NCBI GenBank assembly: GCA_963737905.1
Contig: CAVTUQ010000028.1
Location: forward strand, 64,001 to 128,000
Direction of reading: 5' to 3'
DNA: 64,000 nucleotides
Origin: an uncultured delta proteobacterium
Lineage (GTDB): Bacteria; Desulfobacterota; Binatia; UBA9968
The notes beneath the pieces were generated by a model. The model did not search any database. It was not told where the DNA came from and saw only the letters and a list, made by a program, of their open reading frames with translations. Shown in pieces: positions 1 through 64,000 of this stretch (positions are counted from its first letter, which is position 1; each line of letters starts with the position of its first letter). Position numbers and translations under genes: made by a program.

Positions 1-276
1 GGACACGTCGCCTTGCATAAATCCCGGCCCGCCGGACCCCTCGCCGCTGAGAACGTAGTGAGAAGGCGCCTGCTTGTCCTTGATGGAAACCTTTCCTTTG
101 TAAGTTCCCTTGACCGAAGCGACGCCAACCTTCATAGTCGCTTCGTATCGATCCGGCGCAATTTCGCTCATGTTCTCACATCCAGGCATACACTGGGCCA
201 TGATCTTAGGATCGAGCAACACTTGCCAGACTTTCTCCCTCGGCGCGTTAAATGTATAGTTACCTGATATTTTCAA
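1..276 (-). CDS. coxG: CoxG/SRPBCC family protein (carbon monoxide dehydrogenase subunit G-like), runs off the window edge
   Basis: Not in the ORF track. Manual translation from TTG at 276 (GGAGG RBS upstream) gives MKISGNYTFNAPREKVWQVLLDPKIMAQCMPGCENMSEIAPDRYEATMKVGVASVKGTYKGKV, the typical CoxG N-terminus (APREKVW..L.DP....C.PGC). Confidence 0.8.
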   Translation of the reverse strand, partial: MKISGNYTFNAPREKVWQVLLDPKIMAQCMPGCENMSEIAPDRYEATMKVGVASVKGTYKGKVSIKDKQAPSHYVLSGEGSGGPGFMQGDVS

Positions 277-464
277 AGCGGCTGCCTCCGTTTACCAAGC
301 GCTACGTGATGACCATCGACTCCGTTGCCGGCCTGTTGCCCGACCTGAGGATAGCGTCGTTAGAAAATAGCTTTCGTAGGCCTAAAAAACAATAGCAAAG
401 CTTGATAAGACCTTGGCTTATTATTGATTCGACTGCCTACCTCCGCTAAACTTTCTGGAACGAG

Positions 465-2513
465 ATGATATCCAGAGCCAAATGCCTCCTGGTGATTTTC
501 ATCCTTGCCGCCATCCCGTTTGTGAGCTTCGCCGAGGCGCCTAACCCCCGTGAGAACTTTGCGAAGGCTTATGCTTTGTATTCCAGCGGCAGCTTGGCGC
601 CAGGCCAAAGAGTTATTCCAGCAAACTTTGGAGCCGGATTTCTCGCTGGCAGACTATAGCCTGTATTATCTGGCGTTAATCTCTTTCAAGGAAGGCAACT
701 TCGACGCCGCAAAGCAGTTTCTTTCCCAGCTCAGGAGGCGCTATCCGCAAAGTATTTGGGTTTACCCGTCCGAGCTCCAGCGAGCAAAAATCGATCTGGC
801 AGAGAAAAAATATACCCAGGCCAGCAACGCTCTGCGTTCGCTCCGCGCCGAGAGAGGCGTTAGACCAGAAATCGTTGATGAAGCGATTTTTCTTCAGGCG
901 CAGGCACAAGAGGCGCTGGCAGATCTCAGTGAGGCGCATGAACTCTATTCAGAATTGAGAGCCCGGTTTCCCCGTTCGCGTTGGGCAGGGCCGGCACGTG
1001 CGGCTCTCCAGCGGCTGAGGGGAAAGTATCCGGACCAGTTCGGACTTAATACGAGTCAAGCGATTGCGGACGAGGCGGATCGGCTCGTGCGGGAAGGACA
1101 ACACGGTGAAGCAGAGGCTCTCTACAAGAAGCTCTTGGGTAACAATCCCGAGCCGGTCTTCCGTCTTCGGATATTGACGAAACTCACCGATTTCTATCTC
1201 TCGATTCGCAAGCGAAACGAAGCGATTCCCCTCCTGGAACAGATCGCTCGGGACTATCCAAAGAGCCCGGAGGCTCCCAAAGCGCTTTATCAAATCGGCC
1301 AGGTCCTGTGGAATCGACACGACAACGGACAGGCGCTCGATTATTTCAGACAGATCATGGAGCATTATCCGACCAGCCCCTACGTCGAAAGATCCCGCTA
1401 TGCCGCCGCGCGACATTTACGAGTCGTTCGGCCGACAAGCCAGAAGCGATCGCTCTGTATACGAGCATCATGAAAAACTTTCCCAACAGCCAGGTGCACG
1501 ATGACGCCGCTTCACGCCTCGCCTGGCTCTACTACCGCGACGGGGAATGGGGACAGGCCTATGCAACCTTTCAAATCCTGGCCACACAGGCCAGGGACAT
1601 CGGATTTCGAACAGCAGGATTGTATTGGCAGGGCCGCAGTGCCGAGAAGCTCGGTGAGACCGAGACCGCCGTCCGAATTTATCGACAGATCGTCGATGGC
1701 AGCGAAGAATCTTATTATCAGGCTCTGGCCTTAGGTGCCCTGGTTAGAGCGGGAATCGCACTTGAGCAACCCCAAATCAGCGCTTTGCCTCCCGTCGAGG
1801 AAGCCGATCCTCCGATAGGCGCTGAAATTGCTTACCACCTCTCCCGTGCACGGGAGCTTTCCGCTATTGCGCTTCACCGCTTGGCGGTGGCGGAGCTCAA
1901 TGAGGTCGATCGTCTTTCCAAAAACCAGTCTGGGCTACGCCCTTTACTGATGCACGAATATTTCAAAAACCACGCTTACGGCAGTAGCCTTGCCATTGCC
2001 AATCAACTTCCGAGTTCCCAAAGCGAGCGCAACCTCTATCGGTTTCCCCTGGCTTACTGGGAAATGATTCAACAGAAGGCCAAGGAGCGGGAGCTTGATC
2101 CTTATCTCATTCTCGCGTTGATTCGCCAGGAGAGCCTGTTCGACCCCCAGGCTCGCTCGCCGGCAGCGGCCCTAGGTTTGATGCAACTGTTGCCATCAAC
2201 GGCAGCGCGAGTCGCCAAACAAATCGGGGTCTCCCCGCCCTCCAACGAGCAATTGTTCCAACCGGAGATCAATCTCATTCTCGGCACTCAGTATTTGAGG
2301 GGTCTTCTGCAACGTTATTCAAATGACTGGTTCAAAGCCATCGCCGCCTACAATGCCGGCGAGGCCGCAGTGGATCGTTGGGAGAAAGAGATTCTGACCG
2401 ATGACGCGGAGGAATTCGTCGAGCGTATCCCCTACCTAGAAACCCGCAGTTACGTTAAACTAGTGATGCGCAACCACCGAATCTATAGTCGCCTATACGA
2501 CCAAAAAAAATGA
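465..2513 (+). CDS. TPR-containing soluble lytic transglycosylase (Slt70-like), split by two frameshifts
   Basis: ORF 465-659 gives the signal peptide and 550-1473 the TPR/BamD-like repeats. ORF 1308-2513 has the SLT motifs IRQES, GLMQL, AYNAG and ETRSYV. The pieces are consecutive and overlapping. Confidence 0.88.
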
Positions 2514-3280
2514 GCCGACCGAGCACGAGCCAGGCCCCGTTAATCGGCATTACCGCCGATCTGTCGGGGGCTGCGGCGAACGGCACTGACCCCGCGCAAG
2601 AACCCACCCTGTTTTTGCCCCGACGCTATTGCCGCACCATCCAGGAAGTGGGTGGAATTCCTCTTATCCTCCCGCCAATCGCTTCCCAGACCAGGCTTCG
2701 CAGGGTACTGCAGCGGCTAGACGGCGTCGTGATCAGCGGGGGAAATTTCGACATCCACCCAAGCTATTACGGTGAAAAGCCGATCCGTGCTTTAGGCGTG
2801 ATCAAAAAGGAAAGGACAGAGTTTGAGTTGGAATTGGTTGATTTGGCTTTGAACCAAGATCGACCGCTTCTGGGAGTCTGTGGCGGCGCGCAGGCAATCA
2901 ATGTGGCCTTGGGCGGGTCTCTTTACCAAGATATCGCAACCCAGCTTCCAAACGCCACCCGACACGATCAAGGTGCAATAAGAGACCAAGGCGGTCATCC
3001 AATCATAATTCATTCTGGGACGCAGCTCCGGCAGATCGTGCAACGGCAGAGCCTGGAGGTCAACACGACCCACCACCAAGCCGTCAGAAGAGTCGGCAGG
3101 GGGCTAGTCGTCAATGCCACCGCCGAAGATGGACTGATCGAAGGGCTTGAGAGCTCTAACCACAGTTTCGTTCTTGGAGTGCAATGGCACCCCGAGATTC
3201 TGGCGCGCAAAGATCCCCCCCAACGCAGGCTCTTCGCTTCCTTCATTTCTGCTTCAAAACGTCTCCATCGCGGGATTTGA
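2510..3280 (+). CDS. Gamma-glutamyl-gamma-aminobutyrate hydrolase family protein (peptidase C26, class I glutamine amidotransferase)
   Basis: LLGVCGGAQ nucleophile, HHQAV and GVQWHPE motifs; the start overlaps the slt stop. Confidence 0.9.
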   Translation: MSRPSTSQAPLIGITADLSGAAANGTDPAQEPTLFLPRRYCRTIQEVGGIPLILPPIASQTRLRRVLQRLDGVVISGGNFDIHPSYYGEKPIRALGVIKKERTEFELELVDLALNQDRPLLGVCGGAQAINVALGGSLYQDIATQLPNATRHDQGAIRDQGGHPIIIHSGTQLRQIVQRQSLEVNTTHHQAVRRVGRGLVVNATAEDGLIEGLESSNHSFVLGVQWHPEILARKDPPQRRLFASFISASKRLHRGI

Positions 3281-3292
3281 AGCGAGAGACCC

Positions 3293-5635
3293 ATGCCCCC
3301 TGCGCTTTTTAACCTGGCTAACTATACTTTCAACCCATACGCGATACCGACCTTGGTTACCGGCATCGCGATCATTGCTTTGGGCTTTATCGTGCTCGTC
3401 GGGGAGCGCAACTCCCGTGTCGGTCTTTCTTTCTTTATCATGACCGTTACTGCTGCGATCTGGCTTTTCTGCTACTCTCTCATGTATTGCGCGGTGGCTG
3501 CGCCCGTGGCGAGCACGTGGGCTGTTACGGGACAATTGGGGGTCGTCTTTATTCCCGCGGCTGTATATCACTTCACCGTCGACACGTTAGAAATCTATTC
3601 ACGGCACAAGAGCCGCGTCCGGCTCGCTTGGCTCGTCTCCGGGGTTTTTTTTGTCACCGTTCCTTATGGCAACATCTTTATCAGCGGCGTCAATCGCTTT
3701 TGGTGGGGCTATTACGCTCGCTATGAATGGGCGAGTATACCTTTTCTTGGTTTTTTCTTCGGCTTAATGGCGTTGAGTCTACACCACTACTGGCAGGAAT
3801 ATCATGCGGCAGCGCCCGGCGCGGGAAAACAGAGAACGAAGGCATTGTTCTTCGCTTTCTGTATAGCGTATCTCGGCTCCTTTGATTATCTGGCTGCTTT
3901 TGGCGTTCCTCTCTACCCGTTCGGTCATCTCGCGGTGCTGGGTTTCATCGTCCTCACGGCACGGGCCGTGTGGCGCTTTAGGCTCGTCGACATTACCCCG
4001 GCCTTTGCCGCAACGGAGATCATCAACGCCATGGCAGACGCCCTTCTTGTTTTGGACAATGAGGGAACCGTTCGAGTAGCAAATCGAGCCGCCTGCCAGT
4101 TATTCAGGCGTCCCGAAAGCGTGCTGATCGGAAGCCGCATCCAGAACTTGACCTCCATCATTGCCCCTCCAGAATTTATTCTCGACCGCGTCATTTTGAG
4201 TGGTTCTATTCGCGACTACGAATTCCCGCTGATCGATGAACATGCGGGTCGCGCCACCCTGAGCGTTTCCTCCTTCGTTATGCGCGATGATCCAGCCATG
4301 GATCCTCTTGCCCTCGTCTGCATCGTTCGGGACGTGACGGAGCAGAGGCAAGCCCAGCTGGATATCCACCGCCATACAGAACGTCAGGTCGCGCTCTACG
4401 AAATTAACCTTGCCACAACCTCCACTCTGGAATTGCGCGTCGTGCTCAACATCCTTTTGGAAAAACTTACCACCCTGGTGCCGGAAACCGCGACGACGAT
4501 CATGTTGCTTGAAAAGAAAGGGGGGCGGCTTATTAAAGTCGCTGCGCGGGGTATAGACGAAGAGGCATGGAAAGCCCACAGCGCGGGCCACGGTGAGGGC
4601 ACACATCCTGCACTGCCGGCTAGAGAAACTATCCGAATTTCCAACATTCAGGTTTCTCGCAATGGCCTAGACTTAGACTTTTTTCGCGGGAGCGGGTTCG
4701 CTTCCTACCTCGGCGTGCCGTTGATAGCCCAGGATAAAGTGCTCGGCATTCTCTCTTTTTATTGCCGAAAAGAGCGCTATTTTAGCGATGAAGAAATCAA
4801 CTTCCTGCGCACCCTCGCCGGCCAGGCTGCCGGAGCGATCCAAAACTCCCAACTCTATGAGCAAACGAAACAACAGGCCATCGATCTTGAAAAAGCCAAC
4901 AAAGTTAAAGACGAATTTCTGGGTGTCATGTCCCACGAACTGCGTACCCCCCTGAATGTCATCGCTGGCTATACAAAAATTGTCCAAGACGGAGTCCTGG
5001 GCGAGGTTAATGCCGAACAGGTCAACGCGCTCGATAAAGTAACTCGCCACTCCAATGAACTGCTGGTGATGGTCAACAGCATCATGGATGCGACCAAGAT
5101 TGAGGCCGGGGCAGTCGTTGTGGAGTGCGACGAGCTAGCTCTGCCCGAATTTTTCGACGAGCTAAAGCTGCTTTATGAATATCCCCTGGGAAAGGATGTA
5201 AGCCTGCGTTGGGACTATGCCCCAAACCTCCCTATAATCCGCACGGACCGTGACAAACTCAAGCACATCTTGCAAAATCTGATCAACAACGCCCTGAAGT
5301 TTACGGAGGTCGGTCATGTCACTGTGTTTGCCCGTCACGTAGCGGGGTTGAACCGGGTCGAACTCAGTGTGGCTGATACCGGGATCGGCATTGCCCCCCG
5401 AGATTTACCACTAGTCTTCGCAAAATTTCTTCAACTCGACGCTTCTAGAACTCGATCCCAAGGCGGCGTCGGATTGGGGCTGCACATCGTCAAAACCTTT
5501 TCCCAGGTACTCGGGGGTACGGTCAACGTCACCAGCCAACCCGGAGAAGGAACTACTTTTACCGTGACGCTTCCGTGCGTCTACGAGGGAGTGGGTGCGG
5601 TCCGAACCTATACGCGCCGACTTCCCGAAGCCTAA
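3293..5635 (+). CDS. Membrane sensor histidine kinase (7TM N-terminus, PAS, GAF, HisKA, HATPase)
   Basis: Hydrophobic N-terminal helices, H-box SHELRTPL, N-box NLINNALKFT, DTGIGI and GVGLGL G-boxes. Confidence 0.92.
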   Translation: MPPALFNLANYTFNPYAIPTLVTGIAIIALGFIVLVGERNSRVGLSFFIMTVTAAIWLFCYSLMYCAVAAPVASTWAVTGQLGVVFIPAAVYHFTVDTLEIYSRHKSRVRLAWLVSGVFFVTVPYGNIFISGVNRFWWGYYARYEWASIPFLGFFFGLMALSLHHYWQEYHAAAPGAGKQRTKALFFAFCIAYLGSFDYLAAFGVPLYPFGHLAVLGFIVLTARAVWRFRLVDITPAFAATEIINAMADALLVLDNEGTVRVANRAACQLFRRPESVLIGSRIQNLTSIIAPPEFILDRVILSGSIRDYEFPLIDEHAGRATLSVSSFVMRDDPAMDPLALVCIVRDVTEQRQAQLDIHRHTERQVALYEINLATTSTLELRVVLNILLEKLTTLVPETATTIMLLEKKGGRLIKVAARGIDEEAWKAHSAGHGEGTHPALPARETIRISNIQVSRNGLDLDFFRGSGFASYLGVPLIAQDKVLGILSFYCRKERYFSDEEINFLRTLAGQAAGAIQNSQLYEQTKQQAIDLEKANKVKDEFLGVMSHELRTPLNVIAGYTKIVQDGVLGEVNAEQVNALDKVTRHSNELLVMVNSIMDATKIEAGAVVVECDELALPEFFDELKLLYEYPLGKDVSLRWDYAPNLPIIRTDRDKLKHILQNLINNALKFTEVGHVTVFARHVAGLNRVELSVADTGIGIAPRDLPLVFAKFLQLDASRTRSQGGVGLGLHIVKTFSQVLGGTVNVTSQPGEGTTFTVTLPCVYEGVGAVRTYTRRLPEA

Positions 5636-5664
5636 CCCTAATCGTAGCCCTCGCTTCCACTGCT

Positions 5665-5960
5665 TTGCTCCGCCGGATTCGGAGCGGGTGTCCAAGGCCG
5701 TGATCGATTATTTGATCACGCGGCCGGATGTCGATCCCGAACGGATCGGGCTTCACGGCTCCAGCATGGGCGGCTACTCCGGGCCACGTTGCGCCACCGT
5801 GGAAAAACGGATCAAAGCCGTAGCGGTTTGGAGCGGCGCCTGCAATCTGGTCGATGATATCATCGGCTATTATCCGCCCATTCAAGATCGCTTGAGATGG
5901 CTGATGGGGGCGCCAAGGACCTCAAAGAGGCCAGAGAAGGAATCAAAGAATTTTAACTGA
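5665..5960 (+). pseudogene. Internal fragment of an alpha/beta hydrolase
   Basis: AVIDYLITRPDVDPERIGLHGSSMGGY contains a G-x-S-x-G elbow, but the N- and C-terminal parts and an RBS are missing. Confidence 0.65.
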
Positions 5961-6179
5961 CCCGGATTCCTATCTCTTCTCGAGCCCCTCTTGAGCAAAT
6001 CAGTCCAACTAAAGAGCGGAGGGGAGTTCTAGTGGGAAATGCTGCCAAACGGATCGAGCGAAAAATCAAAACGCCGTACTTTCGGTTGACAGGTTGGCAG
6101 CGATGCCTCACAATTTCACTTTCAGTGTTTAGATTTTGTCCTTTTTTCAATTCGCGAAGGTACCGGAAAGGAGAATGAA

Positions 6180-6749
6180 ATGATCGGTCTGGTTTGGAGC
6201 TTACTGGCCTCGTTTATACTAATTGGCTGTGGAGGAGCACAGGTTGCGCAGATGCAAGATCCGCAGTCCCCGCAATGGACGGTGGAGAACCCCAATGCAG
6301 CCGCCGGGAGGAACCTTGGATCTGAAGGCAAAAGGTTGACTTCAGCGCCCTCCAGCCTGGAAGCGTTACAGAGCGGTCAGAGTACCGCGACGCCTGCATC
6401 CAGCCCAGTCAAGGACGTTTATTTTGGGTTCGATCGTTACGATCTAACCGAAGAAGGGCGCTCGACTCTCAAAGCGAATGCGGAATGGCTTAAGAACAAC
6501 CCCACGTTGCGTATGCAAATCGAGGGACACTGTGACGAGCGGGGCACAGCCGATTATAACCTGGCGCTGGGCGCGAAGCGTGCACAAACAGCGAAGGACT
6601 ATCTCATGACTCTCGGTATCAGTGCCGCGCGGCTATCGACGATCAGTTACGGAGCGGAGATCCCAGTGTGCAAGGAGCATACCGAGGATTGCTGGGCGCA
6701 AAATCGGCGTGCTCGCTTCGTTATCGCCTCGGGCCAACCGACGTCGTGA
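6180..6749 (+). CDS. pal: Peptidoglycan-associated lipoprotein Pal
   Basis: Lipobox LIGC; VYFGFDRY, IEGHCDERGTADYNLALGAKRA and NRRA motifs. Confidence 0.92.
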   Translation: MIGLVWSLLASFILIGCGGAQVAQMQDPQSPQWTVENPNAAAGRNLGSEGKRLTSAPSSLEALQSGQSTATPASSPVKDVYFGFDRYDLTEEGRSTLKANAEWLKNNPTLRMQIEGHCDERGTADYNLALGAKRAQTAKDYLMTLGISAARLSTISYGAEIPVCKEHTEDCWAQNRRARFVIASGQPTS

Positions 6750-6839
6750 CAAACCGGTCAATTTAATTTCGTCAGAATCCCGGGCCACGGCTAAACTCAC
6801 AAAGCCGCCATCCAGCAGCAACGCTGCAGAATATAGATT

Positions 6840-6880
6840 AAAAGGGCTCGATCTCTTAATGGGATCGGGCCCTTTTTTTT
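6840..6880 (+). terminator. Rho-independent terminator after pal
   Basis: AAAAGGGCTCGATCTC-TTAAT-GGGATCGGGCCCTTTTTTTT forms a hairpin followed by a U tract. Confidence 0.8.
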
Positions 6881-6971
6881 GGAGTAGCCCTCGCAAACGG
6901 CAAGCCTAGTCTTGACTTTTGCGTTGGATCACGTTGGTAAATGACTAGTAAGATGTCGTACGCACATACCT

Positions 6972-8591
6972 ATGGATAAAACCCTTCAACAACTAATTGG
7001 TCTTGTCGAGAACGGATCGGTTGAACAGCGTTGCGCAGCGTTGCTGGTGTTGGCGGCACTTAAAGCGCAGAACTCTGAAGTCATAAAGTCAGTAGCTGCA
7101 GCATTGGATGATGCCAATCCGGTGCTCAAAGACTATGCCCTTCGTTACTTAGAACAAGTGCAAACCAAGTCATATGTTCCCTGGCTGCTCCGTTTTTTGG
7201 ACGATCCCGACAAGGAAACGCAAGAGCGAGTGATTCAATTACTGAGCGGCGCTGGTCAGTCGGCAGTCGACGTCCTGGTAAAGCAGACAACCCATGGATC
7301 GCGCGTATGGCAACTGAACGCCGCCCGCGTTTTCTGCGTGGTGCGCGGTAAAGTAGCCATCAAGGGTTTGCTCCAGCTCCTCATTTCCGGAACTGACGAA
7401 TTCAATAGAGCGGTGTGTGACTTGATGGTACCGGCGATTCGTGGGATGAAATCCAAAGAGCAGGAGTTGCTTTATAGCGCAGTTGAGGCTTTCGCTACGA
7501 AGCTCGACGCCAAGCAGCAGCGGCCCGCCGTGGTCTCCGCGCTACGCTTGTTAGGCCAAGGCGGTTTTCCACAAGCCCGCCGCTGGCTCCTCAAATTCAT
7601 TGGGCCTGAGCACCCTGCTATCCTTCGCTCTCATGCCTTGGTGGCGTTGCTCCACTGCCTCAGACAGCAGGACTTGAGAAAAGAAGAACATGCGAAACTT
7701 TTCGCTCTACTTGAAGAACCGGAGTTTTCCGAGGTCACACGTCTGGTTCTAGAACTGCTCGACGCCCACGAGCTGCCCGAGGACGCTCGACCCTTGCTTT
7801 CCCGTCTGATGCAAAGTCCCCACGGGGAGGTACAGAAGTTCGCGCTGCGTAAGATGGGAGCTTTCAGCACACCGGCAACCGTGCGCACCTTGGTCGAACA
7901 GCTGGGCGATCCGGACTATCGGCGACGCGACGTTGCTGCAAGCTCGCTGCGCAAGATTCCTGAAGCCCGCGCCACACTCATCAAGGAACTGGTAACTTGC
8001 GACGACGCCAGCAAAGCCTGGAGCATTGCCGAGCTACTACCTTCTTTCGAAGGCAAGTGGCGGCAGGATACGTTGGAATTGTTGTGGAAACGATTACAAG
8101 CGGCTTTGACCGCCGAAGAGCGGATTCACACAGCTTTTTTGCACGTGCTCAAGCTAGCGGATGCGGTTTACACTCGTGAGCAGCTCGCCGCCCACGGCGC
8201 GCGGCTCGTGAAGGCGAAAAAATACAAGGAAGCAGTGGCCTATCTCACCCCGCTCAAAGATTTTGCCGAAGTCGAGCCGGAGAACAAATTCCACCTCGCG
8301 GTGGCGCAGCTCAAATTGCATTCTCATACGCTGGCGGGCCATCGTCACCATCCGGCCGTGGAATTGCTCGCGGATCTCTATCGCAATTCGGCTTATCCGC
8401 TATTTGAAGCGCTCAGGAAAGAAAGAAGTCTGGCGCCCGAGGAAGTCTTCTCGCTTGGATTTAACTTCGTCGAGCGCCCGGGAGATGAGCGTAGCCTGGG
8501 CAAAGATCTCTTGGAACATATCGCCAGTAAATTCCCTCGCAACAAAATCGGCAAAAGCGCCAAAAACAAATTGAAGTTGCTCGCGCGGTAA
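6972..8591 (+). CDS. HEAT/ARM-repeat protein of unknown function
   Basis: 539-aa Leu/Ala-rich helical ORF with HEAT-like units (LDDPDKETQERVIQLL, LGDPDYRRRDVAASSL). Confidence 0.75.
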   Translation: MDKTLQQLIGLVENGSVEQRCAALLVLAALKAQNSEVIKSVAAALDDANPVLKDYALRYLEQVQTKSYVPWLLRFLDDPDKETQERVIQLLSGAGQSAVDVLVKQTTHGSRVWQLNAARVFCVVRGKVAIKGLLQLLISGTDEFNRAVCDLMVPAIRGMKSKEQELLYSAVEAFATKLDAKQQRPAVVSALRLLGQGGFPQARRWLLKFIGPEHPAILRSHALVALLHCLRQQDLRKEEHAKLFALLEEPEFSEVTRLVLELLDAHELPEDARPLLSRLMQSPHGEVQKFALRKMGAFSTPATVRTLVEQLGDPDYRRRDVAASSLRKIPEARATLIKELVTCDDASKAWSIAELLPSFEGKWRQDTLELLWKRLQAALTAEERIHTAFLHVLKLADAVYTREQLAAHGARLVKAKKYKEAVAYLTPLKDFAEVEPENKFHLAVAQLKLHSHTLAGHRHHPAVELLADLYRNSAYPLFEALRKERSLAPEEVFSLGFNFVERPGDERSLGKDLLEHIASKFPRNKIGKSAKNKLKLLAR

Positions 8592-8621
8592 CAAGGAGTC
8601 CCTTCCATCCGCGTTCATGAG

Positions 8622-9593
8622 TTAGCTATCGCTCAAGAGCCCGAATGTTTCGGGAGCGAAGAGCTCGCTCATTTCGAGCCTTCGCTCCGTCAAGCCCTGC
8701 TCGTAGGCATATAAGATCGCCGCCTCCAACGTCGGAAGATTCAGTTTAACGCCGTAAGGATAAAGGTCCGCGCCCATGGCTTGCTGAGCGTATTCAAGAT
8801 CGAGATTCATCCAGGGCAGGGGTGAAAGGCGCTCCTCAAGCCGGTCGTAGGATTTTTGCTTGGCCTTTTGAAAAGCCATCACCAGAGCCGTTGCGATGGA
8901 AGGATTTTTCTCATAAATCGCGCGCCGTAGCACTACCGTGTGCATGATTGGAAAGATTTTAGTTCGCCGATAGTACTCGGCCTCGACCTCCCTCGCATCC
9001 GCGAAGAGACGCCGTACGAAGGGCGATCCGCTTGTAAAACTTCGCGGAGGTGATGTGACGGCCAGCGCATCCAGCTTCCCCTCTTCCAATAGACCGTCGA
9101 GAGTCTGATCCTTTTCAATGTTATCGATCCGCAGGGTCGCCGGCGCTTTGATGGACACATGCTCGGACCGGCGCCGGAACCAATGGATGTCCTCCGGTAA
9201 AACGTTGTACTCATGCTTGAGCATGCCGCGAACGAACAGTAGTGCGGTCATCGAATAATCCGCGATGCCGACCCGTTTACCGACTAGATCTCGCGGCTCC
9301 CGGATACCGGATTCAGCATGGACCCAAATATAAGAATGCCGAAACACGCGGGACGGGAAGACGGGAATCGCCATAAACCTCCGGTCCCCATGTGCGAGCG
9401 CGATCATATAATTCGAGAGCGACATTTCAGAAACGTCGAACTCTTCCTTATTGAGCATGCGTAGAAAAATCTGCGATGGGGGCGAAAGGGTCACTACCTT
9501 GAGATCGAAGCCCCCGACGGGAACGGCGCCGTCCAAGAGCGCACGAGTGTGATCATAATCCTGCAATGCGAGCGTTATCGTAGGTCCTGGCAT
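8622..9593 (-). CDS. 4,5-dihydroxyphthalate decarboxylase-like protein (periplasmic-binding-protein fold)
   Basis: DYDHTRALLDG, FDVSEMSLS, PVFPSRVFRH and IFPIMHTVV motifs. Confidence 0.82.
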   Translation of the reverse strand: MPGPTITLALQDYDHTRALLDGAVPVGGFDLKVVTLSPPSQIFLRMLNKEEFDVSEMSLSNYMIALAHGDRRFMAIPVFPSRVFRHSYIWVHAESGIREPRDLVGKRVGIADYSMTALLFVRGMLKHEYNVLPEDIHWFRRRSEHVSIKAPATLRIDNIEKDQTLDGLLEEGKLDALAVTSPPRSFTSGSPFVRRLFADAREVEAEYYRRTKIFPIMHTVVLRRAIYEKNPSIATALVMAFQKAKQKSYDRLEERLSPLPWMNLDLEYAQQAMGADLYPYGVKLNLPTLEAAILYAYEQGLTERRLEMSELFAPETFGLLSDS

Positions 9594-9797
9594 CTTATCC
9601 TCCGAGATAACTCTAAAATCGTGGAAACGCTCCCTCTGTTATCAAAAAAATCCTCGGCAAGATACCCCGGAGTAGAATGTGCTTGACAGGCGTCCTGCCA
9701 CCGCCCTAGTCTTCGTTAGGCTACTCTCGCTTTGGATTGCGCTCTGAGGCAGGTGGATCTCTAAGCTTTCGGACAAAAAACAATTGGGAGGATAAAA

Positions 9798-10313
9798 ATG
9801 CCGAGAATCGTGTTGGATCTAAATCAAGCCGACGATCTAAAAAAGGTAAAGGGACAGTGGCGGGTTGGACCCGGGCTGGTGCCGGGAGAGCCCAACGAGG
9901 GACTCAAGGCGCAGTTGCTGAACACTCCGGCGCGCCTCCCGGATTATGATGACTCCGGCTGGCAGATCTGCACTAACATTCGCAAGAGCCTCTCCGTAGG
10001 TTTTACTTTTGCTTGGTACCGCATCACCGTCGAATTACCCGGACAAGTTGATGGTAGGGCGCTAGCCGACTCCCGGGTGTTTTTCGAGACGAACGTCGAT
10101 AACTATGGCGAGATCTGGGTCGATGGCAAGATCGATCGGGCGGCGGGTGTCATCGCCGGCATCAATGCCCAGCAAAGGGTGGAGGTCAGCCCCAAAGCCC
10201 TGCCGGGAGCCAAGCATGTAATCGCCTGTCTGGTGGCGAACGGCCCGCTGGCCGAGCCGCGCGGCGGTATTTTTATGCGCTACGCCGCACTCGCGTTTGA
10301 ATCCCGCGACTAG
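9798..10313 (+). CDS. Stand-alone galactose-binding/jelly-roll domain protein
   Basis: DYDDSGW, AWYRITVELP and VDNYGEIWVDG resemble the GH2 sugar-binding domain; GGGAGG RBS; no signal peptide. Confidence 0.65.
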   Translation: MPRIVLDLNQADDLKKVKGQWRVGPGLVPGEPNEGLKAQLLNTPARLPDYDDSGWQICTNIRKSLSVGFTFAWYRITVELPGQVDGRALADSRVFFETNVDNYGEIWVDGKIDRAAGVIAGINAQQRVEVSPKALPGAKHVIACLVANGPLAEPRGGIFMRYAALAFESRD

Positions 10314-10545
10314 GGGCGACTGAGGGCTTAACGGGCACGAGGAAAACACCAATCAACGCGATGCTTGGCGGCTTCTTAGACTTGCAAGATGCCGTGCTGC
10401 GGAATAAAAGTAAACTCTCAGCTTCGAGCAACGAACCGGTGAATTGCTAAGGTGACGGAAAGTAGCATAAACCCAAACAGCGAGGAAACAAGACACATCG
10501 ATATCCAAACGAACACCTCCGAACTTGAGGTGCATGAGGTTAGCC

Positions 10546-11404
10546 ATGGGTGAATATTCTAATGAAGATGTTGGCAACATCGTCCTCCTGGAGCATGTAA
10601 ACGTTCAGGTTCCGGATCAATCTTTGGCGATGATGTTTTATATCGTCGGGATGGGGTTTACTCGGGATCCCTACTTGAATATCGGTCTTGGCAACATGTG
10701 GGCGAACGTTGGTGAACAGCAGTTTCACCTCCCTACGCGGCCAGCACAGGTCATTCATGGGCACATAGGCGTCGTTGTGCCTGATCTTGGCACCCTGAAG
10801 GACAGACTGGCATCCGTACAGGGAGGTCTGGCAGGTACACAGTTTAGTTGGTCCGTTGAGGCCGACCATATTGCAGTCACCTGTCCCTGGGGAAATCGGC
10901 TTTAAATGCTATCCCGCTGGTCCCGACTTTGGTGATATGGCGCTGGGGATTCCTTATGTGGAGTTCCTGGTCGCGCCGGGCCGCGCCGCAGGGATCGCTC
11001 GCTTTTACGACCAAGTTTTGGGCGCGCCATCGACAACCGAGTCCGGCAAACAGGGAGCCATCGGTCGAGTGCAGATAGGTCGGAATCAGTCGTTGGTTTT
11101 CCGGGAAACCCAAGAACCGCTAGGCGATTATGACGGACACCACATCGCCATCTATGTGGCAAATTTCTCCCGAGCCTATGGCTACCTGAAGGATCGCGGC
11201 CTGATTTCGGAAGATGTGCGCAACCATCAATATCGCTTTAAAGAAATTATCGATCCCGACGATGGTCGTTGCGTCTTTCTCGTCGAGCACGAAGTTCGAA
11301 GCTTACGCCACCCGATGTTTCGCCGATTTCTCGTCAACCGGGATCCGGCACAAACTCAACGCGGCTACCGCCGGGAAAGAGACGCGCTGATTCCGTATCA
11401 GTAA
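10546..11404 (+). CDS. VOC/glyoxalase family protein, one frameshift near 10900
   Basis: EHVNVQVPD...FY...GF, QFHLP, HIGVVVPDL and HHIAIYVA motifs spread over ORFs 10525-10905 and 10856-11404. Confidence 0.78.
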
Positions 11405-11442
11405 CGGGTAGGTAGAACCGTCCTATAAGCCTGTCCAAAAAG

Positions 11443-12564
11443 TCACAGAATCTGCCGCGTCAGATCTAGGTTTGCCGTGAACCGGTCAGCGGGGGGAAGT
11501 TCCGACCTGGCGTTGTAGATCACCAGCGGTATGTCCGATTCATGCAGCGAACCGTGCGAACGATAACCGGGCTCGAGATCCTCCATTGGACTTGTGAGAT
11601 CACCAAAGACTGTATCGGCATCGCCAATAACGACCAACTCACCGATACGTTCCGGCATGAGATCAAATTGAGTTGCAGCTTCATGGCGAGAAAGTACGGC
11701 TTCCACGCCTTTCAACCCCGTTAGTGTCTGAGCGACTCTGGCTTCGTCCCGTGGCGATTTAAGCCACACCCAAGCGGCCCCACCAAAAGTTCGGTGATGC
11801 TTGATGTAGCGATCTTTTTCGGCGGAAAGAGCAAATCGCACCTCGGTTCCTAGCTCGCGGCAGGCTCTAAACAGATCCCAACAGCGCGTCTTATAGTTCA
11901 TCCCGTGGTCGGCGGTAATTAAGAAGGCGGCGTCGGGGGCAGCCTCCATGGCTTCACCCAAGAGACGATCCAGCTCGGCCAAATGCTCTTTCGACTCCGG
12001 TGCTTCCGGCGCCCAGGCATGCATCGGGTAATCCGTGGTGTGGACGTACAAGAGACCGATATCGGGACGGTGCTTGAGAATGTCGATGGCAACTTCCCAA
12101 AGCCAATAGTTTATCTCGCGGCTGTAAATGTTCGCCGGGTTGCCATAACGTTCCGCCCACTCCGGCGGCGGTGCCTCCGCGGCCACCGCAATCTCGGTGC
12201 CCCTTCCCAAGAGATGAATGGTTTTTACTTTGCACGTCAGCAGCGCCGACCTTACGCCGGCGCTGGCCGCCCGTTGAATGATTGTGGGGACCCGAATGAA
12301 ATCGGCGCTTTCCATGTAATCAGCCTCGCCGGTCTGCTCGTTGAAATACGAGTTCCCCGTGATGCCGTGTTCTTTAGGCCATGCGCCGCAACAAATGGAC
12401 GCGTTGTTGGCATTTGTCACGGTTGGAAAAACCGCATTCACTCGCTTGAAAAAACCCCGCTGCCCCATGAACTTGAGCGACGGCAACGCGTTCGCTTCGA
12501 GGTAGTCCATGCCGAATCCATCGTACATGCCGATAACGATACGTTGCTTTCCAATAAGGGTCAT
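11443..12564 (-). CDS. phnA: Phosphonoacetate hydrolase-like alkaline phosphatase superfamily protein
   Basis: DGFG, PTVTNANN (Thr nucleophile), HGITGN, TTDYPMH, TADHGM and RSHG motifs match the PhnA/NPP family. Confidence 0.78.
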   Translation of the reverse strand: MTLIGKQRIVIGMYDGFGMDYLEANALPSLKFMGQRGFFKRVNAVFPTVTNANNASICCGAWPKEHGITGNSYFNEQTGEADYMESADFIRVPTIIQRAASAGVRSALLTCKVKTIHLLGRGTEIAVAAEAPPPEWAERYGNPANIYSREINYWLWEVAIDILKHRPDIGLLYVHTTDYPMHAWAPEAPESKEHLAELDRLLGEAMEAAPDAAFLITADHGMNYKTRCWDLFRACRELGTEVRFALSAEKDRYIKHHRTFGGAAWVWLKSPRDEARVAQTLTGLKGVEAVLSRHEAATQFDLMPERIGELVVIGDADTVFGDLTSPMEDLEPGYRSHGSLHESDIPLVIYNARSELPPADRFTANLDLTRQIL

Positions 12565-12753
12565 AGAGCGATCAACTTTCCAGGATTGTAAAGTATTATC
12601 CTAGTTTATCCACTCGCATCAAGGCGCGCCCAGCATTCTTGCAGTGAGGCAACAAAGCGGTGGCTCCTGTGCTACACTGAAAGCGATCATGCCGACCGCC
12701 GCTGTTAACAAAACCCGACGTTTCTCAGATGCTCGTCGGAGGAAGGCTCTACG

Positions 12754-14313
12754 ATGAAGAACCGCGATCTGCAGGCCACGTGGGCTTATCATGATGAAAC
12801 CAAGCACTCTCATGAGAGCATTCGAACGAATCGCCATTATTTGGACTGGGAGAACCAGCCGATTCCCTTTAAAATCTATTCCAAGCTGGAGCCCATGGCT
12901 CTGCCCCAAGACCTATCCTCCTCGGGGATGACCGCGATCGAGGCGATTTCGAGTTTGGAAGGCCCGACAAACAATCAAGTCGTTCCCTCGATTCAAACCT
13001 TGGCGGAAATCCTCTATCTATCTGCAGGCATCACCAAACGCAGGAGCTATCCCGGAGGCGAGATCCTTTTTCGCGCAGCCGCTTGCACAGGAGCGCTGTA
13101 CCATATCGACTTGTATCTCATCTGCGGCGATCTGGGGGATTTGGAAGCGGGAGTCTATCATTTTGGCCCGCAGGACTTTGCTCTGCGGCGGCTGCGTGAT
13201 GGAGAACACCGTAATGCCCTGGTAGAGGCGAGCGGAAGAGAGCCTGCCATAGCCCACGCCCCGGCTATCATCGTCTGCGCTTCGACTTACTGGCGCAATG
13301 CCTGGAAGTACCAGTCGCGCGCCTATCGGCATTGCTACTGGGACACCGGCACAATCCTCGCTAATCTTTTAGCCGCCGCGGCCGCGCGTCGGATGCCGGC
13401 GCGAATCGTCCTCGGCTTCATCGACGGGACGGTGAGCCGACTTCTCGGTCTGGATGCAACGCGAGAGGGCGCTCTTGCTTTGGTGGCGCTGGGCGACTTA
13501 CCGTCTCAGGCGAATGGATCGTCTACGCCTGTCGATCTTTTAACGTTCGAAACCGCGCCCCTTTCTAAAACTGAAGTGGACTATCCCGATATCCGGGCGA
13601 TGCACGAAGCGTCGTCGCTGGAAGGTGCCGCTGAGGTCATCGACTGGCGTAGTCAAGTATCAGCGGATGTTTCGCCGGCAACTGAAAGTCTCACTCCCAC
13701 TTCAGATGATCGCTTGATCGCCCTTCAGCCACTCGGCGACTCCGAGATTCCTCGGGATAGTCTCGAAGAGGTCATCCAGCGGCGCGGCTCCACCCGGCAG
13801 TTCGCCCGCGAGTCGATCAGCTTTGGACAATTGTCCACCATGCTTGACCGGGCGACGCGCGGGCTTCCAACCGATTTTCTCCGTCCGGAGGAAGCGCCCA
13901 TCAACGATCTCTATCTAATTGTGCATGCCGTGGACGATCTCTCTCCCGGCGCCTATGTTTTTCACCATGACAGCCGCGCCCTGGAGCTCCTCAAGGAAGG
14001 AGATTTCCGCCGCGAGGGAGGCTACCTCGGACTGGGACAGGAGATTCCTGCCGATTGCAGTGTGGACGTGTTCTTCCTGACAGATCTAACTAGAGTCCTG
14101 GAGCGATGGGGCAATCGGGGTTATCGGGCGGCTCAACTGGAGGCAAGCATAATGGGCGGAAAGCTATATCTCGCGGCCTATGCTCAAGGCCTCGGCGCCT
14201 CGGGGCTGACTTTTTTTGATGACGACGTGACGGAATTTTTCTCGCCTCACGCCGCAGGCAAAAGCGTTATGTTCTTGCTCGCCTTAGGTAAATCCGTCAG
14301 GCGGAGGATCTGA
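12754..14313 (+). CDS. SagB/ThcOx-family tandem nitroreductase-like dehydrogenase
   Basis: YHDETKHS, RAAACTGALY and WKYQSRAYRHCYWDTG in the first domain; RRGSTRQF and RGYRAAQLEA in the second. Confidence 0.85.
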   Translation: MKNRDLQATWAYHDETKHSHESIRTNRHYLDWENQPIPFKIYSKLEPMALPQDLSSSGMTAIEAISSLEGPTNNQVVPSIQTLAEILYLSAGITKRRSYPGGEILFRAAACTGALYHIDLYLICGDLGDLEAGVYHFGPQDFALRRLRDGEHRNALVEASGREPAIAHAPAIIVCASTYWRNAWKYQSRAYRHCYWDTGTILANLLAAAAARRMPARIVLGFIDGTVSRLLGLDATREGALALVALGDLPSQANGSSTPVDLLTFETAPLSKTEVDYPDIRAMHEASSLEGAAEVIDWRSQVSADVSPATESLTPTSDDRLIALQPLGDSEIPRDSLEEVIQRRGSTRQFARESISFGQLSTMLDRATRGLPTDFLRPEEAPINDLYLIVHAVDDLSPGAYVFHHDSRALELLKEGDFRREGGYLGLGQEIPADCSVDVFFLTDLTRVLERWGNRGYRAAQLEASIMGGKLYLAAYAQGLGASGLTFFDDDVTEFFSPHAAGKSVMFLLALGKSVRRRI

Positions 14314-14334
14314 TGTGTACAGGAGCTAAGGGTG

Positions 14335-15445
14335 CTACACGATACTGAGCATGCGCTCGATGGGAATACGCGCCCGGTCGGCAAGACCCGGATCGACGGT
14401 GATTTCATGAATCCCGTCGCGCAAAGAAAGGTGGAGCTTGCGGAAGGTGTTTTGTTTCATATAGGCGCAAACCGCTTCTGGGCTGGCCGGGACTATCGTC
14501 TTACCGGGCGCGGCTTTGGACAATGGATAGATGTTACCGACTTCGGTTGCCATGATCACAACCTTTTGCGGCGTCTCGCGCACGAACTGCGCCATGCCTT
14601 GGGTGGAACGAAACTGCATCATGATGCGCGGGAGCCGTGCCCTGCGCCATCTGGCGCATGCAAGCGCTCGTGCAACCGCACTCGGGATGGACCACCACCG
14701 CAGCGTCCGGGTAATTCCGTTTTTGCATTTCTACATGGTAGGGGCGAATACGGTCGTGCACGTGACAGGCGCCCATCATGAGCCATAATCTTTCCAAGGA
14801 CTGATTTTGCTGCTCCAAAAGCTTGGCCGCGTAAAAACCCAGATAAACATCGGGAAGAAAAAGAATAGGTTGACCGGGATCGGAATTGGCCAACACATGT
14901 AATATGACTTTTGCGGCATTCGCCGATGCGCAGCAATAATCGCTCTCCGCCTTCACATCCAAATAGGTATTGACGTAACTGATGACGATCCCTCCAGGGT
15001 GTTCTCTCTTCCACCGACGAATTTTCTCCGGGTCGGCGTGGGCCGCCAGCGAGCAGAGCGCGCCCAGGTCCGGCGCCAGAACGCGCTGGTGCGGCTTTTT
15101 CATAATCGCCAGGATCTGATTCATGAACAGCACCGAAGCTTCCAACAGAATGTCGGCGTCGGACTCAGCACCCTTTTGGGCGAGATAAAGGGAATCGCCG
15201 ACGGCATCCGCGACATCCTGAATATCGCTGGGCGCGTAATTGTGCGCCAGAATGTAAGCGTTGCGTTCTCTTTTTAGCCGCCTGATTTCAGACTCGAGCC
15301 AGCGATGCTCCTCTGCCGGCACGTTGTCGCGATAGGCATCCGGGGAAACCGGCGGGACTTCGATGGGAGGAGCCAGGTCGACCTCATCGATCATTCGAAT
15401 CGCGTCTATAGCGGGGAAAATATCTCCAGATACCGGTGGGTCCAT
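14335..15445 (-). CDS. nadA: Quinolinate synthase NadA, one frameshift near 14620
   Basis: LAHNY, GDSLYLA, CSLA, YVNT, CHVH and HPEC in ORF 14534-15445; ATE and C-x-Y-M-K in ORF 14335-14622. Confidence 0.92.
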
Positions 15446-15661
15446 GCCTTTAAATACTATCTTACTACTAAATTTCTTGGAGACAACTGAAGGTCATTAA
15501 ACTCATTCGGAGGCAAGAACTTATAACCCTTTGCCCAAGCCGGGAATAACGCGCAATTCAGTCGACTTTCCCGAATCGAGGTCGTCTTCAATCCGTCTGG
15601 ACAAAGCCGATTAGCTCGTGTACCAAATATAGCATAGGCGCACCGCGTTAGAGAGCACCGA

Positions 15662-16801
15662 GTGACCTTGCCTTTATTAAACCTTGTCACATTACTGTCC
15701 GCCCTCTTGCTGTCAGCATGTGCCGGACTGCCGGTACGCGGCAGCGTGGGCGGGCAGACGATTGAAACCCGGGTAGATTCGGAAGTAGCGAGCTACTACC
15801 TGGCAAACTATCTGGCGGGAAAGCACACTGATCCCGCACTCGATAAGCGTATCGATCGCGTTTACCAGAGCGCTGACGGTGACTTGCCCGATCGCGCCGA
15901 ATTGAAACGTTTGAGTGATGAGTTCTCAGTCGATTTTGCAGCCCTGTATTTCGCTGACCGAATCGACCGCGATCCCATCAACCGTCGCTTTCGAAACGAC
16001 TTCGATCAAATACGCGATTACGTCCGCGAAGCCTTTCGTGAAGGTCATGTGAAATTGCCCGCCGCGGCGTCTGGCTATGAAGTGCTGTTTGTACCCACCT
16101 ATCTCTACAAGCGCCTTTCCTTTACCGGTGCCGATATGGCTGCTCCGCGGGCGGCGTTGCAACGGGTGGGGTTCATCTGCCAATTTGTCGAAACCGATGA
16201 TGACGGACCGGTCGAGACGAATGCAGATCTCGTGATCGCCGCCATTCGGGCTCGCGCGAAGAGCGGCCGCCGGCTGATTATTGTGAGCGCCAGCAAGTCG
16301 GGTCCTGAAGTCGCCCTGGCACTGACGAAGCTGGGGCCTGCTGAAACCCGTCATGTCGCAGCCTGGATTAACACGGTAGGCGCATTGCAGGGCAGCCCCG
16401 TGGCCGATGAAAACCTTGCGCCGGAGTTAGAATTCATCGTCGGTAAAGTGGACCCGGCGGGCAGGGAAAGCATAACGACCGCACGCAGCCGGCAACGATT
16501 CGATTCGTTTCGCATCCCTGAACACGTTCTTGTGGTCAACTACTTTGGCATTCCGGTCAGCGGCAGTATTTCTTTTTTTGCCCGCAGGGGCTTTTTCCCC
16601 TTGCGCAAGTACGGACCCAATGATGGCCTTGTGCTGTTGTCCGACATGATTATTCCACGCGGCGTGACGCTCGCTGAGCTAGGCAGCGACCACTTTCTGA
16701 TTAACGAGCACCTTGATGTTAAGAGCGTGGCCTTGGCGATAACGGTGGTCCGCTGGCTGGAAAACCCTGACCACACAATGTCGTCCATTCCGCGGGGTTA
16801 G
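15662..16801 (+). CDS. Lipoprotein with a lipase-like alpha/beta hydrolase fold
   Basis: Lipobox LSAC; SASKSG elbow variant, GALQGSP, NDGLV and DH. Confidence 0.6.
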   Translation: MTLPLLNLVTLLSALLLSACAGLPVRGSVGGQTIETRVDSEVASYYLANYLAGKHTDPALDKRIDRVYQSADGDLPDRAELKRLSDEFSVDFAALYFADRIDRDPINRRFRNDFDQIRDYVREAFREGHVKLPAAASGYEVLFVPTYLYKRLSFTGADMAAPRAALQRVGFICQFVETDDDGPVETNADLVIAAIRARAKSGRRLIIVSASKSGPEVALALTKLGPAETRHVAAWINTVGALQGSPVADENLAPELEFIVGKVDPAGRESITTARSRQRFDSFRIPEHVLVVNYFGIPVSGSISFFARRGFFPLRKYGPNDGLVLLSDMIIPRGVTLAELGSDHFLINEHLDVKSVALAITVVRWLENPDHTMSSIPRG

Positions 16802-16863
16802 TATTAGAACCCCTCCCGGCTCGAGTATCTTCTTACTGAAGAGCGGAATGTTGGAGGGCAAGT

Positions 16864-18036
16864 CTAGGTGATCATCAGACCGAGACTTCTGAGCGCGGTA
16901 ACGATCTCGTCGGGCAAAACGGAGGGAGTCTTTCCCAGCGCGTGGCAAGTGATCAGAGCGTCTGCCGTCCTCTCGATGATGAAGGTCATGTCGATGGTGT
17001 GACGCAGGTTCGGTCCGCCGACGATGAGGCCATGGTTCTGCATGATTACGGCGGGGGCGTCCTTGACAGCCGCGCCAACGATGTCGGCAAGCTCACTGGT
17101 TCCGGGCATGATGAACGGGACGCGGGGAATCTCGCCGATGAATGCGGCCTCTGTCGAAATCGGCAGGAACGGGAGGCCGGTGAGACCCAAGATTGTTGCC
17201 TTCGGCGCATGGGAGTGGATCACCGCACCCATCTTCGGGTTGTTCCGGTACACCGCACAGTGGAGCAAGCGCTCGCTCGAGGGTGCATAGGGAAAATTGC
17301 CGATCGGATTGCCCTCGAGATCGATCCGCACCAACATATCTGGGCGAAGCAACCCCTTGAAGGACGAATTCGGTGTGATCCACGCCTCGTCTTTGTCCGG
17401 GATACGCACACTCACGTTGCCGCCCGTCGAAGTGATAAGTCCGTGGGCGTACATTTCCTCGACGGTGCGAACGACCTCATCGCGAATATCGCCAACGAGG
17501 ACTCTCCCCGCCCTGGCCCCCTCGCCGCTTGGAGCGGCCGTAGCGAGCACCCCCGCAGGCGGCGCATCCATCTGCGGGAGTGCCTTTTCCGCGGCCCGTT
17601 CGAAAACCGCATCGAGATCGCTGACCTCGGCTCGGGCCTCAGTGTAGAGGCGATTGAGATCTTTCTGAATGCGCTGCAGCGACATCGCCTTGATGGTGTC
17701 GCCGATGAACGACAGCTTGCCACTCATCGCCGCCTTCGGACCGTTCTCCCGTCCGGTAAACAGCTTGTCGAGAATGTCGGCTTTCATCTTCAAGGTGACC
17801 TGCGGCTTTTCCGGCGAATTGCCCACTCCACAATGCACCGCGCCCTTGTCGAAGTTGGTAAAGAAGGAGAGGTTCACGTCGTTGAGCTCGTAGCGAACCG
17901 TTATCTGCCGTCCTTCGGCGAACGAAAGGATCTTCTCATCGCGGCTCAGGCGCTGGCCGAAAATGCCCAAGAGTTGTTCCATCTGCGCGCGCACTTCCTT
18001 CGATCCGTCCGAACCGCGTCCCGTTCTGGCGTCCAT
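16864..18036 (-). CDS. SCP2 sterol/lipid-binding domain plus class II aldolase (probably the C-terminal part of the upstream fusion)
   Basis: SCP2-like VTLKMKADILDKLFTG...AAMSGKLSFIGD; class II aldolase GGNVSVR, SSERLLH, HSH and NHG. Confidence 0.82.
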   Translation of the reverse strand: MDARTGRGSDGSKEVRAQMEQLLGIFGQRLSRDEKILSFAEGRQITVRYELNDVNLSFFTNFDKGAVHCGVGNSPEKPQVTLKMKADILDKLFTGRENGPKAAMSGKLSFIGDTIKAMSLQRIQKDLNRLYTEARAEVSDLDAVFERAAEKALPQMDAPPAGVLATAAPSGEGARAGRVLVGDIRDEVVRTVEEMYAHGLITSTGGNVSVRIPDKDEAWITPNSSFKGLLRPDMLVRIDLEGNPIGNFPYAPSSERLLHCAVYRNNPKMGAVIHSHAPKATILGLTGLPFLPISTEAAFIGEIPRVPFIMPGTSELADIVGAAVKDAPAVIMQNHGLIVGGPNLRHTIDMTFIIERTADALITCHALGKTPSVLPDEIVTALRSLGLMIT

Positions 18037-20884
18037 CGGGCTGGTCGTTTCCCGGCTCGGCGCCTGACAGAGCAGTGGTCTCGACCATCCCTGATCGACG
18101 ACCTAGAAAAGCACTCCTGAGCCCGGAGAGTAGCCCCTCCTTCTTCCCTGCACGCGGTGCTTCGACGCGCAAAACCGGCGGCGCCTTAGACACCGGGGAA
18201 GCTTTCTCGCTATCGACGGGAAGGTCGGTCACCGATGGCCGCGAGTTCCGCCGCAGCCGCTCGAGAAGCTCGGGTGAAGGCACCGGCCGCGGCGTGGTCC
18301 AACTAAAATGCTCGAGGGTTTCGCGGTTGGCGACGTTGCGGGGCTGCCCGCCGCGCAGAAGCTCGGCCAGGTCCGCAGCCACGATGGCCCCCTGGTGGGA
18401 GAAAACTTCGAAGGTGTTGCCGCCGACGTGGGGCGTAGCGATCACATTCGCGAGCTGGAGCAGTGGATGATCCGAACCGGGCGGCTCAACGGGAAACACG
18501 TCGACCGCCGCGCCCGCAAGGCGCCCGTCCTTGAGCGCCGAGACCAGCGCCTCTTGATCGATAAGGGCCGCGCGCGCCGTGTTGATCAGATACGCGCCCG
18601 GCTTCATCCTCGCAATCTCTGCGGGCCCGAGCAATACCCGCGATTCGTCGGTCAGGGCCGCATGCAGGCTGACGAAATCGCCTTCGGCAAGGAGCTGTTC
18701 CAGCGAGACCGGATCGACGTCGAGGAGCACCGCTTTTTCGGGGGAAATGAATGGATCGTAGGCGATGACGCGCACGCCAAACGGCTGGAGGCGCTTGACC
18801 ACACGTTGCCCGACAGCCCCCAAACCGACGATGCCGATCGTTTTGTGCCACAACTCATGGCCCTTTAGCCCCTCGAAGGCCCGCCCCATACGACCGACAT
18901 CGCCTTCTTCGCCGGACTGATAGAGAAATTGCGTCGCCTGCGGTAACTTGCGGGCCAACATCAGCATGAAACAAACCGTGAGGTCGGCGACCGCGTCCGC
19001 GTTGCGTCCCGGCGTGGTGAGCACTAAAATTCCATGCGCCGTGCAAGCGTCGACGTCGAGATTGACTGCGTTCCCGCGGCAGGAAGCGACCACCCGAAGA
19101 TCCGGCACCTTGCTCAACACCTCGGCGTCGACCGCGTCTACTTCAGTGATCAACACCTGTACCCCGGCAAGCGCCTCGATGAGATCTTCGCCGGCGAGCA
19201 GCCGCAACTTTTCGCGAAAGCTCTCATAGCGTACTTCTCCAAGTTTGCGCAGCGTCGCCAATCCCTCATCGTCCATCGCCGCGGTTACCAGGATGTTCGG
19301 GCGTAGCATGGCAGGCTGGGATTCAACGCGATCACCGTTTTGGGCCGCTTTAGCCATGATCACCTGTACCGCGTTTGATTCGGCGATCTCGTCAGCCTTC
19401 TGACGTTCGGCTCGTACTTCCAGCCAGTGATCGTAGTGCGACTGGTACGCAAAGCGCCGCGCCGAATCAGGCGCAAAGCCGCGCACTTCGCTGGCAAAAC
19501 GCTTCGCCCCCTCGGCGACGTTGCCATACAGCTGCGCTCCGACGCCGGCGCAAATAGCAGCGCCCAGCGCCGAGCATTCCGGCAGCTGGGCAGCTTCAAC
19601 CGGCATGCCGAGCACATCCGAAAGAAGCTGTGCGAAGAATGCGCTTTTCGACATCCCGCCGGCCAATCGGATCGCTTGGGTCGATCCGTTCTGCGCCGCC
19701 TTTTGCAACAGCTCAATATTACTCCTCGCCGCAAAGGCCAAGCCTTCGACAACGGCTCGCGACACGTGGCAACGGCGCGACGGATCGTCGGCCAGCATCA
19801 TCGGCGACAATGTCAGATGCCCAACGGGCAGCCGCAGACGGCTGGCGTTGAATACCTCGGCTCCCAAGGTCGAGACGATCCCTTCGGCGCCCACGACACT
19901 TTGGGATGCTTCGGCAAACAGCACTGCCGCAGGATCGCCCCATCCTGCATAGATCACGCCGGCCAGCCAATCGATCATGTCGCCGCTTGGCCCGCCGTTG
20001 GATTCGAGCGTCCAGCGCCCCTGTATGACGTGGTGCGACGTCCACAGGCGGGCCTCCGGGTCGATAAACCCGCGCTCAAGCACCCGCTGCACCGGCATCG
20101 TCGAACCGGCAATGATAGCGATCTGGCCCGAGTCAACCACCCCGGCACCGAGCAGGCCACACTGCGTATCGCCGCCACCCGCGACCACTGGAATGCCAGG
20201 CTGAAGGCCCAGATTCAAAGCCGCATCTTTGCCGAGCGGACCAACCACGGTCCCCGAGGACACGACGTCCGGAAATAGGTGTCGCGGCAAACCAAGCGAG
20301 CGGATGAGATCATCCGCCCACCGCCTCGCGCCCACCTCGAACAGGCCGCTTTCGCTCGCCACCGACGGCTCAGCGACCAGATTTCCCGACAGCCGATACG
20401 CCAACCAATCGCTCAGTCCCAACACCGAGTGGGCCCGGCCGAGAAGCTCGGGCGCTGAGTTTGCCATCCACAACAGCCGCGAAGCCGTAAACAACGGAGC
20501 CGGAAAATGCCCCGTGCGCTCGTGAAACTCGCGTCCACGTTCGCCCGCCAGCTGAAGGCCGTGCATCGCTCCGCGCGCGTCTCGCGTCGGCGTCGCAAGC
20601 AGTACTTCTCCTCCCTCATCGACCACCACCGACCCGTGACGCATGCCCGTGGTGGAGACCCCCAAGACATCCCGCGGTCGTGCACCCACCTCCGCCATCG
20701 CGTCACGCGCGGCTTCACCGAAGCGGCGCCACACCTCGACCGTATCAAGGTCGTAACCGAATCCGAGGCTCATCCGGTGTTGCCACGGCCGACAGGTGCT
20801 CACCGCCCGGCCGGAAGCCACGTCAAGAAGCAAGCAGCGGCCCTTTTTGCCGCCGAGGTCGAGCCCCATCAAATACTGCGCCAC
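17936..20884 (-). CDS. FGGY carbohydrate kinase fused to a D-isomer-specific 2-hydroxyacid dehydrogenase
   Basis: Kinase motifs DLGG, GGDTQCG and GGMSKS; dehydrogenase motifs PGRNADAVA, GLGAVG, INTAR, DVFPVEP and TPHVGG. Confidence 0.88.
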   Translation of the reverse strand: MAQYLMGLDLGGKKGRCLLLDVASGRAVSTCRPWQHRMSLGFGYDLDTVEVWRRFGEAARDAMAEVGARPRDVLGVSTTGMRHGSVVVDEGGEVLLATPTRDARGAMHGLQLAGERGREFHERTGHFPAPLFTASRLLWMANSAPELLGRAHSVLGLSDWLAYRLSGNLVAEPSVASESGLFEVGARRWADDLIRSLGLPRHLFPDVVSSGTVVGPLGKDAALNLGLQPGIPVVAGGGDTQCGLLGAGVVDSGQIAIIAGSTMPVQRVLERGFIDPEARLWTSHHVIQGRWTLESNGGPSGDMIDWLAGVIYAGWGDPAAVLFAEASQSVVGAEGIVSTLGAEVFNASRLRLPVGHLTLSPMMLADDPSRRCHVSRAVVEGLAFAARSNIELLQKAAQNGSTQAIRLAGGMSKSAFFAQLLSDVLGMPVEAAQLPECSALGAAICAGVGAQLYGNVAEGAKRFASEVRGFAPDSARRFAYQSHYDHWLEVRAERQKADEIAESNAVQVIMAKAAQNGDRVESQPAMLRPNILVTAAMDDEGLATLRKLGEVRYESFREKLRLLAGEDLIEALAGVQVLITEVDAVDAEVLSKVPDLRVVASCRGNAVNLDVDACTAHGILVLTTPGRNADAVADLTVCFMLMLARKLPQATQFLYQSGEEGDVGRMGRAFEGLKGHELWHKTIGIVGLGAVGQRVVKRLQPFGVRVIAYDPFISPEKAVLLDVDPVSLEQLLAEGDFVSLHAALTDESRVLLGPAEIARMKPGAYLINTARAALIDQEALVSALKDGRLAGAAVDVFPVEPPGSDHPLLQLANVIATPHVGGNTFEVFSHQGAIVAADLAELLRGGQPRNVANRETLEHFSWTTPRPVPSPELLERLRRNSRPSVTDLPVDSEKASPVSKAPPVLRVEAPRAGKKEGLLSGLRSAFLGRRSGMVETTALSGAEPGNDQPDGRQNGTRFGRIEGSARADGTTLGHFRPAPEPR

Positions 20885-21074
20885 TTATTTCCTTCCGGTA
20901 AGAAAAACCCAGCGAATTTAAGAGCCTCTTATCGCAATCAGGGCGTAGATGTCCAGCCTTGGGAGTAGTATGGCGACGGAAAATTGGCGATTGACACGGA
21001 ATTCCGGAGAGTCGCCTCTACGGCTCTCCGAAAATCCAGACATAGAAGGAGGGCGAGGAGCTTCTCGGCGCAAA

Positions 21075-21950
21075 TTACGGGGTGCCAGTCCGGCAGGCCG
21101 ATCCTGAGCTTTCTTCGAGAAAGGCAGTGGCCTTTTTTCTGACGTCTTCCGTCGGCAGACGATGCCCATTGTTGGGATAGAGAACGAAGCGGTAGGGTCT
21201 CTTAGCGGCCTCAAGCGAGTCGCGTAAGAGATTCGCTTGTTGGACGGGAACCAGAGAATCCTTTTCACCATGCAGCACCAGGGTCGGAGCGTGCCAGGTG
21301 GAGACCTCCGGCAGAATGCTGATGAGCTTCGGATGAGCTTCGCCGCTGGGATTCAACAGGGATCGAAACCAGGGTGCTTCTTGATAGAACAGATTCAGAT
21401 CATAGGCTCCTGACTGCAAGACTATCCCTTCGATTCCCTCTATCCGGTTTACGAGGAGCGAGGTGAAAAATGCGCCACGGGAGAAACCATAAAGGTAAAA
21501 TCGCTTAGACTCTATCCATGGAAGCTTCTCGACTAGAGAAACCGCGTCCAGGATCACGTTTAAGGTAATTTTTGGATCTGTCCCCGGCGCCACTTCTGTT
21601 GCACCATAGCCGGGAAGCGAAACGGCCAAGCCGGCGTAGCAAAGATCGCTGGCAAAAGCTTCCGCCTCCGGCACGATACTTGTGGCACCAATGGCTCCAA
21701 AAGTGTGGCCGTGGAGCAAGATCATAAGCGGGAACGGGCCGGGCCCTGCGGGTCTGATGAGATAGGCTTCGGCATTTGAACCGGAAGTCGGAAAGATAAA
21801 ACGCGTGGTGACACCTCTCGGAGTGTCAACCAGCGCGTCTAGGGATGTCGTCTTGGCGGCGTTACAGGCAACGAGCGAGAAAAGACAGAGAAAGGGGAAG
21901 AAATATTTTGGAAACTTTCGGTGTTCCACAGGAAGAACACCGCCGAGCAA
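21075..21950 (-). CDS. Prolyl oligopeptidase (S9)/dienelactone hydrolase-family lipoprotein
   Basis: Lipobox-like LVAC, GFSRGA, HGEKDSLV and GH giving a catalytic triad pattern. Confidence 0.8.
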   Translation of the reverse strand: MLGGVLPVEHRKFPKYFFPFLCLFSLVACNAAKTTSLDALVDTPRGVTTRFIFPTSGSNAEAYLIRPAGPGPFPLMILLHGHTFGAIGATSIVPEAEAFASDLCYAGLAVSLPGYGATEVAPGTDPKITLNVILDAVSLVEKLPWIESKRFYLYGFSRGAFFTSLLVNRIEGIEGIVLQSGAYDLNLFYQEAPWFRSLLNPSGEAHPKLISILPEVSTWHAPTLVLHGEKDSLVPVQQANLLRDSLEAAKRPYRFVLYPNNGHRLPTEDVRKKATAFLEESSGSACRTGTP

Positions 21951-22168
21951 TTGTTACGCCAACCGAACGGTTTGGGTATCTAGGCGAATGAGGGAACTTC
22001 TATCTCTCTAAAGTGCCGTTACGTGGACTTTGCGAGTTTGAAAATGTTCTGTTGACCGTAATTTTCTCGAAGAGCGTGTCTATCGGCTGGGCTCTCTTCT
22101 TGGGGAGCCCCGTCCCGCCGGACCTCCGAACAGGAAAAGGTGCTACAGGTGAAACGGATACTGAGATA

Positions 22169-23059
22169 TTAGCGCAGCACACGGCACAATGCCTTAGCGA
22201 TGGTCGGCACTAGGCGGGGCCGTACTAAGCGTGCATCGTAGCGATCTAACCGTCGAGCATTTTCTGTCAGGCACAGCTCGAGAAAGCGGCGTGGGGTAAT
22301 CCCCGTAGTGATCACCTGATGCGCTTTCATGGTAAAATTCTTGTTAGTGCGTGCCCCGAGCGCAATTTTTAGGCGCTTGTGTGCCTGCAAAACTCTTTCC
22401 AAGGCTCCGCGGCCCAGGCGACCTGGCCGTTGCCAGAGCGGACTTCGAACATGGCGGTAGGCTTCCCAATTGACAAAAAAAAGAACGTGACGCGCCTCCT
22501 CCTGTATGACCGGCTCAAACATCTCGACTAAGGGCCGCGGGACCAACCCAGAGTCCCTTGCAATGGCAAAAAGCGCACAGGTGAAAAAGGCATCGAAACA
22601 CTCGCTATAGCCGAAACGCAGGAATTCCCATTCGGCATCCACCGGGGGTTGTGGCGGCGGTAAATCAGGCAGCACAATCCCATAGCGCGTCGTTAGACCT
22701 TGGATAATCGCAGCATGCCGAGCTTCTTCCTGGGCTAGGAGCGTTACAGCCTCGCGTATCAAAGGATCGGTCTCCAGCGTCGCACAGCTCTGAATCGTGC
22801 ATGTCCCCATACATTCGGTCTCCATCGCTTCGGCCCATACGGGCAGGCTGTGGAGCAGTTTGAGGCTACCCTCATCGAGCTCGGGCCACTCGATAGCAGC
22901 AGGATCAAACCTGATATGCGTATCGATAAAAAATCGACAGAACAGTTCTTTGTGTTCCTGCGAACCAACTACGAGCGATCCCGGCCGGCTATTTTGATAG
23001 GCGAGTGTGTTTGTAACGCCGTCGTCGGCTCGCCCCTCTGTCTTCAGGTGGAAAGTCAT
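22169..23059 (-). CDS. Ferritin-like diiron domain protein
   Basis: Two EExRH motifs (EEARH twice) plus ECFDAFF. Confidence 0.8.
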   Translation of the reverse strand: MTFHLKTEGRADDGVTNTLAYQNSRPGSLVVGSQEHKELFCRFFIDTHIRFDPAAIEWPELDEGSLKLLHSLPVWAEAMETECMGTCTIQSCATLETDPLIREAVTLLAQEEARHAAIIQGLTTRYGIVLPDLPPPQPPVDAEWEFLRFGYSECFDAFFTCALFAIARDSGLVPRPLVEMFEPVIQEEARHVLFFVNWEAYRHVRSPLWQRPGRLGRGALERVLQAHKRLKIALGARTNKNFTMKAHQVITTGITPRRFLELCLTENARRLDRYDARLVRPRLVPTIAKALCRVLR

Positions 23060-23217
23060 AAACCGTCCTTTACACTTACGTCTCCAACAACGTCCCGCCC
23101 CTCTTCAACGACATCCTCCGACAGAAGAGACTATGACGGACGCATGCTCAGCGAGTCTATTTGAAGCCTCTTAACAAAATCGGGCCTTAGATGTCCAGCC
23201 CTATCAAACAAAAATGC

Positions 23218-25038
23218 TCAACGGTACCCTTGCGCTTGCAAGCTGAACAGGTGGCCGTAGATGCCTCCCTGGTTGAGGAGATCGTGGTGGCTGCCGATTT
23301 CCGCAATCCGACCCTCTTGGATGACGACGATCCGGTCAGCCATGCGCACGGTGGAAAACCGGTGCGAGATCAAGATCGCCATTTTGCCGACGGTGAGTTC
23401 TTGAAACCGACGGAAGATCTCATATTCAGTCTCGGCGTCCAGCGAAGCGGTAGGCTCATCCAAAACCAGTATGTCTGCATCTCTCATAAACGCTCGGGCC
23501 AGAGCAATCTTCTGCCATTGTCCGACGGAGAGCTCGTGGCCGCCATGAAACCAACGACCCAGCATGGTCTGATAGCCGTCCGGTAGTTTTTCTATGATAG
23601 CATGGGCGCCGCTCTTGCGCGCGGATTCAATGATTTGCTCCAGCCTATTCAATGCTTCGATTTGGCCAAAGCCCACGTTCTCGCTGGCGGGCAGGTGATA
23701 ACGGACGAAATCTTGAAAGATGACGCCGATTCTTTGCCGCAGGTCGAGTGGGTCCAGCTCCCGGATATCGATGCCTTCGATCAAGATCGTGCCCTCAGTC
23801 GGGTCGTAGAGGCGGGTAAGAAGTTTTATCAAAGTTGTTTTGCCGGCGCCGTTGGGTCCCACGAGCGCGATTTTCTCGCCGGGGCGGATCGTCAACTCGA
23901 TATCACGCAAAGCCCATTCTTCGCTTTCCGGATAGCGAAACCCGACGCCGCGAAATTCAATACCGCTACGAAGGGGAACCGGCAGTTCTCGATTTCGAGC
24001 GGCGACGTCCATCTGGGGTTTTAGCCCTAGAAAATCGAAAAGGTTGGCCATGAACAGATTGTTCTCGTAAATGCTGCCGACGGCCGCCAGGATGGCTTGA
24101 AAGGTGGATTGGCCCTGACGAAAAAGGGTCAAGTAAAGGGTCATATCGCCGAGTGAGATCTTCCCCTGCACCGTGTGCCAGACGATCCATGCATAGGAAC
24201 CGTAAAAACCCAGAGTGGCGATGAGACCCAAACCGAATCCCGCGACGGCCCGCCTGAATGCCAACGATTTGTCTTCTTGAAAAAATTTATCGAAAAGCGT
24301 CATGTAACGTGCGAGCAAAGTTTCGCCGAGGTTGAAGAGTTTAATCTCTTTGGCTGAGACGTCTTCCGTGAGCAGCCGCGAGAGGTAGTTGATCTGGCGG
24401 GTTTCCGGCGCCCGGCGGGTGAGGAGTCTAAAACCTTCTTCCGAGAAACGGGTCTCCGCAATGAAAGCGGGGATGCTTGTAACTAAGAGGATGACCACGA
24501 GCCAGGGACTAAAGCGTAGCAGAAGCACGGCGAACGATATCAGCGTGATCGTGTTCTGTACAATCAGGAACGTGTCGTTGATCAAATCTACGGGCTTGTA
24601 TCCCGACTCCCGGCGGGCATTCTGTAAGCGGTCGTAAAAATCGGGATGCTCGAAAAAAGCGAGATCCAAGCTCAGCGCCTTCTGGATAATCTGGCCCCGA
24701 ATGCGGTTGGCAAGTTGGAGCTGGATCAGTTGTTGGATGAGCCGCCGCGTGTGATTGAGCACAGTGCTGAACAAGAAAAGACTCAATTCCAGTATCAGGT
24801 AGACAAAAACCCTCCTGACCTGTTCGGGGTCTGCGCCTCGCTGGATGGATGCCACCACTCCGTCCACAATGAGCTTTCCTACCCAAGCCTGGGATGCTGG
24901 CAGGAGCGCGCCGCCCAAGGTGAGAAAACCCAGGCCCATGGTGGCCCAGCGGTTGGTATGCCATACGAGCTTGACAGCCCTCGGAGTGTGGGCGAAGGAG
25001 CGATGGAATTCCTTCCACCGTTGCGACAAAAGGACCAT
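23218..25038 (-). CDS. ABC-B type exporter, fused permease and ATPase
   Basis: N-terminal transmembrane region; GPNGAGKT, LSVGQWQK, LDEPT and SHR. Confidence 0.93.
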   Translation of the reverse strand: MVLLSQRWKEFHRSFAHTPRAVKLVWHTNRWATMGLGFLTLGGALLPASQAWVGKLIVDGVVASIQRGADPEQVRRVFVYLILELSLFLFSTVLNHTRRLIQQLIQLQLANRIRGQIIQKALSLDLAFFEHPDFYDRLQNARRESGYKPVDLINDTFLIVQNTITLISFAVLLLRFSPWLVVILLVTSIPAFIAETRFSEEGFRLLTRRAPETRQINYLSRLLTEDVSAKEIKLFNLGETLLARYMTLFDKFFQEDKSLAFRRAVAGFGLGLIATLGFYGSYAWIVWHTVQGKISLGDMTLYLTLFRQGQSTFQAILAAVGSIYENNLFMANLFDFLGLKPQMDVAARNRELPVPLRSGIEFRGVGFRYPESEEWALRDIELTIRPGEKIALVGPNGAGKTTLIKLLTRLYDPTEGTILIEGIDIRELDPLDLRQRIGVIFQDFVRYHLPASENVGFGQIEALNRLEQIIESARKSGAHAIIEKLPDGYQTMLGRWFHGGHELSVGQWQKIALARAFMRDADILVLDEPTASLDAETEYEIFRRFQELTVGKMAILISHRFSTVRMADRIVVIQEGRIAEIGSHHDLLNQGGIYGHLFSLQAQGYR

Positions 25039-25193
25039 AGAAACGCCTCCTATACGGAAATGGGCTCGTCAAGATAGTTGGAAGTCCGATCTACCAGTGA
25101 AGAACGACGGCGGTATTCAGAATAACACCGGTGCACTTCGAAGGGTCGTTAATTTGATTCAAAGATTAGACTGGCCCGTCATTCCGCAGGCAG

Positions 25194-26192
25194 CTACAAT
25201 CCCAATTCCTTTTGCGCCTGCCTGAGGTAACTCAAGTCCACGTAGCGTTCCGGTGAGGGTAAAGGCTCTCTGAGAACCCCGTCCCGGGCCTGCACCTCGA
25301 TATTCATCCTCAAGCCATCCAAGGTAACCGCGCCGTCGATAGGAAAGATTTTATTTTTGGTGAAATAATCAACACCCCTGCGAGCGTAGGGCGGCTTGAC
25401 ACCCATTTCTTGAGTGAAGAATTCCGCCGCTTGGTCGGGTTGTTCGTAAATCCAGCGCAGGCTGCGAATGTGGGCCTTGAGGAACCTTATGACGGTGGCG
25501 CGGTTCTTCTCCGACCAAGCGGGGTTGATGGTAACGGCGTTAAATTGATATGTGGGGATCAATTCCAATGTGTCGCCCAGCCGATTGAACCCTTGATCAA
25601 CGGCGATGTCAGAGTATGGGATGCCCAAAACTCCTCCGGCGATCGCACCGCTTTCAAGCGCGGTCAAGCGCGCCGACGTTCCCCCCGAAATCACCACCAT
25701 GGAGAAATCGCGGGGATGGAGGAGCCCTTTGCTCTTCAGATAGTCCAGAAGTATCGATGTCGCCCCCCCGCGCAGCGCCGACACGCCGATCCGCGCTCCT
25801 TTGAGATCATCGATTTTTTTGTAGGCCTTGCCGCCGACCAATACGTATGGAGCGGAATTGTCGACCCCGGCGATGACCTTGAGGTTTCCGCCCTTTTCAT
25901 TGATCACGATGGTCGCATCGGCATTCAAGCTGCCGATCTGAATTTCTCCCGCGAGCAGCGCCGCGAGCTGGACGTCGCTTCGTCCAATCAGGACGGGTTC
26001 AATCCTGATGTTCTCGGCCGCGTAAAAACCCTTCTTCTGGCCGACGTAGTAAGGCATAAAAAAAAGCGTTTTTGAGGTGATTCCTACTTTTACGGTTTGC
26101 GCGCTAACAGCCGGCACTCGAACCAGGCCGCCGAAGAAGAGCATCAGAAATCCGCTCACAATCCGAGCAATCATTGGCAGTCCTTCTTTCAT
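25194..26192 (-). CDS. NitT/TauT (SsuA/THI5-like) ABC substrate-binding protein
   Basis: Signal peptide, KKGFY, DLKGARIGVS and C-terminal YVDLSYL. Confidence 0.85.
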   Translation of the reverse strand: MKEGLPMIARIVSGFLMLFFGGLVRVPAVSAQTVKVGITSKTLFFMPYYVGQKKGFYAAENIRIEPVLIGRSDVQLAALLAGEIQIGSLNADATIVINEKGGNLKVIAGVDNSAPYVLVGGKAYKKIDDLKGARIGVSALRGGATSILLDYLKSKGLLHPRDFSMVVISGGTSARLTALESGAIAGGVLGIPYSDIAVDQGFNRLGDTLELIPTYQFNAVTINPAWSEKNRATVIRFLKAHIRSLRWIYEQPDQAAEFFTQEMGVKPPYARRGVDYFTKNKIFPIDGAVTLDGLRMNIEVQARDGVLREPLPSPERYVDLSYLRQAQKELGL

Positions 26193-26351
26193 GGTTGAAT
26201 AGAAGCGTATCTTATAATGGACGCCGCGACAGTGCCAAGAAGAAAAAAGCGTGAGAAAACGCGATCCTCTTCGTCTTAAATGTTCGGCCCGAGAAATGCA
26301 TAGATCCGATCACAGCGGCAGATTCGTAAGATATCAGAGACGTTAGATGTC

Positions 26352-26882
26352 ATGTATCGCGACAGCCATGAAATCTACCGCTGCCGTTGGATGGGAAAAA
26401 TAATGGAAACGGATGTCAACCGCAAACTTATCGGATGGATTTTGACCCTTGCCTTCGCCGTGAGTATTCTTTCGCATGTTCAATGGCCAACAGACATCGT
26501 CAACGCCCAACAGCGTAGTGCGGAAATCCGTGGGGGCTGCACGAATCAAGACAACGGCCGCCATTTCGCCAGAACTGAGCTTTTCTTCGGAAGAGCCAAA
26601 CCAAGCGGGGCCATGGTGACCGACGAGGAATTCCACAGCTTCCTCGATGAAATTGTCACGCCCCGATTTCCCAATGGATTGACGGCACTTTCTGGGACCG
26701 GGCAATTTCGCGGCTCGAGCGGAATGGTTACACGCGAAGGATCCGTGTTTGTGATATTGCTTTATCCCACTGACGACAAAAGCAGCAGCACGCGCATTGA
26801 AGAAATCCGAGAAACCTATCGGGAAGCCTTCCAGCAGGAATCGGTGCTGCGTGTCGATGGCGAGTCCTGTGTCTCCTTCTGA
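26352..26882 (+). CDS. DUF3574 domain protein (true start probably downstream)
   Basis: RTELFFG, FLDEIVTPRFPNGLT, GQFR and FQQESVLRVD. Confidence 0.85.
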   Translation: MYRDSHEIYRCRWMGKIMETDVNRKLIGWILTLAFAVSILSHVQWPTDIVNAQQRSAEIRGGCTNQDNGRHFARTELFFGRAKPSGAMVTDEEFHSFLDEIVTPRFPNGLTALSGTGQFRGSSGMVTREGSVFVILLYPTDDKSSSTRIEEIRETYREAFQQESVLRVDGESCVSF

Positions 26883-27030
26883 TCGAGTCTATAAAAAAAT
26901 ATCCCCATATCCGCTCTCCTCAGTTCCTCCGAAGCACCAGGACCGATAAGGCCTTATCATATGGATTGACAAGTGAACTCAGACAGCGCTAGTTTCGCCG
27001 TATATCGGTTTCAAACAAAGGAGGAATATT

Positions 27031-27402
27031 ATGGACTTCGTTAGTTTGGATCAAAAGATCGACGAGGCCGGCAGGGACAAAGTCAGAAACACTCATCTTT
27101 TCGAAGCGGGAAATTTTCGCTCGTGGATGCTTTACTTCGAGCCCGGGGACGGTACGCCGATGCACTTTCATCAGAACCCGGAGACCTTTTTGGTCCTCCA
27201 GGGAAAGTGCTCGGTCAAAGATATGAAAGGTGCGGAGCGAATTATCAACAAGAACGATATCGTTTTTTTCGCGGCCAAAGACTACTATCAACTTACCAAT
27301 GTCGGCAGCGATCCGCTGATTCTCTTTGGTAATCGTTCTGAACCCTTCGGCGTTCCCATCACGAGGGCAGGTGAAGAAGCATCCATAGGAAAAGGCGCTT
27401 GA
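27031..27402 (+). CDS. Cupin domain protein
   Basis: PGDGTPMHFHQNPETFLVLQG; AGGAGG RBS. Confidence 0.85.
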   Translation: MDFVSLDQKIDEAGRDKVRNTHLFEAGNFRSWMLYFEPGDGTPMHFHQNPETFLVLQGKCSVKDMKGAERIINKNDIVFFAAKDYYQLTNVGSDPLILFGNRSEPFGVPITRAGEEASIGKGA

Positions 27403-27453
27403 TCTAAAAATTGTGCCGTCTCGTGACGCTGCATATCGAAGGAGGAACCATCT

Positions 27454-27875
27454 ATGCCCGCTGAGTTTATCGATCTTTTAGGCCTGCCTGAATTGGAAAT
27501 CGGTCACAGTAAAAAAGTGTTGTTCACCTCGGATCATTTTCACACCTGGGTTCACGGCGACTACCCGGGAACCAAGGGGCCGATGCACAAGCATACTGCC
27601 GATCAGCAGTTTTATTGCGTTAAAGGAGAGTGCACCTTCCACTTTCCCGACGGCTCCTCGCGACGCCTCACACCTGGCATGCTGGTGACAATACCCGCTG
27701 GCCAACTCTATCAGCTCGACAATACCGGCGATGAATACATGATTCTTTTGGGCGCGCGGGCAGAGGCCGCGGCCAAGCCACGCTTTACCGGCGACGAGCA
27801 GGTCGTAACCGTCAGTGACTATGCGCTACGGAATCTCGATAAAATCAACGCGCCCGAGGAAAAGAAGGCTAGAGC
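27454..27875 (+). CDS. Cupin domain protein (the called ORF reads through into the next gene, probably an indel error)
   Basis: PGTKGPMHKH...FYCVKG and IPAGQLY; AGGAGG RBS; the ORF tail is the signal peptide of the next gene. Confidence 0.75.
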
Positions 27876-27915
27876 CAGGGTTAGGCTCATGAGTCCACAG
27901 GAGAAAGAGACGCCA

Positions 27916-28913
27916 ATGAGAACCAGCTCAAGCTCTTTGCTGTTGCCCTTATTGACTTTTTTGGTTCTCGTCGTCTACGTCTGCGCGCGCTGCCACGCCC
28001 CTGACAAAAGTCGTGATGACGACCGGGTCCCTGAGTGAAAGAGAAGGCGCTCTATACGTTGCGCAAGATTATGGTTTCTTCCGTAAGTACGGCCTCGATG
28101 TGAACTTAGTCCAAGTTCGCAACGGTCCTGTAGGCATGTCTGCGCTGAGCTCGGGAGAGTCTTTGGCACATTGGGGATCGGTATCAGCCGCCAACCTGGG
28201 CGCGATCGCAGAAGGGGCGGATCTCGTTTTTGTCGCCGGCTTCATCAACAAACTAACGGGAACTTTCTTCGCCAATCCAAAGATCAAGACACCGGCGGAA
28301 TTGAAAGGCAAAGTTCTCGGCGTCAATAGTTTGAGCGGCGGCGCCTGGATTTTTACGATGCTGACCCTCGACCACTGGGGCCTTGTGCCGGAGCGAGACA
28401 AGATCCAGTTCAGGGCTCTGGGAGACAGTTCGGTTATCTCCCAAGCGCTTTTGGCGGGCAATGTCGATGCAGCCTATTTAGGATACACGTTCGGCAAGTT
28501 GGTGCAGAGCAAGGGATTCCGCATGCTCGCTGATTTAGAGAAGTTGCCTATTCCTTATCAGGGATCCGGCATTATATCGCGCCGCAGCGCTGATCGCTTC
28601 GTCACCCGTGGTTCTGGAAAACGTCTTGCGCGCATTGCTCGATAGCGTTGCTTTCATCCGTAATCCGGAAAATAAGTCTCAAGTGATCAAGAGCTTGACC
28701 AAAGGACTTCGCCTCAAGCGCGCCGAGGATGCCGAGGAGGGCTACCAGGTCATCGTAAACATTTACGAAAAGAAAATCTATCCGAGCGTCGACGGGATTC
28801 GTAATGTCATCCGTCTACTGGGCCCTAGCAACGAAAAAATTCGCCGTCTTAAGGCGGAAGAGCTGGTAGACGACAGTCTTGTAAGGAAATTGGAGAAGGA
28901 GGGTCGATTCTAG
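27916..28913 (+). CDS. NitT/TauT-family substrate-binding protein, frameshifted
   Basis: Signal peptide from ATG 27916, then ORF 28013-28645 (GFFRKYGLDV, ELKGKVLGV) and ORF 28608-28913. Confidence 0.8.
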
Positions 28914-29041
28914 CTTCTTTCTTCAGCACGCGCGTTCGCCCAATCAATCCTCGTCGAACAGCAACCAGCTCTTAAAAACCCAACTCACCGAGGCATGCAC
29001 TACGAGAAACCAACATCCACTAAATAACTGAATCAAATCCC

Positions 29042-29925
29042 ATGGCGTCTCGGAAATCGAATCACAAGAAACGGAAAGTACAGGCGAAGGCGAGATCGGC
29101 CGGTAGACCCATTTGGAAGGGCGCTATCAATTTTGGTTTGGTCAATATTCCCGTCGCCCTCTATACAGCCGAAGCGGATAGTGGCATAGACTTCGACCTG
29201 CTCGATAAGCGGGACTTCTCTCGCGTTCGATACCGTCGAGTCAATGAAAAGACCGGGCGGGAGGTGCCTTGGGACGAAATCGTCAAGGGTTACCAATACA
29301 AAAAGGGAGAGTACGTCGCGCTGACCGATGACGATTTCATCAAAGCCAACGTTGAAGCAACACAATCCATCGACCTGCTTGACTTTGTCGATGCCGCGGA
29401 TATCAGCCCGATATACTTCGACAAGCCCTATTATTTGGCGCCGCTCAAAAACGGGCAGCGCGCCTATGCGCTGCTGCGTGAGGTCATGAAGCGAACCGGC
29501 AAAGTCGGGATTGCCCGGGTGGTCCTTCGAACCCGCCAGCATTTGGCGGCTTTGCTTGTAGACGGACCTTTGTTGATTTTGAACCTGTTGCGTTTTTTCC
29601 ATGAGTTGCGCAACCCTTCGGTGCTCGACGTCCCCGCCGCCGTCCGCACGGGTCCAGTCAAGAACTCAAGATGGCCGAACAATTAGTCGAAACCATGGCC
29701 GGCAAGTGGAATCCAAAAAAATATCGTGACGAATATCACCGGGATCTACTGCAGATGATCAACAAGAAGATCAAATCCGGTGAGACCAAAACCAGTGAGC
29801 GCGCCGAGGCCGTGCCACGGCCTAAACAGCAGGGCAAAATCATCGATATCATGCACTTGTTGCGGCAAAGTGTAGAGCACGGTCACAAGAAAACTGAGCC
29901 TTCGCGTCGCCGTAAAGCGAGCTAA
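29042..29925 (+). CDS. ku: NHEJ protein Ku, one frameshift near 29670
   Basis: RPIWKGAINFGLVNIPV, EIVKGY and YFDKPYYL; C-terminal YRDEY and IIDIM...L.QS in ORF 29671-29925. Confidence 0.93.
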
Positions 29926-29936
29926 GGCGTCTCAGT

Positions 29937-31894
29937 TTGGAAAGTGTAAAGCTGGAACCCAAAATTGCCAAGATTCAGACTTATCGGAATATCGCCGGAG
30001 CAAGAAAGTCCAAGCTGCCGACTTTCGTTCGACCTCAACTAGCGACACTGGTAGACTCCGTGCCCCAGGGCGATGAGTGGTTGCACGAAATCAAGTTCGA
30101 TGGTTACCGAATTCTATGCCGGATCGATAATAAGCGGGCAAAATTTTTGACCCGGGAAGCGCAAGATTGGACCGCCCGCTTGGGTGCGCTGGTTGAGGCC
30201 GCTCAAGGGTTGCCGGTACATCAGGCCTTTCTAGACGGCGAGGTCGTCGCGCTGGAATCAAACGGCACCACGAATTTCCAGCTTTTACAAAACTCGCTAA
30301 GGCAAAATAGCACCGCAACCCTTGTCTACTTCGTCTTCGATCTGCTCTATCTTGACGGCTGGGATTTCACTCGCTCTTCATTGCAGGACAGAAAAAAAAT
30401 TCTCGAAACGATTCTCAAGCCGAAGCGAGCGAAGAAAGCTCCGAACAGTCTGCGCCACAGCGAGCATTGGATCGGTCAAGGTGATGAACTATATCAAGAA
30501 AGCTGTCGTAAGGGTCTTGAGGGGATTATCTCGAAAAAAGCGGATCAGCCTTACCGTTCGGGGCGAAGTCGTGACTGGCTCAAGGTCAAATGCTCCAAGA
30601 ACCAGGAGTTTGTCATCGGCGGTTTCACGGAACCTGACCGGATCGCGGTCCGGCTTGGGAGCGCTCCTGGTGGGTGTACATGATGAACACGGTAAGTTGC
30701 GCTACGCGGGCAGGGTCGGAACCGGATTCACCCAAAAAAGCCTCCAGGAACTGCGCTCGCGGCTCAACGCACTGGAGCGGAAATCGCCCCCTTTCATCAA
30801 TCCCCCTGAAGGCGCAGATGCTAGAGGCGTTCACTGGGTAGAACCGAAGCTTGTCGGGCGCGGTTGCTTTCGCTGAGTGGACGACAGATAACTTATTACG
30901 CCATCCCTCCTTCCAGGGATTGCGTGAGGACAAACCGGCGGCGCAAGTCACCCGGGAAAACGTGAGTCAGCAAAAAAAATCATCTGCAACGCGCTCCCAA
31001 GGCAACATGGAGGTCGCCGGCATTAAGCTCACCCACCCCGATCGCGTTCTTTATCCCGGTCAGGGAATCACCAAACTTGAGCTAGCTCGATATTACGAGC
31101 AGGTTGCCGATTGGATGATCCCGCACGTCAAAGACCGGCCTCTGACCCTGGTCCGTTGCCCGGAAGGACATCGAAAGCAATGTTTCTACCAGCGGCACGT
31201 AACGGACTCCATTGGTGATCCCATCCGCAGCATCCGCGTCAAAGAAGGACGGTCCATCGCATCCTACATATCGGTTGATTCGACTCCCGGGCTCATCGCG
31301 TTGGTACAGATGGGAGTTCTGGAAATCCATACTTGGGGGTCGCGCCAAGATCATCTCGAGCAGCCGGATCGCCTTATCTTCGACCTCGACCCTGATCCTG
31401 CGCTGTCTTGGAAGCAAATCAGAGAAGCAGCTGAAACGCTCCGGCGGCAAATGTCAGGCTTGGGATTTACCGCCTTTGTAAAAACCACAGGCGGCAAAGG
31501 ACTGCATGTGGTTGTCCCCATCACTCCCAAGCAGGATTGGGACAGGGTGAAGGCTTTTACAAAACAAGTGGCGGAAGACCTGGTTCGCGAAGCGCCGCAG
31601 CTTTACACAGCCACGATGTCGAAGACCAAACGCAAAGGAAAAATTTTTATCGATTATCTGCGCAATGCCCGCACGGCCACGGCGGTCTCCGCTTATTCCA
31701 CGCGCGCTCGGGCCAGCGCGCCGGTATCGGTTCCCGTGCATTGGGAAGAATTGGCGACAGATGTTCGGGGAGAATTTTTTACGATTCGCAATGTCCCACA
31801 CCGGCTGGCGCGCCTCCGCAGGGACCCATGGGAGGGATATGAAAAAGCGCAACGCCCGATCACGAACGCCGTGTTGAAAAAACTGGCTACATAA
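29937..31894 (+). CDS. ligD: DNA ligase D (ligase plus polymerase domains), two frameshifts
   Basis: Ligase motifs EIKFDGYR, EGIISKK, WLKVK, GRVGTGF and RHPSFQGLREDK; polymerase motifs THPDRVLYP, RCPEG, DLDP, KTTGGKGLHV and DYLRN. Confidence 0.93.
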
Positions 31895-31930
31895 AACCTG
31901 TCTCAGGGCATAGAGAATTCCCGATCTATT

Positions 31931-33118
31931 ATGGTTGCTCTGTTGGTTTTCGCCGTGACCCTGCTGGTTGCGGTTTTTTTTTCCGAACTTGCCCGGCGCA
32001 GCGTGCTTTCCACGGCCGTTCTTTTCCTGCTCGCAGGCTTCATCGCCGGCCAAGGGGGGTTCGGGTGGATTTCGGTCCGGCCGACGGATGCAGTCGTCTC
32101 GGAATTTTCCAAGCTCGCATTGTTCAGCGTCCTTTTCACCGACGGCATGCGAGTGGGCGTGCAAGACCTGGTTTCGGGGCGCCACCTGCCCGGGAGAGCG
32201 CTACTGCTGGGTTTCCCGTTAAATCTGCTTTTGACGGCTATGCTGGCACATTGGCTTGTCAGCCTGCCATGGATTGAGGCTTTCCTGCTCGGCGCAGTCC
32301 TCAGCCCGACCGATCCGGTCTTTGCGGCTGCGATCGTAGGGCGAGAAGAAATCCCCAATCGCATACGCCATCTATTGAATGTAGAGAGCGGAGTCAACGA
32401 CGGTCTAGCGCTCCCCTTCGTGCTGATTTTCCTGGCCGTGGCAAGTGGAACGTCGGTAAACGGTTTTCTTCTGATCGGCGAAGTCAGCCTAGGCATTATT
32501 TTGGGCGTTATCGTACCATGGGTCATTCTTCGGCTCGAGAACACCCGGTTCTTTTCGGTAGCCACGCAATACGAATCGTTCGACGCGTTTGCGATAGCCA
32601 TACTGCTTCTAGCCTTGGCATCGCTAACCCATGCCAACGAGTTTTTGGCCGCTTTCTTTGGCGGGGTGACGATCACTAGCTCCTACCCGCAGGTACGGGA
32701 CAGGTTTCACCAGTTTGGCGAGAGGCTAACGGAGCTGCTCAAATTGGCCGCGCTGCTCGTTTTCGGCGCCCTCTTGTCGCCGCAGTTTATCGCCGAAATT
32801 CGCTCCCCCGGTTATCTTTTGGCAGCGTTGATTTTGCTTGCGGTGCGACCTGTGGCTTTGTCGCTTGCCTTAGCCGGGAGTCCGCTTCAATGGCGTGAAT
32901 GGATAACCGTCGTGTGGTTCGGACCACGGGGTTTTGCCTCCGTGGTCTTCGGCTTGATCATTCTGCAATCGGGTATCGAAAGGGCAGACGAGATTTTCCA
33001 TCTCGTCGCGCTGGTAGTCGTCCTTTCTATTTTTGCCCACTCTTCGACAGATGTTCTCCTGTCCCGGCGCCTGTTCGCTCGGCAAACGGAAGAAACAACG
33101 ACAAGACAGCTGGAATAG
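31931..33118 (+). CDS. CPA1/NhaP-type cation:proton antiporter
   Basis: SPTDPV, ESGVNDG and WFGPRG; many transmembrane helices. Confidence 0.9.
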   Translation: MVALLVFAVTLLVAVFFSELARRSVLSTAVLFLLAGFIAGQGGFGWISVRPTDAVVSEFSKLALFSVLFTDGMRVGVQDLVSGRHLPGRALLLGFPLNLLLTAMLAHWLVSLPWIEAFLLGAVLSPTDPVFAAAIVGREEIPNRIRHLLNVESGVNDGLALPFVLIFLAVASGTSVNGFLLIGEVSLGIILGVIVPWVILRLENTRFFSVATQYESFDAFAIAILLLALASLTHANEFLAAFFGGVTITSSYPQVRDRFHQFGERLTELLKLAALLVFGALLSPQFIAEIRSPGYLLAALILLAVRPVALSLALAGSPLQWREWITVVWFGPRGFASVVFGLIILQSGIERADEIFHLVALVVVLSIFAHSSTDVLLSRRLFARQTEETTTRQLE

Positions 33119-33125
33119 TTGTTTG

Positions 33126-34037
33126 CTATTGGCTCGCGCTTCGCCCGTTATCGTTCACAATAATAATTTGAACCCTCCGGTTTTGTTGGCGTCCCGCCTG
33201 GGTCTCATTAGACGCTACCGGATACTCTTCGCCGAGGCCACGGGCGGTGATTCGACCCGCACTAACCCCGTTTTGCACAAGAAAATCCCGGACCGACTCG
33301 GCCCGCCGTTGAGACAATGCGAGATTGTAAGCATCCGAGCCTAGATTGTCAGTATAGCCTTCTATAGTGATCTTGCGCCCGGGGTTTTCTTTGAGGAACT
33401 CCGCTACACTGGTCAGACTCCGTGCAGATCCGGGTTTGAGGTTGGCTTTGTCGAACTCAAAGAGCACGTCACTGAGGGTAAGCTCGAAACCGCGCTCCGT
33501 TTGTTTCGCTTTTAATTCGGCAAATCGCTTTTCCAAGGCTTCCGCGCGATCGGCGGCAGCCCGGGCTTTTTGTTGCGCGTCCTGGGTTTCACGCGCACGG
33601 GCCTCAGCCTTCTGCTGCGCCAACTGGACTTCCCGGCCGCGGGATTCTGCGAGCTGTTTCGCTCGCTCGGCCTCTCGCGTGCGCGTGTCCAGCAAAACTT
33701 TTTCCCGCTGTTGCTTGAGTTGCTGCGTCTCCGCTTCGGCCGCTTTCTGCTGCGCCGTCTCCCGCGCGATCTCGACTCTCTTGTCGGTTAGGTATGCCAG
33801 ATGCGTTACTTCTTGCGCGTTGCCGGTATCTTCCCATTCCTGTTCGGTCCGGCGCAACGCCTGGCTTGCTTCGTAGGAAGCCACTGGCGCGCGAGCAGAT
33901 ATTTCCGGATCCCGCTGGATCTGCTGGTAATTTTCCCTGGCGCGCTCCAAAGCCGGCGGAACCGTAGCGCACGCCATCAACAAGCTCGGTAAAACCGCAA
34001 CCGTATAAAGACCTAAGTAGTTCGACCATCGCTTCAT
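33126..34037 (-). CDS. OmpA-family lipoprotein with DUF4398 and a coiled coil
   Basis: Lipobox LMAC; LSDVLFEFDK, EGYTD, YNLALSQRRA and NRRV. Confidence 0.9.
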   Translation of the reverse strand: MKRWSNYLGLYTVAVLPSLLMACATVPPALERARENYQQIQRDPEISARAPVASYEASQALRRTEQEWEDTGNAQEVTHLAYLTDKRVEIARETAQQKAAEAETQQLKQQREKVLLDTRTREAERAKQLAESRGREVQLAQQKAEARARETQDAQQKARAAADRAEALEKRFAELKAKQTERGFELTLSDVLFEFDKANLKPGSARSLTSVAEFLKENPGRKITIEGYTDNLGSDAYNLALSQRRAESVRDFLVQNGVSAGRITARGLGEEYPVASNETQAGRQQNRRVQIIIVNDNGRSASQ

Positions 34038-34067
34038 TTTTCACCTCCGATAATTTTCTCTGTCCGA

Positions 34068-34455
34068 TCAACCGCCTCGGCTTGACCTTTCGGCTTCGCG
34101 ACGCAAAGTTTCGATACTTTGCCGCATATCATTTGCCGCTCGTCTGGCGTCCTCAGAAGCCGCCTTCGCCTCGGCGACTTGAGCATCTACCAGCGCCTCC
34201 TCGGCTAGACGCCGGGCCACGGCGTACTCTTCTTTATTCATAGCGCGCTTGGCCTCGTCGAGCTTGTCCGCCGCCATGCGCAACTCCAATGGCGAATATA
34301 GAGGAGCCTTACTCTTGTTCGCCTCTTGCACCGCCAACTCCGCCGCTGCGACACTATCCTTCGGCGGACTGACTGTACTGCAACCTCCAATGCTCAACAC
34401 CGTCAGAAAGAAGGGTGCAGCGATCCAAAAAAAAGTGATCTGATGTTTTATACAT
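34068..34455 (-). CDS. DUF4398 lipoprotein (ATG 34455 with GGAGG RBS, frameshift in a homopolymer)
   Basis: Lipobox IGGC; A...YSPLELRMA.DKL..A...M...Y..A.RLAE.A..DA; the usual partner of the adjacent OmpA gene. Confidence 0.8.
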
Positions 34456-34550
34456 GGCTACCTCCGCTTGGATAAGATTCTCAAAAATACCGCCTCGACA
34501 CTCGTGGTTGAAGAACTCTAAGTTATAGTGGGAAACTGCTTTGAGAATTG

Positions 34551-34566
34551 TGCAATTGCAGTGCCA
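34551..34566 (-). promoter_or_regulatory. Sigma-54 (-24/-12) promoter for the DUF4398-ompA operon
   Basis: Minus strand TGGCAC-TGCAA-TTGCA is an exact match to TGGCAC-N5-TTGCW, about 95 bp upstream of the ATG. Confidence 0.72.
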
Positions 34567-34875
34567 TCAATTTCTAGTGAGAACAGGATGCTGATGTACG
34601 ATTATCCAGACAGCTGACTCGCGTACATAAGAAAATAAATTGGTACCGTGCTCTACACTGGGCAATAAAAAACATTTCGCAAGATGAACCCAAATATTTC
34701 AGAATACTCGTATTTGAAGATGCGGCTCCCACTTTGGGGCGTTACCGACTGCTATCGAAGAAAGAGAATTAATAGTTTGTGGAGAATTGTGGACACGCAG
34801 CGGTTTCGCGTACCTAAAACACACACAGAGCGTAGTTCTGACGGGACCGGGTTTTGATTTTTAGCCGCCTTCGCG

Positions 34876-34890
34876 TGGCATAAAGATTGC
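34876..34890 (+). promoter_or_regulatory. Sigma-54 promoter for the degQ-like gene
   Basis: TGGCAT-AAAGA-TTGC, 55 bp upstream of ATG 34946. Confidence 0.62.
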
Positions 34891-34945
34891 GGAATCACAT
34901 CCGCTTTAGACAAGACCCGGTGTAAGACTAGCTTGGAGGCTAACC

Positions 34946-36370
34946 ATGAAACGGATGGCTCATTTGGATATTATTGTCTGCAGCTTATTGATCTCGATCG
35001 TTTTGCAGCCATGGTTCTCCGATTCTGCGTTGAGCCAAGAAGCGGCTCCCAACACTTTTAGTCCTGCTCAACGCCCCTATCGGGGCGATTTCACGGACTT
35101 GGCGAAGGTAGTTGGACCGGTCGTGGTGAATATCTCCACCTCACAAGTCGTAAAGCCGCCCGCGGAGTCACCATTCGGTGGGGCGAATCCTTTCACCGAT
35201 CCTCAGGAGCGCTTTTTCGGTCAACCCTCTCCGCGAGGTCCCTTTCGCCAACGGGGTCTCGGCTCCGGTTTTATCATTGAGCGGGACGGTACTATCCTTA
35301 CCAATAACCACGTCGTCGAAAATGCCGAAAAGATTATGGTCAAACTCCAAGACGAACGAGAGTTCGAAGGAAAAGTCATCGGCAGAGATGCCAAAACCGA
35401 TATTGCCGTGATCAAGATAAATGCAAACAATCTCCCTGCGGCCCCGCTTGGTGATTCTGATCGACTGCAAGTCGGAGAATGGGTCGTCGCCCTGGGCAGC
35501 CCCTTCGGGCTCGCCAATACAGTCACCGCTGGTATCGTGAGCGCCAAAGGTCGGTGGATCGGGGCGGGACCTTACGACAGTTTCATCCAGACAGATGCTT
35601 CAATTAATCCGGGAAATTCGGGAGGACCGTTGGTTAATTTAGGTGGCGAAGTCGTCGGCATAAATACCGCGATTTTTTCTCGGAGTGGAGCCAATATCGG
35701 CATTGGATTCGCGACTCCCATAAATATCGTGAAGGAGCTATTGCCTGAGCTGAAAAGCAAAGGGAAAGTAATTCGAGGATGGCTGGGTGTCTCAATCCAA
35801 CAAGTAACTCCTGATATTGCCTCTTCGCTGGGCCTGGAGAGATCCGCTGGCGCTCTAGTTTCCACTGTTGTGGATGGCGGTCCCGCGGAGAAGGCCGGTA
35901 TCAAAGTCGGCGATGTGATCATCCAATACAATGGAGAGGCAATCAATCATTCGAGTGAGCTGCCGATCATGGTAGCGCGTACAAAAGTGGGCCAGACTGT
36001 ACCGCTCAAGGTTTTTCGCGACAAAAAAGAAATCGAACTTTCGGTGGCTGTCCAAGAGCTGAAGGACGACGAGATCGCTCCTACCTCGAAAAAGAATGAT
36101 TTTGGCCTAACCGTCCAGAGACTCACACCTGAAATCGCCCGCAGCCTGGGCTTAGAAGATGCTCGAGGCGTCCTCATTACGGCGGTGGATCCGAAAGGTC
36201 GCGGCGCCGAAGCCGGCCTGCGTCGAGGCGATGTCATTTTAGAAATCGATCGGAAACCGATTCGCGATCTGTCCGATTATGAAAAGGCCATAGCGGAGAC
36301 TAAAGACAAAAATCTATTACTTTTAGTGCGCCGCGGTGATGCCAATATTTTTCTTGCCCTGAAATCTTGA
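34946..36370 (+). CDS. Do/DegQ (HtrA) periplasmic serine endoprotease with two PDZ domains
   Basis: GSGF, TNNHV, DIAVIK and TDASINPGNSGGPL. Confidence 0.93.
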   Translation: MKRMAHLDIIVCSLLISIVLQPWFSDSALSQEAAPNTFSPAQRPYRGDFTDLAKVVGPVVVNISTSQVVKPPAESPFGGANPFTDPQERFFGQPSPRGPFRQRGLGSGFIIERDGTILTNNHVVENAEKIMVKLQDEREFEGKVIGRDAKTDIAVIKINANNLPAAPLGDSDRLQVGEWVVALGSPFGLANTVTAGIVSAKGRWIGAGPYDSFIQTDASINPGNSGGPLVNLGGEVVGINTAIFSRSGANIGIGFATPINIVKELLPELKSKGKVIRGWLGVSIQQVTPDIASSLGLERSAGALVSTVVDGGPAEKAGIKVGDVIIQYNGEAINHSSELPIMVARTKVGQTVPLKVFRDKKEIELSVAVQELKDDEIAPTSKKNDFGLTVQRLTPEIARSLGLEDARGVLITAVDPKGRGAEAGLRRGDVILEIDRKPIRDLSDYEKAIAETKDKNLLLLVRRGDANIFLALKS

Positions 36371-36438
36371 CCAGTAAACCGTGAGTCATTTATTTCTCTG
36401 GGCCCGGCGGGACTCGGAATTTATTGATGCGCTGCGCA

Positions 36439-37176
36439 TCAATCGAGTGGATGTTTCAACTGGGCGCTCGCCAAATCTTTTTCGTTCGTGAGATCGAGGC
36501 GCAGCGGGGTCATTGAGACGTATCCATGCTCAACGGCCCACCGATCGGTGCCCTCCTCCGTCCCCTCAATGGGAACCACGGTAAACCAGAAAAGTTTCCG
36601 TCCCATGGGGTCTTCGCCCGGCACGACCTTGCCGTCATAGTGCCGCACCGATTGACGCGTCCAGCGCATACCTTTTGGTTTCCCATCGGGAAAGTTTACG
36701 TTGACGAGGCTCAAGTCGCGGTCTTGCAGCAGCAACGCTAAGACTTCTTCGAGCGATGGTTTCAAAATTTCTAAGTTCGGCTCGTCCCGCGTCACAGCCG
36801 CACTGAAAGCTATGCCACGCAACCCCAGCAGGGCTGCCTGCTTGGCGGCAGCCAACGTACCCGAATGCCACATCGCGTTCCCTAGATTACTACCCAGGTT
36901 GATGCCCGAAAGAACAACGTCAACTTTCTCCCAGTGGTAGGCCCCCAGCGCAACACAGTCGGCGGGTGTCCCGTTGACCCGGTAAGCTTCAAAATTACCG
37001 ATCGGCGTGCGCTTATAAGAGAGCGGTCGCATGGCGGTGATGGCGTGTCCGGCGGAGGATTGCTCGACGTCCGGAGCTACGACCCGCACATCGCCGAATT
37101 TCGACGCCGCCTGGGCTAGAGTCGCGATTCCGGGACTGTAGATCCCATCATCATTGGCAATCAAAATGCGCATCAA
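36439..37176 (-). CDS. surE: 5'/3'-nucleotidase SurE
   Basis: ILIANDDG, GTPADCV, SGIN.G.N.G and SGT.AAA. Confidence 0.93.
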   Translation of the reverse strand: MMRILIANDDGIYSPGIATLAQAASKFGDVRVVAPDVEQSSAGHAITAMRPLSYKRTPIGNFEAYRVNGTPADCVALGAYHWEKVDVVLSGINLGSNLGNAMWHSGTLAAAKQAALLGLRGIAFSAAVTRDEPNLEILKPSLEEVLALLLQDRDLSLVNVNFPDGKPKGMRWTRQSVRHYDGKVVPGEDPMGRKLFWFTVVPIEGTEEGTDRWAVEHGYVSMTPLRLDLTNEKDLASAQLKHPLD

Positions 37177-37370
37177 ACCAGCCCTCCTCTGAATGCAAAC
37201 GCACTTTTTATTCTCTCAAGCCATGATAACATTTATTTTTGAACCATGAAGGCGGACAATACTTCGCAATTTCCGATTCGCCGAAACACCATAGATGTAA
37301 GCGTCTACCGTCATGCACTTGAGTTTCTCGGTCTTGGTAAATAAATAACTGTGTCCATAGGAGGTGATAG

Positions 37371-38135
37371 ATGTTCGAAAGCTGGAGAGGCATCGTCGGG
37401 GATATCAAGCCTACGCATCGGCCCGGTTCGCTGGAGGAGTTTATTCGCCTGCTTCCCGAAGGAATCGGTGTGATTCCCCTGACGGTGGGGATCAGGTCTG
37501 GAACTGAGAAGGAGTTCCACGATGTCCTCGAAGACTATAAGGCCAAGGCCGCCGAGCTGGCCGGATTGGGGGTGAACTTGATTCATATCGGGGGCGCGCC
37601 CCCCATGATGGTTCACGGATTCGCCGGCGAAGAGAAAATCGTCAAGGATATGGAAGCAAAGCACGGCATTCCCGTGAGCACCTCGGGTAGATCGCAAACC
37701 GACGCCATGCGCGCGCTCGGTATCAAAAGATTCGTCGGCGTAACCTACTTCCAGGAGAACATGAATCAAATCTTCACCCGTTACTTCACCGAGGCCGGTT
37801 TCGAAGTGACAGCGATGGAAGGAATCGACGTGGCCTTTAAAGATGTGGGGCGCTTATCCGGAGAAGAGATCTATGCCCATACAAAAAAAGCTTTTTTAAA
37901 ACATGCGGATGCGCAGGCGATTTACATGCTCGGCTCCGGCTGGCGGCTGCTAAAGATCGTGCGGCTCTTGGAACAAGATCTCCAGGTGCCGGTGATTTAT
38001 GCGCTGGCGTGTAAACTTTGGGACGTCCAAAAACAATTCCACGTGCGGGAGCCGGTCAAGGGATACGGCCGGCTTCTGGAAGAGTTGCCGGTAAACAGAA
38101 AAATCTCGAGTTTCGGGTTCCGAGTTTCGAGTTAA
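37371..38135 (+). CDS. Maleate cis-trans isomerase/arylmalonate decarboxylase (Asp/Glu racemase superfamily)-like protein
   Basis: Overall pattern (AMRALGIKR...VTY, YF.EAGFEV, LEQDLQVPVI); GGAGGT RBS; the protein appears to lack the canonical catalytic Cys pair. Confidence 0.72.
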   Translation: MFESWRGIVGDIKPTHRPGSLEEFIRLLPEGIGVIPLTVGIRSGTEKEFHDVLEDYKAKAAELAGLGVNLIHIGGAPPMMVHGFAGEEKIVKDMEAKHGIPVSTSGRSQTDAMRALGIKRFVGVTYFQENMNQIFTRYFTEAGFEVTAMEGIDVAFKDVGRLSGEEIYAHTKKAFLKHADAQAIYMLGSGWRLLKIVRLLEQDLQVPVIYALACKLWDVQKQFHVREPVKGYGRLLEELPVNRKISSFGFRVSS

Positions 38136-38178
38136 TCGGAAAAAGCAGTCAACAAAATTCGCAGAACGCACGGAGCTG

Positions 38179-39219
38179 TCATTTGCGACCTACCGGGATG
38201 CGGAAGGTTTGTTGATATTCGGTAAGCCAGGTTTGGATGCGCTCGCTTACTTTAGGATCCGGTGGGGCGGGGTATTTGATTCTATCCAGGTTCATTCTCG
38301 GAAAGCGCGGCTTGACGCCGCTGTGAGAGCTTAAGAAGCCCTCTTCAGTGAAAAGACTTTGGCCTTCCACGGACGTGAGGAAATCTTCAAAGAGTCTCGC
38401 CGCGTTCGGATGCAGCGCTTTGTCGGAGACACCGATCGGATGAATGCTGATGACAATGGGGTTGGCCTCTGCGGACCAATCGACCGGCGCTCCCTTGGAT
38501 CTGGCGTCCTCTATCCGATGCGCTCGAATTATGGCGACAGGAAACTCGCCGGCCACTAATAGATTCGCGGTGTTGGTGTAACCCGCTTGCGTTTGGGGAT
38601 CTTGTTCTGCGAGGGCCCTCATGTACTCGTGTCCCGGCTTGTCTCCTAAATATGCGACCATCCCTCCGTACCATTGAAACGCTTCCGCAGGCAGACCGAT
38701 TTTTTTCCCTTTCCATCTGGGATCTAAGAGATCCTTCCAGTCCTTCGGCGCCTCGACAGGCTTCACCAGTTGGGTATTCCAAGCGATGGTCGCGATGGCT
38801 CCATAAAAGCTTACCCAGGTACCGTTAGGGTCCCGGTGTTTTGGTGAGTACTGATCAAATTCTGGTGGGATGTGCTTTGCAAGCGTGACGTACTTTGGCA
38901 GCTCAAAGAATTGGATATATTCCGCGGTCACAACATCCCATAGGTGCTTTCCACTTCGGGCCTCGCTGCGTATTCTTTCAATAAGTCCGGCGCCCCCAAG
39001 CCGAAGATACTTCACTTTAATGGAAGGGTATTTGTCCTCAAACGTCCTGAGAATTCGCCCGACGATCGATCCCCCGGTTAGAGTGCCGTACCAAACGACT
39101 TCCCCTTCTTTCTTTGCGTTTTCAACATATGGGGCGGTTGGTTGAGCAAACAGCACAGGTGTTGGCGGAAACCAAATAATGAGTGCCGCTACGATTATGA
39201 ACACGCTAAAAGCTTGCAT
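38179..39219 (-). CDS. Extracellular solute-binding protein (AfuA/Fe3+-thiamine type); true start ATG 39219
   Basis: AKKEGEVVWY, PKDWKDLLDPRWKG and HPNAARLF.DFL.S.EGQ; signal peptide after a GGAG RBS. Confidence 0.85.
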   Translation of the reverse strand: MQAFSVFIIVAALIIWFPPTPVLFAQPTAPYVENAKKEGEVVWYGTLTGGSIVGRILRTFEDKYPSIKVKYLRLGGAGLIERIRSEARSGKHLWDVVTAEYIQFFELPKYVTLAKHIPPEFDQYSPKHRDPNGTWVSFYGAIATIAWNTQLVKPVEAPKDWKDLLDPRWKGKKIGLPAEAFQWYGGMVAYLGDKPGHEYMRALAEQDPQTQAGYTNTANLLVAGEFPVAIIRAHRIEDARSKGAPVDWSAEANPIVISIHPIGVSDKALHPNAARLFEDFLTSVEGQSLFTEEGFLSSHSGVKPRFPRMNLDRIKYPAPPDPKVSERIQTWLTEYQQTFRIPVGRK

Positions 39220-39547
39220 GAAAGCTCCCTCCCCCCTATTCACTTGACGTCTGGGTCGTGTCTGGCTCCGCGGGCTGGAAGCTCCGCTATATCCGTAGCG
39301 GGGCCAGATGTAAACCCGTACCACAAGCTTACGTCCGTGGCTTTGGGGCCGTGCATTTTCGAGCGGATCGCAACATTTACCCCGGTCCCAAAAACTCCTT
39401 TGTCGCAGAGTTTGTGATCGAGCAGGCCGGTGGTTCGGGGTAAACCCCGGGCAATCTTCTGTCTTGACGCGGATCAGCAAATCGCCCTATGTTACGTCGA
39501 ATCACGTCTCCGGGACTCGTTGCTTGCCAACCAAGAGGAGGTTCACG

Positions 39548-40576
39548 ATGAAAAGGATGCATTTTTGGCTGTTGATTTGTCTAATCTGGAGTTCCCAGGT
39601 CGCGGCGCAGACTCCCTACTTTCAAGGCAAGACCATCAGAATGGTGGTGGGCTACCCGGCAGGCAGCCTGCATGACCAGTGGGCGCGGCTGGTGGCTCCC
39701 CAGTTGACCAAACATATTCCGGGGAATCCCGCCACGGTGGTTGAAATCAAGCCTGGCGCCGGCTCGATGGTAACGGCCAATTATGTTTACAACGTGGCCA
39801 AGCCCGATGGTTTAACCATTGGAGTCATCAATGCCGCGCTTTATCTCGATCAGGTGATGAAACGTCCGGAGGCCAAGTTCGATTGGCCCAAGTACAGCTG
39901 GGTCGGTAGCTCGACCCCGACGAATGCCCTGTTGTACATGTGGGCTAATACTCCTTACAAGACTATTCAAGACGTACGCAATGCGGCCGTGCCCCCAAAG
40001 TGCGGCGTCACCGGCACAGGCAATACAGGTTACTATTTCCCCAAGCTGCTGGAGCAAGCAATCGGGACGAAGTTCCAGCTCGTGACGGGGTACCAGGGAG
40101 GCGCCGAAATTGAAATCGCGGTGGAAAGAGGAGAAGTGCAGTGTCGCGCTTTTTCGGTGCAGGTCTTCTTTGGGCGGGAGCCGTTCAATATCTGGCGCAG
40201 CAAGAATCTCGTCCGCGTACTGGTTCAAACCGGCAAGAAGCGCGATGCGCGGCTGCCCGAAACGCCGTTGCTCAATGAGCTCATGGATCAGTATCAAACA
40301 ACCGAAGCGTACCGTCGCCTCGCCAAGGTGCTCCTCGGTTCAGGTGAATTTGGTAGCGCCCCGATGATCGCTTCTCCTGGAACTCCCGCGGAGCAGGTCA
40401 AGCTTCTTCGCGAGGGTTATGCAAAGGGTTTGAACGATCCCGATCTCATCGCGGAAGCGAAGAGGAGAGGGCTCGAGCCCGATCTCATTCACGGTGATGA
40501 AATGGAGAGCCTGGCGAAAGAAGTCGTGGTCCAACCTCCGGAGGTGATCGGTCTGATGAAAAAGGTCATGGAGTAG
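39548..40576 (+). CDS. Bug/TctC tripartite tricarboxylate transporter substrate-binding protein
   Basis: YFQGKTI.MVVG.PAG, PGAGS...ANY.Y..AKPDGLT and GY.GG.E...A.ERGE; GAGGAGG RBS. Confidence 0.88.
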   Translation: MKRMHFWLLICLIWSSQVAAQTPYFQGKTIRMVVGYPAGSLHDQWARLVAPQLTKHIPGNPATVVEIKPGAGSMVTANYVYNVAKPDGLTIGVINAALYLDQVMKRPEAKFDWPKYSWVGSSTPTNALLYMWANTPYKTIQDVRNAAVPPKCGVTGTGNTGYYFPKLLEQAIGTKFQLVTGYQGGAEIEIAVERGEVQCRAFSVQVFFGREPFNIWRSKNLVRVLVQTGKKRDARLPETPLLNELMDQYQTTEAYRRLAKVLLGSGEFGSAPMIASPGTPAEQVKLLREGYAKGLNDPDLIAEAKRRGLEPDLIHGDEMESLAKEVVVQPPEVIGLMKKVME

Positions 40577-40583
40577 CAGTGGC

Positions 40584-40617
40584 AGGCCTAGGTCGCGATG
40601 ACTCGGGCCTTTCTTTT
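40584..40617 (+). terminator. Rho-independent terminator
   Basis: AGGCCTAGGTC-GCGAT-GACTCGGGCCT followed by TTCTTTT. Confidence 0.6.
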
Positions 40618-40924
40618 CGTTAGACCTTTGACTCTTCCGGGTTTACTGCAAAACAGTATTCCCGGAAGAGTTTTTCAAGATAATATCCTCGTTTGATTAT
40701 TTGGTTTTCTCCGCCCCTCAAGTGCCTTCGCAGTTCGGTAGGCTCACTGCGTCCTGAGCCCGCCGAAGGACGCGGTTACATCCGAGTACCTTCTTCACAC
40801 GGAGGCCGACAACCTAAACCTTTTTAGTGCGCCTCTGACCTCTGCCGTCATTTTTTGTACATTTCTGATCTGTTTTGGGCTCCCGTTTTCACCTCTTTAT
40901 CCTTTTAAGTTCCTCAAAATGCTT

Positions 40925-40939
40925 TGGTATGTCTTTTGC
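40925..40939 (+). promoter_or_regulatory. Candidate sigma-54 promoter
   Basis: TGGTAT-GTCTT-TTGC with correct GG/GC spacing upstream of the ORF at 41067. Confidence 0.45.
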
Positions 40940-41066
40940 GGTTTTTCTTGCCACACAAGAGAGCTTTGCAGGAAGAAATCGGCAAGTATAGGTCGCGGCG
41001 AAACGATAGATGAATTACGCGACACCCTTCCCCTTCACATCAACGATAAATACAGGAGACACAACT

Positions 41067-41441
41067 ATGGACGTTTCGATCATGCGTGCTCAGGAATATA
41101 AAGGATGCGGCATCCACGCGGCCTCATACAAAGTGGGAGCGGATTGGGTTCCAGAAGCCTGCTTTTGGGTGCGTACCAAAACCGGCTGGACGCGAATGTG
41201 GATAAACAGCTTCGCCCACGTCTTCGAGGTCCCGGAACTCACTTTCTCCAGTGAGACCGAAGCCGATGCCTGCGCCTTTCGATTGGCGCGGCGGCTAATC
41301 GACAAAACTCTACCCGATTTGAACTCCCCTATATCACGCATAGGAGGTACGCGGGCAGCCTACCTATCAAAAATCTTGCAGATCGCGCGGCAATCGCTAT
41401 CCGCATATGCTCATCGAAGAGAACGCAAAAACTTTGGTTAA
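41067..41441 (+). CDS. Hypothetical protein
   Basis: AGGAG RBS before ATG 41067; 124 aa (EYKGCGIHAASY...WVPEACFW...F.SE.EAD..A...ARRLID); no family recognised. Confidence 0.6.
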   Translation: MDVSIMRAQEYKGCGIHAASYKVGADWVPEACFWVRTKTGWTRMWINSFAHVFEVPELTFSSETEADACAFRLARRLIDKTLPDLNSPISRIGGTRAAYLSKILQIARQSLSAYAHRRERKNFG

Positions 41442-41491
41442 CCGCTGAGCGGTTCTCGCGGCTGCAATCGTCCGGGTCCCCCTCCAACAGT

Positions 41492-43048
41492 TCAACGCTT
41501 GCCGTTCCGCTGAAAGTGATGGTCTGATGTGTGCAGGGGGGTAAAGATGTGGGCGAATACGTAATCCGCAACCGTCCGCCCCTGGGAAATCCCTTCGCTC
41601 TTGTCGAACGCCCAGTGTATGCCTAGATAGATTCGACTCTGGCCGTTTTCCTCTTCGGCTTCTGACAAAGAATTAAAGCTGCGCGGTTTGAGCGGTCGCA
41701 CGATTCCGTCGGCGCTTTTTGTCTCACCATTGTACTCGTCCGAAACGAACGTGAATGGAATCTCGTCTTTCCCGAAAAATTCTCGCAACACCTGAAACAG
41801 AGCCCCACCGAAGCCCGCGTGCCCCGAAGGGTAAGCGGGAAAAGGCGGAGTGAAATTGGGGCCATTGAGATTGCTGGCCGGAGCGCCGAGCGGACTGAAG
41901 GTTGGATCTCCAATGGTCGCCGGGTTGCCGTCGCCGTTACCCGTCGGGCCGGTACCCGCGTCGGCTTCTCGAATGCCGGTGACCGGTCGCCAAAAATTGT
42001 GGTAATATTTCGATTCCCAAATCGCGATGCCCGCATCGGCCATCGCCGTGTTTATCAGGGCCAGGAGACGGGCAACCTCAATTGTATTCAAGGCCATTTG
42101 GTCGGCGATCTGCACGGCAACTTGGTTATAGAGCCTCGGCGGAGCGCAAAGACTAGGCGTGCCGTCGTAGGCCCAATAGATACCGATCCCGGTCTGTTCG
42201 TCCGTGCGCACGGTGGGCGTGACGATACCGTCGCCTCCCAGTTGCTTGACTTCCTCGAAAGCCGAGGCATACTCCGGACTCTCCAAAGCCGGCGGGGCCG
42301 GAACCCTGAACTGGCTTGCGGATTTCATACTAAACGGTTTGACCTCTGCCCAACGGGCGCCGAGCGCGAGAGGAATCAAACTGATCGGATCCTGGCGCCA
42401 CTCTCCCGGCTCATCGCCTGTTATGAAATCGACGCCGACACGCGGCTCAGCTTGGTCCGAGCCATCGTTCTCGCGCAGCTCTAATATGGCGGCCGCTGCG
42501 CGGTGTCCGACGTCTATCCCGTTGTTCTTGGCATGTCCGTTTGAAATAGACTTCAGGTCCGATGCAAGCTCCGTATCGAAATTCAGCGCCTGCGACGGAA
42601 AAAGAGCACACAACGTGTCGTGGGCTGCCTGGGCGATAGCCGCATTCAGGGAAGTGTCTTTAGGTGCCGGCGAAATTCCGGTGTAACTTCGATATTTGCC
42701 GTTGATCGCGATAACCGCATCGAAAATTGCGATATGGACTATCGCCATCGCCCGGCTCGCGCGCGTTGGCCCGTATTGTTCCCCGAAGACCCGCGTTTCA
42801 CCGATGGCCAAAGGCGTATGATCGAGACCGCTGGCGTCGATCGCGATCCCGTTCCAGCGACGGACGGAGTCCATGCCCGCATCTTGCCGGCGCGGTATCT
42901 TGCTGTCCCCCGGCAGAGCCTTAAAGCGTGGACCCAACGCATCGTGGTGACCGTGGGGGAAACCTTGAGCCCAGAGCGAGGCGCTTGAGCTGAAGATAAA
43001 AGCAGCCACTAATGCAGTCATTAGCCTACAGCAGGGTGTTCTGGCCAT
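41492..43048 (-). CDS. Vanadium-dependent haloperoxidase (PAP2 superfamily), probably secreted
   Basis: KYYHNFWRP (K-x6-RP), PPFPAYPSGH and SRIYLGIHW vanadate-binding motifs; N-terminal signal peptide. Confidence 0.88.
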   Translation of the reverse strand: MARTPCCRLMTALVAAFIFSSSASLWAQGFPHGHHDALGPRFKALPGDSKIPRRQDAGMDSVRRWNGIAIDASGLDHTPLAIGETRVFGEQYGPTRASRAMAIVHIAIFDAVIAINGKYRSYTGISPAPKDTSLNAAIAQAAHDTLCALFPSQALNFDTELASDLKSISNGHAKNNGIDVGHRAAAAILELRENDGSDQAEPRVGVDFITGDEPGEWRQDPISLIPLALGARWAEVKPFSMKSASQFRVPAPPALESPEYASAFEEVKQLGGDGIVTPTVRTDEQTGIGIYWAYDGTPSLCAPPRLYNQVAVQIADQMALNTIEVARLLALINTAMADAGIAIWESKYYHNFWRPVTGIREADAGTGPTGNGDGNPATIGDPTFSPLGAPASNLNGPNFTPPFPAYPSGHAGFGGALFQVLREFFGKDEIPFTFVSDEYNGETKSADGIVRPLKPRSFNSLSEAEEENGQSRIYLGIHWAFDKSEGISQGRTVADYVFAHIFTPLHTSDHHFQRNGKR

Positions 43049-43155
43049 CTATATTCCTCGCTTCTTACTAGCGATTTTCCTTTTGCTTTTCGCGTCGGCA
43101 CAAAGAACTAAACGTGCGGCTTTTCCTGGCAACGAAAATATTCAATTCGATGAGG

Positions 43156-43170
43156 GCAAACCGGATGCCA
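43156..43170 (-). promoter_or_regulatory. Candidate sigma-54 promoter for the haloperoxidase
   Basis: Minus strand TGGCAT-CCGGT-TTGC, about 110 bp upstream of the ATG. Confidence 0.55.
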
Positions 43171-43351
43171 ACCTCCGACAAGTCAAAATTCTCTACGATT
43201 TATTTCCAACGGAACGATCCGATGGAGTTTGTGGACACAGCCTTGTCCTCATCCGTCTATTGACACCGTCTGCGCTCGTTTGTATTGAAGAGCCATAGGC
43301 TTGAATTATAGGAAAGACCGATAAACAATTGTGGCGGCTTGGGGGTGCTCT

Positions 43352-44348
43352 ATGGATCTACAAGGACTGAATCAGTGGTTGGCGGAAAGAAATTTAAAAG
43401 GGCACTGGGACCATCAGCAATGGTCCCAGACGCGTGCAAACGCATTTGTGGAAGGGCAAGGATATTTTTGAAGGCCTTAATCGTGCAGGTGAACTGATCA
43501 CCACCGGAGAGGCGGGCAGGCGCACGATTCAGATGAGAAATCCGGGACTCTCAGCGGGAATGACCAACACGATTCATATCTCGGTGCAATTGGTGAATCC
43601 TGGAGAAATTGCGGCTGCGCATCGCCACACCGCGGCGGCGATCCGTTTCATCCTCAAGGGCAACCCGAAGGCTTACACTGTCGTTCAAGGGGAACGGTTG
43701 CCGATGAGCGAAGGCGATTTACTTACGACACCGAACTGGACCTGGCACGATCACCTCAACGGTGGTGACGAACCGGTTGTCTGGCTTGACGGTCTCGACA
43801 TTCGCCTGGTCGGCACTTTCGGCGCTATGATCCAGGAGAATTTCAAAAAGGACCAGCAACCGATCGAAAAGCCTGACCACTATTCCACGAAGGTCTTCGG
43901 TCAAGCGCGCCCTACCTGGATTAAGAGTGAGTTTGCGGCACCGCCCTATAGATATCCCTGGGCTGAAACCTATGCCAACCTTCTGGCTCTGAAGGAAAGC
44001 GACGGCGATCCCTTTGATGGCATTCTGTTGGAGTATTCAAATCCGCTCACCGGAGGGCCGACGTTACAGACGTTTTCCTGTCAGATTCAGCTTCTTCGTC
44101 CCAAAGAAAAAACCCATTCTCATCGCCATACGAGCACGACGGTATACCACGCGTTCCGCGGCAATGGACTGACGAAGGTATCGGCGAACAATCTAAATTG
44201 GGATCAAGGCGATATTTTTGTCGTGCCGTCTTGGCAATGGCACTCGCACGAGAATAACACCGACGAAGACGCGATTCTTTTCTCGATCACCGATCGCCCG
44301 GCGGCGGAGGCGTTGGGACTTTACCGGGAAGAAGCGGACGGCGCCTAG
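43352..44348 (+). CDS. Gentisate 1,2-dioxygenase-like bicupin, frameshift near 43433
   Basis: RR.I.M.NPGL, AHRHT..AIRF, TPNWTWHDH, WLDGLD, HRHTSTTVY and VPSWQWHSH; N-terminus MDLQGLNQWLAERNLKGHW from ATG 43352. Confidence 0.85.
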
Positions 44349-44375
44349 ATCTAAGACAGCGAAAGGCCGCAGACT

Positions 44376-47300
44376 TTACTTGTCCGAGGTTTTCGAAACG
44401 CTTGGGAAACGCGTCTGTATATATTGCTCGGCGCTTTCCGGCGCGAGCCGTACGCTCCCTGGCCCGCTGCGGACGTAGAACTCTCCCTTGTCTCCCTCCG
44501 CCATTTCTTTGGTCTTCATGAACACTGGTTCGGGACTCCGCTGGCAAGTTACTACGCACACCGTTTTGCCCTTGACTATTTGCATCCGAGGATCGACACA
44601 GGTCCCCGCTCGGTCTCCTAGGGCATTGCGCACCACCTGGCTCAGGTGCAGCATAAACTTGTCCTCGTTTTCGAAAGCATCCACTTCGATCCCGAGAACC
44701 GAGCGGTCATCCGAAACCCCAATGAGAACGTCTCCGCCCTCCGTATTGAGAAAAGCGGCAATCGTCTTGATAACTGCATTTGTGACTGCCGGGTCCTTAC
44801 GGTTCTCCTTCAAGTTCCAGCGCAACGTTGACTTGAATTCCAACGTCTTGGACTCGTGCTGCTTGAGCAGTTCAGCAGCCTGCCGGTGACTCCTGAGATA
44901 GATATCGAACAAAAGGTTCTTGATCGATTCGCCGAACACCCGGTCATCGGTGATCCTTTTGTAGAGATCAAAGTTGGAGTCAACGATCTCCTGGATCACG
45001 TCATCCACCTTCTGATCAAAAGTAAGGCGGACATTCTCACAGGTGTTGACCCGGGCGCTGGCGTCCAATGCCACGTCTTGATCTAGCTTGGTCATCATCT
45101 GACCGAGGGTGGCCCTGTGTTCCTCTCCGAGATGAAGGCCGAAACGCTCGTTTAGCTCTGCAACAATCTGCGAAAGCGGTTCTAGCTCCTCCGCTCCAGG
45201 TCCGTAATGTTCCTTGCTCTTTTGTGGTTGGAGCTGGCCAGCCTGCCGCTCTAGCTTGATCGGACCGCTTGAGGTCTGCTGAATACGGTATGACTCCATG
45301 TCGATTTTCTGCTGGACTTCACGCGGCAACTCGTCAGGATCAACCGGCAGTAGCCGGCGCAGATAGCGACTGAATTGGTAAAGCTTTTCCAAATCGGCAT
45401 CGGCAAAGGTCAGGATCTGCGAGAGGAAGGCGTAAAGCCGTACATAGTCTTTAAGCTGGCCGCGAAAATCGATCTTCTCTTCTTCCGGAAGCTCGTCAAA
45501 TCTTTGCCGAGCCGGTTCCAAAACGGCATAAATTTGATCCTGGCTCGCCTTCGGGTCGAAGTAGACTTTCGCGAAGGCCTCGACATCAGCTTCGACGAAG
45601 ACCTCAAACCCCCTCAAGCGGTTCTGGATTTCGTATAAGAGATTTGGGTCGGTTGCCTCCGATAGAATGGTTGTCTCGTAGTACGGCTCAAACGCTTTGC
45701 GGATTTCTTCGGCGTCATTGGCAAAATCCAGCACCATTGTCTCGGTTTTTTCCGGGTGAGTCCGGTCAAGTCGCGATAGAGTCTGGACGGCGTTCACTCC
45801 GCCCAGCTTCTTGTCGACGTACATCGTGTGCAGCAATGGCTGGTCGAATCCGGTCTGGAACTTGTTAGCCACAATGAGGAACCGATATTCGGGCCGTTCG
45901 AAAACCTTTGCCGTCTGCTTCTCGGAGAAGCCGTTCATGTTCGGCTCCGTATAATCCATGCTCCGGTCGCGGACTGTGCCTGAGAAGGCCGCTAGCGTCT
46001 TCCACGGGTAGTTTTTCTCCCGCAGGTAAGCGTCCAATGCCAGCTTATAGCGTACCGCATGAAGCCGAGAGCGTGTCACGATCATCGCCTTAGCCTTGCC
46101 GTTTATCGCGTGCTGCGATTTATCCACGAAGTGTTCAACCATGATTTTCACTTTTTCGCCGATCGCATGCGGGTGAAGCTCGACAAACGACTTGAGGAGG
46201 TAGGCGGCTTTCGCTCGATCATACTTCGGATCGTCGGCGATCGTCTTTTGCAGTCTCCAGTAAGCTTTGTACGTTGTGTAGTTTTCCAGCACGTCAAGGA
46301 TAAATTTTTCCTCGATTGCCTGACGCATGCTGTAGAGACTGAACGGCTCAAACTTTCCATCGGTCCTTTGACTGCCGAACAACTCCAGGGTCCGAGCTTT
46401 CGGTGTGGCCGTGAAGGCGAAGAAACTCACGTTGGGTAGCCGGCCGCGCTTCTGCATTTCGGCGAGAATCCGATCTTCCAATTCTTCTTCGGGAGTCGCG
46501 GCTTCCGTTTCCTCTTTTTCCGCCTCCTCAAGACTGCCGGACGCAAGAACTGCCTTAAGACCCTTCGTGCTTTCCCCGGACTGCGAAGAGTGCGCCTCGT
46601 CAACGATCACGGCAAAACGCTTCCCCGGAAGCTCGCCGATCTGGTTCACGATCACCGGGAATTTCTGGAGGGTAGTGACGATAATAGTCTTGCCGGACTC
46701 AAGCGCCTCTTTGAGCTGGCGCGAGGTCGTGTCGATATTTTCTACTACGCCAAGAATCTGCTCGAATTGCCGCACGGTCCGTTGAAGCTGACGATCCAAA
46801 ACACGCCGGTCCGTGATGACAACGATCGAGTCGAACACCCGCCGGTCATCCGGATCATGCAGGACGGAAAGCTGGTGGGCGAGCCAAGCAATGGTGAAGC
46901 TCTTGCCGCTTCCCGCCGAATGCTGGATCAGGCAACACTGACCTGCCCCGCGACTGCGCGCGTCGCGGACCATCCCACGAACGGCATCGAGCTGATGATA
47001 ACGCGGGAAGATCAGGGACTTGCGTCCCGTCTTCCTGCCTTTCTCATCCTCATCTTCGACTTCGTGGATAAATTGACGGATAAGATCGAGCGCGCTGTCG
47101 CGTGCCCAGACGCGCTCCCACAGATAGCGGGTCGCGTATCCAGTCTGCGTCGGCGGGACCGGCGGGTTGCCTGCTCCGCCGAATCGCCCTTGGTTAAACG
47201 GTAGAAACCAGCTCTTTTCTCCAAGCAGCTGTGTCGTCACAAAGACTAGATCGGGATCGACGGCAAAGTGGGCGAGGCACCTGCCGTAAGAGAATAGGGG

Positions 47301-47900
47301 CTCGCGCGGGTCTCGAGTTTTCTTGTACTGCCGGACCGCATCCTCAACGTTTTGACCGTTGAGCGGGTTTTTCAGCTCGGCCGTGAAGATCGGAATACCG
47401 TTCAAAAACAAAACCAAGTCTAGGCTTTGCTCGGTTTTTTGGCTGTAACGAAGCTGGCGGACAGCGGTGAAAAGATTCGCCGCGTGCAAGCGCTGGAGGT
47501 CCTCGTTTAGCCCACTCGCGGGCCGGAAGTACGCAAGCTTTAACGAGCAGCCCGAGTCTTTGATCCCGTTTCGCAGCACGTCCAAGGTACCGCGCCGCTC
47601 GATCTCACTCGATAGCCGCCTTAAAAATCTTTCTTTGACCTCGCTGCCATGATGCTGCTTCAGCCGCTCCCAGATTTTTGGCTGCGTGGCGAGGATAAAA
47701 TCAATGGCCATTCCCGGATCGAGGCAAAGCTCTTTGTTGTAGTCCTCAGGTTTTCGCCTCCGGTATCCGCCAGGCGCATTCTCATACCTGTCCAAAGGCT
47801 CAACAGCGAGTCCCTCCCCTCCGGGATAAGCGTCCGGCCCGCCAGCGAGCAAAGTCGCTTCGATGCTTTGCTCCAAACTTCTCTCGGAAATATCAACCAT
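44376..47900 (-). CDS. hsdR: Type I restriction endonuclease subunit R with a C-terminal Schlafen/AlbA_2 domain
   Basis: Nuclease motif DLVLFLNGIPIFTAELKN, Walker A HSAGSGKS, DEAH, FTATP, TGFDQP and QTLSR. The last ~170 aa read ESKTLEFKST...IAAFLNTEGGDVLIGVSDD...FYVRSG. Confidence 0.93.
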   Translation of the reverse strand: MVDISERSLEQSIEATLLAGGPDAYPGGEGLAVEPLDRYENAPGGYRRRKPEDYNKELCLDPGMAIDFILATQPKIWERLKQHHGSEVKERFLRRLSSEIERRGTLDVLRNGIKDSGCSLKLAYFRPASGLNEDLQRLHAANLFTAVRQLRYSQKTEQSLDLVLFLNGIPIFTAELKNPLNGQNVEDAVRQYKKTRDPREPLFSYGRCLAHFAVDPDLVFVTTQLLGEKSWFLPFNQGRFGGAGNPPVPPTQTGYATRYLWERVWARDSALDLIRQFIHEVEDEDEKGRKTGRKSLIFPRYHQLDAVRGMVRDARSRGAGQCCLIQHSAGSGKSFTIAWLAHQLSVLHDPDDRRVFDSIVVITDRRVLDRQLQRTVRQFEQILGVVENIDTTSRQLKEALESGKTIIVTTLQKFPVIVNQIGELPGKRFAVIVDEAHSSQSGESTKGLKAVLASGSLEEAEKEETEAATPEEELEDRILAEMQKRGRLPNVSFFAFTATPKARTLELFGSQRTDGKFEPFSLYSMRQAIEEKFILDVLENYTTYKAYWRLQKTIADDPKYDRAKAAYLLKSFVELHPHAIGEKVKIMVEHFVDKSQHAINGKAKAMIVTRSRLHAVRYKLALDAYLREKNYPWKTLAAFSGTVRDRSMDYTEPNMNGFSEKQTAKVFERPEYRFLIVANKFQTGFDQPLLHTMYVDKKLGGVNAVQTLSRLDRTHPEKTETMVLDFANDAEEIRKAFEPYYETTILSEATDPNLLYEIQNRLRGFEVFVEADVEAFAKVYFDPKASQDQIYAVLEPARQRFDELPEEEKIDFRGQLKDYVRLYAFLSQILTFADADLEKLYQFSRYLRRLLPVDPDELPREVQQKIDMESYRIQQTSSGPIKLERQAGQLQPQKSKEHYGPGAEELEPLSQIVAELNERFGLHLGEEHRATLGQMMTKLDQDVALDASARVNTCENVRLTFDQKVDDVIQEIVDSNFDLYKRITDDRVFGESIKNLLFDIYLRSHRQAAELLKQHESKTLEFKSTLRWNLKENRKDPAVTNAVIKTIAAFLNTEGGDVLIGVSDDRSVLGIEVDAFENEDKFMLHLSQVVRNALGDRAGTCVDPRMQIVKGKTVCVVTCQRSPEPVFMKTKEMAEGDKGEFYVRSGPGSVRLAPESAEQYIQTRFPSVSKTSDK

Positions 47901-47949
47901 CTAATCGTGGCCTTCGTAACTGTCACTGTCCGATGTGATAGATCACCGG

Positions 47950-48144
47950 TCAGTAACGTGGTTTAGGGATTGGCTTGCCTGCCCGGCGCGCTGCTTTAAG
48001 CCACGCAGCTTTGGCGATTTCCACCTCTGCTAGAGTTTTTTCTGGAGTATCACCGAAGGCCGAACAGGCCTCGAGATCCGGAATATCGGCGATGTACCCA
48101 CCGTCCTCGTCGCTGAAAAAAATGTTGATGTGGTAATCCTTCAC
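47950..48144 (-). CDS. HicB-family antitoxin, orphan, with a premature stop near the C-terminus
   Basis: YHINIFFSDEDGGYIADIPDL..CSAFGDT...WL......GKPIPKP; TGA interrupts PRY*PVIY. Confidence 0.8.
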   Translation of the reverse strand: MKDYHINIFFSDEDGGYIADIPDLEACSAFGDTPEKTLAEVEIAKAAWLKAARRAGKPIPKPRY

Positions 48145-48188
48145 GCAAGGTATTGCAGAGGAGATGTGTTGCAGATGATCTCAGGCAA
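48141..48188 (-). pseudogene. N-terminal stub of a DUF3368/PIN toxin
   Basis: A TTG overlapping the UPF0175 stop reads MPEIICNTSPLQYLA*. NTSPL is the typical start of the PIN partner of UPF0175. Confidence 0.6.
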
Positions 48189-48432
48189 GGCGGGTCTCTT
48201 GTCGAAGCTCCTCTTCGCTCAACTTGAAAGTTTCCACTCCATAATCCGCGAGCCTCATCAAAAACACTGTTCTTGGAACTCCCGCAAGCTTCGCCGCCGC
48301 ACCCGAAGACATGCGACCGAGCTCGTATAACTTGACAGCAGCGGCAAAGCGAAGCTCAGCTCCCAGTTGGTCTGGGTTCAGCTTGAGAGCCAAGAGAGTC
48401 TCATCTGGAATCGACAAAATAATTTCGCTCAT
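48181..48432 (-). CDS. UPF0175-family antitoxin
   Basis: AAVKLYELGRMSSGAAAKLAG...F...L..YGV. Confidence 0.85.
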   Translation of the reverse strand: MSEIILSIPDETLLALKLNPDQLGAELRFAAAVKLYELGRMSSGAAAKLAGVPRTVFLMRLADYGVETFKLSEEELRQETRLA

Positions 48433-48593
48433 AACTGTTCCCCGCTGAGACGTATTCTGCCAGAACCACTAAAGATTGTCATGCGCCTTCGCTTAGCCCG
48501 GCCATCTTCATGCCGGTGTCACGATTTGCGTCCTTTTCTCTCCTCTCCGCAGTCGTTTTGACAATCATCTCAATGTTCTGAGCAGTTGCATTG

Positions 48594-48964
48594 CCGGAAA
48601 TGTAGAATGTCCCGTTTTTCAGTCCTCCACGGAGTTGGTCACCGGGATGAACCCCACAAAAGCAGTCCTTGATCCTGTTGACCTTTCGTAACCCGATGAT
48701 AGGTTGGCCTTGCCAGGGCATACGGCACGGGGCCAAGTACCAGGTAAGAGGTTGAAACAACCTGGGGCGTCAGGCCTTGTCCCAGAGAGGACCATTTAAT
48801 AATCGGCCGTCAGGCCGAGCGCCTACCTCCATTGTGCGTATCGACCCTGGCATTTTGTTTTTCGAACTCGCTGAAAAGGCCCTCTCCTGCTTCGCCAGCT
48901 CATTCCGCACGCAGTAAGTTTTGAGCACTGGTATTCCGGAAATGTAGAATGTCCCTTTTTTCAG
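48594..48964. repeat. 29-bp direct repeat pair CCGGAAATGTAGAATGTCCC(G/T)TTTTTCAG at 48594-48622 and 48936-48964
   Basis: 28/29 identical by direct comparison. Confidence 0.9.
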
Positions 48965-49049
48965 CCCCGGCATTCCCGTCACCAAACGTCGGCACTTATT
49001 AATATCTGCCGACATTCATACGCTCCGGGGCAGGATTCAATCTCAGGTT

Positions 49050-49160
49050 CAGGTGGAACGTAGGTGAGCGCCGACATCGCCCCGCACGTCGATTTTGCCG
49101 GTCACGGCAGCAGAGATGAGCGCCGTGGGGAATTTTTTCAGCTTTGATCACTTCACGCGT
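49050..49160 (-). pseudogene. Relic 3' end of a second hsdS allele
   Basis: Encodes TALISAAVTGKIDVR. Bases 49085-49127 match 50864-50906 at 38/43, and all five differences are synonymous. Confidence 0.85.
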
Positions 49161-49178
49161 CGAGAATCTCGTCCCTTT

Positions 49179-50773
49179 TTATTTCCCGCCATCTGGTCTT
49201 AAACGCTCAAACATTTCTCTATCAAATTGGTAGATCATAGAGTCCTTATAGGTTAGGCGGGTTTTTGCTTGAAGGTCTTGAAGTACCTGATGATAATTTT
49301 TGACCTCCATTGATGTGAGCGTTTCTGCGAATGATATTCCAGTCCCGAGATGAGCTTGAAGACACTGAAGTTCCTTCACGGACAAAATCCGCCACGGTAG
49401 CCCTGTTATGTTGTCGCGTTCAAGAAGGAGACGGTTGATATGATCTCGAAAGAATACAGAATTAATCAAATAAAGCGGCTCAAACGTAACAACGACGGAC
49501 TTAATTTCACTACAATGATGAAATCGTTCAAGGCCTGTTGCCTTCTCAATTACAGCTTGCCTGAACTCGTGCAATTGCCTCAAGGCTGCGAGGACTTGCT
49601 TCAGGCTGTAGTCAACCGACTCCTCAGCTCCTGTACTAAGCGCCGTCAGCGAGAAACGAGTTGCCTTGCACTCTATCAGAATAGCTATGGAACCATCCAG
49701 GACGACCCAATCTGGGACTTTGCCTGACGATTCGGGATACCTTTCGCGAATGGAGTGCTCTGATATCAAAGATTCAGAACTCACTGACGCTTCTAAAACT
49801 CGTCCTGTGTATGCTTCAAAAAGATGTCCAAAATATTCAGAAAACTCTGTACGATACCGATTGAACATTTCGTAAAAGATACCCGTTGAAGCTCGATACG
49901 CTATGAGATCGGGCAGCGGCGCAATCATCCTATCGCGCTGCATTGTTTTTGTTGAGTGATGATGCCATGGCCTGAGGATAGGGAAGGTCAAGATAGGGTT
50001 GAAATCGTATATCCGGAATCGGCGGTCTTCTTGTTTCATTTCATCGTATGTCTGTCGAAATCGACGAGGATCTGCACCTATAGAATTGAGTAAAAATGAG
50101 ATCCCCGCATCGTCTGGGAGGTTAATGCCTTGGGTGCGTGCCTTTTCGAAATAACTTCGGGTAATACCGAGTGTGTTTTTTGAGGATGAGGCAGACCATG
50201 CAACGAAACAACCGACCACAAAGTCATGTAAGGATAAGCTGGTTACATTCTCAAAGGCTTTAGAAAACTCAAACTTTGGAACTCCCTTTTTTCTACCGAC
50301 AACCTTAGGAATCTCGCCAAAAAGGAGGAGCGGCTGTCCCATCGAGGCGAACGTATCAACTTCAAATGGGAATTGACCTGCGACCGCACGGAGCATCATG
50401 AATACGGGATTGGACTGGTCAAATTTTTTTGCCACTTCCTCATCAGTAGTAATGGGATCGGCAGTCAGGAAGTCGCAAACCAAGTTATAGAGTTTAGCCA
50501 AATCGGCGAGGGTGACTTGTTTTTTAGGATACGGATCGGGACTGGAATATCTGATGCTAAAGGCAGAAATGCCAGCGGCGACGAAGGGCTGAAAACCACC
50601 GTTGGCGGGGGGAAAAACGGCATGAATTGGTGAGTGTGGGTCCTTGCTCTCCTTAATAGCTCGGTGGGACTTCGAGAAGACACCTTATCAGAAGGAAAAG
50701 ATCGGAATGTAGACCGTAGTTCTTTTTCCAACCGATCCAATTTAACTTCTTTTTGATCACAGGACGAGTCCAT
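49179..50773 (-). CDS. Uncharacterised ~530-aa protein with a C-terminal PD-(D/E)XK (NERD-like) nuclease motif; frame break near 50685
   Basis: GHLFEAY...VPDWVVLDGSIAILIECKA...RQL. The reading frame of ORF 49179-50501 stays open upstream to about 50685 and joins the ATG at 50773. The gene is AT-richer than its flanks. Confidence 0.7.
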
Positions 50774-50842
50774 CGTTCTTTATCCGTTATCCAATGGCTT
50801 TTAAGTATATTTCAGGATGTAGCGTTTTCCTTTTTTTTCAAT

Positions 50843-52239
50843 TTAGAGCGAGTTTTCGTTCCTCACGTCAATCTTGCCGGTCACGGCGGCGGAGATAAGC
50901 GCCGTGCGGTACTCTTTTAGCTTCTCGATTCCTTCGCGGACCTTGGCAATGAGGGCATCGATTGTTGCTGTCTCGTGATCGAGATGATCAATGATCAGCT
51001 TTTGCTCAGTTGTTGGCGGCACGGGTACAAGCACATTTTTCATCGTGTCAGAATAAACCACTTCTATAGTAGTAGCGTCGCTCAACAGAAAGAGTTGAGT
51101 CTGCACTAGTAAACTGTCTTGAACCAGATACTTAATGAATCTAGAAATTAATATAGTTGAATCAGGCCTAATCCGCATCAGACAAGGATGCAAAATACCG
51201 AGCTCAGCGTCCTCTGCTAGAATAAGGCATCTTCCAATTGTTCCGCGAGTGGTAAGCAAAATATCACCAGGTCCGACAGCAAATGCCCGCAACTCATCAT
51301 ACTTCGTCTTCGACACGTAATTTTCACCGATAGTCGAATCTTCATCTATCACGTTTCGCTGATTGTAAACTTTTACTTCGCCGCTGATCATCTCCGATGC
51401 GAGCAGCTGGCTTCCAAACGGGCCAGTTTTAATTGCGCCTGGTTGCCTAACTAAGAGCTTTAGTCGTTGTATCTTCCAATGCGCCGGGATTTCGCCAAGC
51501 CATTCGACGCGGGAATCTTTGATAGGCACGTTTGGGTCGAGGCCTTTTGTGACGGCGTGTGTGATGAGTGCGGCGCGCTTTTCCTGCAGCAACTCGATCA
51601 GCCGCTCTTTCTTCGCCACAAGCGCATCAACCTTCGCCGTCTCCCGATCCAACAAATCAACGATGGAGCATTGCTCATCGAGAGAGGGAATTGGAAAATA
51701 CGAGTTCACAAGCAATTCATGCTCGATACTTTCGACAGTGGCGCCTGCCTTCCGCCATTCGACGAGCAGAGCGTTTTGATGGCCGACGATCAGATACTTC
51801 AGGTAATGAGGGGTTAAACTAGACCTGGGGACGATTGCTTTCATATCCTGGTTCAACGCCACAGCCTTCGTGTTAACAGCCACAGGTATTGAATGCTTCA
51901 GGATTCCTGATCGTACCACAACGAGTACGGCGCCTTTCTGTACAAGCTGTGTCGCGCTGCCTGCCAGACCCTCTTTGGTTATATGATCCTCAGAATCGTT
52001 CACAGCCTCGCTTTTCATGTCATTTGGGTGAAATCCACGGGATATCTCCATTCCAGTATTCCAGTTTCTCCTTCGACGGTGTACCACCTCCGTGAAAACT
52101 GGCGAGGAACTTAATGCGTTTCATCTGCCAATGTTGCGGGGATTGGACCGAGCCACTTGACGCCCGAATCCTTGTAAAAGCGATAGGCTTTCCACCTGCG
52201 AACGGAAATCGGGATTTCAGCTGTAGCTTGAACGTTCAA
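50843..52239 (-). CDS. hsdS: Type I R-M specificity subunit, frameshift near 52022
   Basis: TTG 52239 overlaps the hsdM stop. Repeated conserved region KDSGVKWLGPIPQHW / KDSRVEWLGEIPAHW, GGTPSK and GPFGS TRD starts, P..EQ..I, and ALISAAVTGKIDV. Confidence 0.9.
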
Positions 52240-54297
52240 CCGGCCACCTCGCGGAGCATCTCAAGAATGTCTTTTTCAACACCTTTAATGTCCATCTCTA
52301 TTTCTTCGAGCGGGCGCGGTGGCTGATATTTGTAAAAGTAGCGGTTAAAGTTGATCTCGTAGCCAACTTTGCCGACTTCGTTATCCTTCTCGTCGCGGAT
52401 GGCTGTATTGATCCAGGCGTTAGGTACGTAAGGTTTCACTTCGCGTTCAAAGTAGGACTCGATACTTTCGGAAAGCGGCACGTTTTCGGTGTCGCGAAGC
52501 TCGGGATCGGGTTCCGGATTGTCATCACTGTCGCGGCAGATCTCGGCGGTCTCGTCGCGCTCTGAGAGGGCAGAAAGAATAGCTTTGCGAATCGGGCGCA
52601 TGCGATCTTAAGGCCGACCGCTTTCACTGCCTTGTCCAAGGCGCTCTCGAATGCGGGTCGATCCTTGAATAACGTGCCGGGCAACGTAGCAAAGCATTTT
52701 TCGGATTGCTTCCTGCTCTTTCCTGCCTTCCGCTTCTTCTTTGGCTTTCTCCTTCGCATTTTTCTTCTTGCTCACGGCGAGGTTTCGGAAAGCGGATTCC
52801 TCTTCGAGCCGGGCGATGCGCTCGGGGCTGGCTTGGAAATTCAGCCTGAGCGGACGCTCTACCGTGATCTTGCGGAAGCCGAAGTGTGTCGTTGGGAAGA
52901 TCTTGACGTGAACTCTCCTTCTTTGAAGCCGCGGAGAAGTCGAAAGGATTTGCTCTGCCTTTGTCCGGCGGGATCTCGCGGCGCTTGTCGCCGAGGCTTT
53001 TACGCATCTGCGTCCAGAAGGAAGTGGCATCAATGAGCTGAACCAGTCCTTTACGCTCCGGAGCCTTGCGGTTCGTAAGCACCCAAACGTAGGTGGCAAT
53101 GCCTGTGTTGTAAAAGAGCTGCTCCGGCAGAGCGATGAGCGCTTCAAGCCAATCGTTCTCAAGAATCCAGCGCCGGATTTCGCTCTCACCGCTGCCCGCG
53201 TCGCCGGTGAATAGCGGCGAGCCGTTCATGATGATCGCAACACGGGAGCCGCCTTCATTCGACCGGTTTCATGTGCGCGAGCATGTGTTGGAGAAAGAGG
53301 AGCTGCCCGTCGCTAATGCGCGGCAGTCCCGGCGCCGAAGCGGCCCGAAAAACCACGCTCGTGCTCGGCTTCAACCGCCTCCTGGTCGCGCTTCCAGTCT
53401 TTCCCATAGGGCGGATTGGCGATCTGATAGTCGAACGTGCGCCCCGCGTGGCGGTCATTCGACAGCGTGCTGCCGAACATGAATATTGTCGGCATCGCGA
53501 CCGGTCGGGTCTCTTCATGAAGAGGTCCGACTTGCAGACCGCAAAGGTCTCCGGATTTACTTCCTGGCCGATAAAGATGAATATCTGCGTGTGGATTGAT
53601 CCGCCCCGGTCCGCCGTTCCCAAGGATGTGATCCTTCGTGATCGTGACGCATGCCTCCAGACCCAGAGCACGGATCGCCGACGGTGATCACCGACACCCT
53701 TATGCCGGATGCGATCTTCGTCTCCCGCCAAAAGCAAGTCCACCATGAGATGAACGACATCACGAGGCGTGAAGTGTTCGCCGGGGTTTTCATTGAGGGC
53801 TTCGTTGAACTTCCGGATCAGCTCCTCGAAGATTGTCCCCATCGTCGGGTTATCGACGACATTCGGGTGGAGGTCCACGTTCTTGAAGCGCTCCAAGACC
53901 TGAAACAGCAACCCGGCTTCGTCGAGCTTGCTGATCGTGTTATCGAAATCGAATTTCTCCAAAACTTCTTGCATATTCGGGCTGAAGCCTTGATGTAGTT
54001 CCGCAGGTTTGCGGCGAGATGCGGCGCGTCCGCAAGAAGCTTCTCGAAGTCGTAGCGCGACGTGTTGTAGAAGGCGAAGCCGGAAGCTCTCCGGAGCTGC
54101 GGGTCAAGGTTTTCGAGCTTGCCCTTGAACTTGCCGACGGTTTGAAGAACTTTCTCTTTCGTAGGCGCAAGGACGCAATCGAGACGACGCAGCACGGTAA
54201 GCGGCAGAATGACGTCCTGGTACTTACCGCGTTTAAAGGTGTCGCGAATCAGATCCGCGACGCCCCAAATGAAGCTGACTATCTGGCTATGGTTCAT
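52236..54297 (-). CDS. hsdM: Type I R-M N6-adenine methyltransferase, broken by about 10 frameshifts in this assembly
   Basis: [63 protein letters not shown] and [11 protein letters not shown] occur in order across alternating frames. Confidence 0.9.
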
Positions 54298-54365
54298 GGC
54301 TAAGATACTACGCGATTTGTCGGCCGGCCGGCAAGAACAGTTTTTCACCAGTTCTGGCGAATGGG

Positions 54366-54430
54366 AGGGATCTGAGAAAGATTTCTCCCGGAGTCACGCT
54401 GAGCTTGGCCGAAGGAGTCGAAATGACAAC
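54366..54430. repeat. REP-like palindromic element at the island boundary
   Basis: AGATTTCTC...CTGAGCTTGGCCGAAGG...TCGAAATGACA. A related GTCCTGAGCCCGCCGAAGGAC core lies at about 40750-40772. Confidence 0.35.
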
Positions 54431-54539
54431 ACGCGGTTTTTGCGTCTTTGCGCGAGATGTGTCGACTTTTGATTCCGACTCGCTGCGCTTGGCCCTCCGT
54501 GATGGATGATGGCGATCCTCGATCCTCTATTCTCGATCT

Positions 54540-55945
54540 TCAAGCCAGCTTTACGTGACTTGCCGCGTTTTCTCCCGCGAGAATCCCGGTCACGACAGCC
54601 TGCATCAAGCCGCCCGTGTAACCGCCTCGATATCCGCCCATCAGCCCACCGATGGTGTCTCCGGCAGCGTATAATCCCCTGATAGGTTTGTCGTCGAGAT
54701 TCAGCGCCTGACAGCGCCCACTGACCAGCACGCCCCCCATGGTAAAGGTGATACCGGGCACGACTTTCAAACCGTAATAGGGAGGCCGCAGTGGCTTTGG
54801 CTTTCCCGTTCTCGGCACGGCCAGCGAACCCGCATTACTAGAGTGCACGATGCGATTGTACTGCTCCACTGTTTTAGTCAAATTTGCTGTATCGACTCCA
54901 ATTTTCTGCGCAAGTCCTTCGAGGGCTTCATGACTGAAGATATCGCCCCCATTGTCCATCAACCAGGGATTGGGCGCCGGTGTTTTAACCGATTGGGAGA
55001 AGGCATCGTCCTTCGCCGCGTCCCAGGTCGCAAAATCGAATATAAGCGCCGCGCCCGTCACATCGTTGGTCCGCGCCAGTTCATTTGCCACCGCGACATC
55101 GCCGCGCCCTTCGTCGACGAAGCGTTCGCCATTGGCGTCGATGAGAATGCCTTCGTCGACAAAAGAGTCCAGCCGGGGATAGGGCCAGAAGCGATCGTCC
55201 GTTAGCGCGTTGCGTGCGATCAAGTGGCCGTAGAAATATTGCAGATTGACCGTCTTGGCGCCGACGGCAAGCGCCATGCGCAATCCGTCGCCGGTGTCCT
55301 GCTTGGAACCGCGCAGCTTGCACTGGTCGGCATGGGCGCCGATATATTTCTTGACCAGCTCCGGGTTGGCGCTGAAGCCGCCGGTGGTAAGAATCGTGGC
55401 GCCAGCGCGCAGTCCGATCTCTGCGCCGTTTTGTTTGGCGATTAAGCCGGTAACGCAGCCGTTCTCGACGATGAGCCGCACACCTTCGCTGCCGTTCAAA
55501 TAGCGTTCCGCCGAGATTCAAAAATTGTTTCTCGAGGCTCGTGAGGGCACGGCCACCGACGTCTTTTTTATAGACCGGGCCGTAGGAGATTTCGCTTTTC
55601 TGGTTGAGCCAGATTCTTCCCGGTGCGGTCTCTTCGATCTCGACACCGACAGTCTGTAACCAACTCGATGGCGCGGCCGCAAGTTTCCGACCAGGCTTTG
55701 ACGAGATCGGGGTAGCCAACCCCTTCGGACATGACGAAGTCGTAGAGTTCCTCGGCGCCGGTCTTGGGGCTCTTGCCGCCGGCGCGCAGACTGCCGGAGG
55801 CCATCAAGACATTCCCATCGCCCAGCTCGCCGCGGCTCTTGTCGATCAGAAGAACTTTGGCGCCAGTTTCCGCGGCGCGTACCGCGGCGGTAAATCCGGC
55901 CATCCCAGCGCCCACAACCAGAACATCACATGAAATATCATTCAT
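54540..55945 (-). CDS. FAD-dependent oxidoreductase (fumarate reductase flavoprotein/TcuA-like), frameshifted
   Basis: VVGAGMAG, TTGGFSAN, TGDG, ITFTMGGV and GLYAAGD across ORFs 55568-55945, 55081-55719 and 54540-55499. Confidence 0.85.
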
Positions 55946-55963
55946 GATTTTCCCGTCCGTCAG

Positions 55964-55999
55964 CTTGAACGTTTTGAACGACTTGAACTGCTTGAACGG
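55964..55999. repeat. Tandem 9-mer repeat (YTTGAACNN) x4
   Basis: cttgaacgt tttgaacga cttgaactg cttgaacgg. Confidence 0.75.
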
Positions 56000-56015
56000 C
56001 TTTCGTCCTCGAAAG

Positions 56016-56991
56016 CTACGGAATTTTGTAGCCTAACTCCTTGGCCACTTCCGTCGCCAGTCGGTCATCGGCGACCTCCGTGAAAGACAATCTTGCGGTC
56101 GGTAAATCGGCCCTGTGCTTGGAGCGAGCGGACCAGGTTTTCGATTCCGGCTCGATTGGGAATGCCGGTGGGATTCAAAGTTGTTTGAAACGCATCATAG
56201 GTTTCCGAAGCGGCCTCCTTGTCCATTTTCAAAATCCGACTGATTAACTCCACTGTCTTGGGCTTGGATTTTCGGACCTCGTCCTTGGCGGCCTGCAGCG
56301 CGTAAATAACCCGTTTCACCTCAGCCGGCCTGGATTGAATGGTTTTGATGAGCGAGGTCAAACCCCCTCCCGGCATCTCGACCATCGATCCCACGTCCAT
56401 GATTTTGGTGTACCCCTTTTTTGCCGCGCCGAATGTGACCGGCGGAGATAACAGCGCTGCTTCGACGAAGCCGGATTCAAGGGAGTAAAATACCTGAATC
56501 TGTTGTCCGGGTATTCCCACCATCACATAATCTTTTGGGTTGGCGCCGGACTTCTCTACCGCGATCATCAAAGCAACGTGGTTGGTGCCGCCCGCCCCTC
56601 CCGAAATGGCGATTTTTTTCCCTTTGAGTTCCTGCAGACTTTTGTATTGCGGCGCGGCCTGGAGCCAATACGAAATTCTATCCGACGAAAACCAGATCGC
56701 CCGCGACGGTAAACCACTCAAGGTCGCGGAGACGGAAGCCGGCCCAACACCGGCAACGTAATCGATATCGCCCTGCGCCAGCGCTGCCGCCGCGAGAGAC
56801 GGGCTCATGACGATCAACTCCACGTCAAACCGTTGGCGGTAAACATACCCCAATCCTTCGCTGCCAATAACGGCAAGGCCGTGATCGTAAAGCCGGCATT
56901 GGATATACGAACCTTGGTGCGTCGTTCCTGGGCGTCGGCACTGGTCAAATTCTCTACTGGCCGAGAGTAAAGTGACGAGTAGCTGAATCAA
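56016..56991 (-). CDS. NitT/TauT-family substrate-binding protein, frameshifted; tandem paralog of the next gene
   Basis: QGDIDY.AGVGPASV.ATL.G and VEMPGGGLT; the C-terminus EVAKELGYKIP* ends at 56016 in another frame. Confidence 0.8.
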
Positions 56992-58058
56992 CTAAAAGAC
57001 TCTTTGTGAACCTTGCGAAGCAGTAGAGCCTCCGGTATGCAGGATCTCGATGTCAGGGGAATCTTGTATCCCAGCTCTTTCGCCACTTCCGTTGCCAGGC
57101 GATCGTCGGCGATATCGCTAAAAGACACTTTGCGATCGACATGGCGGCCTTGCGATTGTACCGCCTTGACCAGAATCTCCATCCCGGTGTGGCTGGGAAT
57201 CCCGGTTTGACTGAGCGTGGTCAAAAACTGATCGTAAGTCTCGCTCGCCGCTTCTTTATCCATCTTGAGCAAGCGGGTAATCAGTTCGACGGTCTTCGAC
57301 TTCGATCTTCGAATTTCGTCTTTGGCGAGCTGGAGCGAGCGTATGACCCGTTTGGTTTCCGCGGGCCGCTCCTGAATCGTTTTCACCAGCGTGGTCAGCC
57401 CCCCGCCTGGCATTTCCACCATCGCGCCGACGTCCAGGACTTTGTAGAAACCCTTTTTCTGTGCACCAAAAGTGACCGGAGGGGAGAGAAGTGCCGCATC
57501 GACGTAGCCCGATTCCAAAGAAATAAGCTGTTGAATTTGTTGTCCGCCAATCGACACCAAAACAAAGTCTTTCGGATTCACGCCGAGTTTTTCCAGCGCC
57601 ATATTGAAAGCGACGTGAATCGTGCCGCCCAGTCCGGTGATGGAAATTTTCTTGGATTTTAAGCTTTCGAGAGTTTTGAATTGCGGCTTCGCCATCAACC
57701 AGTAAGATATCTTATCGGACGAAAACCAAATGGCGCGTGTCGCAAAGCCGGCCAATGTCGCGTTGACCGATGCAGGGCCAACGCCAGCCTGATAGTCGAT
57801 GTCGCCTTGGGTCAGAGCCGCCGGCACCAACGCGGACTGCATGAGAATAACCTCCATATCCAGCCCATTGGCGGTAAAAACGCCCCAATCCTTCGCCGCC
57901 AACAGCGGCAAGGCGGTGATAGTAAAACCGGCGTTGGAAATTCTCGCCTTGACTCGCCGTTCCTGGGCATCGGCCCTGGCAAGCAAGGCCCACGTCAATC
58001 CAATGACCGCAATCAGTTGCGGCAACCAACGCCAAACGGATTTAGAATGTTTTCGCAT
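56988..58058 (-). CDS. NitT/TauT-family substrate-binding protein (true stop probably 57053)
   Basis: Signal peptide, AKDWGVF...GLD.EVI and LKSKKISI; ends ELGYKIP like its paralog. Confidence 0.85.
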   Translation of the reverse strand: MRKHSKSVWRWLPQLIAVIGLTWALLARADAQERRVKARISNAGFTITALPLLAAKDWGVFTANGLDMEVILMQSALVPAALTQGDIDYQAGVGPASVNATLAGFATRAIWFSSDKISYWLMAKPQFKTLESLKSKKISITGLGGTIHVAFNMALEKLGVNPKDFVLVSIGGQQIQQLISLESGYVDAALLSPPVTFGAQKKGFYKVLDVGAMVEMPGGGLTTLVKTIQERPAETKRVIRSLQLAKDEIRRSKSKTVELITRLLKMDKEAASETYDQFLTTLSQTGIPSHTGMEILVKAVQSQGRHVDRKVSFSDIADDRLATEVAKELGYKIPLTSRSCIPEALLLRKVHKESFS

Positions 58059-58167
58059 GAAAACTTGGTCTCCATAATTACCCGGCTAACATTCATTCAT
58101 TGCAATAATCTACAACGTCTCTAAGGCAACCCCGATCGCAACTCCGGTGGTTTGGGCAAAGCGCTCG

Positions 58168-58308
58168 TTAAGGAAACGGGAGCCGTCGGATGTCTTTCTG
58201 TCCGGGAGTCAGCCAGCGGATCGACGCATTGCCGTATTCCGCAAGCTCGCTCATCGACTCGATGACATGACCGTCGCAATCCAACATACGAATGGACTCG
58301 GTGTTCAT
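58168..58308 (-). pseudogene. N-terminal remnant of an amidohydrolase-2 family protein
   Basis: GGAGG RBS, then MNTESIRMLDCDGHVIE (D-x-D-x-H-x-x-E), followed by an early stop. Confidence 0.55.
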
Positions 58309-58561
58309 GATTTCCTCCGGCTCTTGTTTATCACTCCTATAGCCGAGAGGGAAAAGAAATGTCAATTGTGTTCGGCGATAGGCAAATATCGTGAGTGGCT
58401 CTACAGATGAACCGCCGCCGATGCACGTGGAGTTGTTAACTCCGAAAATGGCTCGCAATAGTTTCGGCCAAATGCACCCGGTAGAGGAAGAGCTATTCTT
58501 TGCGAATGGGGCGGACAGAAAGAGTGGATACCACGACGGATATTTTCAGAGGTGGGGAGAT

Positions 58562-58822
58562 TTATTCAATGTCATGAACTTCGTCCTTACGCGAAAATAT
58601 TTCCCAAGCTAACAGGCAGCCATCTACGAACATGTCTTTAGCGGTACTGTGAATGTGCCGGGTAAAGTCCCGATAGTTGGCAGCGAACCAGTCCCATATG
58701 TAGATGCGGTCTTTTAGGTCAAACGCACAAAGCAGATACTCAAAATCCTCACCTGTAAATGCCTTCCTCGTTAGCGCCTCGGTTGCTAAGTCAAATCCTA
58801 TGCTATCAACTTGCCTAGACAT
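58562..58822 (-). CDS. Small hypothetical ORF in an AT-rich patch
   Basis: 86-aa ORF with plausible composition and an AGGAG upstream; no family recognised. Confidence 0.3.
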   Translation of the reverse strand: MSRQVDSIGFDLATEALTRKAFTGEDFEYLLCAFDLKDRIYIWDWFAANYRDFTRHIHSTAKDMFVDGCLLAWEIFSRKDEVHDIE

Positions 58823-59103
58823 TGTTGGGTTATTTTACTCCTGGGATCTTTGTGTGTCCATACATCCACTCGAACCAATCCATCCCATTGATTAATAACA
58901 CGTATCTTCATGTTAGTTTTACATGGGCAGGACCCGCTGTAGGGTTCGGTGGGAAGTGTTGGCTTCCTAGATGCTCTGAGGTCATATAAGCCGTCAAAAC
59001 ATAGGTCGATTTATTTTCTCAGTAAGGACTAGTATAGTCAGTTCGATTCAGGGCTTGCACGGAATGGTCTGAACGGTCAGTCAACAGAAAAGGAATTTAT
59101 CCT

Positions 59104-59727
59104 ATGAAAAGTATGGCTTCCACTAAAAAGATCGATGTGCCCAGCGAACATTGGGATCGATTGTACGCTCCCAGTTCTTGTCTGGTCATGATCACCACCA
59201 TCGACAAAGAAGGCCGGATCAACGCCGCCTCATACGGCACTTGTGTTAGGGTATGTCACGATCCGGTGTACATCGCTTTCACGACGGGGGCTACCAAAGA
59301 TACCTACAATAATGTTCTGGCAACCGAGGAATTCGTCGTAAACGTTCCTTCCTTTGAGCGGGAGATCCTCGAGAAGGTAAGGGTTGTCGGACTGGAATTC
59401 CCGCCGGGAATCAATGAGCTTGAGAAAGCCGGCCTAACGTCCCTCCCCTCTACGGTCGTAAAGCCTCCCCGGATAGCGGAATGCAGGAGTCATTTCGAAT
59501 GCAGGGTTGAATGGACAAAGCAGTGGCTGCATCGCTTAATGGTCGTAGGAAAGGTCGTCGCCGCTTCTGTGGATGAGGGATGCGTAGACGAACGAGGCTA
59601 TCTCGCGTGGGAAAAGGTGAAGCCGGCGCATTATTGCGGTCACGAATACAAGAGCAAGTTCGTCGCGGCTTACCAGACCCTGGAAGTCGATATGGTCTAT
59701 AACGAACCCATTGGCCCGCGAAATTAG
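59104..59727 (+). CDS. Flavin reductase-like (DIM6/NTAB, flavoredoxin) protein
   Basis: ITT...G.INAA, KDTYNNVLAT.EFVVN, NELEKAGLT and PPRIAEC..HFEC. Confidence 0.88.
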   Translation: MKSMASTKKIDVPSEHWDRLYAPSSCLVMITTIDKEGRINAASYGTCVRVCHDPVYIAFTTGATKDTYNNVLATEEFVVNVPSFEREILEKVRVVGLEFPPGINELEKAGLTSLPSTVVKPPRIAECRSHFECRVEWTKQWLHRLMVVGKVVAASVDEGCVDERGYLAWEKVKPAHYCGHEYKSKFVAAYQTLEVDMVYNEPIGPRN

Positions 59728-59782
59728 ACAAACCGCGGGGAAGGCCGGTATATACTGTTTTGGATTCTTAAAGAGTAAGAGC

Positions 59783-61531
59783 ATGAATAGACTTCCGGCT
59801 GGGCAAAAATCCGAATCGATCTCGGTCGATCCGATAACTCTGGAAGTGATTCGTCATGGGATCATTTCTATCTGCGATCAGATCGACGCCAATATGACGC
59901 GTACGGCATTCAGCCCGTACATCTATGAATACAAGGACTACGCGGTGGGCTTTGTTAGCGCCGAGGGAGAGTTGTTGGCCCAGTGCACGGGCGGCATGCC
60001 GGTCTTTGTGGCCGATTCCGTCGGCATGGCGGTGCGCGACGGCTTGGAAGTTTACGGTCGAGACAATCTCCACAAAGGTGATGTTGTCCTCTGCAATCAC
60101 GCCGCGGTCCAAGGCCAACACCTCAATAACACGGTGATGTACACGCCGGTCTTCGCCGGTCCCAAGGGCGATGAACTGATCGGTTTCTTCGCTGTCAACT
60201 GCCATTGGATCGACATCGGCGGCTCGGCCATCGGCTCCGTCTCTTACTCGTCCACCGATATTTTCATGGAGGGACTTCAGTTGCGCTCGATCAAGCTATG
60301 GTCGAAGGGCGAGCCTATCGACGAAGTTTATCGCATCATCGAGAACAACACGCGCTTTCCCTTGGAATTACTCGGCGACATCGAAGCGCAACTGGGCGGC
60401 TGTCTATTAGGCCGGGATCTTACACAGGCGATGACCGACAAATACGGCACGATCGTTTTTCTTGGCGCGTTGGATACCATTCTCGACCAGTGCGAAGCCG
60501 CAACACGGGAGAAAATCCGCGCGATTTCTGATGGCATCTATCAGCACGAAGCATTTTTGGATAACGACGGTGTGCGTGACGAAAAGATTCCGATCAAAGT
60601 CAAAGTCGTCGTCGCCGGCGATGAGATGACCATCGACTATTCGGACATGTCGCCTCAGGTGCGCGGCTGCATCAATTCGGGCTTCTATGGTGGCGGGCGA
60701 ACCACCGCGCGCGTGGCGTTCAAATATTTGATTGCGACGGAAGAGCCCGCCAACGAGGGAACTTTTCGGCCGCTCAAAATGATTCTTCCTGAAGGTAAGT
60801 TGTTGAGCGCCGAGCCCACCGCCGCGATGGGGTTGTACAGCATTCCGTTTCCGACGGTCATCGACTGCATTATTAAAGCGTTGGAGCCCGCCCTGCCGCA
60901 CCGCGTCACCGGCGCTCATTTCGGAACTTTTTCGTCGTTGAGCTTTGCTGGCAAACGGACGGATAACGGCGCATTTTTCAAAGCCAACGACAGCGGTCAC
61001 GGCGGCTGGGGCGCTTGCGCCACGCATGACGGCGCGGGGCCGTTTCGCACCATGGCGCACGGCGATACGCGGCTCATTCCCATAGAGTTGCAGGAGTCGA
61101 TGTATCCTTTCCGTGTCGAAGAGTTCTGCCTGCGGCAAGATTCAGGCGGTCCAGGAAAATGGCGCGGCGGCTTGGGCTTCGAAAAACAGTATGTCTTGCT
61201 CGCGCCCTGCGAACTATGGGCGAACTTCGACCGCATCGGTTGCCCGCCCTGGGGCGTGCAAGGCGCCAAAGCCGCGAAGTCGGGACAAGTGCTGATCTTC
61301 AAGAACGGGGAACAGGAACCTGAGTTACTTTACAAAACCGAAAATTGTCCATTGCAAGCCGGCGATCGCGTACGCATGTCCACCGGCGGTGGCGGCGGCC
61401 ACGGCGATCCGAGAGAACGCCCGCTGGAGTTGGTGGAGCGCGATGTGATCCGTGGTTTTGTCTCACACGAAAGCGCGCGCGAAGATTACGGCATCGTGAT
61501 CGACTATAACGGCAAAGCGCGCCGACTATAG
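59783..61531 (+). CDS. Hydantoinase B/oxoprolinase family protein
   Basis: DPITLEVI, RTAFSP.IYE..D, HLNN, HWIDIGG, EGLQL, DSGGPGKWRGG and GGGG.GDP.ER. Confidence 0.92.
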   Translation: MNRLPAGQKSESISVDPITLEVIRHGIISICDQIDANMTRTAFSPYIYEYKDYAVGFVSAEGELLAQCTGGMPVFVADSVGMAVRDGLEVYGRDNLHKGDVVLCNHAAVQGQHLNNTVMYTPVFAGPKGDELIGFFAVNCHWIDIGGSAIGSVSYSSTDIFMEGLQLRSIKLWSKGEPIDEVYRIIENNTRFPLELLGDIEAQLGGCLLGRDLTQAMTDKYGTIVFLGALDTILDQCEAATREKIRAISDGIYQHEAFLDNDGVRDEKIPIKVKVVVAGDEMTIDYSDMSPQVRGCINSGFYGGGRTTARVAFKYLIATEEPANEGTFRPLKMILPEGKLLSAEPTAAMGLYSIPFPTVIDCIIKALEPALPHRVTGAHFGTFSSLSFAGKRTDNGAFFKANDSGHGGWGACATHDGAGPFRTMAHGDTRLIPIELQESMYPFRVEEFCLRQDSGGPGKWRGGLGFEKQYVLLAPCELWANFDRIGCPPWGVQGAKAAKSGQVLIFKNGEQEPELLYKTENCPLQAGDRVRMSTGGGGGHGDPRERPLELVERDVIRGFVSHESAREDYGIVIDYNGKARRL

Positions 61532-61534
61532 TCG

Positions 61535-61621
61535 GTTCAATGTTCAAGGTTCAAAGTTCAATGTTTTCGGATTGAACTTAGATCTTTAAAAACGTTGAAC
61601 ATTGAACCCGGAACTTTGAAC
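61535..61621. repeat. Inverted arrays of the heptamer GTTCAAN/NTTGAAC forming a long imperfect hairpin
   Basis: gttcaat gttcaag gttcaaa gttcaat gtttt ... aaaac gttgaac attgaac ccggaac tttgaac. Confidence 0.8.
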
Positions 61622-61632
61622 TGGAGTAATTC

Positions 61633-63684
61633 ATGTCCTACGCCGTAGCCGTCGATATCGGCGGCACTTTCACCGATCTAGTTGCCTACGATCACGCAGC
61701 GCAAAAGGTGATTTATGCGAAGAGCCCTACCACGTATGAGAATCTGGTAGAGGGGATCCTCGACTGTTTCAAAAAAGCGGGAGTTAAAGCGGCGGAAGCG
61801 ACGTTGGTCAATCACGGCACAACACTTGTCATCAACTCGCTGATTCAGCGCAAGGGCGCAAAGACAGCCTTGGTCACCAGTAAGGGCTTCCGCGATATTT
61901 TGGAAATCGCCCGGGGCAACCGGCCCGATCCTTTTGATCTCCATTATCAGCGGGATGAACCATTGATACCGCGCGAGCTGCGTCTCGAAGTACCCGAGCG
62001 AACCGGGAGCAAGGGTGAAGTCGTTAATCCACTGGATGTCCCAACGTTGGAAACACTTGCCGGCGAGATAAGGAAACTCGACGTCGAGTCCGTCGCCGTT
62101 TTTTTTATGAACTCCTACGTCAACCCGAGCCATGAAGAGGCCGCGGCGGAAGTTTTGAGAGAGCGTCTACCCGATGTCTACGTCACTTTCAGCACCGATC
62201 TCACCCACGAGTGGTACGAGTATGAGCGCTGTTCTACGGTAGCCGCCAACGCCTATGTGGGGCCACAGGTGAGCACGTATGTCCGCAGACTGGACAGCGA
62301 CCTCAAAGCTCAGGGCTTCACCGGTTCCCTCTTCATGATGGGCTCTAACGGAGGATTGCTGTCGGCGGAGCGAACTTGCCGGCAGCCCATCGGCCTAGTT
62401 GAATCCGGCCCCATCGGCGGCTGCATCGGCGCCAGCGCTTACGCCGAAGCACTGGGTTTCAAAAACGTCGTCGCCTTCGACATGGGCGGCACCACTGCAA
62501 AAAGCGCACTGGTGGAAAACGGCCGCTTCTCGGTGAACTCCGTCTACTACGCCGGCGGTTACGTGCGCGGCTTTCCGATCAAATCGTCGGTCATTGACAT
62601 TGTCGAAGTCGGATCCGGCGGCGGCTCTATCGCATGGCTCGACTCGCAAAAGCGGCTCCACGTCGGCCCGCAGAGCGCGGGCTCGACGCCGGGCCCGGTA
62701 TGCTACGGCCGCGGTGGCAACGAACCGACGATCACAGACGCAAACTTGGTTCTCGGGCGGCTCAATCCTGATAACTTTCTCGGCGGCGACATGAAGCTCA
62801 ATGTGAATGCAGCTGAGCGCGCTATCGATCAACGGATCGCGCAGCCGCTGGGCTACACTGCGCGCGACGGCATGGTCCGGATGGCCGATGGCATGATCTC
62901 CATCGCTACCGTGATCATGGCCGGAGCCATCCGGCGCATCTCCGTGGAGCATGGGCTCGATCCACGGGATTTCGTGCTCTTCAGTTACGGCGGCGGCGGA
63001 CCGCTCCATGCCTGCGCGCTGGCGCATGAGTTGTCGATTCCGACCGTGGTCATTCCACCCGAGCCGGGAAATTTCTCGGCGATCGGCATGCTGCTCGCCG
63101 ACGCCAGGATCGATACGTCAAAGACCTTCGTCAGTCTGCTGAACGACGTTTCCATCGGCGCCCTTGGTGAAATCTTCGGCGCGATGGAAAAAAATTCGCT
63201 CGAAGCTCTCGAAGCCGAATTTGGGACCAGCGACGTTTTTTTCGAGCGCCACGCTGAGATGCGCTACCGCGGTCAGCGGCACAACATAAAAGTCCCCGTC
63301 TCCGGATTGAAAGACGCGGCGGCCGTCCGTGACGCCTTCGAACGCGACTACCGGCGCCGCTACGGTCATGCCGATGCCAAGGCCCCGGCCGAATTTCAAG
63401 CGCTGCATCTTTCGGCTTTCGCGCGCTTGAAACGTCCGGATATCGCCCGCTTGCCGCGCCCTGCTGTCAAGGCGCAGCCTTCGCATAAACGGCAAGTCTA
63501 TCTCGGTAGCGCTGGCGGCTGGATAGATGTGCAGATCTTTAACCGCGATGCAATGGAACCCGGCTTCCACGGGGTTGGTCCCGTAGTGATCGAGGAATAC
63601 GGCTCAACGACGGTGGTCTGGCCAGGCGATCGATTCGAGATCGGCGCCATGCACGAGATTCGAATTTATTGCTCCAAGCAATAG
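61633..63684 (+). CDS. Hydantoinase A/oxoprolinase family protein
   Basis: DIGGTFTD, HGTT, ESGP.GG, DMGGTT, GSGGGSIA, SAGSTPGP.CY and GGGGPLH. Confidence 0.93.
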   Translation: MSYAVAVDIGGTFTDLVAYDHAAQKVIYAKSPTTYENLVEGILDCFKKAGVKAAEATLVNHGTTLVINSLIQRKGAKTALVTSKGFRDILEIARGNRPDPFDLHYQRDEPLIPRELRLEVPERTGSKGEVVNPLDVPTLETLAGEIRKLDVESVAVFFMNSYVNPSHEEAAAEVLRERLPDVYVTFSTDLTHEWYEYERCSTVAANAYVGPQVSTYVRRLDSDLKAQGFTGSLFMMGSNGGLLSAERTCRQPIGLVESGPIGGCIGASAYAEALGFKNVVAFDMGGTTAKSALVENGRFSVNSVYYAGGYVRGFPIKSSVIDIVEVGSGGGSIAWLDSQKRLHVGPQSAGSTPGPVCYGRGGNEPTITDANLVLGRLNPDNFLGGDMKLNVNAAERAIDQRIAQPLGYTARDGMVRMADGMISIATVIMAGAIRRISVEHGLDPRDFVLFSYGGGGPLHACALAHELSIPTVVIPPEPGNFSAIGMLLADARIDTSKTFVSLLNDVSIGALGEIFGAMEKNSLEALEAEFGTSDVFFERHAEMRYRGQRHNIKVPVSGLKDAAAVRDAFERDYRRRYGHADAKAPAEFQALHLSAFARLKRPDIARLPRPAVKAQPSHKRQVYLGSAGGWIDVQIFNRDAMEPGFHGVGPVVIEEYGSTTVVWPGDRFEIGAMHEIRIYCSKQ

Positions 63685-63694
63685 AAAATCTGTT

Positions 63695-64000
63695 GTGGAT
63701 CCGGCAAGTCATCTAAACCCCAAACACCGAACCGTGGATCCCATTACCCTCGAGGTGATTCGCCACGGCCTTGTCTCAATCACCGACCAGATCGATGCAA
63801 ACATTTCGCGAACCGCTTTCAGCCCCTATATTTACGAGTATAAGGACTTCGCCGTAGGGCTGGTGGGCCCCGACGGCGAGCTGATCGCACAATGCACCGG
63901 CGGCATGCCGGTTTTCGTCGCCGACTCCGTCGGCATGGCGGTGCGCGACGGACTTGCTGTTTATGGCCGCGAGCGGTTGCATCACGGCGACGTGGTGCTG
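63695..64000 (+). CDS. Second hydantoinase B paralog, runs off the window edge
   Basis: Manual translation gives VDPITLEVIRHGLVSITDQIDANISRTAFSPYIYEYKDFAVG...CTGGMPVFVADSVG, nearly the same as the N-terminus of the 59783 gene. Confidence 0.9.
   Translation, partial: MDPASHLNPKHRTVDPITLEVIRHGLVSITDQIDANISRTAFSPYIYEYKDFAVGLVGPDGELIAQCTGGMPVFVADSVGMAVRDGLAVYGRERLHHGDVVL

Follow-up and report, generated by a model that had tools for sequence, protein, structure and literature searches.

The 64,000-nucleotide stretch of DNA analysed here (the window) encodes a type I restriction subunit, HsdR, that continues in frame into a C-terminal Schlafen/AlbA_2 domain. With moderate confidence, and by analogy with characterized prokaryotic Schlafens, we predict this tail to be an RNase that acts on tRNA and is coupled to the restriction motor. 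Among first-line defences, type I restriction enzymes are classic examples, and phages counter them with anti-restriction proteins, DNA mimics among them; to our knowledge, only in a few instances (PrrC, PARIS) is it understood in detail how cells back up such an enzyme once it is disarmed or overwhelmed. If the prediction is correct, a family of more than 1,000 database members with a backup RNase welded to a restriction motor would offer a simple, genetically tractable model, needing no more than a single gene and three point mutations to dissect the coupling of DNA sensing to the shut-off of translation. The recently found parallel between bacterial and human Schlafen immunity would then extend to the motor-plus-Schlafen design.

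Architecture of the HsdR–Schlafen protein

The preliminary description of this DNA had read a complete HsdR running into a Schlafen/AlbA_2 tail, and the open reading frame bears this out. It spans 1,174 codons without interruption (Table 1), and the strings quoted at the time lie in its product, P0001: ESKTLEFKST at residues 1016–1025, IAAFLNTEGGDVLIGVSDD at residues 1047–1065 and FYVRSG at residues 1141–1146. Six Pfam families matched P0001, among them HSDR_N (58.8 bits against a cut-off of 25.1), SWI2_SNF2 and ResIII (residues 299–541), DEAD, T1R_D3-like (residues 655–726) and SLFN_AlbA_2; SWI2_SNF2, ResIII and T1R_D3-like each scored above their cut-offs. The whole-protein hsdR model TIGR00348 covered residues 98–743 (E = 2e-62) at 211.7 bits, below its curated cut-off of 284.55. 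The nuclease residues D161, E175 and K177, and K333 and DEAH of the motor, are conserved in all 92 full-length fusion homologues. By analogy with EcoR124I, as presented in PMC2878639, residues 745–1000 are predicted to dock onto the HsdM2–HsdS core; tail-less relatives terminate at this helical region, near the fusion junction. Judged from its sequence, P0001 is a complete type I restriction subunit, with a DNA nuclease, an SF2 translocase and a predicted helical docking region.

Table 1 Features of the window in and around the hsdR–SLFN gene
Feature	Position	Strand	Evidence
hsdR–SLFN fusion gene, 1174 aa (P0001)	44376..47900	(-)	Single open frame; Pfam domains; PADLOC REase_I, E 2.5e-40
PD-(D/E)xK restriction nuclease domain, residues 140–223	47232..47483	(-)	Pfam HSDR_N, 8.7e-16
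Nuclease motif D161-x13-E175-L-K177	47370-47420	(-)	Read in translation
SF2 translocase motor, residues 299–726	45723..47006	(-)	Pfam SWI2_SNF2 (1.6e-27), ResIII, DEAD, T1R_D3-like
Walker A AGSGKS, residues 329–334	46899-46916	(-)	Motif read
DEAH, residues 434–437	46590-46601	(-)	Motif read
TATP motif (FTATP)	46401-46415	(-)	Motif read
QxxxRxxR, motif VI (QTLSRLDR)	45762-45785	(-)	Motif read
C-terminal helical region of HsdR, residues 745–1000	44901..45668	(-)	No Pfam family
Schlafen/AlbA_2 tail, residues 1001–1174 (174 residues)	44379..44900	(-)	Pfam, PDB profile search, AF2 model
SLFN_AlbA_2 match, residues 1016–1151	44448-44855	(-)	Pfam, E 3.7e-20
Catalytic motif E1016-SKTL-E1021-F-K1023 (E-x4-E-x-K)	44832..44855	(-)	Read in translation
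Schlafen box AAFLN (1048–1052) and GGDVLIGVSDD (1055–1065), with D1064	44706..44759	(-)	Alignment
Two small antitoxin-like ORFs, just upstream of hsdR	47950..48432	(-)	Pfam
HicB-like ORF	47950-48144	(-)	HicB_lk_antitox, 1e-4, 22.9 bits (below cut-off of 27)
UPF0175 ORF	48181-48432	(-)	Pfam, 1.2e-24, 86.2 bits (above cut-off)
Embedded 440-aa gene between hsdS and hsdR, distant GapS1-family relative	49179..50501	(-)	NCBIfam NF047931, E 4.4e-27
hsdS, 414 aa, intact	50843..52087	(-)	Pfam Methylase_S; PADLOC Specificity_I, 1.1e-100
hsdM, in pieces, at least 9 frame changes	52236..54348	(-)	Pfam HsdM_N and N6_Mtase on separate ORFs

The junction between HsdR and the tail is no assembly accident, because both parts occur in 12 independent loci from other genomes and ten of these read through in a single frame (L009 and L012 are frameshifted); a stop between the two parts had been the earlier concern. 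Soil-metagenome short-read contigs, 90–99% alike, cover hsdR in pieces, and none of the 12 indels listed (of 39) in the comparison with these contigs falls within hsdR.

By profile, sequence and predicted fold, the tail is a genuine Schlafen/AlbA_2 domain. Its match to PF04326 (73.1 bits against a cut-off of 25.3, profile positions 1–116 of 118) is far above chance, and a PDB profile search with the tail reached SLFN11, 13, 5, 12 and 14 chains through sequence, with the SLFN11 N-domain at E = 6.1e-6. In line with the earlier suggestion to superpose a model on SLFN11/13, the AF2 model of the tail (pLDDT 94.9, pTM 0.90) retrieved AlbA_2, SLFN or SAMD9 structures in every one of its best 36 Foldseek matches. 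With VIA, it aligned to the AlbA_2 structure 3lmm (Z 14.4), to the SAMD9 DNA-binding and tRNase domain (Z 12.0 and 11.7) and to residues ~170–340 of SLFN5/11/12/13/14 (Z 9.2–10.5, with lower scores for SLFN12 7eg0, 8.7, and SLFN14 9jn9, 6.7); the next unrelated fold scored 5.3. A single Schlafen lobe is matched, with SLFN chain ranges of ~166–345 (up to 350 in two entries).

The residues expected of a nuclease are retained. Among related tails on differing partners, E1016 is present in 108 of 109, E1021 and K1023 in 109 of 109, and D1064 in 106 of 109, and N1052, G1055 and G1061 are invariant (109/109). The E-x4-(E/D)-x-K motif has been proven by experiment to be the catalytic centre in CbCash (E17, D22, K24; text of PMC13462974) and RorSlfn5 (E15, D20; text of PMC13056530). 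The preliminary description had two Glu and one Asp of the Schlafen site as seemingly retained, and E-x4-E-x-K and the Asp of GVxDD are indeed kept and conserved among the fusions. The third acid is less settled: in the HMMER alignment the AAFLN/GGDVLIGV region pairs with SAFAN...GGSLFIGVDDK of pig SLFN11, and D1064 falls on the second, not the first, Asp of GVDD, so its identity is uncertain by one position. With dN/dS values of 0.16 (against L015) and 0.08 (against L007), the tail is under purifying selection in these comparisons.

Spread of the fusion and its operon

That such fusions may already sit in databases was a correct guess. A database search returned 1,502 long proteins that match the tail; all of the best 120 carry PF04326 and all but one of these also carry HsdR-body Pfam domains, several of the 120 being short partial proteins. 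The catalytic positions are conserved in 118–120 of 121 sequences (the query and the best 120 HsdR fusions of the 1,502 matches). The fusion was found in at least nine phylum-level groups and sits inside hsdM-hsdS-hsdR operons: hsdM and/or hsdS lie upstream of it in L001, L002, L006, L009, L011, L012 and L013, and the M-S-R arrangement of the window recurs in L002, L009, L011 and L012. It is widespread in soil bacteria and no one-off.

Tail-less HsdRs of the same subfamily (L005, L008, L010 and the best 15 plasmid rows) are 43–68% identical over residues 1 to ~1000, belong to similar M-S-R operons and end at or near the junction (...YLRSHGSEGVK in L005). The tail is therefore dispensable for restriction itself, and it is an addition rather than a replacement, since the DNA-nuclease and motor motifs are kept in 92 of 92 full-length fusions. 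Tails with 42–52% identity also occur on unrelated partners (SNF2, PLD-like, S1, TPR and a ~265-aa N-terminal part without known identity), and in this the tail behaves like a portable effector.

In the window, hsdS and the pieces of hsdM lie upstream of hsdR on the same strand. The embedded gene scored 95 bits against NF047931, below the cut-off of 320, has a GC content of 0.47–0.50 and matched neither Pfam nor PADLOC. The frame changes in hsdM were located by ungapped tblastn searches with HsdM from L006 and from L009; eight of nine are +1 insertions, and at six the window has one base more than related soil contigs. If this breakage is real, the local enzyme cannot assemble, and the system may be a relic in this genome, with hsdM a true pseudogene, HsdR–SLFN an orphan and the tail without a current role here. 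The source genome, metagenome-assembled in 46 contigs, is not full of indels overall (ORFs of at least 300 aa cover 63% of it), which speaks for such decay. Nevertheless, we consider a relic unlikely. Gene decay usually favours deletions, whereas these shifts are nearly all insertions, and the in-frame pieces are still 74–93% identical to the HsdM of L009 outside short junction fragments and the badly aligned 52.6–52.8 kb. The broken patch extends from hsdM into the adjoining flavoprotein gene (54540–55945) and a second N6_Mtase, on contig C7, is likewise split over three frames, which looks like local consensus error; moreover, hsdR (3.5 kb) and hsdS are intact and selection acts on the tail. 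The hsdM frameshifts probably come from a local patch of poor consensus.

A possible RNase on the restriction motor

We propose that the single-lobe Schlafen/AlbA_2 nuclease, appended right behind the HsdR docking region, would act as a metal-dependent endoribonuclease that cuts tRNA, like RorSlfn5, CbCash and RzAgo. While the R2M2S1 enzyme is at rest the tail would stay inactive, and a change of state in the restriction complex would activate it; the resulting translation arrest would form a second layer of defence alongside DNA cleavage. Candidate triggers are translocation that stalls or collides on foreign DNA, and anti-restriction proteins that release or inhibit HsdR. We infer that tRNA is the substrate, that the motor regulates the tail and that the result is an abortive or backup response; the relatives that inform substrate and trigger are 15–26% identical. 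The PrrC-like ‘guard’ idea of the preliminary description is kept as a conjecture.

More tentatively, the restriction motor itself might be the infection sensor: the resting tail would be inactive and become a tRNase once HsdR changes state, and one polypeptide would carry both DNA restriction and abortive infection. Two translocating motors stalling or colliding on unmodified DNA might bring two tails together; alternatively, anti-restriction proteins that displace or freeze HsdR might activate the tail.

Characterized prokaryotic Schlafens need oligomers for a working site (texts of PMC13462974 and PMC13056530). This need counts against an RNase, as it is not evident from P0001 how two tails would meet. 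So does the observation that nucleic-acid binding is all that some AlbA_2/SLFN domains do; the structural matches include SLFN5 and the SAMD9 DNA-binding domain.

The substrate cannot be read from the sequence, even with a conserved catalytic motif, and the tail could instead be an active nuclease that attacks R-loops, phage transcripts or single-stranded DNA arising where the enzyme translocates or cuts, aiding restriction directly without host arrest. The PDB title of SLFN5-N mentions ssRNA cleavage and DNA binding, and Weickert et al. speculate that Schlafens linked to restriction-modification (R-M) may sense DNA-cleavage structures (text of PMC13462974). We regard a non-tRNA target as quite improbable, given that all three prokaryotic Schlafens tested to date cut tRNA (texts of PMC13462974 and PMC13056530) and that a conserved DNA nuclease is already part of HsdR.

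Also improbable is a non-catalytic module that either clamps DNA or RNA in addition to the rest of the enzyme or helps the restriction complex to assemble, which would make the finding ordinary. In its favour, DNA-bound SAMD9 (7ksp, Z 12.0) and SLFN5 ‘DNA/RNA binding protein’ entries are structural neighbours, NCBI automatic names read ‘putative DNA binding domain-containing protein’ and ‘RNA-binding domain-containing protein’, and the tail adjoins the part of HsdR that presumably docks onto the methylase core (PMC2878639, as presented there). Yet mere binding has no need for E1016, E1021 and K1023 in 108–109 of 109 tails across unrelated partners, these are the residues whose mutation abolishes RNase activity in CbCash and RorSlfn5 (texts of PMC13462974 and PMC13056530), and Schlafens without nuclease activity are said to have lost catalytic residues (text of PMC13462974).

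Relation to known defence systems

We found no description of an HsdR–Schlafen fusion in the main texts of the literature, to which the search was confined, and no assay of any such fusion in main texts. To this extent the earlier remark that no functional description was known holds. However, tRNases of the prokaryotic Schlafen type have already been published, as has their connection with R-M systems, and backup effectors that are fused, or linked to R-M or BREX, are in print (texts of PMC13056530, PMC13462974 and PMC12839542); the finding is less novel than implied before, as the Schlafen backup-effector idea had been published. The HsdR–Schlafen fusion fits this recently described defence design.

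Among the closest known systems is pSlfn (RorSlfn5, DUF262-Slfn; Nat Microbiol 2026, PMC13056530; preprint 10.1101/2025.07.24.666596), which, as described there, shares the single-lobe SLFN_AlbA_2 nuclease and the E-x4-(E/D)-x-K motif and joins a tRNase effector, in defence islands, to a presumed infection-sensing domain. The main text of PMC13056530 names histidine-kinase, HTH, DUF5929, Ig-like, DUF262 and TBP-like partners and makes no mention of HsdR, its table of 55 architectures lying in the supplement. In P0001, by contrast, the Schlafen domain is C-terminal and is joined to an entire restriction subunit, with both nuclease and motor.

The CRISPR-associated Schlafen Cash (Weickert et al., Nat Commun 2026, PMC13462974) shares the E-D/E-K catalytic centre and, according to its text, is the second-line effector of a DNA/RNA-targeting immune system, comparable to the role proposed for the tail; unlike the HsdR fusion, it is switched on by cA4 via Csx15 and forms filaments. 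The text of PMC13462974 links more than 50% of defence-associated prokaryotic Schlafens to R-M or other nucleases and reports direct fusions to R-M methyltransferases (cluster 3); its named partners are methyltransferases, ATPases and unknown C-terminal domains, and an HsdR fusion is absent from that text. In BREX loci, Schlafen RNases have been proposed as backup suicidal effectors (text of PMC12839542). The preprint 10.64898/2026.05.29.728809 describes SLFN-pAgo (RzAgo), in which, as in the HsdR fusion, a Schlafen domain sits on a nucleic-acid-guided or sequence-specific defence enzyme, and Schlatpase (Schlafen plus a GHKL ATPase) fused to HsdS in Poribacteria, a precedent for a covalent link between a Schlafen and a type I R-M subunit; in its account, recognition of target DNA licenses tRNA cleavage. 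Schlatpase and RzAgo carry the GHKL ATPase, on a specificity subunit or Argonaute, whereas the P0001 tail has none and sits on the motor subunit.

PrrC, too, cuts tRNA and is physically linked to a type I restriction enzyme, EcoprrI, but it is a protein of its own, in which an ABC-type ATPase accompanies a nuclease domain of another kind. The prr order M-S-prrC-R resembles the M-S-[GapS1-like]-R order of the window. The domain make-up of PrrC was not found among the six Pfam families of P0001, none of whose domains is PrrC-type; P0001 is not a PrrC member, and the analogy is functional only. The link in P0001 is covalent whereas PrrC stands apart, and no activating peptide is known for P0001.

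P0001 is also not a mammalian group III (SLFN11-like) Schlafen, having one lobe and an SF2 HsdR-type motor N-terminal to the tail. If the motor does act as the sensor, the fusion would be a bacterial counterpart, with reversed domain order, of SLFN11, whose Schlafen tRNase is licensed by a helicase that reads DNA. The tail model aligns to SLFN11 residues ~188–329 (or 327), and the first catalytic Glu of SLFN11 is the residue mutated in the structure titled E209A. Like P0001, SLFN11 (7zel and 7zep, Z 9.2–9.9) combines a Schlafen domain, in SLFN11 an RNase, and a DNA-reading helicase-type motor in one chain; SLFN11 has a two-lobed N-terminal Schlafen core and a C-terminal SF1 helicase, whereas P0001 carries one lobe, preceded by an SF2 translocase that brings a DNA nuclease along.

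The HsdR–Schlafen fusion protein

Frame reading of the minus-strand hsdR-SLFN ORF gave 1174 uninterrupted codons. A preliminary description had placed an HsdR and a Schlafen/AlbA_2 domain in one frame, which both the ORF reading and Pfam bore out; the sequence strings quoted there were all present, and the HMM search that it proposed matched HSDR_N and SLFN_AlbA_2 (PF04326). The first 1000 residues (the HsdR body) are, judged by domains and motifs, a complete type I restriction subunit. The motifs D161-x13-E175-L-K177, AGSGKS, DEAH, FTATP and QTLSRLDR were found by direct reading, and the PADLOC model REase_I matched the fusion protein (E = 2.5e-40). All Pfam and motif tests run for HsdR were positive, the protein falling short only of the cut-off of the curated NCBIfam hsdR model TIGR00348 (E = 2e-62; 211.7 bits versus 284.55), and so were all those run for a Schlafen/AlbA_2 nuclease domain on residues 1001–1174, hereafter the tail. 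Because D161, E175, K177, K333 and DEAH were kept in 92/92 full-length fusions, the tail is an addition to a working restriction subunit, with nothing replaced. An assembly join of two genes was rejected, as the fusion recurs in database proteins and in loci of other genomes. Short-read soil contigs 90–99% alike span hsdR piecewise, and none of the 12 indels listed, of 39 in total, falls inside it.

On sequence alone, a profile of 12 tails picked out PDB entries for pig SLFN11, rat SLFN13 (filed under the name 'Schlafen 8'), SLFN5, SLFN12 and SLFN14, with a best E value of 6.1e-6; the alignment placed ESKTLEFK on ESQSIEFK and GGDLLIGVADD on GGSLFIGVDDK. A 12-row alignment yielded only a weak model of the tail (pLDDT 70.9; residues 1–35 below 50), which was replaced by an AlphaFold2 model from a 109-row alignment (pLDDT 94.9, pTM 0.90). 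The first 36 Foldseek matches in the PDB were all AlbA_2, Schlafen or SAMD9 entries. With VIA-align, the tail model fitted the AlbA_2 domain of DIP2311 (3lmm) at Z 14.4, the SAMD9 DNA-binding and tRNase domain at Z 12.0 and 11.7, and, in a superposition that the preliminary description had proposed for SLFN11/13, residues ~170–340 of SLFN5/11/12/13/14 at Z 9.2–10.5, the lobe named the catalytic C-lobe in the literature. Lower Schlafen entries were SLFN12 (7eg0, Z 8.7) and SLFN14 (9jn9, Z 6.7), followed by the next unrelated fold at Z 5.3.

The tail motif E1016-x4-E1021-x-K1023 has the pattern E-x4-(E/D)-x-K that forms the centre of characterised prokaryotic Schlafens. This centre is reported from mutation and structure as E17, D22 and K24 with Mg2+ in CbCash (PMC13462974), is described likewise in RzAgo (preprint 10.64898/2026.05.29.728809), and RorSlfn5 carrying E15A/D20A is reported to be dead (PMC13056530). 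Across 109 tails, a set that takes in tails only 39–50% identical and on other fusion partners, E1016 was kept in 108, D1064 in 106, and E1021, K1023, N1052, D1074, D1080 and R1144 in all 109. The acidic triads of the mammalian enzymes are E209/E214/D252 in SLFN11 and E205/E210/D248 in SLFN13, and PDB titles name 'SLFN11 E209A' and 'schlafen14-E211A'. All three acidic positions had been thought retained in the tail: this held for both Glu, E1016 and E1021, whereas D1064 is a candidate for the third, as it aligned with the second, not the first, Asp of GVDD in pig SLFN11. Sequence and predicted fold identify the tail as a nuclease domain of Schlafen type whose predicted catalytic centre is intact.

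Spread, selection and portability of the tail

Residues 1005–1174, searched against a 90%-identity protein collection (proteins of 645–2055 aa, E ≤ 1e-3), gave 1502 matches to the tail among 1960 candidates. PF04326 was present in all of the best 120, with HsdR-body Pfam domains alongside in all but one, and 92 of 121 sequences (these 120 and the query) were at least 1150 aa long; the earlier surmise that such fusions may already exist in databases proved right. One scan of species-representative genomes with a tail-derived pattern, and hence biased towards tailed forms, yielded 19 loci. In 12 of these, assigned to Gemmatimonadota, Eisenbacteria, Binatia, Acidobacteriota, Methylomirabilales, Myxococcota, Chloroflexia, Anaerolineae and 'Deltaproteobacteria', the tail follows an HsdR body or a contig end. 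Less biased are counts over two phyla. Within the window's phylum, 33 of 401 genomes had a tail-like match, only the window's own lying inside an ORF >1100 aa; in the phylum of locus L002, 9 of 301 genomes had a tail at least 64% identical, six of the nine in open frames of 1194–1266 aa. The fusion is infrequent and patchy, as expected for R-M genes moving horizontally. We conclude that it is real and well conserved, with a predicted function.

Frameshifts break up the hsdR–Schlafen gene in two further metagenome-assembled genomes (L009:9959-13293 and L012:10001-13516), and in L012 hsdM and the tail are split as well. These splits could be sequencing error or decay.

The tail is under selection: its dN/dS was 0.16 against locus L015 (dS 0.36) and ~0.08 against L007, similar to the 0.05–0.08 of the HsdR body. 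Tail-less HsdRs of the same subfamily also exist. The one in L005 (Rhodothermales), 68% identical, ends ...YLRSHGSEGVK exactly at the body–tail junction and is directly followed by strongly AT-rich DNA (L005:12800-13200), as though an insertion had severed the Schlafen tail. A quick tree nested L005 among tailed sequences (SH-aLRT 92–93), which suggests secondary loss. Those in L008 and L010 are 45–46% identical, and among 1183 plasmid records the best 15 all stop within the span of query residues 990–1051.

Searched by itself against 1.84 billion cluster representatives, the tail returned 5967 hits (3467 at 1e-10, 199 at 1e-30). The nearest after HsdR fragments were ~400–440-aa proteins whose unrelated N-terminal part matched no family; these ~430-aa relatives had nothing else in common with HsdR, and no NCBIfam model matched them. 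Further partners were SNF2, PLD-like, S1, TPR and HsdR-plus-Peptidase_S24 fusions. Found on many unrelated partners, the tail appears by its behaviour to be a mobile effector module.

Individual database proteins vary in architecture. P0177 (1329 aa) is an HsdR–Schlafen with an extra Peptidase_S24 domain at its end, P0160 (2337 aa) contains 21 matched stretches, P0216 combines an S1 domain with two Schlafen stretches, and P0243 is a SNF2 helicase with the same tail. The only other AlbA_2 protein of the window's genome, a 481-aa ORF (G000 contig C20:28165-29610; L021:1432-2877), has the N-terminal motif ...GQFLEFLS, without the Lys of E-x4-E-x-K, and may be a non-catalytic Schlafen-type regulator.

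Operon layout and the hsdM patch

Features of the restriction locus (nucleotide positions in the window) and domains of the fusion protein (residues)
Feature	Position	Strand	Remarks
hsdM	54348-52236	-	First in order
hsdS	52087-50843	-	After hsdM
440-aa GapS1-family relative	50501-49179	-	NCBIfam E 4.4e-27, far below cut-off
68-nt copy of hsdS 3' end	49144-49077	-	81% identical; reads KLKKFPTALISAAVTGKIDVRG
UPF0175 ORF	48181-48432	-	Pfam E 1.2e-24
HicB-like ORF	47950-48144	-	Pfam match below cut-off
hsdR-SLFN	44376..47900	-	Last in order
HSDR_N	residues 140-223		Pfam, over cut-off
SWI2_SNF2/ResIII/DEAD	residues 299-541		Pfam, over cut-off
T1R_D3-like	residues 655-726		Pfam, over cut-off
SLFN_AlbA_2	residues 1016-1151		Pfam E 3.7e-20, nearly whole profile

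Between hsdS and hsdR, the GapS1-like gene is set in low-GC DNA (0.47–0.50) and bracketed by two copies of the last ~68 nt of hsdS (49077-49144 and 50856-50923), 81% identical and 1779 nt apart. GapS1 is an antiphage family, and the gene resembles a defence cassette that entered at the conserved 3' end of hsdS or recombined through it. Relatives keep the M...S-R order, with 1.9–4 kb of other genes separating M from S; extra genes commonly insert into type I operons of this family. L002, L005 and L011 have a conserved ~208-aa ORF (N-terminus ...AGLGAFFRP...) and further genes between hsdM and hsdS.

Upstream of hsdR (47950-49015, minus strand), two further ORFs, without a family match, accompany the HicB-like and UPF0175 ones. 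The stretch also contains a 32-nt direct repeat (48594-48625 and 48936-48967), and single bases at 48494, 48500, 48643 and 48652 are absent from a related soil contig. The small ORFs are possibly a decayed toxin–antitoxin pair. No tRNA gene was found between 43000 and 56500. The intergenic stretch 54349-54540 upstream of hsdM had a summed depth of 48–297 in four soil metagenomes, versus ~5–30 nearby, with many loose ends (54357, 54394, 54501). It resembles a short dispersed repeat that soil bacteria commonly carry. Soil-contig joints 48955>54468 and 48869>54495 were rejected as evidence of a locus without hsdM and hsdS, because their ends lie in the high-depth, loose-end-rich 54266-54600, making a repeat-driven reading preferable.

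At least nine frame changes interrupt hsdM, which, for the window's copy only, raises the alternative that the fusion is a relic of a dead system. Six of the shifts coincide with bases absent from related soil contigs (53258, 53327, 53483, 53513, 53570 and 53649). Eight of the nine are +1, and the in-frame pieces, leaving aside short fragments at the junctions and the badly aligned 52.6–52.8 kb, are 74–93% identical to the HsdM of L009. The patch (52236-55945) runs into the adjacent FAD_binding_2 flavoprotein gene, split into 55568-55945 and 54540-55499, and a second N6_Mtase of the genome is likewise in three frames (G000 contig C7:8916-9860; L022, L023, L025), whereas otherwise the window and the genome (46 contigs, 87% complete) read cleanly, ORFs of at least 300 aa covering 63% of the genome. 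For these reasons the patch most likely reflects a locally faulty consensus of the metagenome-assembled genome, not decay, and the relic reading is unlikely.

Proposed working and known systems

Together, these analyses show a conserved Schlafen domain with a predicted catalytic centre directly after the C-terminal helical region of an apparently competent HsdR. This region of HsdR has been implicated in binding the HsdS–HsdM core (PMC2878639), and prokaryotic Schlafens are described as tRNases that stay off until a fused sensor alters their oligomeric arrangement (PMC13056530, PMC13462974, preprint 10.64898/2026.05.29.728809). By analogy, we somewhat favour the reading that the tail is a tRNase governed by the restriction complex's state, adding translation arrest to DNA cleavage. 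The complex would set tail activity, an engaged or stalled motor, or an inhibited or displaced one, being candidate triggers; tRNA cleavage by the tail would then arrest translation. It seems improbable, set beside the characterised tRNases with the same centre, that the tail is a nuclease with a non-tRNA substrate. About as improbable, given residues kept almost throughout 109 tails, is a non-catalytic binding module.

A state-dependent tRNase on HsdR would join several described arrangements: prokaryotic Schlafen nucleases joined to a variety of sensors (PMC13056530), Schlafens often linked to R-M systems and directly fused to R-M methyltransferases (PMC13462974), a Schlafen–ATPase module fused to HsdS (preprint 10.64898/2026.05.29.728809) and Schlafen RNases proposed to serve BREX as backup effectors (PMC12839542). 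AlbA_2 is treated as a nucleoid protein in PMC10561277, which we judged irrelevant to the fusion, and 10.1101/776245 names HsdR and Schlafen in unrelated contexts. In agreement with the preliminary description, which knew of no functional description, searches of the literature on Schlafen/AlbA_2 and type I restriction yielded no main-text description of an HsdR–Schlafen fusion; supplementary architecture tables may list it.

The fusion protein is not a homologue of PrrC, the anticodon nuclease tied to EcoprrI, as Pfam found no PrrC domains in it. Nor is it of the SLFN11 type, from which it differs in having a single Schlafen lobe, an SF2 motor and the reverse domain order. In function, by analogy, HsdR–Schlafen may work like both PrrC and SLFN11.
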